In this document: positions 1 to 64,000 of the stretch, one piece after another
Numbering within the stretch: position 1 is the first letter of the stretch
Layout of the letters: every line of letters begins with the position of its first letter
Assembly: GCA_001179505.1 (NCBI GenBank)
Contig: CDMY01000047.1
Span: 62,001-126,000, forward strand
Length of the DNA: 64,000 nt
Source of the DNA: Vitrella brassicaformis CCMP3155
Taxonomy: Eukaryota > Protista > Chromerida
Reading direction: 5' to 3'
The notes under the pieces: generated by a model
The model's database searches: none
The model's input: only the letters and a program-made list of their open reading frames with translations
What the model was told of the DNA's origin: nothing
Made by a program: the position numbers and the translations under genes

Positions 1-2430
1 GTGAATGCATCTGCGAGGGAGGTTGCTGGGTACCTTACCTGTGCGCACACGGTGTTGAGGTCCATCCTGAGTGTTTCGATCGTGCCCAGGTACAGCCACC
101 ATGCGCGCTTCTGAATGACAGGCACACGGACGGGCAGAGACCGCAGCAATCCCATACGTAGATGAGTGCATGAAGGGGGTCTCGGTCTCCGACGTGTGTA
201 CCTCCAGGCTCATGTCTTTCGCCTTTGTCAGGCCGAGTGCCGTAGCAGAACCGAGAACCATGATCACCGCGCCAACCAGCGGCCCCGCAGTCGACCCTGC
301 AAACCACACCGGCAACCGCACACACAAGTGCAGCCATCCGTCAGTGCACTTAAGATCTCTCTCCTCCGGTTGCTCACCGACGGCAGTGTCTTCAGCGCCC
401 AGGCCGACCATCATGCCCACAAACGCCCCGCCGAGCCAGGCCGCCATGGCGCACACCTCCGCCACATAACCCACCTTCTCGCCCACCAGTTGGAAGTTGT
501 ATACCCAGCCCCCCGCCACGGCATGGATCAGACCTATAAAGAGAAAAGCGACGTTGTTGAGGTAGAAGTCCACAGCGTCCAAGAGGAATAGGCCGATGTC
601 GGTGGCGTAGACGCAAGACACGGCGAGGCCGGCCAGACACATGGCCGTCACCACTCTCCACCGCTTGACGCGACGAAGGACGATGGAGTCCTGAAATGAA
701 CACACACACAGAGACACACGACGGGTGTGTGAAGGCGTATGGAGGGGCATCTGTGTAGGTCAGGTCACCATGAGGGCTGTGACGGAGGCCTCGATGAGAG
801 AGAAGGCCGAGTCGATGCCCAGCAGCACCAGCGTCAGGAAAAACAACACACACCTGACAGACAGGCAGACAGACAGACAGGCAGACAGACAGGGGCGTGA
901 AGGAAGGCACACGTTGATGTGTGCTGTCGATGCTCCTTGCTGACCAGACATGGCTGCCCGGTAGGAGGCTGAGTGCCACTGGATATGCCGTAAAGACGAG
1001 GCCAGGACCATCCACAGGAAGGTAACCCAGGTTCACTCCCGCCTGGTCAGCCAAGTGACCCAACACCGAAAACACCGCAAACCCTGAACAGACAGATATG
1101 CACGTACGCTAGGACGGCTGTCTGTCTGTCTGTCTGTCTGTCTGTGTGTGTGGTTTCTCTCTGCGCGGGCTGCCTACCAGCCACAAATGACGTTAAGAAG
1201 TCACAGAATGAGATGATGAGGCTGTCCTGGGCCACGTTGCACGACTTGCGGTTGTACGAAGCATCTGTCAGCAGAGAGAAAGTTGGTGGGGTGGAAGCGA
1301 AGCCGTGCATTGGGGAGTGCAATTGCAAGATGTCTTGTCGTGTTGCGCTGCTCACGTACACGCAGTCAGCACGCCGAAACACAGGGAGAGCGAGAAGAAG
1401 ACCTGGGAGGTCGCTTCACTCCACACAATCGGCTCGTCCTTCAGCACCGACAGGTTCCACTTGCCTATATACGCCTCCACCCCCACACCGGCGCCGTCCA
1501 GCGTCAGGCCGCGTATCATCAAGATCACAATCAGGATGAAGGGCATCAGCATCGTGAAGTAGGTGACACGGCCGGTGACGAAGACCCCACGGAACAAAGA
1601 TAGCCATATCAGAATCCAGACCACGATCATCCCGTAGAAGGTGTACAAGAGGAAGTCCTGCGCGCCGACAGCAGCCTCCCCAGCCATGACCACCGAGTTA
1701 TCGAAGAAGTCTGTGGATGCGGTGAGCGCGGTGCTGTCAGTTGCCGCCACCCACGGCAGGGTGGGGTTGAAGGACGCCACGAAGTATCTCAGGGCCCAGC
1801 TGATGATGAGGTTGTAGTATGTGGCCAGCACGAAGGCACCGAAGCATCCGCTGGCGCCGATGCCCCTCAGCCGTCGATGGATGGAAGCCCACGCCACGAA
1901 GTCGCTCCCCTGATCGATCACCGACACACACACACAGACAGACAGACAGACAGACAGACAGACGGACAAGATGCAGCCAGTGACGTGACGTGCCACCTTA
2001 CTATACGCTCACCCACCCACCCACTCACCTGGAAGACTTGTCCGAGTGCCAGCTCCAGCGTCATGAGTGGTATGCCAAGGAAGAACAGAGCCAACACGAA
2101 GGGAATAAAGAACGCACCTCCGCCCCATTTGAACGACAGGTAAGGGAACCTGCAGGCAGCCATACCACGAACACACACAATGACGCACGCCTCAACAAGT
2201 CTGGTTGTTGGGTTGTTGCGTGTTGTGTGTATTCATCGCTTGCTTGCCTCCAGAGGTTGCCGAGGCCGACAGCGGACCCAACAGCGGCGCAGATGAAGGC
2301 CGCTCGTGAGCTCCACCTCTCGCCTGTGTCAAGGGAAACACCGCAACCGCAGATCTGTCATGAATGTGGCCTTTACTTTTCTTCTGCTTCGCTCACGGTC
2401 ACTGTCAGGCGCTTTCACCGCCTCCATCAT
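1..2430 (-). CDS. Sodium:neurotransmitter symporter (NSS/SLC6 family), multi-exon, 3' end runs off the window
   Basis: Spliced exons 2430-2397, 2323-2248 and 2149-2029 give [54 protein letters not shown]...LELALGQ, the NSS TM1 signature. Later exons give YYNLIISW and [13 protein letters not shown]. Confidence 0.93.
856..891. repeat. Representative intronic (CAGA)n microsatellite; similar (CA)n, (CAGA)n, (GATG)n and (GAGT)n tracts occur in most introns of the window
   Basis: gacagacaggcagacagacagacaggcagacagac; many further examples (e.g. 1930-1965, 29025-29050, 38025-38055). Confidence 0.95.
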
Positions 2431-2489
2431 CCTTTTTCTCCTCCTCTTCGCGCGAGCTTGGAGTCCCGATCGGGAGATCGCGAGAAAAA

Positions 2490-5400
2490 ATGTCATCTTC
2501 CGGCGCTCATCGGCGTGCGGAGTACAAGAGGATCCACGGCAGTGACAGATCTGCAAACGCGAAGCGGTAACAAAGCACACACAGTGATGCCATGAATGGT
2601 GCGTTGCTCTGGTGGGTGTGAACGGATTGCTGGATGGCTGGCTGGATGGATGCAGGCGTGGCGAGAGGCTGAGTGACATTCGCAAGGAGGAGCGCGACAA
2701 GCAGCTCGTGTTGCGGCGCCAGGCAGTGTCGCTGGAGACCAACCTGCAGACCGTGCCATACACTGCAGAGCAGGTACGCCTACAACGGGATGAATTGCGT
2801 GGCGCACATCGGTGTCTGACATGCATCGGAGCTGCTGCCTGGGTGCGGTGCAGGTGCGTTCCGCAGTCGAGGCCGTCACAACCTCACCATCGACTGACCA
2901 TGTTGGCCCTGACAGCCCTCTCTCGTTGGCGTGTCGGCAGCTCCTCACGGTCCTACAGACATCAGAGGACGCAAGAAGAGGTAGGTGAGCTGAACAAACA
3001 GGTGCCTTGCTCGCGATGCCGTATGTCTGTCTGAATGCCTCCGTCTGCATTGCATTCCCTTGCTCACTTTGATCCAGCTGCTGCCCAGTATGGTGCAATC
3101 GAGGCTGTGCGGCAAGTCTTGGTGTCCGGCGAGAGGCTCTTCGCGTCGGCACAGACGAGGGACCAGGCTGCGGCTATCCTGATGGACGCCGTGGGGTGCG
3201 GAGTGCTGTTGGTGGTCGACTGTGCAGAGAACCACATGGAACAGGTGGGCGGGCCAGGAGGGAGGCAGGGAGGCAGGAAAGTCGCATGTTGTACGCTGTG
3301 TGGCACACGCTGTGCTGTGTGTTGGTTGTGTGTGTCAGCTTGTCTCTCTGGTGCCTGCTGTGACAGCAATTGTTGCCGCGCTCGACGATGCACAAACGCA
3401 GCTCACGAGAAACGTATGATATCCATCAAATTCGTATATGCTTCGGTCCTCCCATTCTCTCTCTCTCTGTCAGTGTCTGGAGCTGCTTCATTGTGTGGCG
3501 ATTCACCATTCGCGTGAGGTGCTGCAGCACAAAGGGATGGAGCTGGCCGTGGCGGCCGCCAAGAAGCAAGACCCACATGTGGTCGGTGTTGCGGTGGCTC
3601 TCTTGGCCAGCCTGCTGCACGGTGAGTGAGCAGTGAATAAGTGGGAGGAAATGCATGACCACAAACCTTCATGTGATGGCAGTTCGCGATCCAAGCGTGT
3701 CGCTGCGGTTCTGGGATGAGCTGAACGGGGGCCAAATCGCGGAAGCAATCATCAGGGTGAGCTGGCCACGTCAGACACCACACACCCGCTCGTATGCCTA
3801 CGTGCGTGTGTGTTTGTGTCCATTTCGCCAGTCTGGGAGTGCCTCTCAGTCTGTGGGTGGCGATGGCGGCGGTGCGTGTGTGTCGAGCGCTTACGGCCTT
3901 CCCTATGGCGATGTGCGTCGAACGGTGCTCGAGGACACTTTGTGGGCCATGCGCTTCTGCGCCGAGTCCTCATTGCAGTAGGGCGGCGCGAAAGGAAGCA
4001 GAGAGACACTTTCACCTTCCCTTGTTGCTCTCCCGTCAGTTGCTGTGGCCGCGTCATGATGTCGGAAGCCCTGCCAGTCATCACCACGTAAGGATGAGCA
4101 ACAAGAGATATCTCGAGTTGCGCGAATGTCTCTCGGTTCTCTGGTCAGGATGCTCGGCCAGTGGCCGAGTGCTCCTGCATTTGTCCGTCCCCCGTCCCCC
4201 ACCCAGTCTGATGTGGCCCCGGCAGCCGACCCACTGGTGGCCGGCACAGCCGGTGGCACCGATCTCATACTGCCGTTCTTGCGGATCCTGAGTGCGCTGC
4301 ACACACACACATAGTCAGAAACACCCACCCATTTGTCATGCATGCATCTTGCCTGGTTCGGCTCAGGCACAGCGACGGCCGGTCTTGTGGAGCTGTGGGA
4401 CGGCATAAGGCCAGCGAGGCCACCAGACGACGGCGTGCAGCAAATGGGGCAGCCGTCGCTGCCTCCTGACCTCAATGTGGACGCCCTTGCGTCGCTTGAG
4501 CCGTCGCAGCAACTGGCTGTGCAACGGTGGACCGAACAGATGGTGGATCGGGTGTGCGCCCTCCCGAATGCTCTCGCACTTCTACAGAGCCTCCTCAGCC
4601 ATCCACACAGGCGAGAAGACGAATAGACATCACATCACATAGCCTTTTCTTTGTGTCTGATGTTCGTGTCGGTGTGTGCGTGTGAGCAGGGGTGTGGTGA
4701 GCAACACGATCTTCCTCATCGGCAGCATCGCCTGTGGGTCGGTGCAGCACCTTCGATGGGCGGCCCATTGCCTGCCCGCCATATTGGAGCTGCTCCACCG
4801 AGGCGCATCGTTCGACATCAAGAGGGCAAGGCTGTCTGAGACAATATAACACACAGACAGACAGACACACAGACAGATAGACCGAAGGATTGATATGTGT
4901 GTGTGTGTATGTGTGTGGTGTATGTGCAGGATGCCGTGTTTGCGCTCCATCGTCTGGTGGTGAGTCATGACGGTCTGCTGCACAAGGACACGATGGAGAC
5001 TCACCCGGCGCTCATCGACGAGCTGCTGGACGTCTTCAACACATGCCGCTTCGATGCACACACTCTCCAGTACGCAACCAGCGAGGGACGGCAGCTCACT
5101 GCGGCAAGAGGCGACTCTTGTGCGTCTTGCCTGCCTGCCTGTCTCTCTGTCTCTGTGTGTGAGTCAGCTGTGCGATGTCTTTCCTGGAGGATCTGCTGCA
5201 GCTGTGTCCGCGACTGAAGCGGACGCTCATGCAGAAGAACGTCATTGAGGCAACCAAGCAAAGAAGCAGCCGTCACTGATGCCCACTCACTGTGTCAGGC
5301 ACCTGTGTGTTGCTCTACAGGTTCTGGAGCAGGTTGAGACGCACGAGGACGAATCACTGCACCGGCACTGCCAGAGAATCACAGACAAGTGAGTGAGCAG

Positions 5401-5671
5401 TCACCAGCCAATGAGTGAGTGAGTGATGGCATCGGTTGTGTGAGTGGCTTGTCGCGTTGGTTGTGATGCATGTGGTTAGGTACTTCTGGGACGAGGAGGA
5501 GGATGACGATGACGCCGAGCAGCATATGGAGGAAGAACACCGCCTTCAACAACAGGTGCGTATGGATGGATGCGATGCATGGATGTGTCCATCGTCGGTA
5601 TGGTGTTGTATCTATTGTGTATTGTGTCGGTCAAGATGAGAGCGCCCGCTGCGCAGTTCGACTTCAGCTGA
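2490..5671 (+). CDS. Divergent importin-alpha-like (IBB + ARM repeat; TMCO6-like) protein
   Basis: Spliced N-terminus MSSSGAHRRAEYKRIHGSDRSANAKRRGERLSDIRKEERDKQLVLRRQ resembles an IBB domain. Helical ARM-like exons follow, then acidic YFWDEEEDDDD and C-terminal AQFDFS* (TGA 5669-5671). Confidence 0.65.
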
Positions 5672-6176
5672 CGACTGCACGCGTGGTCTTGATGGACCTC
5701 TTCATGATGGACGGACACGATTCGACCGATTCATTCAAACGATTGTATTTGTATGTGTTGCAATGCATCTGGGTGACATGAGATGAATGTGGACTTGCAT
5801 CTCAGGCGTGTGTCTCTCTCCATGTCCGTCTCAGCACACATTTCACTGCTCCACGGCGACATCGGGTCACTGTCGGCTTCTCTAGGTGCATGGAGGGAGC
5901 CGCGCCGCGCCGGTGCCCCTCATGTCTACCGAGAGAAGGAGAGAGTGAATCAGATGACGCCGCGTCGACATGAAGAACGAGTCATAACAAACCATTCACA
6001 TACACACACCGTCAACTCTCATCCAGTCAGTCAGTCAGTCAGTCCCAAATGCGGCAAGGACGTACACAAAACCAGAAAAAAAGCTGCACTGCAAAGCGCC
6101 AAGAGAATTAATGCCGTGTATATGCAGTGTATGTACAGGGAAAAACATAATTCTGCTTCCATGTCTGTATGGTCAT

Positions 6177-7656
6177 TCATATCTGCGAGAAAACGGGCGG
6201 CCCCAGGGCCGGCAACCCCTCGCTGTTGGTGGGCGCCACCCCTCTCCCACCGCCACCCGAGCGATAGATGCGCTCCCACTCCCTGGCATGGGCATCCCAC
6301 CTCCCCTCAACGTGCACATGCGGCTGCTGTTGCTGCTGCCACGCACCATGCTGCTCCCTCACATCACTCCACAGTCGCCTTCTCTTGCCCTTGCCCCCGC
6401 CAACCACCCACCGCCACCCCAGCAGCGCCAACACGCCATACACCAGGAACAGGATGAGCAGCAGGAGCGTCAATCTCAGCTGCCGCCGCCGTCTTTGCAG
6501 CTCGCTGTACCCGCCCCGCATGGCCGTGGGAGTGGCGCATGTGCGTGGGTCGGGTGCTGCTGTATGGTCGGTGGTCGAGTAGGGGAGAGGGGGCGACGAT
6601 GCCGAGCGGCTGTGTGGCGTACTCTTGACAAACGTCAAAGGCTCCTGTGGATTGCCGCCGACAGCCGAGCCGTTGGTGCGGGGCGCCCGCAATGGCAGTA
6701 TGGTGGCCGTTGTGTCATTGTCGGCGTCGTCCTGGATGCCTGAGGGAGGCGGTAGGGGGTCCAGCAGCAGCAGCCTACCCGCATGGAAGTTGACGATGCT
6801 CCCGACCTTCTGCGCCAGCTGGACGGCCTGCGGGACGTATGTGTGGTACGACTGGGCCGTGAGGTGCATGAGGGCGCCGGGCAGCCATGCGAGTGTGGCA
6901 CTGAGGTGCCTGAGCCGCCCTCCCAGCGTCGTGGCATTGTCACAGATCTGGTCGAGGAACCATGTGTTGAGGTCCAGCAGCTGATTGAAGTGGCCCAGTG
7001 AGTCAGCCATACCCCCGAACCAGCTGCCGTCGTTGCTGTACATGCCGTAGCCGTAACCGTAGGGCATTCCGCCATATGTGCTGTAGCCGCCATACCCCCC
7101 GCCGTAACCACCGTAAGCCGCCCCGCTCCGCCACCCATAGCCACTGTACGCACTGGGCCGATTATACGATTGTGGATAGCTGCTGTAGCTGGCCCCGTAG
7201 CCCGTGTTCATGAAGGTGCCGGAGGGATACGACGACATGTACGATGGCACGGCCGTCGACGAAGAGAGGGCACCGCCGGGCGCCTGTTGTGCAGCGCCAG
7301 CCGGAGCAGCTGCGCTCGGGAGAAGGTTGCTGCCGTCGGTCGCAGCTGGTGGCGCACGAGTGAACGGAACGACGGCATTGGAATTGCTGACACTGAAGCA
7401 CCAAGAAAAACACACCAGCAAGCTTTCAAGTCTTCCCTTCCACGCCCATCTGGCTTTGTCACCTGGCTGATGCCCCAGCAGCAGCTGGTTCTGGCGCGGG
7501 CACAGTACTGGACGCCGCTAGCTCCTCTGTGTTTGTTGGCTGCGGCTGTGACGGCGAGGGCAGAGGTGAAGAGGTGGAGTGAGGGAGAGGTGACGGTGCG
7601 AGAGATGCACCTGCCGGTAGTGTGCGACGCTGCCACGGCTTCGGAGGCGCCGCCAT
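6177..7656 (-). CDS. PEX13: PEX13-like peroxisomal membrane protein (no SH3 seen); 3' end uncertain, a further exon near 5850-5930 is possible
   Basis: Starts MAAPPKPWQ, followed by a YG-rich tract (YGGYGGGYGGYSTYGGMPYGYGYG), the segment SLGHFNQLLDLNTWFLD and a hydrophobic TM segment. Three exons splice in frame. Confidence 0.7.
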
Positions 7657-7713
7657 ATTCTTCCCTTCTTTCTTTACGTATCTGTCGAGGTCTGTCGAGA
7701 TTTCGAGACGAGG

Positions 7714-7730
7714 AAACCCCGCAAACCCTA
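7714..7730. promoter_or_regulatory. Telo-box-like motif (aaacccc..aaacccta) between divergent genes
   Basis: AAACCCTA at 7723-7730, upstream of the PEX13-like ATG. Confidence 0.4.
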
Positions 7731-7892
7731 GCCTTCAGTCATTGAAGAAAGACGCAGCAAAACAAACCGCAGCAGCCGCGACAGCGAAAGCCCACAGCAC
7801 CGCCACCGGCGGCCCTGGCTAGGCTTCACTCGTTTGAGCACTCTAATGGCCCTGCTGCTGCGGATGGGCGGAAGCATGTGACGGTGACCATC

Positions 7893-9322
7893 ATGCCTTG
7901 TGGATGGCCTTTGGCCACGTGGAAGGTCTCGGCAGACAACTGAGAAGGAGCTGATGGCGTGTTTAGCCATCCACTAGCACACATTCCCGGTACGCAAGAG
8001 GGAGAAGATGGGCGGGCGAGGGCAACGGTGCATTCATTCAGTGCATGGTTCCTCCTTACAGCACGACCCAGCCGTGTCCACTGTGACGATACTCGGCGGC
8101 GGTGTGGAGAGCGTCGTCGTGGCGGCCAACAGCACACAGCAACCGGGGGAGTTTGCTATGCTAGCCAGCATGTCCATGAATGCATCAATATGCCTTTTCT
8201 TCTGTGCAGGTGCTGCACGCGGCCAAGCTTCAAGCGTCCGTGAGCGCGCACACCTGTAGAGAGACCCATCGAGATCGATATGAGAGCGGAGAATACGTGT
8301 TGGTGACCTGCGCGAGGGCCAACACGGACGCACAATCCCAGGGCACAATCACTGCTCAGCAAGTCAGCCGGAGGCGACATGAGGTGACAAAAACAGTTCT
8401 GACTCTCTGTCTTGATCGATGTGTGTGTTTAGGTATTCGATCAACAGTGCGTCGGATCAGCTGATTGCGTGGCTGGTGGGGGGCGCGGTGGAAGGCCTGA
8501 AGGAGGTACACAGACGGTCAGCTGGCCATCGGCCAGCTTACGGTCAGTCCATTGACATTCTTTGTTGTCTGTGTTCAGTGATCGCATTCCTCGCGGCCTG
8601 TGCCCGTCTAGTCTGCTGCTCTTCGAGTCCTCCCTGCCGAACAGGAGGTTCCTCAAGTCGTCTGTCGGCAAGCTCAAGGCATCCCTTCGCGCCCGGCGGG
8701 CAGACGGGAGGGAGGATGTAGCGGCGAGGAGGAAGAACCAGAAGGTCGGCCAGCCATACGCCGGCCTTCAGATCTCTCCGCCGCTCGGACACGTGTGTGC
8801 TTTGGTGTGTCTTCCTGCAGGCGGCGGTGAAGGCCACCCAGGGGAAGGCCCACGACGAGCACTCGGAGGTAAGTCTGCGGGCATACAGATAGATCTGACA
8901 CGCATGGGAGGCGGGAGGATGGATGGATGGGAGGGAGCACACACACACGACACACCGCACAAACACATGGTGCCCTTTTCTGTCTGTCTGTGCCACATGT
9001 GTGTCTGCCCAGAACGACGACGAACTCATCCTCTGCACGGACTCCGACGGCGAGCCCCTCGACGAGGAAGAAGAGAAGGAATACGTGAAGGGCGGGAGGA
9101 AGGGGCTGGACGAGCTGAGGGCCGCCCGCCCGCCGCCGCCGAGAAGGCCCGCAAGGAGGAGGCCGACCGCCGAAGGCGAGAAAAAAGGCCAAGAAGGACG
9201 CCAAGAAGCGACGTATGCTGAACGGGTGGAAGGCTCAGCAGTGCCTCGGCTTGGAACTCCCGCCCAAGCACTACGAGGAGGCCCGCAAAGCCGCCATGCA
9301 GAACAAGAAGCTCCGCCGCTGA
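7893..9322 (+). CDS. Hypothetical spliced protein with basic C-terminus; two apparent 1-nt frameshifts in last exon; start uncertain
   Basis: GT-AG-bounded exons (HDPAVSTVTILGGG, YSINSASDQLIAWLVGG, NDDELILCTDSDGEPLDEEEEKEY). The last exon reads as natural protein only by switching frame near 9130 and 9183. Confidence 0.5.
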
Positions 9323-9627
9323 ACTAAGACAGACAGACAGCCAGCAGTAGACAGATGCGGGGCCGGGCCAGGGAGGGGGGGAGGGAGTGCGAAATAGGCA
9401 GGAGGGGATGAATATGATGTATTGAGGGCATGTGTTTTTCATCATTGTACAGTGCATTACACACACACATGCCATACTACGTGTACATGCCCTTTTCTGC
9501 CCACCACACTGCTAGAGCGCTGCTGCAATGCCGACTGACTGACTATACCTCTCGGGTCACGAAATGCAAAGAGCAGAACCTCCGGCTGGGACGTGTGGGT
9601 GAGAGAGAGAGTTAGGGGGGGGGGGGG

Positions 9628-9927
9628 NNNNNNNNNNNNNNNNNNNNNNNNNNNNNNNNNNNNNNNNNNNNNNNNNNNNNNNNNNNNNNNNNNNNNNNNN
9701 NNNNNNNNNNNNNNNNNNNNNNNNNNNNNNNNNNNNNNNNNNNNNNNNNNNNNNNNNNNNNNNNNNNNNNNNNNNNNNNNNNNNNNNNNNNNNNNNNNNN
9801 NNNNNNNNNNNNNNNNNNNNNNNNNNNNNNNNNNNNNNNNNNNNNNNNNNNNNNNNNNNNNNNNNNNNNNNNNNNNNNNNNNNNNNNNNNNNNNNNNNNN
9901 NNNNNNNNNNNNNNNNNNNNNNNNNNN
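9628..9927. other. Assembly gap (300 N)
   Basis: N run flanked by G homopolymer. Confidence 0.99.
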
Positions 9928-9936
9928 GGGTTCTTT

Positions 9937-9984
9937 ATTGCTGCCTACACTTTATATCTGTTGCAAGTGTGACCCTTTTGTACG
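9937..9984 (+). repeat. Dispersed 35-55 bp motif, copy 1 (attgctgcctacactttatatctgttgcaagtgtgacccttttg)
   Basis: Matches reverse-complement copies at 48984, 51803 and 58655. Confidence 0.8.
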
Positions 9985-10423
9985 TCTGCCCATATGACAT
10001 TCATCATTGTCTCTTGCTCGGCCTTCAGACATATCTCGTCGCCTGAAGCGCGCATTGATTGAATATATTGAAAGAATCCGATTCGTGTGCGAGAGCAGAC
10101 AGGTCCAAATCATCATCCTATGAGCACATGAGACCGTCCAAGAGATCAACACACACACTCTCCTATGAGACACTCACTCAATCCAAGAGATCAACACACA
10201 CACTCTCCTATGAGACACTCACTCAACTACCTTAACTCCTCAAAAATGGCCCATTGCACACACCGCGAGAGCGCACACACACACACACATGCTGTACAAA
10301 CCACCACAGAAGCTGCCTCCGTCAAATACTTCGTACCTATACCCCAGCACCGACCATCCATCTCACATCAACCGACATATCCCTCCCTCCCTCCCTCCCT
10401 CTCTCGCTGACTCGACACGTCGG

Positions 10424-13400
10424 TCACCTGGACTTGGGTGAGAGCGTCTTGAACTCATAGGCCAATGGATCGTCCAGATTGTCTATCTCAAGCCCCTCAG
10501 GCTCGTCCTTTTCCGCCCTTCTCGCAGTCGGCGATTCGGGCTTGTCCGGCTTCTCCACTTGAGGGAAAAAACTGGTCGGAGTCACGGCCGCAATGTGCGC
10601 CGGTGTGGGCCCCATCGACATGACACCGGTAGAGAAACGATGGCCCCCTACAGCGACCCCTACAGGTGTTTGCCCGATCGGCGGCATGTCATTCTCCTCC
10701 TCCACTCCGCCATGGTCGGTGTCCTCCTCGGGGGCGGTGATCCTGATCTTCTCGGGGGAGAGGCCGTCAGTTCTGTGCTCATAGGGGGGCATTGGGGGTA
10801 GCACCTGCAGCTCGGGGCTGGCCGCTTTCTCGATGTCCTCGTATGTCTCTCCACCGAGGGTTTGGTAAGCCTTTGGCGACCTGGGCGGCGACGAGCGGAT
10901 GTCGATGTGGTCGGCAGTGTGCGGGTGCGGGATCTCTGCCGATGACCGTGACTTGATCCACCTCCTGTAGCAGAACCACCCCACCACAGAGACGAGCAGT
11001 AGAGCCCCGACCACGCAGAAGATGACAACCAGGGTCGTTAGCTCCTCATCCTTGCCGCCGTCCTTGTCGACGCCGCTCCCGTCAGGGGGAGGGACGACGA
11101 TGGCGCCACTGTCGCCGACCACGAGGACAGGGTTTGGAGGGCCGAATAAGGGGCCGAGCGCTAAAGGGGAGGGGCCCGGGAGGAAGCCATCACCCTGGAG
11201 GCTCCTGCTGCTTGTATGAAGCGCTCGACGGCTGAACGCAGAGAACAGCACAGCCAGATCGCCGTTCGCGTGCTGCCGATGCAGACTGCTCCCATTCGTC
11301 CTCACCTGGCGGGGCAGTCGACGCCGCAGAAGGGGTCGAGACACATGGTGATGTCGCATGTTAGGTAGACAGTGGTGTATCCCGAGAAGGTGAACGAGTG
11401 TGTCGAGGCCCACGACCACATCTGCATCGAGTGGTGCTCCCACGCTGCCACATTCGGGATCGGCGCACAGTGCTCCTCTAACTGTGAAGGGGTCAAGGGG
11501 TGGGTGGTGAATCAGGCACATGCCATATGCAAGAAAGAAACAAAGGGTGAAGGATCAGAGCAAGAAGTGCCTTCGGCTTGCCATGGTGAATGTGTTCGGC
11601 GATTCAACGACGCTTTTGTCCACGGGGTCAGCCACACACCTCTTGAACACAGGATAAAAGCCACTAGCCTGCACACACACACACACAAAACGGATTGCTC
11701 CGGAACTTTCGCCGATCGGTAGTCTGTGTGTGTCAAAAGACTTGACGTACGGTTGTTTCCGCTCCGTAGTAGTATTTGGTTTGTGACTTGTCGCCGTACT
11801 TGTAGAGCGCCCCCTGCCCACCACCCGAGCACGTCGGGTCCGCACATATGTGGAAGAGCACCTTGAAAGTGCCGCGGTCCTCTACGAAGATGATGTCTGG
11901 GGATGGATAGACAGACAGCCACCAACACAAACGGGATTGTTCCCGTTCGTCTCTCCCTGTCTACTCTCTCTCTTTGTGTCTCTCCGACAAGGATGACTGA
12001 CCAGGGTCGGGCAGGTCGGTCTCATTGAGGGTGTCGTTGTACCAGTGACCGCCGTCCCATGCCGAGTCGCCTCCCGTATTGTTGGTGTTGTTGTACATGG
12101 GGTCCACCCTCGTGGTGAAGTTCCACTCGTGCGGCTCCACCTCTTCCGACGGCAGCTTCTTCTCCAGGCCCAGGAAAGCCCCTTCTACGATCGTGACGTT
12201 GTAGAGGATGGAGTAGTTCAGGGGGGCAATCTCGCACATGACCATTGTCGGGGGATTGCCATACCGGCACTGACAGACAGACGGACAGAGAGGGACAGAT
12301 GGGTGATATCTCTGTCTGTCTGTCTGTTTGTCTGCTTTGTACGGTGGATGTGTCGGTTGCGTCCACTTCGACATCAGAGACGTTGGTGTTGTTGGCCATG
12401 AGCCTTATGGTGCCCTCATCGGGACTTGCCGGCCGCTTGCCAGGCACGACAGGGTCGTCCAGCACGACCACCAGCACAGTGGCGATGCTCACGTTCTTCT
12501 CGTTGACCTTGGGGTACACCAAGTCCAGCAGCACCTGCGGGGCCAGGGGGTCGAAGGGGTAAGCGATGTCGACGGTGGTGAACTGCCAGTTGAGGGGGCC
12601 TGGTGAATTGGGCGTCCAATCGTTGCCCTGCCTGTCAGTGATGACTCCGTCGGCGATGCTGACTTCGTGGAGGGTGTTATCGAGCATGGGCACCAGAGAT
12701 ATCGTCACGGTCCTGCCCGCAAACTTCACCTGAGACACGAGAATGAGAGGTAAGAGCCGAGGTGCTGGCTGGGTGGGTGCTGTATGCCTGCCTGCTCACC
12801 TGGTTTGGATCGTTGATGTCGACGGCGAATGATTGGTCGAAGGGCAGGCCGGGATTGTTGACCTGTGAGGCGGTCACCCGCACCTCACCCTCACCGGGCG
12901 CCACATCCTCGTCAAACATAATCACCTGCAATCAACCAGGCAAGTAACACAAAGCCTGTTTGACGCGGACTTCTCTTGTGTCGTCACCGACCCACCAGGC
13001 TTGTCCCGATGACCGGCACATCCGTCGCACCATCCGAGGGCAAGTACACCACGGCGTTGGGCCCGTCGTTGTCTTTTTTTGCAGCCGTGCGGAAGGTCCA
13101 CTTGTAGCTGGCGGCCTGGTTGCCCGAATAGTCGACGAAGAGGCCTTCTTCCATCCCCACCCGGATCTCTTTATCACCCGGGAAGAAGCGAAGAGGGTTG
13201 ATCACCACCGTTGCACCAATTATCTGCCGCCAGCCACGCCGGAGACGCAGATGCATACGTTCGTGCATGGTAATAAAACCGGCATCAGTGGGTCTTGTTA
13301 CCATGTCGTTAGTGACTGGGAGGACTCGCGCGTCCACGAAGTCGCCGTTGGTCCTCTCCTCGACCGTGAGGGCAGCCGGGTAGGTTAGAGGGGAGCTCGA

Positions 13401-16400
13401 TACGCGGACGTCCTCATTGAACACCAACACTGCAACCAATCAAACAAGTGAGGGGCAACATACGAAGTACTGCATCAGCGTACCCACTGACACATCCGTG
13501 GGCACATTGACGGATTGCTTCTTCGGTCTGAGAAGTTCCTCTATCAGTTGTGGCGGGGTCTTGTCCGGATTGTCAGGTGTCTCGAAGTCGATCTCCTCTC
13601 CGCCGTTTGGATTACCGGCCTCGTCCTCGACAGTGCCGTTGCCGATGGTCACCTTGCAGTCCGACAAAGGCGGCAGCGGCTCCGGCGGACATATCAGCAG
13701 ATACTCACCCTCAATCCTCACCTGACACGAGCACAGAGAGAGAGAGACAGCATAAAGCGACAGAGACACACCCTGTGGACGATCTTACTGTCTCGTCGTT
13801 GACAGGGAAAGTGAGGGTGAAGTCGGGAATGCATATGATGGTGATGGGTGGGGGGTTGTCGGAGCCCGTGAGTGTTTCCACCAGGTCGGGCTCGTAGCTG
13901 AATGGAGGCGGGATGATGCAGTACGGGGGTGGGGGGAACGTGTTCCCGGGGTCAACTGGCGGGAACGGAGGCTTTGGGTACTTGCCAACTGTGGCATCAC
14001 ATACACACAGATACAATGAATGCCATCCCGGCAGTCCAGCCTCTTTCTCTCTCCGCACTCACTGTCTTCGGGGTCGCCGGTGGTGGGCCCCTGCTCGTCC
14101 GTTTGCACGCCAGTGTAGAAGACATAGTCGCTGAATAGGATCTGGCTGCCATCGTGCGCCGTGACCGTGGCGGTGAAGAGGTCGAAGCCGGCTCCGTTAG
14201 TGCCTTCAATGGCCCCCGAGCTGAATGATGCGGATATATTGGACAGCTGGGGGAAGTGAAGGGGCGGCTTGATGACCAGAAGGGGGCCTGACACATACGC
14301 CTGGCAGCACACACGCAAACAAGTGACTGCGTGGGTGTGGATGAGTTAGTGGTGGGCGAGATCACCATGGAAGGGTCTTCCAAGTCAATGATCTGGCCGC
14401 CGGTCGGTTGCCCGTCTTCCATATTGGAAAAATAGAACTGCGCCCCCGGCGTGACGACTATGTCCCGGTCAAAAGTGATACTCACACTCGTTGACACAGA
14501 CACGTCAGGTTCCAATGGCCGCGGCCGCAGGCTGCTGACGGCAGGTCGGGGGAAGTCTTCAGTGATCAGCGTATTGCTGTCGAACTCCTTCTCGAAGGCG
14601 GCGTTGGGCAACCCATCAGGATTCTGTAGAGATGGCCGGGCAAGGATCAGCAAGGATGACGGGTTCTGATATTTGCGTGCCTTGTTCCTTCCCACGCACC
14701 TGAACGAGTCCCTCTGGAGCCTTGAGTGTGAAGCTGGTGTCGGAAGGCAATATCGTCGGGGGATCTAGAATCACCGTCGTCCCCACTACGATCACCTAAG
14801 TGACCAACAACACGCCAGGCTGCACACGACACACACACATACACATGTCTCCCACCTACCTGTTCAGGATCGGTGAGGTCCATCACAATGGGTTCCTTGG
14901 TGGGCGGATCAGGCCCAGTGGGGACAATGACCACTGTCTGGCCGTCGCCCCGCTGCACTGGCTGGTCGAACTCGAGTATGACGCGGTCGTTCTCGGGATC
15001 CACGCGGATGCCGACGAACTGCGGGGGGTTGCCGTAGACTGATGGGGCGACTGTGGTAAAGGTCCACTCTTGGCCTGGAGGGTCGGGGCCGAAGCCGCCG
15101 AAGGGGTTGTCGTTGGGGTCGGTGATGGTGTTGGCCGGAAGAAACACTTCATACTGATAAACAGGGAGAAGAGTGGCATTTGTGTGTGTGCGTTTGAAGT
15201 AGCGCCCACTTTGGTTCCAGATCTGAGTGGCTCCGGCAGGATGATCTTCAGCAGGACATCGTCGGCCAGCAGGCTCACGCCCGTCGCCAGCACGCCCCTT
15301 TCAACCAGGGGCACCTCTATCACATGTCTCCCATCAGTCGCCACCACCAGCAGGACACCGCCAACAACCTCCACCTTCTCGGTGAAGATGACATTCAGGT
15401 CCACCTCAGTCGACACATCCACAGACCCATTCGCAGGCAAGATGGCCGTCACGCCGGGGTTCGTCTCATCGTCCGGTCCGCCTTTCTCTGGCGTGGTCAG
15501 GTTGTCCTCCCCCGTTGGGAACTCGATGTCCTTTTCGGGTGTCTCGTTGCCATTCTCGTCCTCGCCCGTGCACGCCGGAAGCTTTACGATGATCTGGCTG
15601 TTTGGCGGCAGGGGCTCAGGGGGAATGATGACGATCGTACTGCCCTCGATTATCACGTGGTTGCTGTCATTGAGGGGGATCTCTATGTAAGGCTGACCGG
15701 GGGGAGTCTGTATGATGATCTTGCCGTCGTTGACACAGGGCAGGATGGGCTCGGGGATGGGAATGACGATAGGGGCGTCTGGCGGCACGTCCGTCCCGTC
15801 CCTGGGCGGATAGGTGCCGCCGGTGTCGATCGGGGGTGCCTCTGTGTCCGACTGGCCGGAAGTGGTGAACGTCATATCGAAGGCAGCACTCACTGTGGCG
15901 GGAGATGTCTCAGTAAGAGCGACGAAGGCCTCGGCGGGGAGATTGAACTGGTAGTTTGTGCTGGGCTTGAGGTCTCTGGGGGGGTCGATGATCACCGTCT
16001 TGTCCACGACCTGAGACACATTGCACTGGCGGTCGACGAGAGGCAGGTGAGCGACGTTCCCTGTCTTTCTCACCAGGACAGAAATGAGGGGCACCTCCAG
16101 TGTGTCGCTGGCAGGACTCAGAGGCACAAATTGCACCACCCCCGGGGGGTCGGTGGAGACTCCATCCGACCCCGCCAGCCGGTTCAGGGCCACAGGCATG
16201 GAGTAATGCAGCAGCACATTGGTCGTCACAGCCACATTCTGGTCTTCGTTAGCAGGGACGGTCAGCACGGGCTCGAATGGATCCCCCGTGGCTTCAGGCG
16301 GCGTGACGACGGTCGTGAACTGCCACACTGCCTGCTCGTTTGACGAGATCCCCTCCACCGACTTGACCGCCCCGAGTGGCACTGTCACTGTGTACGTTGT

Positions 16401-19400
16401 GCCGGCGGCGAATGGCGCCGAGGGCGTGATGACCAGCACATCGAAGAGCGCCTCCGCGTGCCCGTCGTCAGAGTTGCCTTCTTCGCCGATTCTGATGTAG
16501 AATCTTTTCTTGTCGGCTGAGGGGGTCGACGGGACGATGCGGATCTCCTCCAGGGGAGTGCCCAGAAGCACTCTTATGTCATAGGTGACGACGAGGGGCG
16601 TGACCAGCGGCGCGTTTTCACTGTCGGGCAGGGGTGTGAAGCCTACTGCTTTTGGGGCGGTCAAGTCGAGTGGTCGTTGTGTGCGGAACGAGTAGGTGTT
16701 GGGTGGAAGCGGCTCGCTAGGGTTGCCGTAGGGGTCGGTGAGGAGACCCGGGGGGAACTGCAGTTCAATGTCAGTGACACTGGGGTAGGCCAGCGAGGGC
16801 GCAATGAACAGAAGATTGTCAGAGATGGACACCTGCAGCAACCCACACAGAGTCGCGGGCGAGTGAGTGGGGCCTGCTCTTCCAGCACCCCATCGATCAG
16901 CACGTGTCACCTGTTGCTGGTCGTGTATGTCGATGGCGATCGAGAATGCGGCGCCAGGCCTCTTGTCATAAATGAAGATGCTGCCCCTGCCGCGTACGAT
17001 GGGTTCGTCGAAGGGGAACATGATGTCGTTTTGCGTCATTGCCACGATGCTGCCGCGCCGGGGGATGGCCAGCTGCGGCAGAGGCACGGGGCCCTTGTCA
17101 TCCACCGTCCCCTCAAAGGTGAATCGCCATTCGAAAGACCTGTGTGTCCATGCAACGCAGAAAAGGAGATCCACGCCACCCTGGTGGTGTCTCTCTCTCA
17201 CTCACTCCTGTTCCCAGATGTTGCCGGCCTCGTCGCGAATGAGCCCATAGGGGATGTCCACCCTGTACTCGGCCAGCGGCAGCAGCACCCTGCTCTCGGG
17301 GAGGAAGAACCGCACGTCATTGTCCATGACCCAGTAGAACGACGGGTCGTTGGGGATGACCACAACCGGGCCTCCGGCAGTCAGGGGCGTCAGCGTGATG
17401 GCGGCGTTGGACGCTGCCACGACGATGGGCTCGTCGAACCGCATCTGGATCATGTCCAGTGCCAGCAACACGCCCGTCTCCTCGTGATCAGGAGCCAACG
17501 CACTCACACCCACATCGCGCTCTGTAACAAGCCAACCATCCAGTGATGGACGGACGTGTCTCTGCCTGCCTGCTGCTGCCCACCGAGGTCGGGCGGAGTT
17601 GTATCGTCGTTTGCCTTTGTCGTGAAGCTGAAGGTCTCAACTTTCGGTGAGAGGTTGCCCGCGGGGTCCTTGACGAGGCCGGGTGGGAGGACCACAGTGA
17701 TGAGCTGATCGGGGGGGAAGGCGAAGGGCGGGGATATCGTCAGCACGTTGCCCGCGATGCTCATGATCTTGTTCAGGAGACTCTCGAGAAGGTCCAGGAT
17801 CAGGGATGGGGGGTCGAGGCCCACAGAGGGCTGCAGCGCACGACCTACAACACCATGCAACACATACGGAGGGACACACGTCATTGTGTACATGCGGGAG
17901 TGCATATGGTGTGTCCCACTTACTTCTGCGTGAGATGGGTTCTGGTTTGAACACGATGTTGCCCTGTGCCGGCAGAATGGGCTCGCTGAATGGCAGGAAG
18001 AGGCTCGTCTTGGGGTCCACGTCCACACTGCCGTCCCGCGGCACCAGCTCGTTGTACAATAGATATGGACCGCTGCAACCGATTTACCAAAACCAAACCA
18101 TGTCACCCTTTCCACTCGCCAGCTCACTCACCTATTATCAATGTCCCCGTCAGCAGTGGTGAACCGCCACCTGACCGCCGCAGCAGCGTTGCCCACGGTG
18201 TCTGCCACAGCGGCCTCGGTGAGCAGCACCTCATAGACCATGTTGGGCAGCAGCCTCTTAAGAGGGACGACCAGGGCGGCCCCCAGGACCATCAGAGGCG
18301 ATATCACCACCTGGAAAGATTCCTCCTCGCTGGACAGGCGCAGCTGATACACACACAAATGAAGGATGGGAAAGGCAGATGTCTCGGCTCCGCGAGGGAT
18401 GGGAATGTCCGCTCACCGCTCCGCCGTTTTCGCGTATTTCTTCGTTGAATACGATGAGCACGTCTGAGTCGAGTGTGACGTTCTCTGCCTCATGTGGCGG
18501 TGACAGCAGCCGCACCTCTGGCGGCTCCCTGTCGGCCTCCACACAACCCTCCGCAAACCCCTTGTACCAAAGGTAGATCCAGTCACCTGCAGACACATAC
18601 ACACACAGTTAAGAAAAGCCATATCTATCTGGGATAATGGCGTGTTTCCGAGGAAGAACCATCGATCTTGCACACGTGTGCTGGCTGCTATACCTACCTT
18701 CGTTTGCGACTGGTTTGAGGTCAGGGTCGGTGTAGACAGGGTCGCTGCCGGCCTCCTGCAGCACCCGCAGGCCCGTCTCAGAGTTGAAGAGACAGAACAA
18801 TGCCTGCATCCGAGACACGTCCACCCCAGCCGCACAGATGGTAGTGTCGGTGATCTCAGCCGGACACCTGATATGCATGTAATCAACACCAACACCCATC
18901 CTTGAACGGCGTTTGTCATGTCTCTGCGGCAGTCACTGACCGACCTTGGGTCACGGTCTTCGCCTGGTGGGGTCTCCTGCATGGACGGCAGCAAGGCCTC
19001 GAGCAGGACAGTCCCCTCGCCGGGCGCGGCGTCTTGCGGCTGGAGGTATAGCAACGGCTGCGGCCGTGTCTCCAGGATCGAGTAGACCTCCACTGCGATC
19101 ACTATCGAAAAATTCTGCAGGTTCGTGCCTGTTCGTTGGTTGGGCGATAGGGGAGAGGGAGACATGACAGACACCCATGGGACCCGATGTATGTCTGCAG
19201 TTGTTTGTGTGAGCAAACGTACCTTACCTTGACCGTAGGGTATCATGAATGCACTCTCCTCGCATCCCTCCATGATGAGCCTGCCGTCGTCTAGCCTCCC
19301 CGTGCAGTTCATGGGGGCGTCCCAGGGCGACTTGTCCTTGCAGTCCTTGTCGAAATCCCACGATCCACCGGGGTCGGGCGGCAAGTCTGCACACACCAAG

Positions 19401-20039
19401 AGACAGAGATGGTGTGGTTGGTGGTGATGTGTGCGGATGTGGATGAGGATGAGGATGTGTGTGTGGGTGTACATCATGGCGTGCCTGGTATGGTGACATT
19501 GGCCTCGTTGTCGATCTGGACGGTGAGCGAGACGTCATAGCTCCCCTGGTAGTAGCACCTGGCCGTGATGGCCGGCGGTGACTCAGCGCCTCCGAAAATG
19601 GGTGTGCCGGGCGGGATACTGCCGATACAACAAACAAGCCACACAATGTCATGTGTGCATGCGCTCATTATCATGACTATTCCGCTTACGCCGCCACATT
19701 CTCGATGGTGATGACGCTCGTGGCGTTGTCCTGGGAGATGGTGCTCCCACATGGGTTTGTAACCGACTGTCCGTCGACAGTAGCCTCAAGCGGGGCGAAC
19801 AAACACTTCTGCTGTACGCCCTGTGGGGATGTCCGTGTGACCGACTTGCAGACATCATACTCAGTGGAAGTGCCGCCCTCCCAGTACCAGTCGTGTGCTC
19901 CCGAGCTGGCCAGGGGGAGGCACAGCTGCATGCCGTCAGACAAGCAGTCGGGCTTTATCGCACTCCACACCGGCGGGCCGCGACACACACCCAGCAAGCA
20001 GCACACGAGGACGCATGTGAGAAGAGGGGAACGCCGCAT
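10424..20039 (-). CDS. Large type-I membrane protein: signal peptide, ZP-N-like, about 14 Big_5/SbsA Ig-like repeats, ZP-C-like, TM, Pro/acidic tail
   Basis: Signal MRRSPLLTCVLVCCLLGVCRG. Repeats have the pattern D..PP....P......V.....I...F.E.I ... D..GN......W.FTT. Cys-patterned ZP-like ends. TM LTTLVVIFCVVGALLLVSVVGWFCY followed by RR. Stop at 10424. Confidence 0.85.
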
Positions 20040-20233
20040 CTTTCTGCTGCGGCTGCTGAGGGGGGTCGAGTTTGCACGGGTAATGGATGACGAAGGCGCT
20101 GCAGCCGATGATATCTTTCGCCAACGTTCGCTTTGCGCGTTTTCCTGTTCTTCCGCTTAGCTCGCATACCTTCTCGACGATCGGTGCAGATCTCCTGCCC
20201 TCTTCAGTTGTCGCATCTGACCCCTGCCACAGA

Positions 20234-22085
20234 ATGTCTTGGTTTTCGCGATTCAGCGGGTCGAGCTGCAAGGCACATCTTAAGATGACAGTCAACAGAG
20301 GTGAGAGCAGCATAGACAGACATCGACACACACGCTGAGATCAGAGGCAGGCACGGCGTCGGCATTTGTGTCTGTGTGTGTGTGTTTGTGTGTGTCGTGC
20401 GTCAGCCAAGCTGTCTCAGAACAAGCTGGAGAACAACAAGAAGGCGCTGCGTCGCGAGATGGCCCATCTGCTTCGCGAGGATAAGGAGGAGAAGGCCCGC
20501 ATCAAGGCCGAGCAGTTCCTCCAGGATCAGAAGATGGAGTGCGCTTTGGACATACTCGAAACCATGTGCGACCTGCTCGCCACACGGATGGTGAGTGAGC
20601 ATCACCCCAGCAACAGACAGACAGCTGTCGTGTGCGCCTACTTGACGGCGTGTGCACCGTCGATGTGATGTGTGTCAGCGCTACATCGAGAGTGAGAAGG
20701 ACTGCCCCTCTGACCTCTCGGGCACCATTGCCTCCGTCCTCTACTGCGAGAAACGGGCAGGCATCGACGATTTGGCAGAGGTTCGGAAGCAGTTTGAGAT
20801 CAAGTACGGGCGTGAGTTCGTCGAGACGGCAGCCGACAACAAGAACCAGGAGGTACACTTCAAGTTGGTGCAGCTGCTGAGCGTCATGCCGCCCGCCGAG
20901 CATGAGGTCGTCAAGGTCCTCAAGGACGTCGCTGCAGAGTACGACGTACAGTGGAACGCACCACCTGAACCCGCTGAGGTAAGACAAGACAGACACGCAG
21001 GCAGGCAGGCAGGCGGGGAGAGATGGAGGGCTACCATCGTTACGCATGTGTGTGTGCATGTGTGTGTATCGGTGTCATCCATCAATAATCCATCAGCCGT
21101 CATTATCTGACTTCAATGACATGGTCCACGAGGCCACTGAGGGGGGAGACGCATTCGTCCCAAGGGTACGGGGAGTGAGTGGAACAGCCAGGCAGGCAGG
21201 CAGCCCAGGCAGACACTCTTCGCGGCCTTCGCTCTCACCATTAATCCGTGACATCTCCGTATGTCCTTGTTTCGCCTGTGTGTGCTGTGGTGTGCAGCCG
21301 TCAGCTCCAGGTCCGTATGGATACCCCTTCCCAGTGCAGGTGCAGGGCGGCATGCCCATGGCGGTGCCGTACCCCCCATACCCGCCACAGCAGCAGCAGC
21401 AGCCGGTGCCCTCTGGGATGCCCCAAGGGGCCCAGCCCTCCATGCCCCCGCCGTACAAGTCATTCGTCGGAGCCGCCGGACAGTTCCCCAGCATGCCACC
21501 ACCACCACCAGGTCTGACAGGAGTGCTTATCCCCCTTACGGATGGATCGATGCTCTTCACACGTGTGTGTGTGTGTCTATCATTGGCTGGCCATGTCAGG
21601 TCCTCCGGCAATGATGGGTGGTGGTCCGGGTGGGGGTGTTTCCGATGCGTCAGCGGCCTCAGCAACGCTGCAGGACAAGATGGCCTACCACGACAGCCAC
21701 CCCATGCCACCCAATGTGACACCACAGCCATCACCGTCGCCGTTCCCCGCCAGCAGCGACTCGGCAGCACCACCCCCCAGTGGGAATGTGAGCGGCGCAC
21801 CACCACCCGTGCAGACGATGCAGCCCCCCGCAGGTGCACAGGAGCCAGAGAGCCAGGTGGCTGTCAACGGCGGCTTCCCCCCCTTTGTGGCGGGGCCCCA
21901 GAAGCCCTACGGAGAGGTCAGTGGCAGGCAGGGTGGGGGGGCGATGTGTGCAGTGCAAAGGTGGGACGGCGTGGGTGGATCTCTGTGTGTGTTGCTGTGG
22001 TGTGGTGTGGTGTGTGCAGGACACGCAGGGTGGCGGCAATGACGCATATGACCTGAACCAGAGGATACAGAATCTGCGCAGATAG
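20234..22085 (+). CDS. IST1: IST1 homolog (ESCRT-III/Vps4 regulator)
   Basis: MSWFSRFSGSSCKAHLKMTVNRAKLSQNK...EKARIKAEQFL...CDLLATRM and KQFEIKYGREF, then a Pro-rich linker and C-terminal MIM-like DLNQRIQNLRR*. Confidence 0.9.
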
Positions 22086-22926
22086 ATAGATAGGTGCTGG
22101 ACAGACAAGACAGCCCAATCGTATGCGTTGAGTGAGTGAGTGAGCTGAGCAGGAAGGGTGGGTGGGTGGAAGAAGGGAAGGAGGGAGGCAGGAGAAGGAA
22201 GACAGTGAGTGGCGCGGGTTTGGTCACAAGGAAGGAACATCGTTGTCTGTCTGTATGTATGACTGATGACTCTTTCGCGAGCTAGTGGAGAGCTCCACTT
22301 GTGTGGTCTCTTTGTCTGCGTCGTTTGTCCCTCTCGCGCCTGCTCTGGCTGGAGACCTGTTCGTGTGCGACACAGGCCCCCACACAGAGCAGGAGCGTGG
22401 GCGACAGACGACGCAGACGACGCTAAGAAATGTGTGGCACACACAGGTGTGCGCATCGCACGAGTGAGTGAGTGAGTGTGTGTGGCTTTTTTGCGCTCTC
22501 GAGTGAGTGAGCCAACGAGCGGGCACTTTGGTTTGCTCAAGGGACAGAGGGAGGGAGGGAGGGAGGGAGGGCTGGATTTGATTTGGTGAAGCGTCCATCC
22601 ATCGATGGAACGAACACTGACGTACGTGTCAATGAATGAATGAGTGGAGTGAAAGCATGTCTGTCTGTCTGTCTCGACGGGATCTCACCAGCTTCAGTCA
22701 GTCAATGTCGCCGTCACGGCTTTGGCCTCGCCGTCTGACAAATACACATACGCACCTTCGTCCTGCCTCAACTGACTCGCCTGTCCAGCCAGGCCAGGCC
22801 CCCACGCACAAACAAAAACGCCCCTCGCCCTCTCATTCAACAGAAACAAAACTGCAAACACAGCCCGCACCGGCCGTCTGTCTATCTGTCTGTCTGTCTG
22901 CTTGCGTCAGCCGGCGATGGATCACA

Positions 22927-23020
22927 TCACGCTGCGGCAGCGACCGTGTCGAAGAGTTGGTGGAACTCGAGGACGTGATCGGGGCGGCGCGAGAACAGAC
23001 CCACGATGGCACGCTGAACA

Positions 23021-23055
<35 letters not shown>

Positions 23056-24783
23056 TGGGGGCTTGGTGTCTGTCTGTCTGTCGGCGGGCGAACCTTTGTG
23101 TTCTGCATGACTTCGGGGAAGTCGGTCAGCGTCGTGGATGGACTCAACCTGACGCATGGATTGGATGCATGGATGCATGGACATTGCGGGAGGGAGCAGT
23201 CAGTCAGTCAGTCAGGCCATCTCTTCATTCACAAGGTAGGTACTCACGACTTTATCTTCCACAGCCGGTGGATCCGGATGGCAGCACAGCAAAAGAGCTC
23301 CTCAAGGGCACACTGCAGGCAGCCACAATCACACACGCATGTATCATGTATGTTCTGTCAGCCCATCGCACTCCTGCAGGCAGAGTGCCACGTCGTACGT
23401 CTCGTTCGTCGAGGGCCAGTCGGGCGAAGGCCTTCAGACACCTAAGGCACGGAACAGCACACCCGTCATTGCCTTGTCATGGGCGTGTGTGTGTGTTGCT
23501 ACTTTTTGGAGGCCGTATCGCTGCCCACTGCCGGATTGTGCCCCGGGGCGTGGTTGAGCTTCAGATACAGCACCAAGAAATGCTGGATAATCCCCCACCC
23601 CACACACACATACACATGCACTCCATCTCATCTCCCTCCCTCCCTCCCTGTGCCTGTGTGTGCACACCCTGCCTACCGTGATGTTGACAAAAACAGCGGA
23701 CAGGGGGTACTCCCAGGGTTCACCCTCCTGCCGCCGCTGCTGCTGGTGGTCGCCCCCCGTCCCGTCCTGCGAGTCGCCTCGGCCGTTCATCCCATACGAC
23801 GAGCTCGCGGGGTCCCTTGCGCGCCGTGCGGCGTAGTCGCGATTTGACTCCCGCATGAGGGTCTCGAAGTGCTGAATGAACGAATGGATATCCATCATGA
23901 CGGCTGCGGGGGTGCGTTCGTTGCGGATGTGTTTGTTGCTCACGTGTGAGTACTTATGAGCGAAGTAGATCATGCACTGGAGGGAGAGGAGGCCGCCGCC
24001 GCGAAAGTCGCTCCGCGGATCCCCATTCTGAAAATGTTCACACGACACACAGCAGTCAGTCAGGGGGCGCCAATGGAATGAAGGAAGGGCCTGGTCGGGT
24101 CGCGTGTGCTGTGAATGTATGTGTGTGTACCTGGAAGCCCAGCTCTTTCCACTGGTCAGCCTTCTCGGGGACATCCACATCGTCTGCACACACACACACA
24201 CACACACACGCACTCACTGCAGCACACATGTATTCGCCCCTCCCAGGAAGGTATGTGACACCAGTCGCCACACGGGGCTGCCCTGCCCTGCCCACGTATG
24301 GTGTGTATGCACTCACATACATACCCACCCGGCAAATGGAAGGCAAGCCTGAAGTACTTGCACAGCAGCGCCTGCAGTCCGTGCCCCATCAACACCCCCC
24401 ACCACCGTCTAGACTCTCCCTTGGAGGTCACTGCTGCGGCTGCATACAATACATCCGTACCTACCTACCTCATGTTCGGGTGACTGCGGGTCGTATTGCA
24501 CACTGGCCTTCTTCTTGTAGCGCCTCAGCGCCGCCTTCTCTTTCTCGGTCAGGCACTCACTGAAGGCGTAAAAGCAGCCCAGACAGTCGGCGAAGATGCC
24601 CTCATCCTCGACAATTGGCGCCTCGAGCGCACGATACGCCAGCAGCGGCTCGCTCTCTGACACGCACACACACGGACAGCACCAACAGCGGGTTGAGTCA
24701 TGAGAATTGGAATGACTCATTCACAATCGCTGTTTGCATCTGGCCATCTTACCCCTCGGCGAGTCATCTGCAGCAGGCGCCAT
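22927..24783 (-). CDS. ELMO/CED-12 domain protein (ELMOD-like)
   Basis: Spliced QWKELGFQNGDPRSDFRGGGLLSLQCMIYF and YPLSAVFVNIT motifs. Start MAPAADDSPR. Confidence 0.85.
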
Positions 24784-24990
24784 CTTTAAAAATGTCGCCA
24801 CGTTCGCGCGAGCTCACGGGGGATCTGCGAGCCGAGAGAAAGGAGTCAGCGGTCTGTCTGGGCTTTCAGTTCCTTCCCGAGGCCCGGCATCACACCGCAA
24901 TTCATGGTTGATGTTGATACCTCTCTCGCTTATCGAATAGTCGCTTATCGCTGCGGATCATGTGAGGCTGACTGAGCTTTTGGCTAGTTA

Positions 24991-27900
24991 ATGGTGGCGC
25001 CGCATGATGAGACGCACTTGGACACCCATGTGGTGGTCGTGGGAAGCGGCGCTGCCGGCCTTTGTGCCGCCATTGAGGTATCTATGGGGATCAAACCACA
25101 CCTGTCCCAAGCCATTGCGCAATGTGGTTGTTTGTGTGTGCAGGCTGCCGAGAGTGGCGCCAGGGTAATGCTCATCGAAAAGCACAAGATCGGCGGCAAC
25201 TCTGCAAAGGCAGGAGAGGGAAAAAGAGGCATTGGGTGCTTGCGACTTGCCCATAGATTCGTTCGTGTGTCTGTCGGGTGGTCTGGTCAGGCGACGTCAG
25301 GGATCAATGGGGCCGGCACGAGTGTGCAGAGGGCGCTGGGCATCGAGGACCGACCTGAGGCCTTCATGCAGGACACGCTCGTGTCAGGTGAGGGCATGGC
25401 CGACGAGCAGCTCGTGGCCAGGCTGGCACACAGCAGCGCGTCGGCCGTCGAGTGGCTCATATCGCTGGGCGTCAACCTCACCCAAGTGGAGCGGCTCGGC
25501 GGACACAGGTGAAAGAGATCACAACTGCTCTGCTTGCCGGGGCATATGGTCATGTGTATTTGTGTGTGTCAGTACGGCGCGTTCTCACCGCATCCCGCCG
25601 CTCCCCGATGGTCGTCCCGTGCCGGTCGGCTGGACCACTATCAGCGCACTGGTCAGGAAAATCAAAGACTTCGGCGATCGCATCACGGTAGGCACACCAC
25701 ACGAAACAAGACCCACCCCGATGGATGGGATGCCATCCATCCAAGTGTGTTTGTGTGCTTCCTTGGCACATGCAGGTGATGGAGGGCTACAGGCTGCTGG
25801 ACATCATTATATCCAACGATGCCCAGCCATCCCTCTCCCCATCGCCGCACCTGCCCGGCCATGCCGCAGAAGGGGTGGTCATCCAGGCCACCAACACCAC
25901 TGCCGACGACAGCCCGGCCGCCCCGCCCCTCACCATTCACTCTGACAGCGTCGTCTTGGCTACCGGTGGTTTCAGCAGCGACGCATTGCCGCAGCAGCAG
26001 GGGCAGGGTGACCATCTGCCTGGGCACCTGGCGCCGTCGCTGCTCAAGGAGGTGGCGCCATTGTTGGCCCATCACGCAACCACCAACGGGCTCTTCGCCA
26101 CGGGCGACTCTCTCAAGATCGGCCAGCACAGGGGATTGGCCATGAAGCACCTCGAACACATACAGGTCAGTGAGTGAGAAGCGAGAGGAACACAAAACTA
26201 ATGCGTGCAGGACTGTCTCTCATCACCGCAAATTTCATTCTCATTCGTCTGTCTGCTCTGTGTCTGTCGTGTGCGTGCAGCTGCATCCGACGGGTTTCGT
26301 GGATCTGTGTGATCCGCTGAGCAGCACCAAGTGGCTGGCGCCCGAGATGCTCCGGGGGTGCGGGGCCATCCTCGTCACACACACAGGCGAGCGATTCGTC
26401 AACGAGCTCGAGAAGCGCAGCGTCGTGTCGGACGCCATCCTGCAAGGCGGCACACCCATCCTTGCATGGCCCGGCATGGAGGGCGCCCGGCTGCGGCCAG
26501 ACAGTGGTGAGGACGAGGGCGCGGCGGCCAGACGGGCGTCCAACAGTGCGGCGCTGCTCATGAATGAGGCCATCAGGCAACGGTGGGTGGGGAGGGGTGG
26601 AGGTGGGGGGAGGAAGATCCGCCTCATGGTGGCTGTGTTGTGGTTGTTGTCAGGGTCGGTGCCGGGACGCTTCGCTTTTACGAGCAGAAGGGTCTGATTC
26701 GCAGCGCGGGTAGCCTGAGGGAGGCGGCGGCCATGCTGGGCGTCCGTGAAGACCGCCTGATCGCCACAATTAAGGATTACAGCAACGGGATGGCCCAAGG
26801 CAAGGACAGCTTTGGTAAGGAGGCAGGCGACACAACACGGCGAGGGAGGGAGCAATGAATTCCCTTGATGGTGTGACTCGCTGTGTGAACTCAGGCAAGA
26901 GTGTGTTTCCGGCGGCTCTCTCCCCTGATGACACTTTCTACATCGCCATCGTGACGCCATGCCTCCACTACACCATGTGTGTGTGTGGGCCGACAGACAG
27001 CAAACACTCCTCCTTACTCACCCACCCCCTCACTGTGTGGCTGGGCTGGTATCTGTGCCATCCATCTACACTGCAGGGGCGGTCTGTGCGTCAACTCGAG
27101 CGCTCAGGTGATGCGCGAAGAGCCGTCTGCTGTCGTCGACCCACTGCTAGACCTGGGCGTCCCAACACAGCCGCCCAGGAGACCCGTTAGCGGCCTATTC
27201 GCTGCTGGTGCGACCGACAGCAGGCCACGGACGCACCACACAGAGCAGAATCGTTGCATACCATACACGTGTGTGTTTCCTTCTTGTATGTGTCTGTGCA
27301 GGTGAGGTGGTGGGAGGTCTGCACGGCGCCAATCGGCTGGCCGGCAACGGACTTTTGGAATCGGTCGTCTTCGGCCGTCTCGCGGGCAACTGGGCAGCAC
27401 GGGTAGGTACCTACACTTGACCACTGCATGCCTGCCATGAGGAAGTGAGTGCATTCCAACCATTCCTCTGCCTGCCTGCCTGCCTGCCTACAGAGCTCCA
27501 AAAGGTCGTCATCGACACTGCCCCTGCCCATCCACCCTGGCGGCGAGAGCGCGGAGCTGAGGCTGCGGGAGATCGACGACAGGACCATCCCAGGGTGCGC
27601 GGTGCTGCGATTCGACCTGCCGTCCGGCCGCCATGTGGCCAATGTGGGGCTGGGCGGGCGAGTGCTGCTGAAGCCTCCTCATTGCCGCAATGGGGTTTCC
27701 CTGCCCGTTCTCACCCCACCGTCGTCCTTCACCGGCGTGCTGGAGCTGGCCCTGTTCGCGACGGTGGATGGAGACACAGATGTAGAGCAGTCCCCACGAC
27801 CACCTCCACTGGGGTGCGTATGCGCGCCGGGCAGTGTGGTGTCGGCATCGTTGGAGCCGCCACAAGAGGGGGCCGGCGACATGCAGAGGCTGGACAGAAT

Positions 27901-28409
27901 GGTGCGCAAGGACGATGGGGTCAAGTGTGTGGTGGCCGCGGGCAATGATGGCCTGGCGCTCGCCCTGCAGCTCATGAGATACGCCTTGCACCACCATGAC
28001 ACTCTCAGGGGAATGCTGCAGGTGAGTTAGTGAGGTGAGGTGACTGAAGTGAGGGAAGGACCACTCGCCACGCATGCCGCCCCCTGACGCTCTCATCTTT
28101 CCTTTGCAGGTGATTGTCATCTCGGCGAATTGCCGGTGTTGCCAATACCTGCAGAAGACCGCACAACAGCATCGCAGCGTGCTGGAGGGCCGGTTCCAGC
28201 TACAGGCCAAATGTAGCGATGAGGATGGATGCCACGGTGATGTTCCAGGAGCTGCCGTGGGTGATGGCCTGTGGGAGTGTGATGGGCTGCTGGAGAGCGT
28301 GCAGTTGGCCAAGCTGATGGCGCAGCAGCGGCTGTTCTTGTGCGGGGTGGGGGTGAAGGATGCTGCTGATGCTACTGCTGATGAGGGGGCAAGGATAAGG
28401 GGCTGCTAG
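24991..28409 (+). CDS. Soluble flavoprotein fumarate reductase (Osm1/Frd1-like) with C-terminal cytochrome-b5-reductase-like extension
   Basis: [40 protein letters not shown] and [26 protein letters not shown] motifs, followed by an extra domain of about 250 aa. Confidence 0.9.
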
Positions 28410-28883
28410 CGTGAGTGTCAGCTGACGTCTGCAAGTGTGGTGTGTTCTGTATGCGTCTGTCTGTTGATGTGTGACGTCCGACGCTTAGTTGCCGGAAACT
28501 GCGAGTGTCGTGTGTGCAGTGGCTGACGGTTTCTTGAGGCATTCAGTGGTCAAAATACTGAGTGTCTCTGTTGGTCTCACATGCCGTTGTCCAACGCGCT
28601 CTCGCTGAATCTACTTCGTCACGGCCCTCATTGGCTCTCGGGATCTGGTTGGTTCGACCAGACACCGAGCACCATGGAGGGACCCACAGAAGCAGACCCA
28701 GCGAAGAACCGCATAGACCCACTCACTGGTCAGACAATCTTCATCTGTGTGTAATGCATAAAGGGTCTCACGCATGTCACACATGGGCCCCGGCATCACA
28801 CACACAAGGAGAGAACCGTCCCGGCTCACACACGTACTGCACCACATCCCACCCGCCCGCCGGCCAGCAGTGTCTCTGTCTAG

Positions 28884-29953
28884 CTAGCGCAGGAAGGTTG
28901 TGGGTCGCTTGGCGGTGAAGGTGGTGCGGTACTTCTTCTCCGGCATGGGCAGCCGACGGATCAGGGGGAACCGCAAGTCGTCAGCCTGATTGATGGATAA
29001 CAGACATACCGACCCAACACACACATGGATGGATGGATGGATGGATGGATGACACACATGGGAGTGGTGTGTGTGTGTGTGCGTGGTTGGTGGGTTGAGT
29101 AACATGTGTTACTTACGTGGAATTGTGTGATGTTTTCCCGGATGCACTTGTCGTCGGGGATGGCCTCGATGCGGATGATCTGGATGTTGCTCGACAACGC
29201 ACGGTGACGACCTGCCATCTCAGCGTCTGATTATTTGACCACCACACATGCACCCACACGAAAGGCACACGTGTCTGTCGTGCTGAGCTGTCTGTAGGGG
29301 TGTGCATGGCGCGATGTGTTGGTTGGTTGGCCGGTTAGGTTAGCATAGCTTACACATTTGGCTGACGGCTCCGTTTTGTGTGGTGTCCCTGTACTCCTTG
29401 TACATGTTGTGGGTGGCCGTCCGGCTGTCGTAGCGCAGGTAGATGGCAAAGTTCTTGATAGTTGACGGATCTTCCTCGTGAATCTGATGGCCACCATGAT
29501 GGACATCATGACACGACACACCACACCACACACACACACACACACGACAGACAAGACACACCGACTACAGTGCACCCCTCCACCAGCTGTGGTGCATCTG
29601 TGTGTGTGGCTGACCTCGTCGACGGCGAGAATCTGGCCTCCGGACTTCTTGGCCTTGTTGATCTTCTTCATGAAGTACCAGAACTTGGCCTTGGCGATGA
29701 CCGGGTTCTTGGCGAACAGCCGCATCCGATACACCTTGACATGAGGCTTCTTGGCGGTCGGCGCAGCGCGACCCACAATGTGGTACTGGTGGATCTGCAC
29801 ACACAAACACAGACACACAGGCGTGTGTGTGTGTGTGTGTGATCTCTCTCACTCGCCATCCGCAAAGCAGGGAGCGTTGTGTGATCAGATCTGTCGTGCC
29901 TATGTACGTACCTCGGCCTGCAGGGAGGGATCCGCCTTGCTCTTCTTCACCAT
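28884..29953 (-). CDS. RPL18A: 60S ribosomal protein L18a (eL20)
   Basis: IHQYHIVGR...[45 protein letters not shown] and FPLIRR...RPTTF motifs. Confidence 0.97.
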
Positions 29954-30024
29954 TTTTACGAGCTGCCGGGGGGAGCTCACGCAGACGCAGTGCGAGCTCA
30001 GGACTCTCTTTTTGGGCTTCACTC

Positions 30025-30069
30025 CCACCCTAACTCAAAACCCGAACCCTACCCGAATTCGTAGGGTTT
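30025..30069. promoter_or_regulatory. Cluster of telo-box-like motifs upstream of RPL18A
   Basis: cacccta, aaaacccg, aacccta and tagggttt within 45 bp. Confidence 0.45.
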
Positions 30070-30216
30070 GCCAGTGAACATGAGGGAACCGCGAAAAAGT
30101 TCGAGATATGACGGCCATTGTCAAGCAGAGGACAGAGATGCCGCTGATGACAACAGCACAGGAAAGGTGGTTGAACACGTTTCCCTTCCTCTGACAGTCC
30201 CCATTCCGTGGCTAAG

Positions 30217-32145
30217 ATGGCCGACCCCACATCAGCCGTCAGCTGCGGGCAGGCGCCTCCCTCTGTCTGCATGGGTCTGTACACAGCCCAGGTGGACGCC
30301 TTGAGTCACTTCCGACAGCCGGTGGCTCTGCAGCACATCGGGTGGCTCGCCACTCATACGTCGGCTGGGTCGGCGCGTGCCAACGATGTCCCACGGGCGA
30401 CGGCGGGGCGGGGAGGGCGAGATGGGAGCATTGGTGGGCCTGGTGACGGAGGTTGCTACGGATTCTGCACTGACGCCTATGAGAACGAATTCGCCGGTGA
30501 ATGAGGGGGAGGGAGGGTGTGCAGACAGACAGACACGCAGGCAGGGATGGGGCGGGGCGGGGCGGGCATGTGTGTGTCTTGAGTGGAGTGTGTCTGCGCT
30601 GATGGGATGCATTGGATGTGGTGCACTGCAGGTGACGAGTGTCTGCGTCACTTGCTGACGAGCCTGGACGACCCCCACGTCCCTCTGGAGTGCCTCCACG
30701 GCCTACACAACGACTTCGCACAGCTCTGCGTGTGGGTCTTCTCAGGTACCTGAGTGTGGTGTGCCTTGCTCACCTTCACCTTCACCAGCACACACACACA
30801 CACACACCTTGTCCTTCTCTATCTCTGTGTGTCGTTGTTGTCAGTGTGCAAGGACCGTGAGATGCGCTCGAAGCACTTCCCCTACTACATCCTCCTGGAC
30901 GCAGTGGACATCCTGCGGCGCTACCTCGCCGTCGCCATCGCAAACGCCGCTGCTGCTGCTGCTGCATCATGCCCCTGTCCATCAGGGTGGCCAGGCGGCG
31001 AGACCACCTGGCCCTGGTCGGCATATCAGTTCGTCACGGCCTGCCTGGCGGCCGTCCTTCTCGCTTCCGACATGGTATGCATCACGTCACGCAGGCAGAC
31101 AGATCAATGCACCACACACACTCGAGAATTGGGTGCGTGTGTGTTCCATTCAGAATGAGTCCCTTGACCATGAGGTCGACTACCAGTTCATGCGTCGGAC
31201 AGAGGAGTTTGTGCGGCTGACCGTCATGCAGCGGCCGGAGCTGTCCATCTGGGCGGTGGACCGGCAGCTGCTGCACGATGTGACGCAGCACAAGGTCATG
31301 ATTCTGAGGGCGCTCCGGTTCCGGCTGTCGCGGCCCCACGTGCGGCACTGGATAGAGTTTCTCGTCACGAGAACAGCTGTGCTCTACAACCACTGCCTGC
31401 CACCACTGTGAGCGAATAGACAGAACACACAGAGCTGGTCAAGTCAAATCGGTCCAGCGATAGGCATCCATCATCGACGTGTGTGACGTCCGTGTGGCAT
31501 TCATTCAGGAGTGCCGAAGTGTGGCGGTCGGTCTACTTCGAGGCCGAGAGGCTGTCGGCCGAGCCGTGTAATCTCGTGGCCTACACGTTCTGCCAGGCGC
31601 CTCCCTGCAGCAGCAGCAGCTGCACCACACCCCTTGCCCCGTTCCCGCCCTCCCCCCCCGTCTCACCCTCCTCCCACACAACCATCGAAACCGACGACCG
31701 CACCATGGCCAGCGCGCACCATCCATCCAGCGCCCCCTCCTCGGCTGCACATGGCGACATCAATCAGCACCGCTCCACACCGACTTACCATCCCGGCGAC
31801 CCCCATCATCTGTCTCGCGCGACGTCAGGTGACAGCTGCACCCCTTCACCCCCACTGGCCCCCCACGGCTACGATAAGCGAGGGGGCGATGCGGCAGCGG
31901 GTTGGTCGCTGGACTTGTCTGTGCCGTTTGGGATGGGCGAGGCCAACGTGCGGTGCGAGGGAGTGGGGTTGGGGGTGGGGAGGGGACGGGGTAGAGGGGT
32001 CAACCAGATGGAGAGGGCGGCCTTTTTCGTGACGCTGGCTACCAGGAACGTGGTGGGTGCGTACTCGCTGGGACATATGGTTGGCGCGAATGTGCTGGTG
32101 GTGCTGGAGGGGGTGCTCAGACAAATTGCCAACTCGACCTACTGA
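30217..32145 (+). CDS. Divergent cyclin-fold protein (putative)
   Basis: DAVDILRRYL, FVTACLAAVLLASD and KVMILRALRFRLSRPHVRHWIEFL resemble cyclin-box helices 2, 3 and 5. Exons splice in frame. Confidence 0.5.
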
Positions 32146-33614
32146 CTGACTGACTGCCCAGGTGAGGTGGGTCTTTCTGTATTGCATTGCGTTGCGTTGC
32201 GTTGCATTGCATGCGTGTGTGTACAGCTGGCTGTCTTGTCTGCATTGCATTGGGTGGGTGGGTGGGTGGCTGGCTGGGTGGGTGAAGTAGGGGAAGGAAG
32301 ACAAGGGAGGGAGCAGTGGGTGGCTGATCTGGGCTGGTGTGTCTGTCTACAGACATACATACATACACAGACAGACAGACAGACGTGGCCGGGCCGACAT
32401 CACATCAAGGCAGGCAGGCAGGTACGTACAGATGGTGCTGTGCTGTGCTGTGGTACGGTACGTGCAGGCATACGCAACGTACATCTATCTGCCCGGGCTG
32501 GTTTGTTTATCTAACACGGGGAGGGAGGGAGGGAGGGGGAAAGGGCACTGAAGTCAATGAGTGAATGGGGGGAGGGAGAGGCATGACAGCTGCCTTGCCG
32601 TGATGCCTGTAATGACCTCAGCTCCTCTGCCTGCCTGCCTGCCTGCCTGCGTGTCTTTTTCAGTTGTGCTGTGAAGTGGGAGGGCGAAGACGCAGTTTAA
32701 CGATGAGGGACGGGCGGACGGACGGCATATGCTGCCATCGTGTTTTTCAGTGTTTCCTCTATCTGCTCGTGTGTGTACGTGGGACTCAAGCTCGTTGACG
32801 GATCTGATCTATCTGCAGTCAGTGGATATGATATGCAGTCAATGTCTGAGTGTCGGGACATCCCGACACGCACGAATCAATAAGCAGCAACCGCAACTAG
32901 CTGCATCCGACGCAAGCAGCCGACACACACATTCAGTCATCTGAGCAATCAGGCGCTTTCTATCTAGCTCAGCTCCCTGTCCCGCTTTGCCCATGACCCC
33001 CTCCACCACCCGAGTCTCACGGTACGCTCACACGGCACGGGGAGACGCAGGTGATGGAGACCATCAAAGGCAGAAGAGAGGCCAGTGAGCTCAGTCAGGC
33101 TGTGTCTGTCCATCCCCTGACTGACTGTCCCCCAGCGCCACTGAGTGAGTTGAGTAGGCACACAGAGTCTGTCTGACCAGTGAGTGTGATGTGATGTGGT
33201 GCGATGTGGTCTTTCCTCCGTCCTTTGGTCTGTCCTCTCGGTCCTCTGGCCGCCGCCTCGCCACCGACCCATCTCACACGATCAGACGCGTGAAATGGAG
33301 AAGTGGCGAAGAGACAAGTGAGGGTTGCGAGAGGGACCAAAGAGATGACACGCACCAGAGACTGCAAAATCCATCCAAGTATGCCAGGGTGACCCAACGA
33401 GTCAGTCCATCCACCCACCCCCTTTCAGCCATCCCGCCCAATCATGAACCCAAGCGAACCCACGTCCATTCCCTTCCCTCCCCTCCTTACCCCTCCCACA
33501 CATCATGAGGAAGATAGATGCTCAAAACTGCGCTGTCCGTCTGTCTGTCTCTCTGTCTCTCTGCCTATCGAACACGACAAAGTGGCGTGACCTAAGGATC
33601 TACGTGATGCCCCC

Positions 33615-33914
33615 NNNNNNNNNNNNNNNNNNNNNNNNNNNNNNNNNNNNNNNNNNNNNNNNNNNNNNNNNNNNNNNNNNNNNNNNNNNNNNNNNNNNNN
33701 NNNNNNNNNNNNNNNNNNNNNNNNNNNNNNNNNNNNNNNNNNNNNNNNNNNNNNNNNNNNNNNNNNNNNNNNNNNNNNNNNNNNNNNNNNNNNNNNNNNN
33801 NNNNNNNNNNNNNNNNNNNNNNNNNNNNNNNNNNNNNNNNNNNNNNNNNNNNNNNNNNNNNNNNNNNNNNNNNNNNNNNNNNNNNNNNNNNNNNNNNNNN
33901 NNNNNNNNNNNNNN
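33615..33914. other. Assembly gap (300 N) with duplicated flanks
   Basis: aaagtggcgtgacctaaggatctacgtgatgccccc is present on both sides of the gap. Confidence 0.97.
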
Positions 33915-34427
33915 AAAGTGGCGTGACCTAAGGATCTACGTGATGCCCCCGCCCCCCCCCCTCGCCCCACACACCCTCCGCGCCCCGCCCCTCGCCGAAA
34001 CCGACAAGTAAGTGCCTGTTTGTACAGGAGACAGGAAACAAACACAACAACAGCACGAACAGACACGCCCCTGTCTGTCGTATTTCACTTAATGCATCCA
34101 TTCATGCTCCTTCCCTACTGACTGCCCATCTGTCTGTCTGTCTGTCTGTCTGTCTGCCTCGTCGCGTGCCCGACCAACGAAAAAGTGGTGGGGTTGAGGA
34201 GGGAGGCAGCGGCAGCGGCACTGCACGACCGCACCACCGCATAAAACCGACAAATAGCTCTCTAGCCAGCCATGCCGCCCACATTGCGGACTCCCCCACT
34301 CTCACTCTCACTCTCATTTGTCTCGAATTGGCCCCCCAGCCCCCACGTCACACCACACCGTCACACCACACCGTCCCTCGAACTAGCTGGGTACTCTACG
34401 TTGCGTATGCATGCATCGCCCCCTCAC

Positions 34428-36034
34428 TCACTGCTGCCTCTCCTCAGCGGCCGACGTCTCCGGCTGCTGCTGTGTGAGCCTGACGAGTGGCGGGCCGAAG
34501 TCGACCTTGAGCGATGCGATGAAGATGGCGTTCTTGACGACCCACTCGATGGCCGTCCGGACGCGCCGCTCCCTGGCCAGGCTATCGAGCAGCTGCAGCT
34601 CTTTCAGCCGCTCGTCCCACTTGCGCTCGTCGTACTCGAAGTACACAATCCCGCTAAGCAGACTCTGCTCACGCTCCTCCTGCTGCTGAGTCGGAATGGG
34701 GATCGGCGTCAAGGCGTCAGAGTCACCGTCCGGGTCGGTGTTGAGGTAGCTGATGAGCCGCTGGAGAGGGGGGAAGGACCTGAGTGGCTCTAGAGGGCCC
34801 CAGTCCGGCTCCTGTGTGGGGTCGGGCTGCTGCTGGGGTGGCGTGTATGCCGGGAAGGAGTCCTTTGTGGTGCGGGAGAGGCTGTCCTTCGTCAGCAGGA
34901 ACAGACAAGACGCCGACAGGAAGTGCCACACCTACATGCAGAGGGCGCACCGCACATCCGTCGCTCGCTTGTGCCTCTCTCTCGTGGTGTGTAATGTGAT
35001 GCGGGAGGGTGGGTGGGAGTGGATTGCCTCCTTACTGAGTGTGCGACGGTGTATGTGTCTCCATTGACATCGATGAGCAGCACCAGGGCCACCCCGGCCA
35101 TCAAGAGGAAGGGGAGGGACATCCGCAGCGCCGCCCTCTGTATGAGGTGCGCCATCAGGACACTTCCCAGCAGGATCGCACAGACCACATCCAGCACACA
35201 CGCCAGGTGGACCACGCCCGTCTCAGGGCCCAGCGCAACCTGCACACACACGCACACACACAAAAGACGTCACTCAAAGGGATGGGCCACTTCTCTGCCT
35301 CCCTACCTCCCTCCCTGCCGTCACCTGTGTGGCGTGGAAGGTGAGGGAGACGCTGCCCATGGCGAGTGCCCCTGCCGCCAGCCATTTCGGAACCTGTGGG
35401 TCAAGGTGAAAGTCGAGAGCGACCATGGCATACGCAATGTTGGACAGCAGGAAGGGCGCCGACAGATGGGGGTCGGGCGACAACGGATACCTGACACACA
35501 CACACACACACACATATTCTCTCTATCGATGTGTGAGTGTGCGCCTCTACTGCATCCTCTCCTTCCATGCCATGCCCTTTTACCCACTCACCACCAGTCG
35601 GGCAGGCGGAAGGCATCGAGCACTGCGGGGTTGACTATATGAGGGATGAGCTGCGCGTTGTCCAGCAGGGCAGCAGCTGCCTCCAGCACAAACCTCGATG
35701 CCTCCTCGATCGCACTGTGCGGCAATGGGGGAATTAGCGGCAGCGGCGCAAACGGGAGAAAAGACGGCAGCAGAGTCGACGTCACAGCTGAGGCCGCCAT
35801 CGCCTCCGTCCCGGCCGCCATGCGGAGAGGCCGTCTGCTTCGCAATGGTTGCGGGAGGCGCTGTGGTATTGAAGGCAAAGGGTGGGTGATGGAGGGGGGG
35901 AGGAATGCCTCCTTGGAGGCTGTCGCCATGTGCATCTTGCTGTCCGGTGGCCTCATCCTGGCGCCGTCGGTGCCGGTCGCGGAGCAGAGTAGGATGGGAA
36001 GCATGAGATGAGCAGCCGTCCCCGAGATCTTCAT
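34428..36034 (-). CDS. Multi-pass membrane protein, CREST-superfamily-like, with putative signal + transit peptide
   Basis: MKISGTAAHLMLPILLCSATG, then ...KEAFLPP...RSRRPLRMAA. Hydrophobic exons contain SLTFH (SxxxH) and, after splicing, HSVWHFLSA (HxxWH). Confidence 0.55.
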
Positions 36035-36280
36035 GTTGCGGGTGTGCTGCGTCGCTGCGCGACGGTGGGAAGAGCTCCCCTTTCGTCCCTTATGCCAGAA
36101 GCTCGCCAGATCATAAGCTTGCAAGTGATCCAAGAACGACTCGGAGCTGTTTGTTGGAGAGGTTTTTGGCTGCGTACTTAGTACCTATTGCAATTTTGAA
36201 GGTTCGGGTGTAAGTTGAGGGCAGAGCATCGCGAGCAGTGTTGCTGAAAGGTGAGGTGCGGTGTGCTGAGTTGAGGCGTC

Positions 36281-37304
36281 ATGGCGACAGCGCAGGGGCA
36301 GCAATGGATCCGTCTTAGCCCTGAGGTCAGCCGCCATCATCGACACACCAATCGAGATGAACACGCCTGTTTTCTCCGGATCTGTTGCGATGCATGTGGT
36401 GTGTGTGTGTGTGTGCAGAAGACGATAGAGTTTCCGACGAGTGGTGCGAATGCGTCGGTGACGGTGAATCTGAAGCTGACGAACGTGTCGGGCGGATACC
36501 TGGCATACAAAATCAAGACCACTGCACCACGCAAGTAAGGACTGACTGTGTGCACACACGGTGGGTGGACACACAAACATACCATGGCATGCAACACAAC
36601 AGCGGCACCGGTATGTATGCACGTGGTGCGTGTCATGGCATGCAGCTACCTGGTGCGGCCTAGCTCGGGTGTCATCAACCCCCAGGGCGATGCCATCGTC
36701 GAGATCATCCTCCAGGCCAACGCCACCGGTGAGCACACACACACCACTCACACGCACCACAACCACAACCACTGCGCCGCTTTGCTTTGTGTGTCTGCCC
36801 GTCCGTTGTCCACCAGGTGAGGGCGGTCCCCCGACCAACGACAGGTTTCTGGTGCAGGTCACCCCCACGAGCAGCAACCAGCCGCCCGCCCGCGACCAGT
36901 GGACCACCATCGCCAAGGAGCACATCCAGGACCACCGGCTCAACGTCGTCTTCAAGGAGACCGCCGGCACACCAGGCAACGCCTTGCCCAACGGCGTGCG
37001 CCCGCCGCAGCCTGGCGGGGCTCACGAGGACACCAACCTGCCACAGCAGCAGCAGCAGCAGCAGGGGGCCGCTGCGGGTGGTGGTGGTGGGGAGGGCACG
37101 GTGTCGGTTCAGGATTTGCAGAGCAAGTACAGTGAGTTGCTGCAGTACAACAAGGCGGTGGAGAAGGAGAAGGCGCAGCTGGAGAAGCAGGTCAAGGCCC
37201 TCAAGGAGCAGCAGGGAGCGGGCAGGAAGGGCTGCCCCACCTATGTGGTCGTCCTCGTCATCGCCGTCTCACTCGCCATCGCCAAACTCGTCGCCTGGTT
37301 TTAA
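36281..37304 (+). CDS. VAP: VAMP-associated protein (MSP domain, coiled coil, C-terminal TM)
   Basis: LAYKIKTTAPRKYLVRPSSGVI and NDRFLVQ motifs, a coiled coil, and a terminal TM YVVVLVIAVSLAIAKLVAWF*. Confidence 0.93.
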
Positions 37305-37546
37305 CAAACCCACCCCGCCATCCATCCATCCATCCAGCTGTGAATTGAATGCGTGCGTCCGTCGGTGGGGGTGTGGTGTGTCTGGTGGTGGTGGTGGTGG
37401 CGGTGCATGCCATACGTGCGTGGCGTGTGTTCACTCACGTGTGCCGATACATAACATACATACATGGTGGCTGGTCTTCATCGAGGGAGGTGCGAGTGTT
37501 TTTAATGGCGGACGGTTGCGTTGCGAGAGAGAGGGGGGGGGGGGGG

Positions 37547-37846
37547 NNNNNNNNNNNNNNNNNNNNNNNNNNNNNNNNNNNNNNNNNNNNNNNNNNNNNN
37601 NNNNNNNNNNNNNNNNNNNNNNNNNNNNNNNNNNNNNNNNNNNNNNNNNNNNNNNNNNNNNNNNNNNNNNNNNNNNNNNNNNNNNNNNNNNNNNNNNNNN
37701 NNNNNNNNNNNNNNNNNNNNNNNNNNNNNNNNNNNNNNNNNNNNNNNNNNNNNNNNNNNNNNNNNNNNNNNNNNNNNNNNNNNNNNNNNNNNNNNNNNNN
37801 NNNNNNNNNNNNNNNNNNNNNNNNNNNNNNNNNNNNNNNNNNNNNN
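37547..37846. other. Assembly gap (300 N)
   Basis: N run after G homopolymer. Confidence 0.99.
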
Positions 37847-39564
37847 GGGAGGTGCGCTTCTATCTACTCTGGTTGCTTTGCTTTGCTTTGCCTTGCCTTA
37901 CTGTAGTGTGAGTGAGTGAGTGAGTGAGGTATGTTATGTACAGACAGGTTCTGTTCTCTCAAGGAGAGTGAGAGAGATGCAGATACATACATACATACAT
38001 ATGCTATGCTTCTTTTGACAGACATACGGACAGACAGACAGACAGACAGACAGACAAGCGAGCAGCACGCGCCCCTGCCTACCCTACCTTCCATTCTGAT
38101 TCTGATGCTCACTTACCTCACCACCGCGAAAGAAACACAATAACTTAATCTGTCTGGGTGTCTCTCTGTCTGGGCGTCTGTCTGGAACTCCTCTCTTCTC
38201 TCCTTCCTTCATCTAGATGGATGGATGGTGGATGATGGATGGATGGATGGGCCATCGCATCCATGTGTGCTTTGCTCGGTGCCTAGACGTCGCGTCGGCG
38301 GGTCGTGACGTGATTGATGCGTTCATTGACCCGGTCGGTTCCTGCCTGATACTGCCCGTCCGTCTCGATGATGATGTACATCATCATATCTCATATATAC
38401 TACTCACTGATGGATGGCGATGTGAGATGCATTCTGCCAAGGGCTGGCTGAGTGCATTCCTTCCTCGTGTGTTGACTGGCGACATTGATTGATTGCACCT
38501 CTTGATGCATCATCGCATCGCCATGCTGGGGTGTCCTGTGGCCCGACGATGCGATCGATGCCGGCGGTGAGGGGCGGAGTGGGCAACACACGAAGACGTG
38601 CACATGACTAGGAGACAAGAGCAGACGGGACGGTCAGTCAGAGAGGTGTGCTAATGCTGGAGGGAGCAATGATGATTTCTTTCCTTCTGTCCGTTCGCTG
38701 AGCGAGGCTTGTCTTGACTCGTGGTGACGCCTGCCGGTGTTCTGGCCTCAAGAGAACGTCGGCGATCGTCACCATGGCGGGAGAGGAGCGCCGCACAGCG
38801 ACGGAGCGAGACAGACACACAGCATTAGCTATGCATTGGTCGAAGGTTGGACCGAATTGGCAGCTAGGTCAGTGAGTCAGTCAGGTTAGTGGCTGGGCTG
38901 GGCTGGCTGAGCTCGGTCTGTACTTGCTGCTTGTCCAGTGTGTTGCTGTCTGATGGATGGATGGATGGACTTGATGATGCGCAACGTGTGGACTGACTGA
39001 TGCGTTGATTGATTGATGCCATACATGCCTCCCTCCGTGTGCATGTCTGTGTGTGTCCTGTGATCTGATGAAATGCAATTGATGCCTCCATTCCATTCCA
39101 TTCGATCATTCTTACTCCAACCCTACCTGGCCACCAACTCTTTGCCTGCCACAAACCTACCAAACCATTATTGAATTGATCAGATCACTGACTGCAGTGT
39201 GTTGGGGTGAGGAAGCCAGTCAGTCCACCTATTATGCTGTGTGTGTAATGTCAGCACGCACCCGCGCCCCTTACAACACGCCTATATCGGCATGCCACAA
39301 TCACCACAATGCATTGCACTCAAGCAACTCCCGCGTGTGGGCCCATGTGCAGCTGACACACGAGTAGCCTGCCTGCACGTGAGCGAGCCAGTCGAAGACC
39401 TCGAGGGAATCCAACACAGATGGCCCAGCTCAGAACCACCTCTGTGGCATACCGTCAAGGTCCTCGAATGGCGTCACACAGACTCCCCATGTGTCATGTC
39501 AGCGGCAACTGACTTACTGTCCCGTGCAGCCAACTGCTTCTCGTTCACTGTCCCAGCCATCCCT

Positions 39565-42500
39565 TCACAGGTCGTCGTATGTCACAGTCGCGCGGAAGTC
39601 ACCCGCTGCCTCCACCTGCACACACACACACACACACACATCAGCAGAGGGATCGGCTAAGAGCAGCTCATGGAATAGATGCGCTCTCTCGCAAGCGCCT
39701 GCCTGCTCTCCTGCCTGCGGGGCTGACCTCGGCTTGCGGCGGGGCATCTCTGTCCTTGTACCCGCCGCCACGACGGTCAGAGCGCCCGCTGCACAACACA
39801 CACACACACAACAGGTATCGTCGACAACGGGCGGCATCCCCTCCCCTCCCCGCTTCCCTCAAGTACTAAGGTCCCCTACCTGGGGCTGTCCATCCTCTCG
39901 TCCGGGAAGCCACGAGGCGGACCCATCATGGGAGCTATACACACCACACCACACCACACACACTTGAGTGGTCCGGTCGTTCATTCCGGTGTGTGTGTGT
40001 GTTGAGAGTGGTAGCTGTTCGTTCGTTGGTTCGTACGTCTTCTGGGTGGTCCCCGGTGCATGCCTCCTCCCCGTATTGGCGGCGGCCCGTGCATCGGCGG
40101 GCCGTAGGGGCCCAGCGGGGGCGATGGGAAGGGCGGCCCGGGAGGAGGAGGACCATGACCCATCGGGGGAGGAAGGGGCGGACCGAAATCGCCGTCCTAT
40201 ATGTGTATACATAACACAACACACGCATACACACACATACCAACGTCATGAAGCACACACACGCACACACACACACAAATGGATGTGCGGCTGTACAGGT
40301 GGAGGCCCCATGAATGGCGGCCGCATGGGGTGTCTTGGAGGCATCGGGGGGCCGCGGGGCGGCATCATGCCGCCCGGGCCGTCGAAGTCGGGCGGGTAGA
40401 AATCACCCATGAAGTCAGGAGGACCGTTGGGCAGCGGACCTGCACGGCACACACGACAGGCGCCTCGTTTCGTCACTGAACTGAATTGAATGTCTGTGTT
40501 TGTGTGGTTGCTGACCGTCGTGTCTGTCGAAGTCTCTGTCTCTGCCATGCATGAGTCTGAGCCGCTTGGGTGCGCCGTGTGGGAGGGGCACCAGTCGACT
40601 GGAGTCGCCCATGTAGGCCTCGTGCATCATGCTCTCGTGCAACTGATAGATGCAGTGGCCCCACACCACACCACACCACACATGGGCCGGCCCAATGAGA
40701 GCGCTTTGAGCCGAGTGATGACTGACTGACTGACAGACCTTGTCGATGATTTCCTGCAGTGCGCTCTCGTGTTTGTTTCTGAGGTGCTTGTGGACGAACT
40801 CTGCCGCCTTGAACAGCTGATGGATGGATCATCGACACACACAGAACACACAACACTCGCTCACCCAGATGATCTAGATGGGCGCAGGGGCCTGGCGTGT
40901 TCATAGCTGGCTGATTGCCTGCCTGCCTGCCTGCCTAACCTTCCTGCAGATGTTGCATCGGAACCGGCCCTCCTCGACCTTCATCGTGTTCTGCCAGGGT
41001 GGAGAAATGGACGGGAGAATGCGATTGAGAGGGAATGGGCGGGCGCGGCGCGATGCATCCAGTCCAATCATTGCACTGAGCGGCACTCACTCACCTCGTC
41101 ACAGTAGGCCTTCCACTTTGACGCGAGGGGCTCCTCCTCCTCCCTCAGCTGTATAATCACAATCACACACGTGCACATCAATCACATCACAGCACAGCAC
41201 ATCACATCACACGCTCGGCTGGCCTTGGTTCTGTTGTTTGTCATCTCGGTGGTCAGCTGCTCACTCACTCACCACGACAGGCTCCCGATGTGAGGCGTTG
41301 AGGAGCTGCTGTATCTTCTGGTCGAATGTGTCCACCCAGGGGCTGCTCTCCTCCACAGAACTGCCGTTCAACATCGCACCGTGACCATCCTGCACAGACA
41401 GCACCAAAGGCCACACATGACTGACATGTCTCTCTCTCTGTGTGTGTGTGTGTGTGTGTGTGTGGAGGCAGCAACTCGTTCACTTAAGGGACAGACACTG
41501 ACTGACTCACGTACGTCATGTTGGTTGTGTGAGTAGCGTTGTCTGAGGAAGGCCACGCCGCACCTGGCCTGCAGCTCACGCTCGTTCTCACAACACTGGA
41601 CGAACACACACACACATATAGGTTCATTCGGGCAGGCAATGGGTGGGTGCGACTTGACTTCTGTGCGGTGTGTGTGTGTGTGTGTGGTGTGGTGGGTGCC
41701 GCGTTGATTGAAGTGTCTGTCGCCGACCTCTGCTGAGTAGTAGCAGACGTTGTGCACCCGCCGGAGGTACAGAATCTGAAGGTCAAGCTGGAAGGCCTCC
41801 GGATACCTGCAGGCGCACACACCACAGCCAACACACCGGTGGGTGACACACGGAGAGAATAACAGCATGGCGTGTTGGCCGTGCTGTTTGTGGTGTGGCG
41901 TGTCTTCCACCCAACCGACGTGTTGGCCTCCATGGCTTTGAGTAAGGGGTTTCTGGTCCCCTGCCGCTCCCCCTCCCCCTCGCCATAGCCCTCATCGCCT
42001 CCCATACCCTCATCACCGAACACGCCCTCCACCTGCCACTCCCTGTCTGCACAACAACAACACCACACAGCACACACCACACAACCATCAAACACCAGGA
42101 GTGAGTGAGTGTCATTGTTGGTTGGTATGTCCGTTGCGCTGCGCAACACCGCTGCAGCCCATATACTTGGTTAGTTACCGAGTTTTGCGATGAGTTGTGC
42201 GGACAGCTGGAGGTCTTTCTGAATGCGCGAGGGTGCGGCCATGTCGGCGGGGGCCACCCGCACCTTGTGCTTCTTCTTGGGCACGGCACGCTGGATGTTC
42301 AACACGTAACGGTCCTTCAACCTACACACACACATACACATACAATGAATCAATGACGCGACGATGGATGCCATGAGAGAGAGAGAACGGTCGGCCAGTG
42401 GGTATCACTGCATCACTGCCTGCTGTTTGCTGGTCTGATTCGATTCAGTGGCTCACTTTGTGTGTTTGAAGGTTTTTTCTGCCGTGGCTGCCGCCTCATC

Positions 42501-44439
42501 GCTGTCGAACCGAGCGTACCCCTTCCTGAATAGAATAATGCGTCAAGCCACCAACGCACACATACACACAGGTGATCCACAAACCGCTCTCTCGTCTGTT
42601 TGCACCCCGTAAGGCACGGGTGACTGACTGAGTGGCGGTGCCCACCCCACCCCACCTGGTGAGGTCGGATCTGAGGGGCTCCGTCAGGAAGACATTCCCA
42701 AAACCACTCGCACCCTGCATGTCATGTGGGTCGTGTACCCCACACGACACTCAAGTCGTCTATGCCTCTGGTCTGGGTGTGTCTGGTCTGTCTGCCGGTG
42801 TGGTGTAGTCAGGACATTCTCGGTGTGTACCTGGAGGAGGTCGTGGCAGTCCCACTTGGATATCTCGAGGGGCACATTGGAGAAGAAGAGCGTATTCACG
42901 TCGGCGTCCTGCATGTAGAACGGCGCCTCGCAGTGACCGCTGATCTCTGATACACACACATCACACACAGTACAACACACACAGGACAAGGACAAGGACA
43001 AGGCAAGGACACACACACGTGGTGGGTGGGTGGATGGAATCCTGTCTCAGCTGATCCAGCATGGACACAGACAGACCTTTGCTGGTCTCCTTTCTCAGAT
43101 TGGGGTCGAGATGGCCGCCGCCTGTGTGTGCCGCATCATCCTCGCCCTCGCCCGCCCCCACGGCTGCCGACGAGCCGCCGGTGTGCTGCACCGTCAGCGA
43201 AAGGTCGTCGAATGCGTTCTCCTCTACCAACTGCACACGCAACGCATTCAGGCAGGGACAGACAGACAGACAGACGGACGCTGCTTGTGCCATGTGATGT
43301 GTGCCTGTGTGTCGTCCCCACCTTGATGAATTGTTGTGCGTTTTGTTTTGCGTGTGCGGACCGCTCGTCGTGCTGCCGCTTCTGCAGGTCGGGCCGGTAC
43401 TTGTCGGGCAGATAGCCGGCGTCCTGCCATCAAACACGCATGATATGGATGGATAGATGGATGGATGGATGGATGGACAGCCAGGGAGAATGCGGGCTCG
43501 TGTGTCGTGTGGTGTCGTGTGTCTGCATGGCTGGCTGACTCACTGACTGACCTTGTTGTCTTTGAAGAACTTCTCCGAGTGGTGTGTTTTGTACTTGGTG
43601 CGGTAGTCGTCGTACCGCTCCACTGCCTCCATCGGCTCGATGCCCTCATCCTGATTGATGACGAACGACCTGAACGACAGCAGGGGCTCGTTGAAGCTCG
43701 TCGAGTAGATCATGTCGCCCTCATCGATGCGACGCCTGAATTCAGGCAAGGAAGCCACACATAAAAGGGTTATGATGATGCAGACAGACGGGGTCACATA
43801 CTTCAGATGTGTGTGTGTGTGTGTGTGTACTTTCTGGGGCTGTATCTGATGTCGTCGTCGATGTAGCGTCTCCGCCGGTCAAAATCACGGTCATAGACAC
43901 CGGGCGGCGGGCCACGTCTGATAAGGGCATGCACACACAACCATTCTCCCTGCACCGTCCAAGCTCACACGTACTCACCGGTCCCTCGGTGGGAATCGCC
44001 GGCGCCTGCCATAGATGCTGTCGCTGCAGCCACAACAGGCATGCCGTCCCGTCACATCACGACACATGACGACAGTGACAATTCAATCATCCCGCCATTG
44101 TTCGTGTTCATGCAGCATCCATCGCTGCACCGCGCTCGCTTGTCTGTCCTCCCTCTCTCACTCACTGACTCACCTGCGTGACCTGGATCTTGATCTGGAT
44201 GGTGATCTGTCACCTCCGTCAGGGTGTCTCCCTCCCCGTCCCCGACCGCCGCGCCGCCGCCCGATGTGCGCCACTCGCTGGCCCGGCCTCTCCCTCTCGC
44301 GGGAGTCCTTCCGGCGAATCGGACGCCTCTCAGCATCGCGGTTGCGGTCTTCCTGCACCGTCGGGCTCGCCTCGCGACTTTTGTTTGCATCTTGCGCAGT
44401 GGACTCAGCCGTTCCAGCTGCAGGCGGTGGATCACTCAT
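39565..44439 (-). CDS. SRRT: SERRATE/Ars2 RNA effector protein
   Basis: RS-rich N-terminus, LSFRSFVINQDEGIEPMEAVERYDDYRTKY, LDLQILYLRRVHNVCYYS, zinc finger FRCNICRKLFKAAEFVHKHLRNKH, a Pro/Gly tail and GYKDRDAP. Confidence 0.92.
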
Positions 44440-44592
44440 CCTCCGGCCCTTTTTCTCGGCGGCAGATCTGCGCGAGCTTTGCGAGCTTGATGGCAACCTG
44501 ACAGAAACACGCTCCACAGGCAGCATAGTTGTTCGGTTGTATCAGTTGTTGGATTTTTGAGTAGGCAGGCGCATATCATCGCATATATCGTT

Positions 44593-45783
44593 ATGCAGTT
44601 CGTGGCCAAGTCGGTGTTGAAGAGCACAGACAAGGGCATCGCCAGGGAGACCAAGACCAAAGAGCACGATGAAGCGGGTCAGGCACAGCACACATCAGCA
44701 GGAGAGAGAAGAAGAACCGATCACTCTCACCTTCCTCTCTCTTCGCATGCCTGATGCCACGCAGGTTTGTTCACACGAGGTGACTCGCTAGTGAATGAGC
44801 CTCTGGTGAAGCTCAAGGAGCACTACGCCGTGGAAGGTGCGGAGCGGAAGGAGATCCTCAACAGGGTCATCAAACCAAGGTGGGTGACACGAGCGCATTG
44901 CCAAGACACGTTTATGCGTCGTCAAGCAAAGCACATGCATCAATCATCCCTCGCTGGTGTGTGCTCTCTGTGTGTGTTTCAGTTCGTTTGAGCAGGAGGA
45001 GCCTCCGCGTGACCCGAACGACCCTGAGGATGCCGTCACCAACGTAACACACACACACACGCTGGCTCGCTCACCTGAGGGATGCCACCACATCCATCAC
45101 ACGCCGCCCATATGTCCGTCCGTCCGTCCATTGCCCGGCGGTTGTGTGTGCATTGATTGATTGCAGGAGTTCGCCCCTCCGCCCGTGACGGCAGGTGAGT
45201 ACGAGTTTCTGCGGAAGGTGGAGAGCGACAAGCGGCGCTCGGAGGCCAAGACGGCGAGGGAGATCGACATGTTCCACCAGTCCAAGCTCGACGCCAGGAG
45301 GGAGGAGTCGTTCCTCGAGCGGCTCGAGAGGGCCGCACAGCAGCCCAACAAACGCAAGGAGGCCTCCTTCACACCCAAGCAGGTCAGCCACACCTGTGGC
45401 ACTACATGGGCCGTTCCCCTCGCTGCTGTCGCTGAACGCTTTGTGGCTGTCAGTTGCTCAACTCCAACATGATAATCAAAAAGAAGAGGAAAGTCATGGG
45501 ACAAGGGGAAGGGGGAGGGGGACACACGGGACAAGGCAGCAGCGACGCCCCGCCGCCCACCAGCGGTCATTCTGCTGACCGTGGCAAGGGGCGCTCGGAG
45601 GCCACAGCCGCCTTGCCGTCTGATGCTGCTCCGGCAGTTGCTGCTGGCGGCACAGATCGTGTGTGTGAGGGCCAGGCTGGCGGGCAGAAGGGCAGTGAGG
45701 CGCGTGAAGAGAGCTGTAGGGAGGGTCAGGGTGGGAGGGGACTGGCAGATCTGCTCGGATATGACGATGACGAAGATGAATGA
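44593..45783 (+). CDS. FAM192A/NIP30-like small nuclear protein (putative)
   Basis: MQFVAKSVL start, EYEFLRKVESDKRRSEAKTAREIDMF, NLS-like IIKKKRK and acidic end LLGYDDDEDE*. Confidence 0.5.
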
Positions 45784-45872
45784 ATGAACGAATGGCTGAC
45801 AGATCCATTGTGTGAATGCATGTGTCCTTTGTCGTGACGGAAAGACCCAGAGACGCAGAGGCGCGGGGTCAA

Positions 45873-45884
45873 GGGTTTAGGGTT
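45873..45884. promoter_or_regulatory. Telo-box-like motif upstream of CDC14
   Basis: gggtttagggtt. Confidence 0.4.
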
Positions 45885-46120
45885 CCCACGATCAATTTTT
45901 CCTTTCCCTCCCGACCCGATTCCCTTGGAGTCGTCAATCGACGCCACACGGAGCTTTCCACACCGTCAGGATAACATCAGCTGGTGGGGCCACCACAGCA
46001 AGCATCCCGGCCCACCCCCACCAGACCGCAGCCGCCAACCGCCATCACAGCTGGCTGCCTTCTGACCACAAGACCAGACCCATCCCATCCCAGCACAGGG
46101 TATCAGATCACATCACCATC

Positions 46121-48392
46121 ATGACGGAGCGTGAGCTGTCGCAGGCCATCGAGTTTGTGCCCAACCGGCTGTATTGGGTGACCGTGGGCACCATCCCCCG
46201 CAACACGCCAAACACACACTTCTTCTCTATCGACAATGAGCTCTTCTACGAGCCCTTCTTCGCTGATTTTGGACCGCTGAACCTCGCCTGCACATACCGA
46301 TACTGCAAAACCGTCGAGAAAAAGGTCGGTCAACGAGCGGAATGAATGACACACACAAACAGGGGGGACGAGTGGGCCGTGTGTGATGTGTGTGCAGTTG
46401 AGCGAGCCCCTGTTGGCGAACAAGCGAATCATCCATTACTGTTCGCAGGACCCCCACAAGCGGGCCAATGCGGCGTATCTGATCGGCGCCTTCATGATTA
46501 TCGTCATGAAGAAGAGCGCCGACGACGCCTACCGCCCCTTCGTGGGCGTCTACCCCCCGTTCCTCCCATACCGTGACGCGACTTACGGCATCTGCACATA
46601 CCACTGCACCATCTTCGACTGCCTCAAGGGACTCGAGTACGGCATCAAAGTACGTAGGTAGCTATACGGCCGGCCGGACACACACTCAGTCACATGGCTG
46701 GGCGGCTGTTGTTGTGTTTGTGCTGGGGTGTGTGTGTGCAGCTGGGCTGGTTCGACTACGACACGTTTGATCTGGCCAATTATGAGTACTATGAGCGCAT
46801 CGAAAACGGTCGGTCAGATGAGTGGAGTGGAGCCCCTTCATGAGCAGAGGAGGGAGAGGCAGTCTGTGCGTGTTGTGTGTGTATCAATCAGGTGATCTGA
46901 ATTGGATCATTCCCAAGAAGTTTGTGGCGTTTTCGGGCCCCTCTGCGACCAACAACGATGAGGACGGCTTCAGAACACTCACACCAGAGGACTACGTGGG
47001 CATTTTCAAGAAACTCGTAAGTGAGCCGAGCCAGCCGTGTCTCCCTCTCGCCGACCGATATATGCTCAGTCTATTCATCTCTGTGGTCATCAGGGTGTGA
47101 CGACCGTCATTCGGTTGAACAAGAAACAGTATGACCGAAGGGTAAGCTTGGATCAGGAGAACGAACCGAACCGAAGCAACCGAGCCGCAGCTGTGCTGTC
47201 CGCTTGTCGTCGTGTGTTTTTCCTCTCTCCCTGTCTCTCTCTCTCTGTCCTTGCTGTGTGTGGCAGCGTTTCATCGAGTCAGGTTTGAATCACGTCGACC
47301 TCTATTTCGTCGACGGCTCATGCCCATCATGGTCACTCACAAAGAGAGAGGAAACGGGCACACACAAAACACACACAGCTGTGCACACACCACACGGCCC
47401 CGGAGTGTGTCGTGTCTGCCTGTCTGTCTGTCTGTCTGTGTGTGTGCAGGGACATCATTCGCAAGTTCCTGGACATCGTCGAGGCCGAGCCAGGTGCGAT
47501 CGGGGTCCACTGCAAGGCGGGACTCGGACGCACCGGCACACTCATCGGCGCATACGCTATCAAAAACTATCGGTCAGGCAGACAGACAGACAGACAGACA
47601 GGGCGGGGCACGACGTCTCATCCATCCCATCTCGTGTGGGCTGGACTGCTGATGAGTTCAGCTTTCCAGCGGCGTACTGGATCGGGTGGAACCGCATCTG
47701 CCGACCCGGTAGCGTGCTCGGGCCCCAGCAGCACTTCATCTGCGATATACAGGTCGGTCGGGCAAGTCAGGTCCGCATGCAGACCTCTCGGAGAGGGAGG
47801 GACCTGTGTGCATTGTGTCCTTGTGTTGGGTGTGCCCTGTCTGTGTGGTTGGATGGATAGAATGAGTTGATGCAGATGGGCATGGCTCAGCGGGGCCTCC
47901 GGCTGCCCATCGGCGACCCGACGGCACCATCCTCACCGGAGTCCTCGCCCATGAGGAAAGGACAAGGACAGGTGCCTTAAGCAGTGCAGTCAGTCAACCA
48001 TTGGCCCAAGAGCTATCTCATCCTCATGTTTGTCTGTCTGTCTGTCTGTCTGGGTGGCTGGCTGGCTGGATTGGGTGTGTCTATGTCTGGCTTCAGATGT
48101 CTCCCGAGGAGCGACGCAAGGCCGAGCAGGGAGACCTCGGCCAAGGCGACCGGCTCGTCAACGCCAAACGGTCAACACACACACACACACACTCACACAG
48201 ATGCCTGGTTCGATGTCTCTGTGTGTGTTTGTCTGGCATGCATGGGTCAGTGGTTCGCCTCGGCATGGCGGTGGCAGTGCGACGAGTGCGGGCGGCAGCA
48301 CAGCAGCGTCCCCCACGTCGGCGAGCAGCACGCCCTCGGGCTCACCCACACAGACCAAGACACAAACCACCAGCTCACAGGGATTCAAGTAA
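46121..48392 (+). CDS. CDC14: CDC14 dual-specificity phosphatase
   Basis: [39 protein letters not shown], catalytic [11 protein letters not shown] and [10 protein letters not shown] motifs. Confidence 0.96.
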
Positions 48393-48983
48393 GCTAGTGC
48401 GGACGGGAGGGAGAGGGAGAGGGAGAGGGAGAGGGACATGCCTCGTGTGTGGTGTGGTTCGTGTGCATTCAGTCGGGCGATATTTGGGCGCAGACTAAGA
48501 GACCACTGACGATTAACGCTGCCTTCCTACACGTGCTGATAAACAGCCACATGCTCCTTCCCCTCTCTCAGAGCAAAGCAACACAGGTCGATATCCATGT
48601 CTCTGTCAGGTTGCGTGTCTCTGGCTTGTGCTGTACCACCGCGTGTTTCAAGCGTGACGAAAAGGCAAAGCGGCGGACCAAATAAATACATACATTGGAG
48701 GGAGGGAGGGATGGTGGATGGTTGAAGGGAGGAAAGGAGGAATGCCGGCGGTGAGCAAGGAGGCAGATTGTGTGGTGGGGTGGGATGGTCGGCTGGCCGG
48801 CCATTGTTGATTGAAAATGCAGTCAGTCAGACAGTCCATGCATCCGTCGACCCTCGTGCATATGAGATGGTTGCCTGTGCGTATCCATGGCTTGACTCCT
48901 GTCTACACGAATGTCTACACGTATCCATGGGCGGACCCTCCATCCCTGACTGACTGACGTCAAGCACACACATACCAGGATCG

Positions 48984-49017
48984 ACACTCACAACAGATAC
49001 AAACTGTAGGCAGCAAT
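48984..49017 (-). repeat. Dispersed motif, copy 2 (degenerate)
   Basis: Reverse complement reads attgctgcctacagtttgtatctgttgtgagtgt. Confidence 0.65.
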
Positions 49018-49626
49018 GAACCGCCCGGCCACCCTCATGGCCTGCCTGTCGATACTGCCATCACTCGCGCTTCAACCAATCGAAAGTCAGTGCTGGCCAG
49101 CTACAACCCCAGGCAGCACGGCTGTCTTTGTCTACCCTCTACACCTCCCGCCCGTCCATCCATCCATCCATCCAGCCAGCCAGCCAGCCAGTCATCCATT
49201 CCATCCATCCATTCCAGCCATGTACGTATGAAAGCACGTCACATCCACACAAAGTAAAATCCTGGCATGTGCAGACAAGAAGAAATCCTTTGCTTCAAAA
49301 AAGATCGGCAGTCTGGCGTTCTTTCTGCATCCTGGCGCCCATGGTCTGCCGTGGTCTGTCCACTCTCTCTCGTCTACGTGTCTTCCGTCAATTCGGCATA
49401 GCACGGTGGGTGCAGGTGGGGGTCGATAGAGGGGCATCGCGGGACCCCTATCAGGCAGAGACGCAACAAGGCAACGACAGAGACGCTGCAGCACCCCCTC
49501 GTAGACCTCACCGCTCTTCAAAACACCACTGGATCCGTCCGCCCGTCAGCCGCAGCTCCACACACCTGACGTCCCGTTACGGTCCCGTTAAGCCCGTGTT
49601 TTTCCACCTCTGCAGCAGTGACCCCG

Positions 49627-51297
49627 TCAGCCATGAGCCACCCGCCCGGCGGCTCCACGGGCATCGTCGGTCGCTGACGGCACTTGGCCACGATGAGGTG
49701 TCATGACGCGCAAGCCCACGGGTGTCCTCTCACCCCAACAGACAGCCTTTTGAGTGTCGGTACTTTCTGTCTGTCTGTTTCCTCGTCTGTTTGCGTACCT
49801 CTGGGGAGCAAGCCCGGGGTGTTGATGTACTGCCCTGTGTATGTGTATGCCCCCCTCGTGCCCTGCCCGCCCCCAGCCGTGCCGCCGTAGCCTGCAGGCG
49901 GCGCCATCGGTCGGTAGTTGTGAGCCATGCTCATGGGCGGCACAGGCAGATGGGGGTACTGCGGCGACTGGTAGTAGTAGAGGTTTGGCGGCACGGGAGC
50001 CGGCGGGTGGTAGGGGGGGCGATGGGAGGCTGGGCCTGCTGCTGTGTGTATGGAAGGCGGGCGATATTTGGCCGCACGGCAGCAGAGCGAGGGTGGACGG
50101 GAGCTGGCGACACGACAGGTGCACCAGCAGCACCAGCACCAGCACCAGCAGCGGACCTGATCGAATCAATCCAGCCAAACAGACGGAATGAATGAGAGTG
50201 CATACAGGATGATGCCTGTGGCTTCTGTTGGCCTACAGAGTAGCTGCCGGGAATGCCTCCTGGACGAGCGATCCGTCAACGCTGAGACACCAGACAGACC
50301 CACAACAGACACAGATAACCAATGCCATTCGTCCATCCGTTCTCTGTGCCGTCCGCCCTCTTGTCTGACCCACCTGCCGTGTCCAGCCCCCTGCCCCTCC
50401 CCTGGCTGCACTCCACCACCACCACCAGCAACACGCCCACTAATACCCGCCTGCATGACGGACACAGACAGAGAGAGATATACCAACGATGGATTCATTC
50501 CCCTGTCTGTCGTGGCCGTGCTAGCTTACCAATGCCACCTAGATACCGTCCTCGCGAACCCCCCTCCTCCTGCGCCCCTGCCCCCACCATCGTTGCCACC
50601 ACGACGCCCACCGCTATCTCCATCCCTCGCCACACACGCCGCATCCCGTAGCCCATCTGCCGCTGCCGCTGTCGCCGCCCCCTCTGCTGGTCTTGTCGGT
50701 ACCACACTGGTCAGCACCTCCCGCAGCTGCCCAGCGACGTCATCCTCCTCAGGGTCCTGTTCGTTGTCCTGTCGCTCGATGGCTGGTGGACTCTTGATGG
50801 TGTTGTCGCGACGGGGTGCGGCCTGGGCGGCGCTGCTGCTGGCCGAGGGGTGAGTGGGGGCGTTGTTCATGTTGGCAGAAGTGCTGGCAGCCGCGGCAGC
50901 ACCAGCAGATCCGGAAGACGACTCCTACACGACAACAGAGAACAGAGAAGGTGCATTTGGATGGATGGATGGATGGGTGGGCGTGTGGGCATCAGTTGGG
51001 TGAGCACAAACCTGTATTTATTTGGTTGATTGAGGGGGGAGGGGGAGGTTGGTCCTGTCTCCCGCTATGTCCACCATCCCCACCCCCACCTCGACCACCA
51101 CCAGCCCTCTCCGTACCGACCTCACGCCAAGGCGCAGCTGCTGCAGCTGCCGCAGCAATGGCAGCAGCGGGGCCATTTACCACCGCTCGGTCCTCTGGGG
51201 GATCCTGAGCCTGCTCGTCCTGGATGTCTTGGGCGGTCCTCAATGACGTCTGGGGATCGTGTTGGTCGTCAGCTGCTGGCGGAGGGCTGTGGGACAT
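49627..51297 (-). CDS. Hypothetical low-complexity (Ala/Gly/Pro/Tyr-rich) spliced protein; ends uncertain
   Basis: Splice-bounded open exons MSHSPPPAADDQHDPQ..., NMNNAPTHPSASS... and YYYQSPQYPHLPVPPMSMAHNY. Confidence 0.45.
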
Positions 51298-51426
51298 GGT
51301 TGTCTTGGACGCGACTGCTCGCAGCCCCAGACGCGGCCTACACGAAGGAAGAAAAGAGAAGAAGGGACATGGGCATGGATGGAAGGATGGACGGATGTGT
51401 GTGTGTGGGGGGGGGGGGGATCGATG

Positions 51427-51726
51427 NNNNNNNNNNNNNNNNNNNNNNNNNNNNNNNNNNNNNNNNNNNNNNNNNNNNNNNNNNNNNNNNNNNNNNNNNN
51501 NNNNNNNNNNNNNNNNNNNNNNNNNNNNNNNNNNNNNNNNNNNNNNNNNNNNNNNNNNNNNNNNNNNNNNNNNNNNNNNNNNNNNNNNNNNNNNNNNNNN
51601 NNNNNNNNNNNNNNNNNNNNNNNNNNNNNNNNNNNNNNNNNNNNNNNNNNNNNNNNNNNNNNNNNNNNNNNNNNNNNNNNNNNNNNNNNNNNNNNNNNNN
51701 NNNNNNNNNNNNNNNNNNNNNNNNNN
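51427..51726. other. Assembly gap (300 N) with duplicated flanks
   Basis: gtgtg-G(n)-atcgatg is present on both sides. Confidence 0.97.
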
Positions 51727-51802
51727 GTGTGGGGGGGGGGGGGATCGATGAGTGTACCGCTATATAGTTGCGAGATTAAGAGTGCAGGTTCAGCCCGTGT
51801 CG

Positions 51803-51860
51803 CGTGCAAAAGGGTCACACTTACAACAGATATAAAATGTAGGCAGCAATAGAATCCCCC
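51803..51860 (-). repeat. Dispersed motif, copy 3 (3' flank of kinase copy 1)
   Basis: Reverse complement reads gggggattctattgctgcctacattttatatctgttgtaagtgtgacccttttgcacg. Confidence 0.85.
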
Positions 51861-51872
51861 CTACCCCCTCCC

Positions 51873-53538
51873 TCAGTAGCAGCTCTTGCGCTTTGGGGTT
51901 GGGCGGGTGCGTCGGGCTGCTGGCGGCTCGAACCTGAGAGACACACATGGACAAAGACACACAAAGAGGTGTGAGGGCCCATCCAATCATCTTGTTCTCG
52001 TGTGATGGTCGAGTCACTTACCACGGGCTGGCGGCGCACTCGGCGAGCGTCGGGCGCTTGGTGGGGTCCGCCTCGGTCATCTGCGCTAGGAGCGCCACAC
52101 ACTGCGGTGAGAGGTCGCGGCGGCCAAATAGGGGCTGAGGTGACACTAACACACAAACATAGGCCCACACAGAGCACATTCACGTGGCCACAGGGGGAAT
52201 GCTTGCATCACTCCAGCTCACCGGCGCGTATGGTGACCTGTCTGAGATATTCTCGTGGCCCAGGCACAGCAGCTGTCTTATCAGACGCCTGCAAGCATAA
52301 GACACGAGCCACATGAACATAATGCCGCTACCGTTCAGTCTGTCCATGTGGCGTGCAAGTCGGCTGACCCTATGACATGTACGGCGGCCTTCTCGGCGTC
52401 GAACAGACCGTGGGGCACGAATGTCTGCACACGCAAGACAACACACACATCCGGTGCGAATGGGCGTGTTGATGTCTGTCGCCTTGCACCCGGCCGTGTG
52501 GGTACCTCTGGGGCATGGATAAAGAGGGAGCCGACGAGGTTGGCCTTATTGCGCACGAATGTGTTGCCCTGTGTGCACGTCAGACACATAGAGAGATACG
52601 CGCCGATGTGGTCGCTGGTGCATTGCGCGCGCGTGTGTGTGGATGTGTACCTGCGAGGGGTCGGAGAGGAGCGCGTTGCCGGAATCTATCATCTTCAGGT
52701 CCTCCCCGCCAGCCCTCTCGAACATGATATTACCACAGTGGTAGTCCCTGCAGCAGACAGAGGCGACACAAATGGCGACAGATATGCCGAATGAGCAGAA
52801 AGAAGTGCGTCTGTGCAGCGGCTCTCTGCATCCACGTGTGTGTGCTGCGTACCCGTGTTATACTCCCCGCGCTATTAGGCCCTTGTTGGCCGTGACGAGC
52901 TGGCGGGCCCATTCCCTGGCGAGGGACTCGGTGACGGTGCTGCGCCCGTAGTTGTCGACGTAGATCGCCGACGGGCCAGCGCACCGGTCATACAGCGAGC
53001 CCCCCGCCAGGTACTCCAGCTCGAAGAAGGATGCCCCCTCCATATGATAAACTTGCACCCAGACAGATGCCAACCACACACGCCACGCCATGGTATGCCA
53101 TTCCGTGTCATGTGTCCTCCCTCTGCATGCATGTGTCAGTGCAGCCATGTGCTTACCCCCCTGAGCTGCACGACCTTGTCCAGCCCCTGCAGGCGGCCCA
53201 ACACCATCATCTCCCTATGCACTACGTCAGTTGTCCATGTAGTACTTCCTCCCCATCTGGTCCTTGGCGTAGGCCCTTTTGTTGGCCACCTTTCGCAGCG
53301 CGCACACCCTCCCCGCATCGCGGCGGCGGGCGAGGTATGCCGCGCCCTTGCTGCCCTCTCCCAGCGGGCCGTCGTTGGTGAAGAATGGCTTTGGGAAGCA
53401 TGGTCCGCTGCCGAGAGGGCTATCCCGCTGCACATAGTGCACGGGGATCGGGGAGGGGTGCTGCAGTGTTGGCGGTGCGGTGCTGTTGCCAGATGGGCCA
53501 AATACGGCATGGCGCAGCTTCTCGAGCAGTGGGATCAT
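51873..53538 (-). pseudogene. Atypical protein kinase paralog 1, disrupted
   Basis: LGEGSKGAAY, CALRK and HAPE motifs. Frameshift near 53229 (aac t gac), TAC>TAA at 52858-52860 in YHGD, and DFG>DSG. Confidence 0.85.
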
Positions 53539-54224
53539 CGCGTCACTGCTGCAGGTAGAAGATTGTCGACTTGCTGAGGCAAAAAGGAAGAAGCGGAGGA
53601 AAGGTGGAACTGCTGTGACGACCACACGGATTGAAGCCACGTACCGTCTGTTGAGAACAATGTCGAGGAACGGAGACGGGTATCAAAGAAGAGATCATCA
53701 TCTCATCTGAACACAAGACATGAAGGGAGACCGGTCGCACGCACCTGCACACACACCAGCACACCGACACACATATGCTCACACACCAACACCCGCAACA
53801 CCCCCCTCCCTCTCTCCTCTTCCCGACCTGTGCCTTGTGTGAGACCATTGATGTGTCTGAGCCGTTGGTAGTACTGTAGACGATGCCGATGAGATGAAGA
53901 TGTCTGTGGGCCTCCATGAGCCCCCCGAACAGGCCGCTGTACGTACATGGGCTCGGTGCCGTAGTATGTACTCGACGCCGGTCTGTGTGAGCGCCTTGCC
54001 GAAGTAGTCAGTCGATGCTGTCTGTCGTCCCACTCGTCGCCCTTGTCCTCCTTGTCCAGAGGCAGCCCCGGCCGCTTGAACATACGCAGATACACGACAA
54101 CAGAATGAACCGCTGATCTCCATCTGGATAAGAGAATGGAGTCATCACTTTTCACTGACCGAACCTTCCTCTGTGTCGCTGCTATGCCAACCGAGTATTA
54201 GACACCCCCGAAGTCGACTTTGCT

Positions 54225-55747
54225 CTACGCCAACCCCACCATCTTGCCGCGCACGTCCTTGTACTTGTAGCCGTGCTTGTGGTTGATCTTGAGTACCAGG
54301 CGGCCGAGTTCGGCGGCCCACTTCATGCGGAGGTCGGTCTCGTCGAAGTTCCGCTTCAAAGACTCCTTCACGGCAGTCTGAGCACACGCGCACAATGAGA
54401 CGCGGACAAGAAACACGCTCTCTGTCTCTCTCTATGTGTGAACGTGCTGTAACCGTACGAGTCCTCCCAGTGGAATGTTCCATATGGCGAAATCATAGCC
54501 TACAAATTCCACGACATACATTGCATGTATCATTGGCTTTCTCCTTATCCCACAGTCACTTCCAGTCCTTGCTATTTCATTGTGCTTTGTGCGTATCTGT
54601 GAAGGTGACCTTGTCCAGCAGATCGATGATCTTCGGCTCCATCTCCCCCCGCCCTTCTCCGGCCCATTAAGCTCCGCCTTGAGTTTGACGGGCTCGGGCG
54701 AGCCGGTGGCGGTGCCCACGGCAGCGAGTGGCGTTGGCTACACAACCAGCAGAATCATCACCAGAGATGAATGTCAAGACAAAGGCAATGATGCTCTCAC
54801 CTCTCAGCCGGGCCAGCCCTTTGTTCTTCTTGATCTCCTCCTTGCGCCTCCTCTCCCTCTTCTCCTCTCGGACCTCCCGGGTGTCGACACCCTCTGCTTG
54901 CGCATCAGAGCGATCCGTGTGTCGTGCGTGTGTCGTGTGTGCGTGTGTGCGACGACCCACTTGCAGCAGGGTCGGCTCGGCTGTGGTTGCTCAGCTTCTC
55001 TCCTCTCCAGCTGGTCCATACATAGCGTTCTGCCTGCATCTACGAGCATGCAGGCCAGACAGACAGACAGACAGACAGGCAGACAGGCAGGCAGGCAGAC
55101 AGGCAGAGACAAACACACACACACACCAGAAAAGAGAGGAAGAGATGTGAGGGACACAATTGAAGACGTCACTTCTCTCTTCTGCCTGTCTTGACGTGCG
55201 TACCTGCGCCAAGGTAGGCTGCTGTCCTGATATGAACCAACGAACGAAGCCAGCCAAGAAACAAAGGACAAACAACACAAACAAAGGACAAACAACCCAG
55301 ACCCTCACAAACAACGTACAAGGGCTAGCTACCTTGCTACACACAAACAAACATACATAAAGATGCGGACACGCATACACACACGGCTGGCGGTCTCTAT
55401 TCATTTCACTTGCATGCCACGCGTCTATCGGTCGGTGGGGGAGCGGAGGAGTTAGTTGGATTGATGATTTTGATATGTTAAGGGCGAATTAAGGGTGTTT
55501 GTTTCTGTGTTGCCGAGGTGTAGATGCGCGTCCACAAAACGGGGCCGGGTTTCGTTACCGTTTGTTTGAAGCGTAGAAGGCCATGAGGTGGGCGGGCGAT
55601 GAGGCCATGGGCGTCGATCGAGGAGAGATGAGGAGCCAGCGAAAGCTTGGGCTCTTGTTCCTTCTTGCACAGAGAGAGAGACGATGGGGCGAAACTTCAC
55701 TTACCTGTTTGGGAGACGGCCACCAGGAGAAACAGCCAAAATCTCAT
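54225..55747 (-). CDS. Hypothetical protein with putative bipartite (plastid) targeting; possible frameshift in a G6 run near 54645-54650
   Basis: Spliced MRFWLFLLVAVSQTEGTRAQAFAGSSSLL..., then EEKRERRRKEEIKKNKGLARLR and last exon TAVKESLKRNFDETDLRMKWAAELGRLVLK...GLA*. Confidence 0.5.
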
Positions 55748-56134
55748 CTGCACGCCAACCTGCAGGGCACGTGAGGCCATCACAGCAATGAAAAGGACAA
55801 TGCAGTGGTCCTTGAACATCACATCCATACACCATACCGTCACCGCAGCCAACAGAAAAAAAGAAGGTACTCACCTGAGAGGATGTTCAAAGTTTGAAGA
55901 CAAAGCAAGGCGTCGGCGCACTCAGCTGACGCCAGACAGGCGTCAGACAGTCGCCAACGTTCAGCAAAAGGCAGGGCGCCACCGGCGAAGGCCTTGCTCG
56001 TGGCACGGCGGTAGAGGAAGGAAGTGGCAGGCGAAATCCGGACGAGTTGGGAGGGGCGGGAGGGGATGGGGCGGACCACATAAGCCAAAAAGCAAGTGAA
56101 AAGAAAACGGGCTATCTGTGGCCGAGAGAAGGCT

Positions 56135-56324
56135 GGAGAGCCGAAACGGTGGAAAAATCTGACAAAAACAATCCATTAGAATCAATGTAGGGTTTGTGGG
56201 GTTTAGGGTGTCCCGTCGAGAAAACTGATTCTCGCCGCCTTCCTCGCCAACCCGTCCATTAAGCGAAATTCGTGATGGTGACTGTCCATCAGCAGTGGCA
56301 TGTCGGCGGGCGCTCCGGCGGATG
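56135..56324 (+). repeat. About 190-bp direct copy of the BRCA1-like promoter plus its first 8 codons
   Basis: Near-identical to 60389-60588 (ccgaaacggtggaaaaatctgac...atgtcggcgggcgctccggc.gatg). Confidence 0.92.
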
Positions 56325-57987
56325 ACCAGCGAAAGCAACAAATGTTGAGTTTCCTCTCCAGGCTGCTTAGCCGTCCCGCTCTCTCCACCCCCAGCAGCGC
56401 ACCGCCCTCCCCGATCCCGGTGCATTGCGTGCAGCGGGACACACCACTGGGCAGCGGGCCATGCTTCCCGCAGCCATTCTTCAACAACGACGGCTGCTGG
56501 GAGAGGGCAGCGAGGGCGCGGCATTTCTCGCCAGCCGCCGCGATACGGGGAGGGTGTGCGCGTTGAGGAAGGTGGCCAACAAAGTGCGGTACGGCCTTGA
56601 CCAGCTGGGGCGGGAGCTGTATGCGGACTCATTTGATCTGGTGCATAGGGAGATGATGGTGTTGAGCCGCCTGCATGGGGTCGACAAGGTGGTGCAGCTG
56701 AAGGGGGTAAGCACATGGCTGCACTGACACATTCAGGCACAGAAAGGGCACAGAAAAGGAGATGGCATATCATGGCGTGGCGTGTGTGGTTGGCATCTGT
56801 CTGGGTGCAGGTTTATCACATGGAGGGGGCATCCTTCTTCGAGCTAGAGTACCTGGCGGAAGGCTCGCTGTACACCCGGTGCGGTGGCCCGACGGCCATC
56901 TACGTCGACAACTATGGCCGCAGCACGGTGTCCGAGTCCCTCGCCAGGGAATGGGCCCGCCAGCTCGTCACGGCCAACAAGGGCCTAATAGCGCGGGGAG
57001 TATACCACGGGTACCCAGCACACACACGTGGATGCAGACAGCCGCTGCACAGGCGCACCTGGTCCGGCTCATTCGGCATGTCTGTCGCCATTTGTGTCGC
57101 CTCTGTCTGCTGCAGAGACTACCATGCCAACAACATAATGTTTGAGAGGGCGGGCAGCCAGGACCTCAAGATGATAGACTTCGGCAATGCGCTCCTCTTC
57201 GACCCCTCGCAGGTACACATCCACACACACACACACGCAATACCCCAGCTGACCCCATCGGCTCACATCCCTCTGTGTCTGATGTGCACACAGGGGAACA
57301 CATTCGTCCCTAATAGGGCCAATCTCATTGGCTCGCCCTTCATCCACGCGCCCGAGGTACCCACACGGCCGGGTGCAAGGCGACATCAACACAGCCATTC
57401 ACACCGGATGTGTGTGTTGTCTTGCGTGTGCAGACCTTCGTGCCCCACGGCGTGTTCGACGCCGAGAAGGCCGCCGTATACGCCATAGGGTCAGTGCACC
57501 TTCTATTCCGCATGGACACGGTGAATGGTGGCGGCATTGTGTCCATGTGGTTCGTGTCGTCTGCCTGCAGTCGCTTGATTAGGCAGCTCTTGTGCTGGGG
57601 CTACGAGAATATCTCTGATACGTCAGCCTACGCGCCGGTAAGTTGGAGTGCTGCAAACATTCCCCCTGTGGCCACGTGAATGGGCTCTGTGTGTTTGTAT
57701 GTGTGTGTTGGTGTCACCTCAGCCCGTGTTTGGCCGCCGGGACTTGTCCCCGGAGTGCATAGCATTGCTGACGCAGATGACGGAGGCCGACCCCACCAAA
57801 CGCCCGACGCTGGACGAATGCGCCGCCAGCCCGTGGTAAGTGACTCGACCACCACACGAGAATGCGCCGAGTGGACGGGCCCTCACACCTCTATGTGTGT
57901 CTTTGTCCATGTGTGTCGGTCAGGTTTGTGCCGCCCCCGCCCACACGCACCCGCCCGGCACCGAGACGAAAGACCTGCTGCTGCTGA
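56300..57987 (+). pseudogene. Atypical protein kinase paralog 2 (chimeric start MSAGAPAD; 1-nt deletion near 56494)
   Basis: YHGDYHANNIMF, DFGN, HAPE and DPTKRPTL motifs. It has ggctgc where paralog 3 has ggcctgc, which shifts the frame before the Gly loop. Spliced end RRKTCCC*. Confidence 0.8.
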
Positions 57988-58654
57988 GCCATCCTCTACC
58001 CCACTCCCCCTCCGCACTTCTCTCTCATCTGACGGCCCTGAGATCTCAAGCCGACGTCCACCTGACCTGACCCAATCGAGTAGACAAGGGAGGCGCCAGG
58101 GTGTGGTGTTGTTGATGGGGAGATCTGCTTTTGCGTATGTGTTCCGGGTGGTGGTGCTGGCATGGTGCGGGTGTGTGTTTCCCTTGATTGTACAGCCCCC
58201 CGGCTTTTTCGCCCCTCGTCTCCGTGCATAGCTAGCGCGAGTGTGCGCATGTCTGTGTGGTGTGGTGGCTTTCTGTCCGTGTGTTCCATCCAGTCAGTGC
58301 CCCTGCGTGGAGCGTATGGATGCATCGCATCCACTGACGCACCGCCCGTGGCCGGCCGGCCACAGAGAGACCAATGAATGACCCACCCCGCTACCCCGCT
58401 TTGCCCCACCCATACAGCGCTCTACTCCGTCTCTCTTTGTATGCGAGACATACGACTTCATGGAAGGGATGATTGGTTGATGACTAACTCGGCCTGCGTC
58501 ATGCGCCTGAATGAGTGTGGGAAATCTGAATCCGACGACCAGGCTGAGTGTGGGCACCAAAACACACACGGGCTACCACCAGCCAGACGGTGCACGTAAT
58601 ACACGTCCATCAGGGGCAGAACAGACAACAGAACGACTGTCTGTGGGTGCGTCG

Positions 58655-58712
58655 CATGCGAAGGGGTCACACTTACAACAGATATAAAATGTAGGCAGCA
58701 ATAGAATCCCCC
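58655..58712 (-). repeat. Dispersed motif, copy 4 (3' flank of kinase copy 3)
   Basis: Reverse complement reads ggggattctattgctgcctacattttatatctgttgtaagtgtgacccc. Confidence 0.85.
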
Positions 58713-58724
58713 CTCCCCCCTCTC

Positions 58725-60382
58725 TCAGCAGCAGCTCTTGCGCTTCGTTGCCGGGCGGGTGCGTGTGGCTGCTGGCGGCTCGAACCTGAGAGACACACAT
58801 GGACAAAGACACACAAAGAGGTGTGAGGGCCCGTCCACTCGGCTCGTTCTCGTGTGGTGGTCGAGTCACTTACCAGCTGCTCTTGGCGCACTCGTCCAGC
58901 GTGGGGCAGTTGGTGGGGTCGGCCTCGGTCATCTGCGTCAGCAATGCTATGCACTCCGGGGAGAGATCCCGGCGGCCAAAGACGGGCTGAGGTGACACCA
59001 ACACACATAGACCCACACAGAGCCCATTCACGTGGCCACAGGGGGAATGTTTGCATCACTCCAGCTTACCGGCGCGTATGACGATGTGTCAGATATGTTC
59101 TCGTGGCCCCAGCACAACAACTGCCGCATCAGACGCCTGCAAGCAGACGACACGAGCCACATGGACACAATGGCGCCACCATTCAGTCTGTCCATGTGGC
59201 GTGCAAGTCGGCTGACCCTATGGCATGTACGGCGGCCTTCTCGGCGTCGAACACACCGTGGGGCACGAATGTCTGCACACGCAAGACAACACACACGTCC
59301 GGTGCGAATGGGCGTGTTGATGTGCCTTGCACCCGGCCGTGTGGGTACCTCGGGGGCATGGATAAAGAGGGAGCCGACGATGCTGGCCTTGTTGCGGACG
59401 GTCGTGTTGCCCTGTGTGCACATCAGACACATAGAGAGATGTGAGCCGATGGGGTCAGCTGGGGTATTGCGTGTGTGTGTGTGTGTGTGTGTACCTGGGA
59501 GGGGTCGAACAGTAGCGCATTGCCGAAGTCTATCATCTTCAGGTCCTGGCTATCCGCCCTCTCAAACATAATGTTGTTGGCATGGTAATCCCTGCAGCAG
59601 ACAGAGGCGATACAAATGGCGACAAAGATGCCGAATGAGCCGGACCAGGTGCGCCTGTGCAGCGGCTGTCTGCACCCACGTGTGTGTGCTGGGTACCCGT
59701 GGTATACTCCCCGCGCTATGAGGCCCTTGTTGGCCGTGATGAGCTGGCTGGCCCATTCCCTGGCGAGGGACTCGGACACCGCGCTGCGGCCATAGTTGTC
59801 GACGTAGATGGCCGTCGGGCAACCGCACCGGGTGTACAGCGAGCCTTCCGCCAGGTACTCCAGCTCGAAGAAGGATGCCCCTTCCATATGGTACACCTGC
59901 ATCCAGGCAGATGCCAACCACACACGCCCCACGCCATGGTATACCATCTCCTTTTCTGTGCCCTCCCTGTGCATGCATGTGTCAGTGCAGCCATGTGCTT
60001 ACCCCCTTCAGCTGCAAGACCTTCTTCAGCCCCTGCAGCCGCCCCAGCACCATCATCTCCCCATGCACCACGTCGAACTTGTTCATGAAGAGAACCCGCC
60101 CCAGCTGGTCAAGGCCGTACCGCACCTTGTTCGCCACCTTGCGCAGCGCGCACACCCTCCCCGTATCGCGGCGGCTGGCGCGAAACGCCGCGCCCTCGCT
60201 GCCCTCTCCCAGCAGGCCGTCGTTGGTGAAGAATGGCTTTGGGAAGCATGGTCCGCTGCCCAGGGGGCTATCCCGCTGCACATAGTGCACGGGGATCGGG
60301 GAGGGGTGCTGCACTGGTGGCGGTGCGTGGTGGCGGCACACGGGCCAAAGATGGCCCGGCGAAGCTTCTCGAGCAGCAGCAT
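58725..60382 (-). pseudogene. Atypical protein kinase paralog 3 (1-nt deletion near 60328; subdomain XI KR>NC)
   Basis: The MLLLEKLRRAIFGP start is out of frame with the PSPIPVHY...LGEGSEGAAF kinase domain. YHGDYHANN and DFGN are intact. Spliced end KRKSCC*. Confidence 0.75.
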
Positions 60383-60388
60383 CTCTCC

Positions 60389-60563
60389 GGAGACCCGAAA
60401 CGGTGGAAAAATCTGACAAAATCAATCCATTAGAATCAATGTAGGGTTTGTGGGGTTTAGGGTGTCTCGTCGAGAAAACCGATTCTCGCCGCCTTCCTCG
60501 CCAGCCCGTCCATTGAACGAACGAATGGTTCATTCGTGATGGTGACTGTCCATCAGCAGTGGC
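60389..60563. promoter_or_regulatory. Putative bidirectional promoter between kinase paralog 3 and the BRCA1-like gene, with telo-box-like motifs
   Basis: Only 181 bp separates the divergent ATGs. Contains tagggttt (60442) and gggtttaggg (60453). Confidence 0.55.
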
Positions 60564-63500
60564 ATGTCGGCGGGCGCTCCGGCCGATGCATCGAATGAGG
60601 ATACCATTGCTGCTGTGTTGCCTCAGCGCCGCCAATTTCACACGGTCCTGACGCAATACTGCCAGCAGGCAGAGCCGAACCTGAAGTGCCCCATCTGGTA
60701 ACAGACAAACAGGCAATTGACGGCTCGATTCGCAATGCATTTCATCTTTCTTTCTCCTGTGCGTTCTGCTTGCAGCGATAGGTTGTTCGATGACCCTCGC
60801 GCCGGTCCATGCAGCCACTTCTACTGCCGGGAGTGCATCTTGGCGCACATTCACATACGGTGCGAGTGCCCCGTCTGCAGAAACTACCTATGGTGAGTGA
60901 GGTTCCCATTCGTATCTGCCGCAACAATACGATGAGTGCCCACACAAAGGAAAGGCCACCTCCCATCTGCTCTCTGTTTGCATGCGCAGCCCTCGTGACT
61001 TGCGCAAGATCGGCCTGCTAGAGAGGATGGTGACGGCCTTCACGGCCCTCCGCCAGCTATTGGACAACATTCCCGATGAGCCTCACGAGGAGGCTGCTGC
61101 AGCAGCACACGACCAGCCGCCCATGCAGCTCGACGATGGCAGGGATGGCAATGGAGCGGACGGAGAGGACGGACACAGAGGGGAGGAGGAGGAGGCCGCA
61201 CCAGCTGCTGCAGCAGCAGCTGCTGCCGGACCGGCTGCTGCTGCTGGGGCATCGTCTGCTGCGCACATGGATGGGGGAAATCGGCGTGTGGTGACCACAC
61301 AGGTGGGGGATGATGAGCGCCACGACCACACGCACGAACCAGACATTACTGGTATGTGTGTCTGTGCGCTGGCTGGTTTCGTTGGTCAGGACGTCGATGC
61401 CATCGAGCGTGATCTGGCGGAGGCTCAGCCTCTGGATGCGAAGATCACGAGCCTCCTCCTCGCATTCGACAGAGGAGAGTTCTCCATACCGCCAGGCATA
61501 CAGGTGTGGCAAAATGCCAAACAACCGTCGTCCTGCATCCATTCATAGCTGCATGCCCGTTTTCGCTTCTTTCTTTCTTTTTCAGTTGCCGTCGACAATT
61601 CCTCATCCAGAGAGTGCCCCTGCTGCCCACTCAGAGCCGCCAGGAGAACCCGACGCAGCAGCAGCCCCCGCAAGACCTCAGAGCGAGTCGCTGCCCCCGC
61701 TGGCCGCCGCATCCCCTCCTCATGATCACCACGATGATGACGATGCCCCGCCCGCCCCTCGCTCCCCTCCATCCCCCAGCCCTTCGCCACCCCAGGCGGC
61801 CATCGACGATGAACCGCCCCCACCTGACGATCCACCAGCTGCTCAAGAGGACGCTCCGGCCCAGCGAGATGGTGGTTCTCCCAGCGTCATTGTCGATTCC
61901 AACGGTCAGGAGGTGCGGGCCGTCGATAGCATCACCGACCTCCTCTTCGCTTCACAGCCGGTCGTTCTGAGGCCCAGGAGGGCCGTGACGTCAACGGGCC
62001 CACGAGAAGAGCCGCCGATCGTCATCGCTGATGAGAGCAGGAACGCGGAGGAGCCGCCCGGGGAGCAGCAGCCTGAGGAGGGGCAGCAAGATGGAGAGAA
62101 GGCTGCAGAGGGCGGGGAGGGGGCGGATCATGATGTGGACATGGAGGATCCGCGGCAAGGTGACGAGGAGCGGCCAGACAATGCAGATGTGGAGGACATA
62201 GATGAGCCCGTCGATAGAGATCGATACCATGGCGACCATGACGACCATGACAACAACAACCGTGCATCCGGTGGCCCCCCCCCACACGACGACGAGCCCC
62301 AAGGCATCAGCCCCATCCTGCGACGGCACCCACACCCGCCCCCAGACCGCCCTCCTCTCGTCAAGCGAGAAGACGAGGTCCTATCCATCGAGTCAAGCCC
62401 ACCAGCGTCGAAACATCGGCCCCAGGCAAAGGCCCCTCCCTCTCGGCTGCCGGCACATGACCATGTGGAGGAGATAGAGGAGCCCGACACCCCGCCCAAG
62501 CCGAACAGGCAGCCATGCGACAATTGGAAGTTCCCTCTCGGACGCGACCGTGGCTTCGTCAGACCTCCTGGGGCCAGGCTGGAGGGGCTGGGGCGCAAGG
62601 GGATGGGAGAGAGACGGCATCTGGGGAGTGCTGTGAGGCCCCCACCACCACCTCCAGCTGCTGCTGCAGCTGCGGCTGCGGCTGCTGCGCCGCGGGTGGC
62701 TTTGAGGCCGCCAGGTGGCGCTGGGATGATGTCGATGGATCTGTTTGGTGAGCGGGGGGAATCAGCCCCCGACCCTCCTGCGGGTGCGGCGGCGGCTGCA
62801 GCAGCGGCCTTGCCCACTCCGTCCCCTCCCTCCCCGCCCCGCAAGAATCGCAAGACATTCGACTGGCGACACTCGGATGAAGGCGAGAGAAAAGAAGGCA
62901 GCATCGCAAAAAGGGAGGAGGTCAAGGATGGGACACCTGCGGGTGATGGCGCCTGTCGGGGCAGTAGGGGCGGGGGTGGTGATGCGCTTGTGGCCGACGG
63001 GGAAAGGGAAAGGGGAAGGGCGGCGGGCGATGAGATGCAGATCGATATGGAGGTGGATATGGCTGTAGATAGAGCGCCTGTGGCGGTGCCGCCCGCCATC
63101 ACTGCGCCGGTGCGTGTGGTGCTGCTGGGCAGCAGCATCGACGAGGAGATGCTCAAGACCATGAAGCAAGCATGCGAGTGAGCGACGCGCACGCACACGT
63201 GCGTTCGAGTGCCGATAGTGATGCACACATATGTGATCCGTTCGTGCGTGTTGACGCGTCCAGGTTGATGCCAGGCACTGTCGTGATGCGATGGACGCCG
63301 AGCGTGACCCATCTGGTCGTGGCTGTCGACGATCAGCAGAGGGTCATCAATCGTACCATGAAGTACTTCATGGTACGTTCGCTCATACGCAGAGGCCAAG
63401 GCGCATGCTCATGTCTCTTTCCTGCTTCCCTTTCTCAGGCGCTGTTGGGCAGCCAGTGGATCGTGACGACTGAGTGGCTGGAGGCGTCGCTGCACAACAA

Positions 63501-64000
63501 GCGATGGATGCCCGAGGAGCCATTCGTAGCCTCAGGTGGGCCGGCCGGGTGACGACAAAGGAGAGACAAGGGGCCCCGTGCTCATGTGTCTCGCTCGTGT
63601 GTGCGGTGACAGGTGACCTGTTCGCCGAGGGGGGGCCGCGGAAATCCCGCCAGTGGAAAGACACCAACCACCCCAACTGCCCAAAACGGTATGTGACCAG
63701 ATAAATCGGACAGCCTCCCTCTCCCTCTATCGACCATCCGTCAGGTTGCTCAAGGGCCTGGCCATCTGCTGTGACTTCTACGAGCTGTCGTCCAGCGTCC
63801 CCAAGGCCGAGGACATCAACCAGGTCGCCCGACTCGCCGGCGCCATCATACTCAAACGACCCGCTGTAGCCAAGCGGAAAGCCAATGCGCCACCGCCCCC
63901 CGACAGCCCCTCCTCCCCCCGACCAAGGCCACTCCCTGACGGAGCGGCCCGCATTCTGCCGTCCCCCATTCGCAAAGCGAGAGGAGGCTCGTCCAGGCGG
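60564..64000 (+). CDS. BRCA1/BARD1-like protein (N-terminal C3HC4 RING, long disordered linker, tandem BRCT); 3' partial
   Basis: Spliced CPICDRLFDDPRAGPCSHFYCRECILAHIHIRCECPVC. BRCT segments THLVVAVDDQQRVINRTMKYFMALLGSQWIVTTEWL and LLKGLAICC. Confidence 0.85.

What the first reader, a model, noticed from the sequence alone, without database searches (positions are those of the whole stretch)
11306..11896. ZP-C (zona pellucida C-terminal)-like domain in a non-animal eukaryote
Three minus-strand exons (11896-11751, 11668-11582, 11481-11306) splice in frame to DIIFVEDRGTFKVLFHICADPTCSGGGQGALYKYGDKSQTKYYYGAETTASGFYPVFKRCVADPVDKSVVESPNTFTMLEEHCAPIPNVAAWEHHSMQMWSWASTHSFTFSGYTTVYLTCDITMCLDPFCGVDC (seen). 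Element by element it follows the ZP-C pattern as I recall it from uromodulin: IHP + G.F.V, LYVG, C.ATP, FII...C, F.F...VYLHC.V.LC...C...C (knowledge from memory, not a computed alignment). The provided ORF track hides it because the exons are short and one donor is GC. ZP modules are regarded as hallmarks of animal extracellular matrices.
Basis: partly seen in the sequence, partly recalled or inferred. Interest (0 to 1): 0.88.

Follow-up and report, generated by a model that had tools for sequence, protein, structure and literature searches.

The report
ZP-C egg-coat domain in alga
A giant surface protein of the alga Vitrella, a free-living relative of malaria parasites, very probably ends in the second half (ZP-C) of the "zona pellucida" module that animals use to build egg coats and other filaments, a module that reviews still treat as animal-only.

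Summary
The three minus-strand exons (11896-11751, 11668-11582, 11481-11306) give the quoted peptide. Spliced transcript contigs from three runs carry exactly these junctions, including the GC-AG intron. They are exons 25-27 of a 28-exon gene (20039-10424) whose annotated product is a 2523-aa Vitrella brassicaformis protein, named only as an SbsA Ig-like protein.

Evidence for ZP-C at residues 2119-2254:
- It is the only Pfam hit (E 5e-5 to 1.2e-4, 22.6-23.9 bits), just under the 24.6-bit gathering score.
- All ten nearest language-model clusters are ZP-C families. A control region of the same protein gives none.
- The last 45 residues hit only uromodulin in the whole PDB (E 0.8). That alignment matches F-x-F and all four terminal cysteines.
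- Six cysteines have ZP-C spacing.
- An RR site, an EHP-consensus ALGPL, a TM helix and a 180-aa tail follow.

Weak points:
- The fold is untested, because AlphaFold2 without an alignment failed.
- No homologue of this domain exists in any database searched.
- The upstream neighbour is a Big_5 Ig domain, not ZP-N, so this is not a canonical ZP module.

I put ZP-C homology at about 0.8. The scan has noted other ZP-module genes on other DNA of this genome, and notes on this gene's head, Ig array and tail.

The parts
10424..20039 (-). Whole gene: 28 exons, 27 introns (25 GT-AG, 2 GC-AG), CDS 20039..10427 plus TGA stop. Product is P0001, 2523 aa.
   Evidence: P0001 maps exactly onto the window. 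Spliced transcript contigs support it.
11751..11896 (-). Exon 25, aa 2119-2167. First third of the ZP-C-like domain, with beta-strand candidates IIFVED and TFKVLF and an extra Cys pair at 2136/2141. The Pfam profile does not align this part.
11582..11668 (-). Exon 26, aa 2168-2196. Carries Cys5 candidate C2178 in C-V-A-D-P. It ends at the GC donor.
   Evidence: (joint 11481|11582, ends CT..GC).
11306..11481 (-). Exon 27, aa 2197-2254. Carries Cys6 (2201), F-T-F (2226-2228), Cys7 (2238), CysA (2243), CysB (2248) and Cys8 (2252).
   Evidence: This exon alone hits PF00100.
11225..11230 (-). Dibasic site R2256-R2257, four to five residues after Cys8. Candidate consensus cleavage site.
   Evidence: A dibasic pair in the first 10 residues occurs in 3.9% of shuffles of this region. 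Cleavage itself is inferred.
11147..11161 (-). A-L-G-P-L (aa 2279-2283). Fits the published 90% consensus of the external hydrophobic patch, small-x-G-P-aliphatic.
   Evidence: The consensus is taken from PMC9692296. The chance of this motif in this Gly/Pro-rich stretch is 0.25, so it is weak alone.
10967..11041 (-). Transmembrane helix, aa 2319-2343.
   Evidence: Kyte-Doolittle 19-residue mean up to 2.84.
10424..10966 (-). Cytoplasmic tail of 180 aa plus stop codon. No family match.
11232..11305 (-). Intron 27 (74 nt, GT-AG).
11482..11581 (-). Intron 26 (100 nt, GC-AG).
11669..11750 (-). Intron 25 (82 nt, GT-AG). Contains a (TG)n run.
11897..12001 (-). Intron 24 (105 nt, GT-AG).
12002..18586 (-). 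Exons 6-24, aa 333-2118. Array of Big_5 (SbsA-type) Ig-like domains that runs right up to the ZP-C-like domain. The last domain ends ...WNFTT and is followed by a sequon-rich linker.
   Evidence: Pfam PF13205, E 3.4e-95, 11 stretches. The exon 23 piece hits Big_5.
19485..20039 (-). Exons 1-2, aa 1-161. Signal peptide and a Cys-containing head that resembles ZP-N by language-model features only.
   Evidence: ZP-N clusters, score 0.93, but recognition 1718, below the tool's reliability mark. No Pfam hit.

Best explanation
Residues 2119-2254 of this Vitrella surface protein are a divergent but genuine ZP-C domain. It sits at the canonical place in a ZP-type precursor: it is the last extracellular domain, and it is followed by a basic cleavage site (RR 2256-57), an external hydrophobic patch (ALGPL 2279-83), a membrane anchor (TM 2319-43) and a cytoplasmic tail.

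By analogy with uromodulin and egg-coat proteins, the protein would work as follows. It is made as a membrane-anchored precursor in which the EHP strand completes the ZP-C sandwich and blocks assembly. A protease cuts at RR. The EHP leaves with the anchor, and the freed ZP-C (F-x-F face and vacated strand slot) binds another subunit. The long rods of about 11-14 Ig domains are thereby joined, possibly head-to-tail through the ZP-N-like N-terminus, into a coat or wall matrix.

Shown here: the gene model, the transcription, the profile and motif matches, and the topology elements. Inferred: the fold, the disulfide pairs (5-7, 6-8, A-B), the cleavage and the polymerisation.

My probability that the domain is a ZP-C homologue is about 0.8. 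The confidence given here is for homology plus the cleavage-activated assembly mechanism together.
For: - The splicing and frame are proven by transcripts and by the exact mapping of the annotated protein.
- PF00100 ZP-C is the only Pfam hit for every slice tried, at E 5e-5 to 1.2e-4 and 22.6-23.9 bits, over profile positions 45-126 of 133.
- ESM Atlas features give a first hit at 0.93 with 201 of 256 shared features. All ten best family-bearing hits are in the ZP-C families, and recognition is 2483, above the tool's 2300 mark. The control region aa 165-345 of the same protein gives no ZP family and only 88 shared features.
- phmmer of the last 45 aa against 177,635 PDB sequences returns one sequence, uromodulin 28yj_A. 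Its alignment matches F-x-F, G-Y and all four cysteines.
- Cysteine spacing is C5-C7 60, C7-CA 5, CA-CB 5, CB-C8 4. The nematode core alignment has 55, 5, 4 and 8 (PMC7456536).
- RR lies 4 residues after C8. ALGPL fits the EHP consensus s.GPl (PMC9692296). The TM helix and signal peptide are present. RR and the EHP motif occur together in 1% of shuffles.
- The mechanism template is from PMC7737619.
Against: - The Pfam score never reaches the curated 24.6-bit cut-off, and the related models CUT_C and VERL_C do not hit.
- Profile positions 1-44 (beta-A/IHP to beta-B) are not aligned.
- The uromodulin hit has E 0.8, so it is not significant alone. Longer slices do not hit any ZP structure.
- The AlphaFold2 single-sequence model is unusable (pLDDT 34), so the fold is untested.
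- No homologue of the domain was found, so conservation of the cysteines cannot be checked. The searches were an exhaustive phmmer of exon 27 over 1.84 billion proteins, word-indexed searches and metagenomes.
- RR is not a full furin consensus (R-x-K/R-R).
- The domain directly upstream is Big_5, not ZP-N with an interdomain linker. In uromodulin the strand that replaces the EHP comes from that linker, so that strand has no obvious counterpart here.
- The IHP consensus is too degenerate to test (103 matches in the protein).
Confidence: 0.55

Rival explanations
1. The domain is a genuine ZP-C but does not polymerise. It would be a standalone, membrane-proximal ZP-C that serves as a stalk or binding module for a cell-surface adhesin and stays anchored. 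Models are the ZP-C domains of endoglin and betaglycan or the nematode standalone ZP-C proteins. RR and ALGPL would be incidental.
For: - The evidence for ZP-C identity is the same as above.
- No ZP-N or interdomain linker lies next to it; the upstream neighbour is Big_5.
- Standalone ZP-C domains exist in nematodes, and binding roles for ZP-C are documented (PMC7456536).
- The 180-aa cytoplasmic tail would suit a receptor or adhesin that stays in the membrane.
- The EHP-like motif alone has a 25% chance expectation.
Against: - The F-x-F motif, which in uromodulin forms the polymer interface, is kept at the same distance from Cys7.
- RR directly after Cys8 together with an s.GPl motif before the anchor is the arrangement of polymerising precursors (1% joint chance).
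- The N-terminal head resembles ZP-N by language-model features (weak).
Confidence: 0.22
2. The domain is not a ZP-C. It would be an unrelated cysteine-rich beta domain whose C-terminal Cys cluster and flanking motifs resemble ZP-C by chance or convergence.
For: - The Pfam score is below the gathering threshold.
- Only about 60% of the profile is aligned.
- The PDB hit has E 0.8.
- The language-model search gives leads without statistics, and by the tool's own note a third of shuffled proteins also get ten concordant hits.
- No fold model exists, and no homologues exist to show conservation.
Against: - Three different methods all point to the same family and to nothing else: a profile HMM at E about 1e-4, language-model features with 201 shared features and recognition above the reliability mark, and a pairwise PDB search.
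- The control region of the same protein gives no such signal.
- The position in the protein and the downstream cassette match the family independently of the domain's own sequence.
Confidence: 0.18
3. The ZP-C sequence is animal DNA, either assembly contamination or a recent transfer from an animal such as the coral host.
For: ZP modules are otherwise described from animals (PMC13361971). From my own knowledge, Vitrella was isolated from a coral.
Against: - The domain is split by three introns of the same short type as the other 24 introns of the gene. It is spliced into one 7.7-kb transcript with the Big_5 array.
- The gene lies on a 203,914-bp Vitrella contig.
- GC content is uniform at about 57-58% across the gene.
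- No animal protein is similar enough to be found by sequence search.
Confidence: 0.03

Closest known systems
Uromodulin / ZP3-type ZP-C domain with its maturation cassette (CCS, EHP, membrane anchor)
   Same: It matches the ZP-C profile. F-x-F, Cys7, CysA, CysB and Cys8 align to a solved uromodulin chain. Candidates for Cys5 and Cys6 lie at family-typical distances. A basic site follows directly after Cys8, then an s.GPl EHP motif, then a membrane anchor. It has a signal peptide and a heavily N-glycosylatable ectodomain.
   Different: No adjacent ZP-N or interdomain linker is present. The anchor is a TM helix with a 180-aa tail rather than a GPI anchor or a short tail. The cleavage site is RR only. 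There is an extra Cys pair near the start. The organism is an alveolate alga. Sequence similarity is too low for pairwise significance.
Nematode standalone ZP-C proteins (T01D1.8, F46G11.6, CUTL-19; PMC7456536)
   Same: A ZP-C without a neighbouring ZP-N. Extra lineage-specific cysteines occur near beta-A and the AB loop.
   Different: Those are small secreted animal proteins derived from full ZP modules by ZP-N loss, and they often lack the C-terminal cassette. This one is the tail of a 2523-aa Ig-array protein and keeps the cassette.
ZP-like sequences of choanoflagellates (Salpingoeca rosetta), as described in PMC13361971
   Same: ZP-like sequence outside animals that lacks the full canonical bipartite module.
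   Different: Choanoflagellates are the sister group of animals. Vitrella is an alveolate, on the other side of the eukaryote tree, so a holozoan origin cannot explain it. I did not compare the sequences.
Bacterial SbsA/Big_5 giant surface proteins
   Same: The body of the protein is an array of Big_5 Ig-like domains. The nearest non-self relatives of the array are giant Big_5 proteins without source names (P0005, 24% identity over 93% of the array).
   Different: Those proteins carry CopC, FlgD_ig or fn3 domains, and none has a precomputed PF00100 hit. The ZP-C tail, the TM helix and the spliceosomal introns are specific to the Vitrella gene.
Other ZP-module genes of the same genome, noted by this scan on other DNA (e.g. 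s1-201633, s1-248669, s1-080116)
   Same: Same organism. Secreted proteins are reported there with ZP-N plus ZP-C and basic cleavage sites.
   Different: Those are described as contiguous modules with relatives in gregarines and Cryptosporidium. This ZP-C has no detectable relative and is separated from any ZP-N-like part by about 1800 residues. I could not fetch those proteins to compare them.

Membership tests
ZP-C domain (Pfam PF00100) | Significant match to the ZP-C profile HMM at or above the curated gathering score | tested here: inconclusive
   It is the only Pfam hit, at E 5e-5 to 1.2e-4 and 22.6-23.9 bits, against a gathering score of 24.6. It covers profile positions 45-126 of 133. 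The match is statistically significant but under the curated cut-off.
ZP-C domain (Pfam PF00100) | Conserved cysteines Cys5, Cys6, Cys7, CysA, CysB and Cys8 in family-typical order and spacing | tested here: met
   The cysteines are C2178, C2201, C2238, C2243, C2248 and C2252. The last four align to uromodulin cysteines. The C7-CA distance is 5, as in the nematode core alignment.
ZP-C domain (Pfam PF00100) | Disulfide connectivity 5-7, 6-8, A-B | not testable with these tools
   This needs a confident model or mass-spectrometric mapping.
ZP-C domain (Pfam PF00100) | Ig-like beta-sandwich fold | tested here: inconclusive
   AlphaFold2 without an alignment gave mean pLDDT 34, which is unusable. 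It predicts only beta strands. No homologues were available to build an alignment.
ZP-C domain (Pfam PF00100) | F-x-F motif before Cys7 (polymer interface in uromodulin) | tested here: met
   F-T-F at 2226-2228 aligns to F-Q-F of uromodulin. The motif's role is from PMC7737619.
ZP-C domain (Pfam PF00100) | Conservation of the domain in related proteins | tested here: not met
   No relative of this region was found in 1.84 billion representatives, in the 5.8-billion word-indexed set or in metagenome contigs. This shows a singleton, not a contradiction of the fold.
ZP-type precursor (maturation cassette) | Consensus cleavage site shortly after Cys8 | tested here: inconclusive
   RR lies at 2256-57, four residues after Cys8. 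It is dibasic but not R-x-K/R-R. Cleavage is not shown.
ZP-type precursor (maturation cassette) | External hydrophobic patch (consensus small-x-G-P-aliphatic) between the cleavage site and the anchor | tested here: met
   ALGPL at 2279-83. The consensus is from PMC9692296. The chance expectation is 0.25.
ZP-type precursor (maturation cassette) | C-terminal membrane anchor and N-terminal signal peptide | tested here: met
   TM helix at 2319-2343 and a hydrophobic N-terminus.
ZP-type precursor (maturation cassette) | Internal hydrophobic patch (beta-A) | tested here: inconclusive
   The published consensus p..ls.t matches 103 places in the protein, so it does not discriminate. IIFVED is a plausible beta-A only by inspection.
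Canonical bipartite ZP module (ZP-N + linker + ZP-C) | ZP-N domain directly upstream, joined by an interdomain linker | tested here: not met
   The upstream neighbour is the last Big_5 domain plus a glycosylated linker. A ZP-N-like head lies about 1950 residues away. It is supported only by language-model neighbours with low recognition and has no Pfam hit.
Canonical bipartite ZP module (ZP-N + linker + ZP-C) | Demonstrated polymerisation into filaments | not testable with these tools
   Experimental.

The most novel reading that the evidence does not exclude
The protein is a 'split ZP module'. A ZP-N-like head and a ZP-C tail sit at opposite ends of a rod of about 11-14 bacterial-type Ig domains. 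After cleavage at RR the rods join head-to-tail through a ZP-N:ZP-C contact and build the wall or coat of Vitrella cells or sporangia. That would mean the ZP polymerisation mechanism is not an animal invention. Either it is far older than animals, or it moved anciently between animals and alveolates.
Probability: 0.25. Interest if true: 0.9.

Novelty: new variant of a known kind. Interest (0 to 1): 0.72.

Why it matters
A 2026 review defines the canonical ZP module as a metazoan synapomorphy and admits only incomplete ZP-like sequences in choanoflagellates (PMC13361971). The chromerid genome paper lists Big_5 among extracellular domains but has no mention of ZP in its text or held supplements. 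My literature searches found no paper linking ZP domains to chromerids or apicomplexans.

A ZP-C with its cleavage, EHP and anchor cassette in an alveolate alga therefore bears on where the ZP matrix-assembly machinery came from. It offers a non-animal, culturable system in which to test whether propeptide-controlled ZP assembly works outside animals. The architecture, with ZP-C capping a bacterial-type Ig array, has no described counterpart. Because Vitrella is a close free-living relative of apicomplexan parasites, such proteins may also inform how cyst and oocyst walls are built.

Tried and rejected
- AlphaFold2 on aa 2105-2300 without an alignment gave pLDDT 34, so I ran no fold search on it. 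I did not use the second structure job, because no alignment could be built.
- Searches for homologues of the domain all returned only the protein itself or spurious hits:
  - exhaustive phmmer of exon 27. Its three other hits are a beta-helix protein, a multihaem cytochrome and a T9SS protein, matched in several stretches of a W/H-rich piece, and they are unrelated by Pfam;
  - a word-indexed search of the 196-aa domain at E up to 10;
  - a search of the C-terminal 494 aa among long proteins;
  - a JGI metagenome scan.
- The search with the Big_5 array, meant to find paralogues with a similar tail, gave only giant Big_5 proteins without PF00100.
- phmmer of the 171-aa and 87-aa slices against PDB gave only a chance hit to histidinol-phosphate aminotransferase.
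- The IHP consensus was rejected as uninformative.
- Contamination or recent animal transfer was rejected (see rivals).
- The read joints 11687->12311/12313 and similar ones in X5, X6 and X7 were rejected as splicing. They link microsatellite-bearing introns and carry unrelated letters between the sides (tables 5 and 5c).
- Large ORFs elsewhere in the window gave no Pfam family.
- A profile-profile comparison with animal ZP-C alignments could not be run, because no tool returned animal ZP sequences as usable ids and I did not type sequences from memory.
Full report

Yes. Reading the minus strand and splicing 11896-11751, 11668-11582 and 11481-11306 reproduces the quoted 136-residue peptide. 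The first codon uses a G carried over from the exon that ends at 12002. The flanks are canonical: AG acceptors, GT donors after exons 25 and 27, and a GCAAG donor after exon 26.

Public runs hold the locus. Laying four of them on 10400-16000 shows assembled transcript contigs in X1, X5 and X7 with exactly these joints: 11231|11306, 11481|11582 (CT..GC on the plus strand, which is GC..AG on the minus strand), 11667/8|11750/1, 11896|12002 and 12269|12343. One 7704-nt X5 contig spans nearly the whole mRNA.

An exhaustive phmmer of exon 27 found a 2523-aa protein that is 100% identical over the exon (P0001). Its sources name it as an unnamed product of Vitrella brassicaformis CCMP3155, and UniRef calls it an "SbsA Ig-like domain-containing protein". 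Its precomputed Pfam annotation is PF13205 only. P0001 maps without a mismatch onto the window as 28 exons, 20039 to 10427, with a TGA stop.

The splice signals fix the strand. Plus-strand ORFs under the region are unsupported.

**2. What surrounds it?**

The protein has these parts, in order:
- a hydrophobic signal peptide;
- a Cys-containing head, about aa 22-165;
- an unassigned region, aa 165-345;
- an array of Big_5 Ig-like domains (PF13205, E 3.4e-95, 11 stretches) that runs to residue about 2085 and is followed by a linker rich in N-x-S/T sequons;
- the 136-residue domain under study.

Exon 28 continues in frame with S-R-R-A. It then carries a Gly/Pro-rich stretch containing A-L-G-P-L (2279-83), a transmembrane helix (2319-43, hydropathy up to 2.84) and a 180-residue tail with no family match.

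**3. Is the domain a ZP-C?**

Four computed lines agree.

(a) Pfam. Exon 27 alone hits only PF00100, the ZP-C model, at E 0.006. The spliced domain scores 22.6-23.9 bits, E 5e-5 to 1.2e-4, over profile positions 45-126 of 133, in five different slices of the domain region (the full-length protein scores 17.1 bits, E 0.0061). No other family appears even at E up to 10. The curated gathering score of 24.6 bits is narrowly missed.

(b) Language-model features (ESM Atlas). The first hit scores 0.93 with 201 of 256 shared features. All ten best family-bearing hits belong to the ZP-C families PF00100, CUT_C and VERL_C. Recognition is 2483, above the tool's 2300 mark. As an internal control, aa 165-345 of the same protein returns no ZP family and at most 88 shared features.

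(c) Solved structures. phmmer of the last 45 residues against all 177,635 distinct PDB sequences returns a single sequence, a uromodulin chain (28yj_A). The alignment matches F-x-F, G-Y and all four terminal cysteines. Its E-value of 0.8 is not significant on its own.

(d) Cysteine pattern. The cysteines are C2178 (in C-V-A-D-P), C2201, C2238, C2243, C2248 and C2252. This gives C5-C7 60, C7-CA 5, CA-CB 5 and CB-C8 4. The trimmed nematode ZP core alignment has 55, 5, 4 and 8 (PMC7456536). An extra pair at 2136/2141 lies near the start, where lineage-specific extra disulfides are known.

**4. The downstream cassette**

This evidence is independent of the domain's own sequence. ZP precursors have a consensus cleavage site after Cys8, then an external hydrophobic patch that forms the last ZP-C strand, then a membrane anchor (PMC7737619; PMC9692296). 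Here RR lies four residues after Cys8. ALGPL fits the published 90% EHP consensus (small-x-G-P-aliphatic). A TM helix follows.

In shuffles of this 66-residue stretch the EHP motif alone appears 25% of the time, a dibasic pair in the first ten residues 3.9% of the time, and both together 1% of the time. This is supportive, but it is post hoc.

**5. What speaks against it, or could not be tested?**

- The Pfam score is sub-threshold.
- The IHP consensus is too degenerate to test (103 matches in the protein).
- AlphaFold2 without an alignment failed (pLDDT 34).
- No alignment could be made, because the domain has no detectable relative anywhere. Neither the fold, nor the disulfide pairing, nor conservation of the cysteines is tested.
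- RR is not a full furin consensus.
- No ZP-N adjoins the domain. A canonical bipartite module is therefore excluded here.
- The distant N-terminal head resembles ZP-N only by language-model neighbours, with recognition below the reliability mark, and it has no Pfam hit.

**6. How it most likely works**

I put homology to ZP-C at about 0.8. The template is uromodulin (PMC7737619). By that analogy, the protein is a membrane-anchored precursor whose EHP strand keeps ZP-C closed. Cleavage at RR would release the ectodomain from the EHP and the anchor, and would expose the F-x-F face and the vacated strand slot for binding to another subunit. Long Ig rods would thereby be linked into a coat, possibly head-to-tail through the ZP-N-like head. 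Every step after the sequence features is inferred.

The main functional rival is a non-polymerising, membrane-retained ZP-C stalk or binding module. The long cytoplasmic tail and the lack of an interdomain linker favour this. The main identity rival is a chance or convergent Cys-rich domain. Contamination or recent animal transfer is excluded in practice: the introns are native, there is a single spliced 7.7-kb transcript, the contig is 204 kb, and no animal protein shows pairwise similarity.

**7. Comparison with what is known, and novelty**

[quoted passage not shown] Standalone ZP-C domains are known only from nematodes. The chromerid genome paper lists Big_5 proteins but has no mention of ZP in its text or held supplements. 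Three literature searches found nothing that links ZP to chromerids or apicomplexans.

This scan has itself noted at least eight other ZP-module genes on other DNA of the same genome. It also holds notes on this gene's head, Ig array and tail. I treated those as leads and tested only what lies in this window.

I file the domain as a probable ZP-C in a new lineage and a new architecture. That makes it a new variant of a known kind, not a canonical ZP module.

Noticed in passing
window 11669-11750 and 12270-12342 (also 14796-14859): The introns carry microsatellites, (TG)n and (GACA)n. In one search these produce depth spikes of 10-40 fold and many false 'joints' (e.g. 11687->12311) with unrelated letters between the two sides. 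These are repeat artefacts, not splicing.
   Followed up: partly
window 19387-19484 and 11482-11581: Two of the gene's 27 introns use GC-AG. By my own recollection that is well above the roughly 1% typical of eukaryotes. It may be a Vitrella trait worth counting genome-wide.
   Followed up: no
window 12002-18586 (aa 333-2118): The nearest non-self relatives of the Big_5 Ig array are giant proteins without source names that carry Big_5 plus CopC, FlgD_ig or fn3 domains (P0005, 3604 aa, 24% identity over 93% of the array). They look bacterial. This hints at a prokaryotic origin of the array onto which the ZP-like ends were grafted.
   Followed up: partly
window 18550-19386 approx. (aa 165-345): The Cys-containing region between the ZP-N-like head and the Ig array has no Pfam family. 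Its language-model neighbours are unnamed clusters with few shared features. It is unexplained.
   Followed up: partly
window 9628-9927, 33615-33914, 37547-37846, 51427-51726: There are four runs of exactly 300 N, which are scaffold gaps. The first lies about 500 bases downstream of this gene's stop codon.
   Followed up: no
window 13559: One contig of run X6 reads G where the window has T. Among the four runs laid on 10400-16000 it is the only base difference that one search listed.
   Followed up: no
window 6180-7421(-), 21046-22053(+), 61310-63178(+) and five other long ORFs: Eight long ORFs elsewhere in the window have no Pfam family at E 0.001. I did not work out the neighbouring genes.
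   Followed up: partly
P0002, P0003, P0004 (not in window): The exhaustive phmmer search of exon 27 reported three unrelated proteins at E 5e-9 to 2e-5, matched in 4-10 stretches each. They are a beta-helix protein, a multihaem cytochrome and a T9SS protein. These hits appear to be driven by composition, from the W/H-rich piece of the query.
   Followed up: yes

What the first reader, a model, noticed from the sequence alone, without database searches (positions are those of the whole stretch)
11000..11235. ZP-style maturation cassette: dibasic site, EHP-like patch and TM after the last Cys
With the 11305 intron removed the sequence reads ...GVDCPASRRALHTSSRSLQGDGFLPGPSPLALGPLFGPPNPVLVV...TM (seen). 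Animal ZP proteins place a basic cleavage site, then an external hydrophobic patch (LGP-type), then the anchor, and cleavage triggers polymerisation (knowledge). The same order here is independent support for ZP homology and predicts ectodomain shedding (inference).
Basis: partly seen in the sequence, partly recalled or inferred. Interest (0 to 1): 0.7.

Follow-up and report, generated by a model that had tools for sequence, protein, structure and literature searches.

The report
ZP-type C-terminal propeptide in Vitrella protein
A 2,523-residue surface protein of the alga Vitrella ends in the same order as animal uromodulin and egg-coat proteins (basic site, L-x-L-G-P hydrophobic strand, membrane anchor), which supports real kinship with the animal ZP module, but cleavage and shedding remain unproven.

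Summary
A public 2,523-aa Vitrella protein (P0001) contains the same junction.

After the last cysteine of a uromodulin/GP2-type ZP-C domain come:
- RR, at +4/+5 from that cysteine;
- LALGPLF, 21 residues later;
- a strong transmembrane helix;
- a 180-aa cytoplasmic tail.

The hydrophobic patch is the solid part. Its motif occurs once in the whole protein and about 8 times per 100,000 residues in background. It recurs in the same place in three other Vitrella ZP-C genes, and more loosely in a fifth. It also mirrors uromodulin's patch (LNLGPI).

The basic site is weaker:
- It sits at the same offset as uromodulin's RFRS, and RR is kept at the same intron in the closest paralogue.
- It is not a furin consensus.
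- One paralogue has only a single R and one has no basic residue there.
- No convertase P-domain was found in the genome.

Docking of the patch into ZP-C could not be tested, because both AlphaFold runs failed (pLDDT 36-38). No orthologues were found. Cleavage, shedding and polymerisation remain inference.

The scan had already noted this gene's ZP-C domain, and ZP modules with furin-type sites in other genes of this genome.

The parts
11306..11481 (-). Penultimate exon: C-terminal half of the ZP-C domain, with the cluster of the last four cysteines. The last Cys (C2252) is codon 11316-11314.
   Evidence: RNA contigs. Pfam PF00100 E 0.0068 on this exon alone and E 2.4e-4 on the whole domain. 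The profile aligns these Cys to UMOD C566, C571, C578 and C582.
11232..11305 (-). 74-nt GT-AG intron, phase 2, lying immediately before the RR codons.
   Evidence: The joint 11231|11306 is present in spliced contigs of X1 and X5 and absent from DNA-like X2. Paralogue L013 has an intron at the same place and phase.
11225..11230 (-). Dibasic RR (residues 2256-2257), 4 and 5 residues after the last Cys. Candidate cleavage site.
   Evidence: Same offset as UMOD R586. RR is kept in L013. L015 has KK, L002 a single R and L001 none.
11144..11164 (-). EHP-like hydrophobic patch LALGPLF (residues 2278-2284).
   Evidence: The motif occurs only once in P0001, against a background of 8e-5 per residue. It is aligned with LGVGPLI, AAFGPFF and LQMGPIL of the paralogues and resembles UMOD LNLGPI.
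11099..11128 (-). Second short hydrophobic stretch, VLVVGDSGAIVV (2290-2299), in the stalk. It is either the continuation of the patch after a Pro-rich insert or a plain stalk.
   Evidence: Hydropathy. The G-D that follows the patch in the paralogues aligns here.
10967..11035 (-). Transmembrane helix (residues 2321-2343), followed by YRRWIK as a stop-transfer sequence.
   Evidence: Kyte-Doolittle mean 2.84 over 19 residues.
10424..10966 (-). Cytoplasmic tail of about 180 aa with two Y-x-x-hydrophobic motifs (YQTL 10867-10856, YEDI 10843-10832). Stop codon TGA at 10426-10424.
   Evidence: No Pfam family. The RNA contig runs to 10415.

Best explanation
This is the C-terminal propeptide of a genuine, divergent ZP-C domain of the uromodulin/GP2 type, at the end of a type I membrane protein of Vitrella brassicaformis. 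The protein consists of a signal peptide, a ZP-N-like head, about 14 Big_5 Ig repeats, ZP-C, the cassette, a transmembrane helix and a tail.

Shown: the transcript is spliced as read, and the order is last Cys, RR at +4/+5, a flexible Ser/Gly/Pro linker, an L-x-L-G-P-type patch, a stalk, a transmembrane helix and a long tail. The patch is conserved among Vitrella ZP-C genes.

Inferred: in the membrane-bound precursor the patch forms the last strand (beta-G) that completes the ZP-C sandwich, as in ZP3 and uromodulin. A protease that is not furin-type, perhaps one of the many S8 subtilases or an S1 enzyme, may cut at or near RR. That cut would release the roughly 2,230-residue ectodomain from the patch and the anchor, and open ZP-C for contacts with other molecules. 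I rate the patch as a true EHP equivalent at about 0.75, and real cleavage at RR at about 0.4.
For: - Splice and junction.
- ZP-C identity: the profile of the paralogues hits only uromodulin (E 5.4e-5) and GP2 (E 7.8e-4) among 177,635 PDB sequences, with six Cys aligned. Pfam gives 21.7 bits and 27.1 bits for paralogue P0002, which is above the cut-off. The ten best atlas hits are all ZP-C families.
- Patch: unique in the protein and rare in background. It is conserved in position in L001, L002 and L013 although the surrounding linkers cannot be aligned. A GPFVI variant is present in L015. UMOD has LNLGPI 20 residues after C8, against 29 here.
- Basic site: same offset as UMOD RFRS. RR sits beside the same phase-2 intron in the closest paralogue, which matches P0001 at pairwise E 7e-9.
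- Anchor.
- The literature states that ZP-C is usually followed by a cleavage site, then a hydrophobic C-terminus, then a transmembrane helix or GPI anchor (PMC7665627; PMC8789258).
Against: - RR lacks Arg at P4, so it is not a furin consensus. By itself a dibasic pair in this place has about 5% chance.
- L001 has no basic residue before its patch; its RK and KR come after it. L002 has only one R.
- No proprotein-convertase P-domain was found in the genome.
- Both AlphaFold models were unusable (pLDDT 35.7 and 37.8), so docking of the patch is unproven.
- The Pfam score is below the gathering threshold.
- There are no orthologues to test conservation.
- There is no adjacent ZP-N or linker, and the 180-aa tail is unlike the short tails of animal ZP proteins.
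- No protein-level data exist.
Confidence: 0.6

Rival explanations
1. The ZP-C is permanently anchored and not cleaved, as in endoglin or betaglycan. The L-x-L-G-P strand is simply the constitutive last strand of the domain, RR is incidental, and the protein works as a membrane-bound adhesin or fibre rather than a shed, polymerising subunit.
For: - The basic site is not conserved across the family: none in L001 and a single R in L002.
- RR is not a furin consensus, and no P-domain convertase was found.
- The long tail with YQTL and YEDI sorting-type motifs suggests a trafficked membrane protein.
- Only 66% of nematode ZP proteins have predicted R/K sites (PMC7456536).
Against: - RR is kept beside the same intron in the closest paralogue, and KK follows the last Cys in L015.
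- The site has the same offset as the proven uromodulin site.
- The linker around it is Ser/Gly/Pro-rich and probably exposed.
Confidence: 0.27
2. The ectodomain is shed, but elsewhere: in the stalk near the membrane, or inside the membrane by a subtilase or rhomboid, as for apicomplexan micronemal adhesins (established knowledge). The patch would then stay on the released protein and no ZP-type activation would occur.
For: - There is a 36-residue acidic Gly/Asp/Lys stalk between the patch and the transmembrane helix.
- The helix contains small residues (VVGALL).
- S8 subtilases are abundant in the genome.
- L001 has RK and KR after its patch, not before it.
- MDCK cells also release a longer uromodulin form that is cut distally and keeps the patch (PMC4755741).
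Against: No recognised rhomboid or sheddase motif was tested or found here. This rival does not explain why RR is kept at the exon junction in two paralogues.
Confidence: 0.1
3. The resemblance is chance. The Cys-rich domain is not a ZP-C, and the RR, hydrophobic patch and transmembrane order is the generic look of any type I membrane protein stalk.
For: Pfam is below threshold (21.7 against 24.6 bits). A single-sequence PDB search finds nothing. There is no confident 3D model.
Against: - The profile hits are exclusively uromodulin and GP2, with six Cys in register.
- A paralogue scores above the Pfam threshold.
- All ten atlas hits are ZP-C.
- The G-P motif is rare (8e-5 per residue) yet present in the same place in every paralogue.
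Confidence: 0.03

Closest known systems
Uromodulin / GP2 C-terminal propeptide (consensus cleavage site RFRS, EHP VLNLGPITR, GPI anchor)
   Same: - The six ZP-C cysteines are in register.
- The first basic residue lies 4 residues after the last Cys.
- An L-x-L-G-P-hydrophobic patch lies 20-30 residues after the last Cys.
- A membrane anchor follows.
   Different: - The anchor is a transmembrane helix with a 180-aa tail instead of GPI.
- The site is RR rather than R-F-R-S, and the protease is unknown (hepsin in kidney).
- The linker from site to patch is about 10 residues longer.
- The ZP-N-like domain is about 2,000 residues upstream, behind 14 Big_5 repeats.
- The organism is a chromerid alga.
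ZP1-ZP4 egg-coat precursors (CFCS, EHP, transmembrane domain, short tail)
   Same: The order is cleavage site, hydrophobic patch, transmembrane domain (PMC8789258). Type I topology.
   Different: - The animal site is a furin consensus, which RR here is not.
- No P-domain convertase was detected in the genome.
- Animal tails are short.
- The Cys pattern here is of the uromodulin type.
Endoglin / betaglycan ZP modules (non-polymerising, membrane-anchored)
   Same: ZP-C followed by a transmembrane helix and a cytoplasmic tail. The last strand is kept in the mature receptor (named as non-polymerising in PMC7665627; the rest is established knowledge).
   Different: Those proteins carry an adjacent ZP-N and act as co-receptors. 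Here a dibasic pair sits at the uromodulin cleavage position.
Nematode standalone ZP-C proteins and LET-653 ZPc
   Same: ZP-C acts without an adjacent ZP-N. LET-653 needs cleavage at a basic site before a hydrophobic C-terminus.
   Different: Standalone nematode ZP-C proteins mostly lack the basic site and often the last strand. Here both are present, together with an anchor.

Membership tests
ZP-module C-terminal propeptide (cleavage site - EHP - anchor) | Lies directly after a ZP-C domain with the conserved cysteines | tested here: met
   The profile of the Vitrella paralogues hits only UMOD and GP2 in the PDB, with C5, C6, C7, Ca, Cb and C8 aligned. Pfam PF00100 gives 21.7 bits for P0001, below the 24.6 cut-off, and 27.1 bits for paralogue P0002. 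Atlas features point to ZP-C.
ZP-module C-terminal propeptide (cleavage site - EHP - anchor) | Basic cleavage site within a few residues of the last Cys | tested here: met
   RR lies at +4/+5 and UMOD R586 at +4. Conservation is partial: RR in L013, KK in L015, R in L002, none in L001.
ZP-module C-terminal propeptide (cleavage site - EHP - anchor) | The site is actually cleaved, releasing the propeptide | not testable with these tools
   No proteomic or biochemical data. Only transcripts were seen.
ZP-module C-terminal propeptide (cleavage site - EHP - anchor) | Hydrophobic patch between the site and the anchor, conserved in sequence | tested here: met
   LALGPLF is unique in the protein and the motif is rare in background. 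It aligns with the patches of three paralogues and resembles UMOD LNLGPI.
ZP-module C-terminal propeptide (cleavage site - EHP - anchor) | The patch forms strand beta-G of the ZP-C fold in the precursor | tested here: inconclusive
   Two AlphaFold2 runs with alignments of 5 and 7 rows gave pLDDT 35.7 and 37.8. No deeper alignment could be obtained.
ZP-module C-terminal propeptide (cleavage site - EHP - anchor) | Membrane anchor (transmembrane helix or GPI) after the patch | tested here: met
   A 23-residue helix with Kyte-Doolittle 2.84, followed by RR-W-I-K.
Furin-type consensus cleavage site (CFCS) | R-x-[K/R]-R or at least R-x-x-R, and a furin/kexin-type convertase in the organism | tested here: not met
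   The sequence is A-S-R-R with Ala at P4. PF01483 P-domain: no match in the genome. S8 catalytic domains are abundant.
Canonical polymerising ZP module | ZP-N joined to ZP-C by a short linker that can replace the patch in the filament | tested here: not met
   ZP-C is preceded by a Big_5 repeat and an N-glycan-rich spacer. The only ZP-N-like domain is residues 24-175, supported only by language-model features of low recognition, and BLASTP against the P0002 ZP-N is not significant.

The most novel reading that the evidence does not exclude
The whole ZP control switch operates in a single-celled alveolate: membrane-anchored precursor, basic-site cleavage, release of the hydrophobic strand and strand exchange between subunits. 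It would assemble a wall or surface matrix from very long Big_5 fibres whose ZP-N and ZP-C halves sit at opposite ends. The polymerisation mechanism would then predate animals or have crossed into the chromerid lineage, and it would work with a non-furin protease.
Probability: 0.25. Interest if true: 0.85.

Novelty: new variant of a known kind. Interest (0 to 1): 0.6.

Why it matters
A 2026 review still treats the canonical ZP module as an animal invention (PMC13361971), and no held paper links ZP domains to Vitrella or other chromerids. A fold alone can be convergent. Finding the regulatory tail as well, in the same order and with the same L-x-L-G-P signature as uromodulin, argues for common descent. 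It also makes a concrete prediction that can be checked by mapping the mature C-terminus. If confirmed, it would move the origin of cleavage-controlled ZP assembly outside animals and point to a matrix-building system in relatives of apicomplexan parasites.

Tried and rejected
- **Structure prediction.** P0001:2100-2320 with a 5-row alignment gave pLDDT 35.7. The P0002 ZP module with 7 rows gave 37.8. Both models are unusable, so no fold search was run.
- **Orthologue searches, all blank except self or P0002.** These were the word search with the last exon, profile word searches (the candidate lists were capped at 8,000), the exhaustive search of 1.84 billion representatives with the last exon (self only) and two metagenome scans.
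- **PDB searches.** Single-sequence phmmer found nothing relevant. A 31-column profile of the patch found nothing.
- **Own-genome searches.** The last two exons have no close paralogues. Pfam ZP-N gave one sub-threshold locus.
- **Literature.** The original EHP paper (PNAS 2004) is not held.
- **Intron retention** was rejected: only the spliced form appears in RNA-type contigs, and retention would stop the frame after CPAR.
- **GPI anchoring** was rejected: a 180-aa tail is transcribed in frame.
- **Handling of the spliced model.** The joined spliced model was never typed or sent to a tool. Window exons were searched one by one by reference, and the joined form was used only through the stored protein P0001.

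Full report
**What is in the sequence.** The finding lies in the last exon of a minus-strand, multi-exon gene. Contigs of four public runs were laid on 10000-13000. Two runs from different studies (X1, X5) contain spliced contigs with the exon chain 12926-12796, 12725-12343, 12269-12002, 11896-11751, 11668-11582, 11481-11306 and 11231-10415. Each skipped piece has GT..AG ends on the minus strand, except one GC..AG. A DNA-like contig of X2, from the same sample as X5, runs through unspliced. The split codon AG|C gives Ser, and the last exon starts with RR. An exhaustive search of 1.84 billion representative proteins with the last exon returned one protein, P0001 (2,523 aa), which is 100% identical over all 268 residues. 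Its sequence holds the same junction. A paralogue found later is labelled Vitrella brassicaformis CCMP3155 by its sources. The joined model was never typed into a tool. Window exons were searched singly by reference, and the joined form was used only through the stored protein P0001.

**Layout.** In P0001 numbering:
- the ZP-C-like domain is 2119-2254, with its last Cys at 2252;
- RR is 2256-2257;
- LALGPLF is 2278-2284;
- a second short hydrophobic run is 2290-2299;
- a 23-residue transmembrane helix is 2321-2343, with Kyte-Doolittle mean 2.84, the highest in the protein;
- a tail of about 180 residues follows, with YQTL and YEDI.

An N-terminal signal peptide makes this a type I membrane protein. 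No Pfam family matches the last exon.

**Is the preceding domain really ZP-C?**
- Pfam PF00100 gives E 0.0068 on the penultimate exon alone and E 2.4e-4 (21.7 bits, cut-off 24.6) on the whole domain. Vitrella paralogue P0002 scores 27.1 bits.
- A profile of the Vitrella paralogues, searched against all PDB sequences, hits only uromodulin (4wrn, E 5.4e-5; 6tql; 28yj) and GP2 (8xc5, E 7.8e-4). All six cysteines of the uromodulin-type ZP-C are in register.
- The ten nearest language-model clusters are all ZP-C families, with best score 0.92.

I take ZP-C homology as very probable.

**The hydrophobic patch.** The motif [LIVMFA]-x-[LIVMF]-G-P-[LIVMF] occurs 6 times in 75,683 residues of six-frame background from the window. 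It occurs once in P0001, at 2278, inside the 68-residue stretch between the last Cys and the membrane. The other Vitrella ZP-C genes that I could find carry the same signature in the same stretch, although the linkers around it differ in length and cannot be aligned:
- LGVGPLI in L001, which is P0002;
- AAFGPFF in L002;
- LQMGPIL in L013;
- a looser G-Q-G-P-F-V-I in L015, whose exons I joined by eye.

When short pieces are aligned, G-P is invariant. Human uromodulin reads C582-S-G-T-R-F-R-S, then G-S-V-I-D-Q-S-R, then V-L-N-L-G-P-I-T-R (peptides quoted in PMC4755741, and PMC11270373). Its patch is therefore L-N-L-G-P-I, 20 residues after the last Cys, against 29 here. In ZP3 and uromodulin this patch is the last strand of ZP-C (PMC7737619). 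A ZP-C needs such a strand, and the motif marks which of the two hydrophobic candidates it is likely to be. This last step is inference.

**The basic site.**
- RR lies 4 and 5 residues after the last Cys, the same offset as R586 of the uromodulin RFRS site.
- The closest paralogue is the L013 gene. Its pairwise E against P0001 is 7e-9, and it also has Big_5 repeats followed by ZP-C. It has RR in the same place, beside an intron of the same phase.
- L015 has KK two residues after the last Cys.
- L002 has one R, in T-A-R-A-L, against S-R-R-A-L here.
- L001 has no basic residue before its patch, and has RK and KR after it.

RR has Ala at P4, so it is not a furin consensus. A dibasic pair in this place has about a 5% chance by itself. 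The genome shows no convertase P-domain. It does have many S8 subtilase loci and a few S1 loci. A basic site just after the last Cys is therefore recurrent but not universal in the family, and the protease is unknown.

**What could not be settled.**
- Both AlphaFold2 runs gave unusable models for lack of alignment depth, so docking of the patch is untested and no fold search was made.
- No orthologue was found by any route, so conservation rests on paralogues within one genome.
- No protein-level data exist.
- The ZP-N-like head (residues 24-175) has only language-model support of low recognition, and BLASTP against the P0002 ZP-N is not significant. It is separated from ZP-C by the Big_5 array, so the uromodulin filament mechanism, in which the ZP-N/ZP-C linker replaces the patch, cannot simply be carried over.

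**Reading.** The most likely reading is a homologue of the ZP C-terminal propeptide. The patch completes ZP-C in a membrane-bound precursor. Cleavage at or near RR by a non-furin protease may release the ectodomain. The main rival is an uncleaved, anchored ZP-C of the endoglin/betaglycan kind. A smaller rival is shedding nearer the membrane that leaves the patch in place. Chance resemblance is unlikely.

**Novelty.** A 2026 review calls the canonical module a metazoan trait, and the held literature has nothing on ZP domains in chromerids. Within this scan, ZP modules, some with furin-type sites or EHP-like motifs, were already noted in other genes of this genome and in this gene's ZP-C. The present finding adds the regulatory tail rather than a new discovery of the domain.

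Noticed in passing
L013:1288-1978 and L016:1-3300 (G000 contig C533): The closest paralogue has the same architecture: Big_5-like repeats, a PAN/apple-like Cys stretch, ZP-C, an intron of the same phase, RR, LQMGPIL, a transmembrane helix, then KRRRKR. The exons were joined by eye and no RNA was checked.
   Followed up: partly
L001:862-2664 (= P0002, G000 contig C553): A single-exon 580-aa Vitrella protein with a signal peptide, a ZP-N-like part, ZP-C above the Pfam cut-off, LGVGPLIML and a transmembrane helix. Its basic pairs (RK, KR) lie after the patch, not before it.
   Followed up: partly
window 11482-11581 (minus strand): This intron has a GC donor (GC..AG) rather than GT. It is supported by spliced contigs in three runs.
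   Followed up: no
window 11896-11751 (P0001 2119-2141) and paralogues: Two extra cysteines in a C-x-D-x-x-C arrangement at the start of ZP-C are shared by P0001, P0002, L002 and L015. They may form a disulfide near strand A, like the IHP-stabilising disulfides described in nematodes.
   Followed up: no
window 10832-10867: The cytoplasmic tail carries YQTL and YEDI (Y-x-x-hydrophobic, sorting-signal type) within 45 residues of the membrane. The tail has no Pfam match and no relatives.
   Followed up: no
window 9629-9927: An assembly gap of about 300 N lies just downstream of the gene's 3' end, flanked by a G-run. The 3' UTR beyond 10197 could not be followed across it.
   Followed up: no
window 10202-10302, 11616-11716, 12222-12423: Depth spikes of 100-fold or more, with many false joints, occur in all runs at (CA)n and (GACA)n microsatellites in the UTR and introns. 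These repeats are common in the genome.
   Followed up: no
whole genome G000: No proprotein-convertase P-domain (PF01483) was found, while S8 subtilase matches are numerous (70 exon-level matches).
   Followed up: partly

What the first reader, a model, noticed from the sequence alone, without database searches (positions are those of the whole stretch)
19484..20039. N-terminal ZP-N-like domain makes this a split ZP module wrapped around an Ig array
Directly after the signal peptide the first two exons read PDCLSDGMQLCLP...DVC...KCLFAPLEATVDGQSVTNPCGSTISQDNATSVITIENVAA...AITARCYYQGSYDVSLTVQI (seen). This matches the remembered ZP-N pattern C...M.V ... PCGT...N.T....N.L ... F.C.Y....VSL. ZP-N and ZP-C normally sit next to each other; here they are separated by about 14 Big_5 domains. 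Inference: ZP-N/ZP-C pairing could polymerise the protein into filaments with the Ig arrays looped out, perhaps as a cell or cyst wall or adhesive matrix. This is the best candidate for an undescribed system in the window.
Basis: partly seen in the sequence, partly recalled or inferred. Interest (0 to 1): 0.9.

Follow-up and report, generated by a model that had tools for sequence, protein, structure and literature searches.

The report
Possible ZP-N head on Vitrella giant protein
A very long surface protein of the alga Vitrella (a relative of malaria parasites) probably carries the two halves of the animal "egg-coat" ZP module at its opposite ends, separated by 14 bacterial-type Ig domains, but the identity of the N-terminal half rests on one indirect line of evidence.

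Summary
A minus-strand, 28-exon gene (20039..10424) of Vitrella brassicaformis encodes a 2,523-aa type I membrane protein. The quoted peptide strings are in exons 1 and 2, and RNA contigs prove that splice.

The protein has, in order:
- a signal peptide;
- a 6-Cys N-domain (aa 23-161);
- a 189-aa region of unknown fold;
- 14 Big_5 Ig-like domains;
- a ZP-C-like domain, then an RR site, a hydrophobic patch, a TM segment and a tail.

The ZP-C end is fairly well supported: Pfam PF00100 at E=1.8e-4, just under threshold, plus language-model hits at 0.92.

The ZP-N reading of the N-domain is only partly supported.
- For: language-model features retrieve ZP-N/CUT_N clusters (0.93, 190 shared features, all ten best family hits in one clan). 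Cys spacing fits C1-C4 and C2-C3, and a Tyr sits at C4+2.
- Against: there is no Pfam hit even at E<=10 and no homolog among 1.84 billion representative proteins. The ZP-N "signature" Tyr is absent, and the atlas tool rates its own evidence here as weak.
- Undecided: both single-sequence AlphaFold models failed (pLDDT 34-36), so the fold is not determined.

Polymerisation as a "split ZP module" is untested. The canonical mechanism needs a short ZP-N/ZP-C linker, which is absent here.

The scan has already noted ZP-like modules on other DNA of this genome. What is new here is the split layout.

The parts
19974..20039 (-). Start codon and predicted signal peptide (aa 1-22)
   Evidence: ATG at 20039. 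The n-h-c pattern (MRR + hydrophobic run + CRG) is read from the sequence. The IST1 gene lies about 250 bp upstream on the other strand, leaving no room for upstream exons.
19690..19973 (-). Exon 1 part of the N-domain (aa 23-117): Cys32, 40, 64, 79, 97; PCGS motif; NAT sequon
   Evidence: Transcribed in RNA run X1. Exon 1 alone gives no homologs and no atlas signal (0.50).
19619..19689 (-). Intron 1 (71 nt, GT..AG)
   Evidence: A spliced RNA contig skips exactly 19619-19689.
19485..19618 (-). Exon 2: end of the N-domain (aa 118-161/162) with Cys138 (candidate C4) followed by Tyr139-Tyr140 and the strand-like YDVSLTVQI
   Evidence: Adding this exon raises the atlas score to 0.93 against ZP-N/CUT_N clusters.
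19387..19484 (-). Intron 2 (98 nt, GC..AG donor), from annotation and reading-frame logic only
   Evidence: An in-frame TGA at 19476-19474 rules out the next GT. Only the GC donor joins exon 2 to exon 3 in frame, and it reproduces P0001. No RNA contig covers it.
18534..19386 (-). Exons 3-6 (with introns) encoding aa 162-350: a 7-Cys region of unknown fold between the N-domain and the array
   Evidence: No Pfam hit at E<=10, no PDB hit, no internal similarity, and not hit by the array HMM.
12111..18533 (-). Array of 14 Big_5 (bacterial Ig-like, SbsA-type) domains, aa 351-2082, with introns
   Evidence: Pfam PF13205 at E down to 1e-31. An iterative self-HMM finds 14 domains. Eight introns in this stretch are confirmed by RNA contigs.
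11231..11879 (-). ZP-C-like domain (aa 2125-2255, 8 Cys, FTF + VYLTC-x4-C-x4-C-x3-C), with introns
   Evidence: Pfam PF00100 ZP-C at E=1.8e-4, 22.1 bits, profile positions 47-126 of 133. Atlas ZP-C clusters at 0.92, 205 shared features, recognition 2609. RNA run X1 holds 73% of the words of 10427-12300.
11225..11230 (-). Dibasic Arg2256-Arg2257, four residues after the last ZP-C Cys: a candidate cleavage site
   Evidence: Read from the sequence. Its position matches the consensus cleavage site of ZP precursors described in PMC7737619. Cleavage has not been tested.
11093..11134 (-). Hydrophobic patch NPVLVVGDSGAIVV (aa 2288-2301): a candidate external hydrophobic patch (EHP)
   Evidence: Read from the sequence. 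Its position between the cleavage site and the TM segment matches ZP precursors (PMC7737619). This is inference.
10967..11041 (-). Transmembrane helix (aa ~2319-2343)
   Evidence: Highest Kyte-Doolittle window in the protein (2.84 at aa 2321), followed by YRRWIK.
10424..10966 (-). Cytoplasmic tail (aa 2344-2523) and TGA stop

Best explanation
The gene encodes a 2,523-aa type I membrane glycoprotein of Vitrella brassicaformis.

Shown here:
- It is one annotated 28-exon gene, and both ends are transcribed.
- It has a signal peptide, a 6-Cys N-terminal domain, a 189-aa region of unknown fold and 14 Big_5 Ig-like domains.
- A C-terminal domain matches ZP-C. It is followed by an RR site, a hydrophobic patch, a TM helix and a tail.

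Inferred, at about 65-70%: the N-terminal domain (aa 23-161) is a very divergent ZP-N-type Ig-like domain. The likely disulfides are C32-C138 and C79-C97, with an extra pair C40-C64.

Most likely mechanism, all of it inference: the protein is a cell-surface or wall-matrix protein. The Ig array is a stiff rod of roughly 55-60 nm that holds the ZP-N-like head far from the membrane. The membrane-proximal ZP-C/RR/EHP/TM cassette works as in uromodulin-type precursors, so that cleavage at the dibasic site releases the hydrophobic patch and the ectodomain.

If the protein polymerises (I give this about 25-30%), it would do so by intermolecular head-to-tail contact between the ZP-N-like head of one molecule and the activated ZP-C of another. 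That would give chains with long Ig spacers. It would not be the canonical compact ZP filament, because the short interdomain linker that supplies the donor strand there is replaced by about 1,960 residues.
For: Gene and expression:
- CDS = P0001 exactly.
- Nine splice junctions are RNA-confirmed.
- The 3' exons are in the same RNA library.

Array.

ZP-C:
- Pfam PF00100 at E=1.8e-4.
- Atlas 0.92, 205 shared features, recognition 2609, all top families ZP-C/CUT_C/VERL_C.

ZP-N:
- Atlas 0.93, 190 shared features, ten of ten best family hits in the ZP-N/CUT_N clan. By the tool's own figures, >=170 shared features occurs in 9 of 10 same-family hits and only 1-2 of 10 chance hits.
- The two ends of one protein independently retrieve the two complementary halves of one module.
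- Cys spacing is C1-C4 106 aa and C2-C3 18 aa. There is a hydrophobic residue at C3+4 and a Tyr at C4+2, matching UMOD L393 and Y427 (PMC7737619).
- The domain is not a decayed Big_5 repeat.

Context (unchecked scan notes): this genome has many other ZP-like genes, three of them followed up.

Precedents: isolated ZP-N can polymerise on its own (PMC1479692), and standalone ZP-C exists (PMC7456536).
Against: - No Pfam ZP-N or CUT_N hit even at E<=10.
- No relative of exon 1 among 1.84 billion representatives, and none in three word-indexed searches.
- PDB phmmer finds no ZP protein.
- Atlas recognition is 1761, below 2300, so the tool itself calls a high score weak evidence. Exon 1 alone scored 0.50.
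- The ZP-N signature Tyr (UMOD Y402, C3+13) is Ile110 here.
- AF2 models have pLDDT 34-36 and the fold searches are noise, so the fold is not determined.
- No single RNA molecule spanning both ends was seen.
- The uromodulin mechanism uses the short interdomain linker as a donor strand, and no such linker exists here.
Confidence: 0.55

Rival explanations
1. The N-terminal domain is an unrelated, lineage-specific disulfide-stabilised beta-sandwich. It could be a generic Ig-like domain or, for example, a 6-Cys/s48-45-like domain as in apicomplexan surface proteins. It serves as the distal binding head of a rod-like adhesin. The C-terminal ZP-C is then a standalone membrane-proximal domain, and there is no ZP module, split or otherwise.
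For: - It is an orphan at sequence level.
- There is no Pfam ZP-N hit.
- The only PDB sequence hit is the nanobody D-E-F strand motif TISxDNA, E=0.006, which points to a generic Ig-like sandwich.
- The signature Tyr is missing.
- Atlas recognition is below the tool's mark.
- Standalone ZP-C domains are documented (PMC7456536).
- The domain has exactly six Cys.
Against: - All ten best atlas family hits are in the ZP-N/CUT_N clan, with 190 shared features.
- Pfam gives no s48_45, PAN or other family hit at E<=10 either.
- It would be a coincidence for a chance hit to fall on the exact partner of the ZP-C found at the other end.
Confidence: 0.3
2. The N-terminal 340 aa form a complete but very divergent ZP module of their own: ZP-N at aa 23-161, plus a cryptic ZP-C within aa 162-350. 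The C-terminal ZP-C is an extra copy, so the module is not split.
For: - aa 162-350 has the right size and position for a linker plus ZP-C, and it holds 7 Cys.
- Its fold is unknown.
- The poor AF2 model predicts it to be all-beta.
Against: - No Pfam ZP-C hit for aa 160-360 at E<=10, whereas the C-terminal domain is detected.
- No similarity to the C-terminal ZP-C.
- No C-x-x-x-x-C type ZP-C end motif is visible.
Confidence: 0.08
3. It is a gene-model artefact: the 5' exons with the N-domain and the 3' part with the ZP-C belong to different genes or transcripts that the annotation fused.
For: RNA contigs are short (<=696 nt), and depth is zero over 18550-19349 and 17150-17549. No molecule spanning both ends was seen.
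Against: - All 27 introns keep the frame with GT/GC..AG sites, and the CDS has no internal stop.
- Nine junctions are RNA-confirmed and none conflicts with the model.
- The Big_5 array runs continuously across the supposed break.
- The first Big_5 domain begins within exon 6, whose first codons still belong to the N-terminal region.
- There is a single signal peptide at the start and a single TM segment at the end.
Confidence: 0.04

Closest known systems
Uromodulin / ZP3-type zona pellucida module precursors (Metazoa)
   Same: - Signal peptide.
- A ZP-C-type domain with an FxF-like motif and a C-terminal Cys cluster.
- A basic cleavage site right after the last Cys, then a hydrophobic patch, then a membrane anchor (PMC7737619).
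- An N-terminal domain with ZP-N-like Cys spacing and a Tyr at C4+2.
   Different: - ZP-N and ZP-C are not adjacent. About 1,960 residues lie between them (189 aa of unknown fold, 14 Big_5 domains and a 42-aa linker) instead of a linker of about 25-30 aa.
- The signature Tyr is absent.
- There are extra Cys pairs in both domains.
- The site is RR rather than a furin R-x-K/R-R site.
- The organism is an alveolate alga, whereas a 2026 review treats the canonical module as an animal trait (PMC13361971).
Isolated ZP-N domains (ZP2/ZP1/ZP4 N-terminal repeats, VERL repeats, PLAC1/Oosp)
   Same: A ZP-N-type domain at the N-terminus, away from any ZP-C and used as a binding or polymerising unit. ZP-N alone can form filaments (PMC1479692).
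   Different: Those domains are recognisable by profiles or structures, whereas this one has no HMM-level match. Those proteins are from animals.
Standalone ZP-C proteins of nematodes (CUTL-19, T01D1.8, F46G11.6)
   Same: A ZP-C that is not immediately preceded by a ZP-N (PMC7456536).
   Different: The nematode proteins are short, have mostly lost the cleavage site, and have no ZP-N anywhere. This protein keeps an RR site, a hydrophobic patch and a TM segment, and may have a ZP-N at the far end.
Bacterial giant adhesins / S-layer proteins with Big_5 (SbsA-type) Ig arrays
   Same: A long tandem array of Big_5 domains forming a rod with a distinct terminal domain.
   Different: This is a eukaryotic, intron-rich gene with a type I membrane anchor and ZP-type end domains.

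Membership tests
ZP-N domain (Pfam PF23344 / CUT_N clan) | Significant match to a ZP-N/CUT_N profile HMM | tested here: not met
   hmmscan of aa 23-165 and aa 23-360 against Pfam-A at E<=10 gave 0 families.
ZP-N domain (Pfam PF23344 / CUT_N clan) | Four conserved Cys at C1-C4 / C2-C3 compatible spacing (PMC1479692) | tested here: met
   Cys32...Cys138 (106 aa) and Cys79...Cys97 (18 aa), plus an extra pair Cys40/Cys64. With six Cys, other assignments are possible.
ZP-N domain (Pfam PF23344 / CUT_N clan) | Disulfide connectivity 1-4, 2-3 | not testable with these tools
   This needs mass spectrometry or a confident structure. The AF2 models had pLDDT 34-36.
ZP-N domain (Pfam PF23344 / CUT_N clan) | Ig-like sandwich with an E'FG extension (PMC7737619) | tested here: inconclusive
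   Two AF2 single-sequence models failed. The Foldseek and atlas shape searches returned noise. There are no homologs to build an alignment from.
ZP-N domain (Pfam PF23344 / CUT_N clan) | Signature Tyr of the E'FG extension (UMOD Y402) and second near-invariant Tyr (UMOD Y427) | tested here: inconclusive
   Tyr140 lies at C4+2, which fits Y427. At C3+13 (+/-2) there is Ile/Thr/Val and no aromatic, so Y402 is not conserved. The register was set by hand from the residue numbers in PMC7737619, not by a scored alignment.
ZP-N domain (Pfam PF23344 / CUT_N clan) | Recognition by an independent sequence-feature method | tested here: met
   ESM atlas: top score 0.93, 190 of 256 shared features, 10/10 best family hits in the ZP-N/CUT_N clan. 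The tool's caveat applies: recognition is 1761, below 2300.
ZP-C domain (Pfam PF00100) | Profile HMM match | tested here: inconclusive
   E=1.8e-4 and 22.1 bits, just under the gathering cutoff of 24.6, covering profile positions 47-126 of 133. It meets the E<0.1 + Cys + signal-peptide criterion used in PMC1479692.
ZP-C domain (Pfam PF00100) | Conserved Cys 5-8 (+a,b) cluster, followed by a cleavage site, an EHP and a membrane anchor | tested here: met
   Eight Cys at 2136-2252, including C-x4-C-x4-C-x3-C; RR at 2256-2257; hydrophobic patch at 2288-2301; TM at 2319-2343. The function of these elements has not been tested.
Canonical ZP module (polymerisation module) | ZP-N immediately followed by a short interdomain linker and ZP-C | tested here: not met
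   The two domains are about 1,960 residues apart, at aa 23-161 and aa 2125-2255.
Canonical ZP module (polymerisation module) | Demonstrated polymerisation into filaments | not testable with these tools
   This needs recombinant expression with EM, or wall proteomics.
Big_5 / SbsA Ig-like array | Pfam PF13205 matches above threshold, in tandem | tested here: met
   E=1e-31 to 4e-15 on four slices. The self-HMM finds 14 domains.

The most novel reading that the evidence does not exclude
A true ZP module has been pulled apart in a non-animal. The ZP-N and ZP-C of this alveolate protein pair between molecules after cleavage at the RR site, building head-to-tail filaments whose subunits are 55-60 nm Ig rods, perhaps in the wall of the vegetative cell or the sporangium. 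That would show that ZP-N/ZP-C recognition can work without the interdomain linker, and that ZP-type polymerisation exists outside animals and their closest relatives.
Probability: 0.2. Interest if true: 0.85.

Novelty: new variant of a known kind. Interest (0 to 1): 0.6.

Why it matters
Current reviews treat the ZP module as an invention of animals, and ZP-C is expected to sit directly after a ZP-N.

If both ends of this Vitrella protein are ZP-derived, it adds a case from a relative of apicomplexan parasites. More specifically, it would be the first layout in which the two halves are separated by a long Ig rod. That would be a natural experiment on whether ZP-N/ZP-C recognition needs the interdomain linker. 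It would also give a candidate structural or adhesive protein for the little-known chromerid cell wall.

The scan has already flagged ZP-like genes elsewhere in this genome, so ZP domains being present in Vitrella is not new to the scan. The split architecture is.

Tried and rejected
- **Exhaustive phmmer of exon 1 against 1.84 billion representatives:** it found only the protein itself plus a bacterial cadherin-repeat protein (P0002, 8 stretches). I rejected P0002 as a repeat-summed artefact.
- **Word-indexed searches:** I searched aa 23-360 and aa 2090-2523 within the full-length protein, and aa 23-165 within a 500-aa slice at E<=10. All were empty.
- **Metagenome scan for N-domain variants:** none found.
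- **PDB phmmer on four slices:** no ZP protein. There was only a nanobody strand motif and irrelevant enzymes.
- **AF2 single-sequence models of aa 23-360 and aa 26-162:** pLDDT was 33.8 and 36.1, so both are unusable. Foldseek against PDB on both models, and the atlas shape search, gave noise. ZP3 ZP-N at rank 46 with E=5.7 is not evidence.
- **Internal similarity:** the N-region shows no similarity to aa 166-360 or to the C-terminal region.
- **Rival 'decayed Big_5 repeat':** rejected, because the array's own HMM, run with filters off, does not touch aa 1-350 or aa 2083-2523.
- **Precomputed Pfam record of the protein:** only Big_5 is listed.
- **Profile-profile comparison with a ZP-N alignment:** I could not run it, because no tool gave me ZP-N sequences by reference.
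- **Literature:** no paper in the library links ZP domains with Vitrella or Chromera.

Full report
**1. What is there**

The finding lies on the minus strand. An ATG at 20039 opens exon 1 (20039..19690).

Exon 2 (19618..19485) supplies the ARCYYQGSYDVSLTVQI part. Spliced contigs of an RNA run (X1, 100% identical) skip exactly 19619-19689 (GT..AG on the gene strand). The exon 1-exon 2 join is therefore proven.

An exhaustive HMMER search with exon 1 returned the annotated product of this gene, P0001 (2,523 aa). The source is Vitrella brassicaformis CCMP3155 (assembly record).

Splicing the window by hand reproduces P0001 exactly. There are 28 exons from 20039 to 10427, a TGA stop at 10426-10424, 25 GT-AG introns and 2 GC-AG introns. 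All nine junctions seen in RNA within 14150-20140 agree with this model. The same RNA library holds 73% of the sampled words of the 3' region, where exons make up about 78%. The IST1 gene starts about 250 bp upstream on the other strand, so the N-domain really is the start of the protein.

**2. Architecture**

- aa 1-22: signal peptide, inferred from the sequence.
- aa 23-161: N-domain with six Cys (32, 40, 64, 79, 97, 138).
- aa 162-350: a 7-Cys region with no match to anything.
- aa 351-2082: 14 Big_5 domains (Pfam; self-HMM).
- aa 2083-2124: a short N-glycan-rich linker.
- aa 2125-2255: an 8-Cys domain.
- aa 2256-2257: Arg-Arg.
- aa 2288-2301: a hydrophobic patch.
- aa ~2319-2343: the transmembrane helix.
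- aa 2344-2523: a 180-aa tail.

The 189-aa unknown region was overlooked.

**3. Is the C-terminal domain ZP-C?**

Probably. Pfam's ZP-C model (PF00100) matches at E=1.8e-4 and 22.1 bits, against a gathering score of 24.6, over profile positions 47-126 of 133.

The language-model atlas gives ZP-C, CUT_C and VERL_C clusters only. The top score is 0.92 with 205 shared features, and recognition is 2609, above the tool's mark.

The sequence shows an FTF motif, then VYLTC and a C-x4-C-x4-C-x3-C cluster. Four residues later comes RR, then a hydrophobic strand-like patch, then a TM segment. This is the order described for ZP precursors (PMC7737619). PDB sequence searches found nothing.

**4. Is the N-terminal domain ZP-N?**

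This is the core of the finding, and the answer is "likely but unproven".

Against:
- Pfam finds no family in aa 23-165 or aa 23-360 even at E<=10.
- Exhaustive phmmer of exon 1 against 1.84 billion representatives finds only the protein itself and a spurious bacterial repeat protein.
- The word-indexed searches find nothing, including the one tuned to the length range of ordinary ZP proteins.
- A metagenome scan finds nothing.
- PDB phmmer gives only a nanobody hit on the TISxDNA strand motif (E=0.006). At most this says "Ig-like sandwich".
With no homologs for an alignment, two AF2 runs gave pLDDT 33.8 and 36.1. Fold searches on those models are noise.

For:
- When the whole domain (exons 1+2) is given to the atlas, the nearest named clusters are ZP-N/CUT_N throughout. 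The top score is 0.93 with 190 of 256 shared features, and all ten best family hits fall in one clan.
- By the tool's own calibration, 170 or more shared features is seen in 9 of 10 same-family hits but only 1-2 of 10 chance hits.
- The tool also warns that recognition below 2300 (here 1761) makes a high score weak evidence. Exon 1 alone scored only 0.50.

The strongest argument is the conjunction. The two ends of one protein independently retrieve the two complementary halves of one module.

Landmarks fit in part:
- Cys32...Cys138 and Cys79...Cys97 have ZP-N-like spacing (defining feature in PMC1479692).
- I set the register by hand from the residue numbers in PMC7737619 (L393, Y402, Y427). 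On that register C3+4 is Ile101 (fits L393) and C4+2 is Tyr140 (fits Y427).
- The "signature" Tyr at C3+13 is Ile110, with no aromatic nearby.

The domain is not a decayed Big_5 repeat and has no similarity to the rest of the protein. I put the ZP-N reading at about 65-70%.

**5. Does this make a "split ZP module" that polymerises?**

Not shown. In uromodulin the short interdomain linker is an active part of the polymer. After the precursor is cleaved, the linker replaces the external hydrophobic patch of the previous subunit by donor-strand exchange, and it also pairs with strand G of the next ZP-N (PMC7737619). Here that linker is replaced by about 1,960 residues, so the canonical interlocked filament cannot simply be assumed.

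Two things remain possible:
- intermolecular ZP-N/ZP-C contact, giving head-to-tail chains with Ig-rod spacers;
- independent use of the two domains, as a distal binding head and a membrane-proximal release cassette.

Both have precedents. ZP-N alone polymerises (PMC1479692), and standalone ZP-C exists in nematodes (PMC7456536). A further open point is whether aa 162-350 hides a ZP-C partner, which would undo the "split" reading.

**6. Novelty**

A 2026 review treats the canonical ZP module as an animal trait, with only ZP-like sequences in choanoflagellates (PMC13361971). No paper in the library links ZP domains with chromerids.

Earlier notes of this scan list at least 15 ZP-like findings on other DNA of the same genome. 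Three were followed up as predicted ZP modules. I did not test those. They raise the prior for ZP-derived domains here, and they mean that the presence of ZP domains in Vitrella is not new to the scan.

What is particular to this gene is the layout: ZP-N-like head, 14 bacterial-type Ig domains, then ZP-C with its maturation cassette. No ortholog with the same ends was found.

**7. Verdict**

- Observation: confirmed.
- Interpretation: partly supported.
- Novelty: a new variant of a known kind, if the N-domain holds.
- Interest: moderate to high (0.6), held back by the single indirect line of evidence for ZP-N and by the untested mechanism.

Noticed in passing
window 19387-19484 and 11482-11581 (minus strand): Two of the gene's 27 introns use GC..AG instead of GT..AG (introns 2 and 26). 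For intron 2 an in-frame TGA rules out the nearest GT donor. Neither intron is covered by the RNA contigs I laid.
   Followed up: partly
window 18534-19485 (minus strand; aa 162-350): A 189-aa secreted region with 7 Cys and no detectable family, structure match or internal similarity. It lies between the N-domain and the first Big_5 domain.
   Followed up: partly
window 19700-19760 (aa ~99-113): The stretch STISQDNATSVITIEN resembles the framework-3 motif (RFTISRDNA..) of camelid VHH domains. It produced the only PDB sequence hit (nanobody 4grw_F, E=0.006). This is probably a generic D-E strand pattern of Ig-like sandwiches, or chance.
   Followed up: no
window 13900-14100 region (aa 1564-1628): The gap in the Big_5 array between domains 10 and 11 is Pro-rich (PPFPPVDPGNTFPPPPYCIIPPPF), and the next domain matches only the second half of the array HMM. 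This may be a degenerate 15th domain or a hinge.
   Followed up: no
window 20236-20700 (+ strand): A divergently transcribed neighbour encodes an IST1 (ESCRT-III-associated) homolog (Pfam Ist1 in the contig record). The shared intergenic region is only about 200-250 bp.
   Followed up: no
window 9593-9997: A run of N (an assembly gap) lies about 430 bp downstream of the gene's stop codon.
   Followed up: no
window 1352-1996 (minus strand): An ORF that reads like a sodium:neurotransmitter symporter (SNF) family transporter fragment.
   Followed up: no
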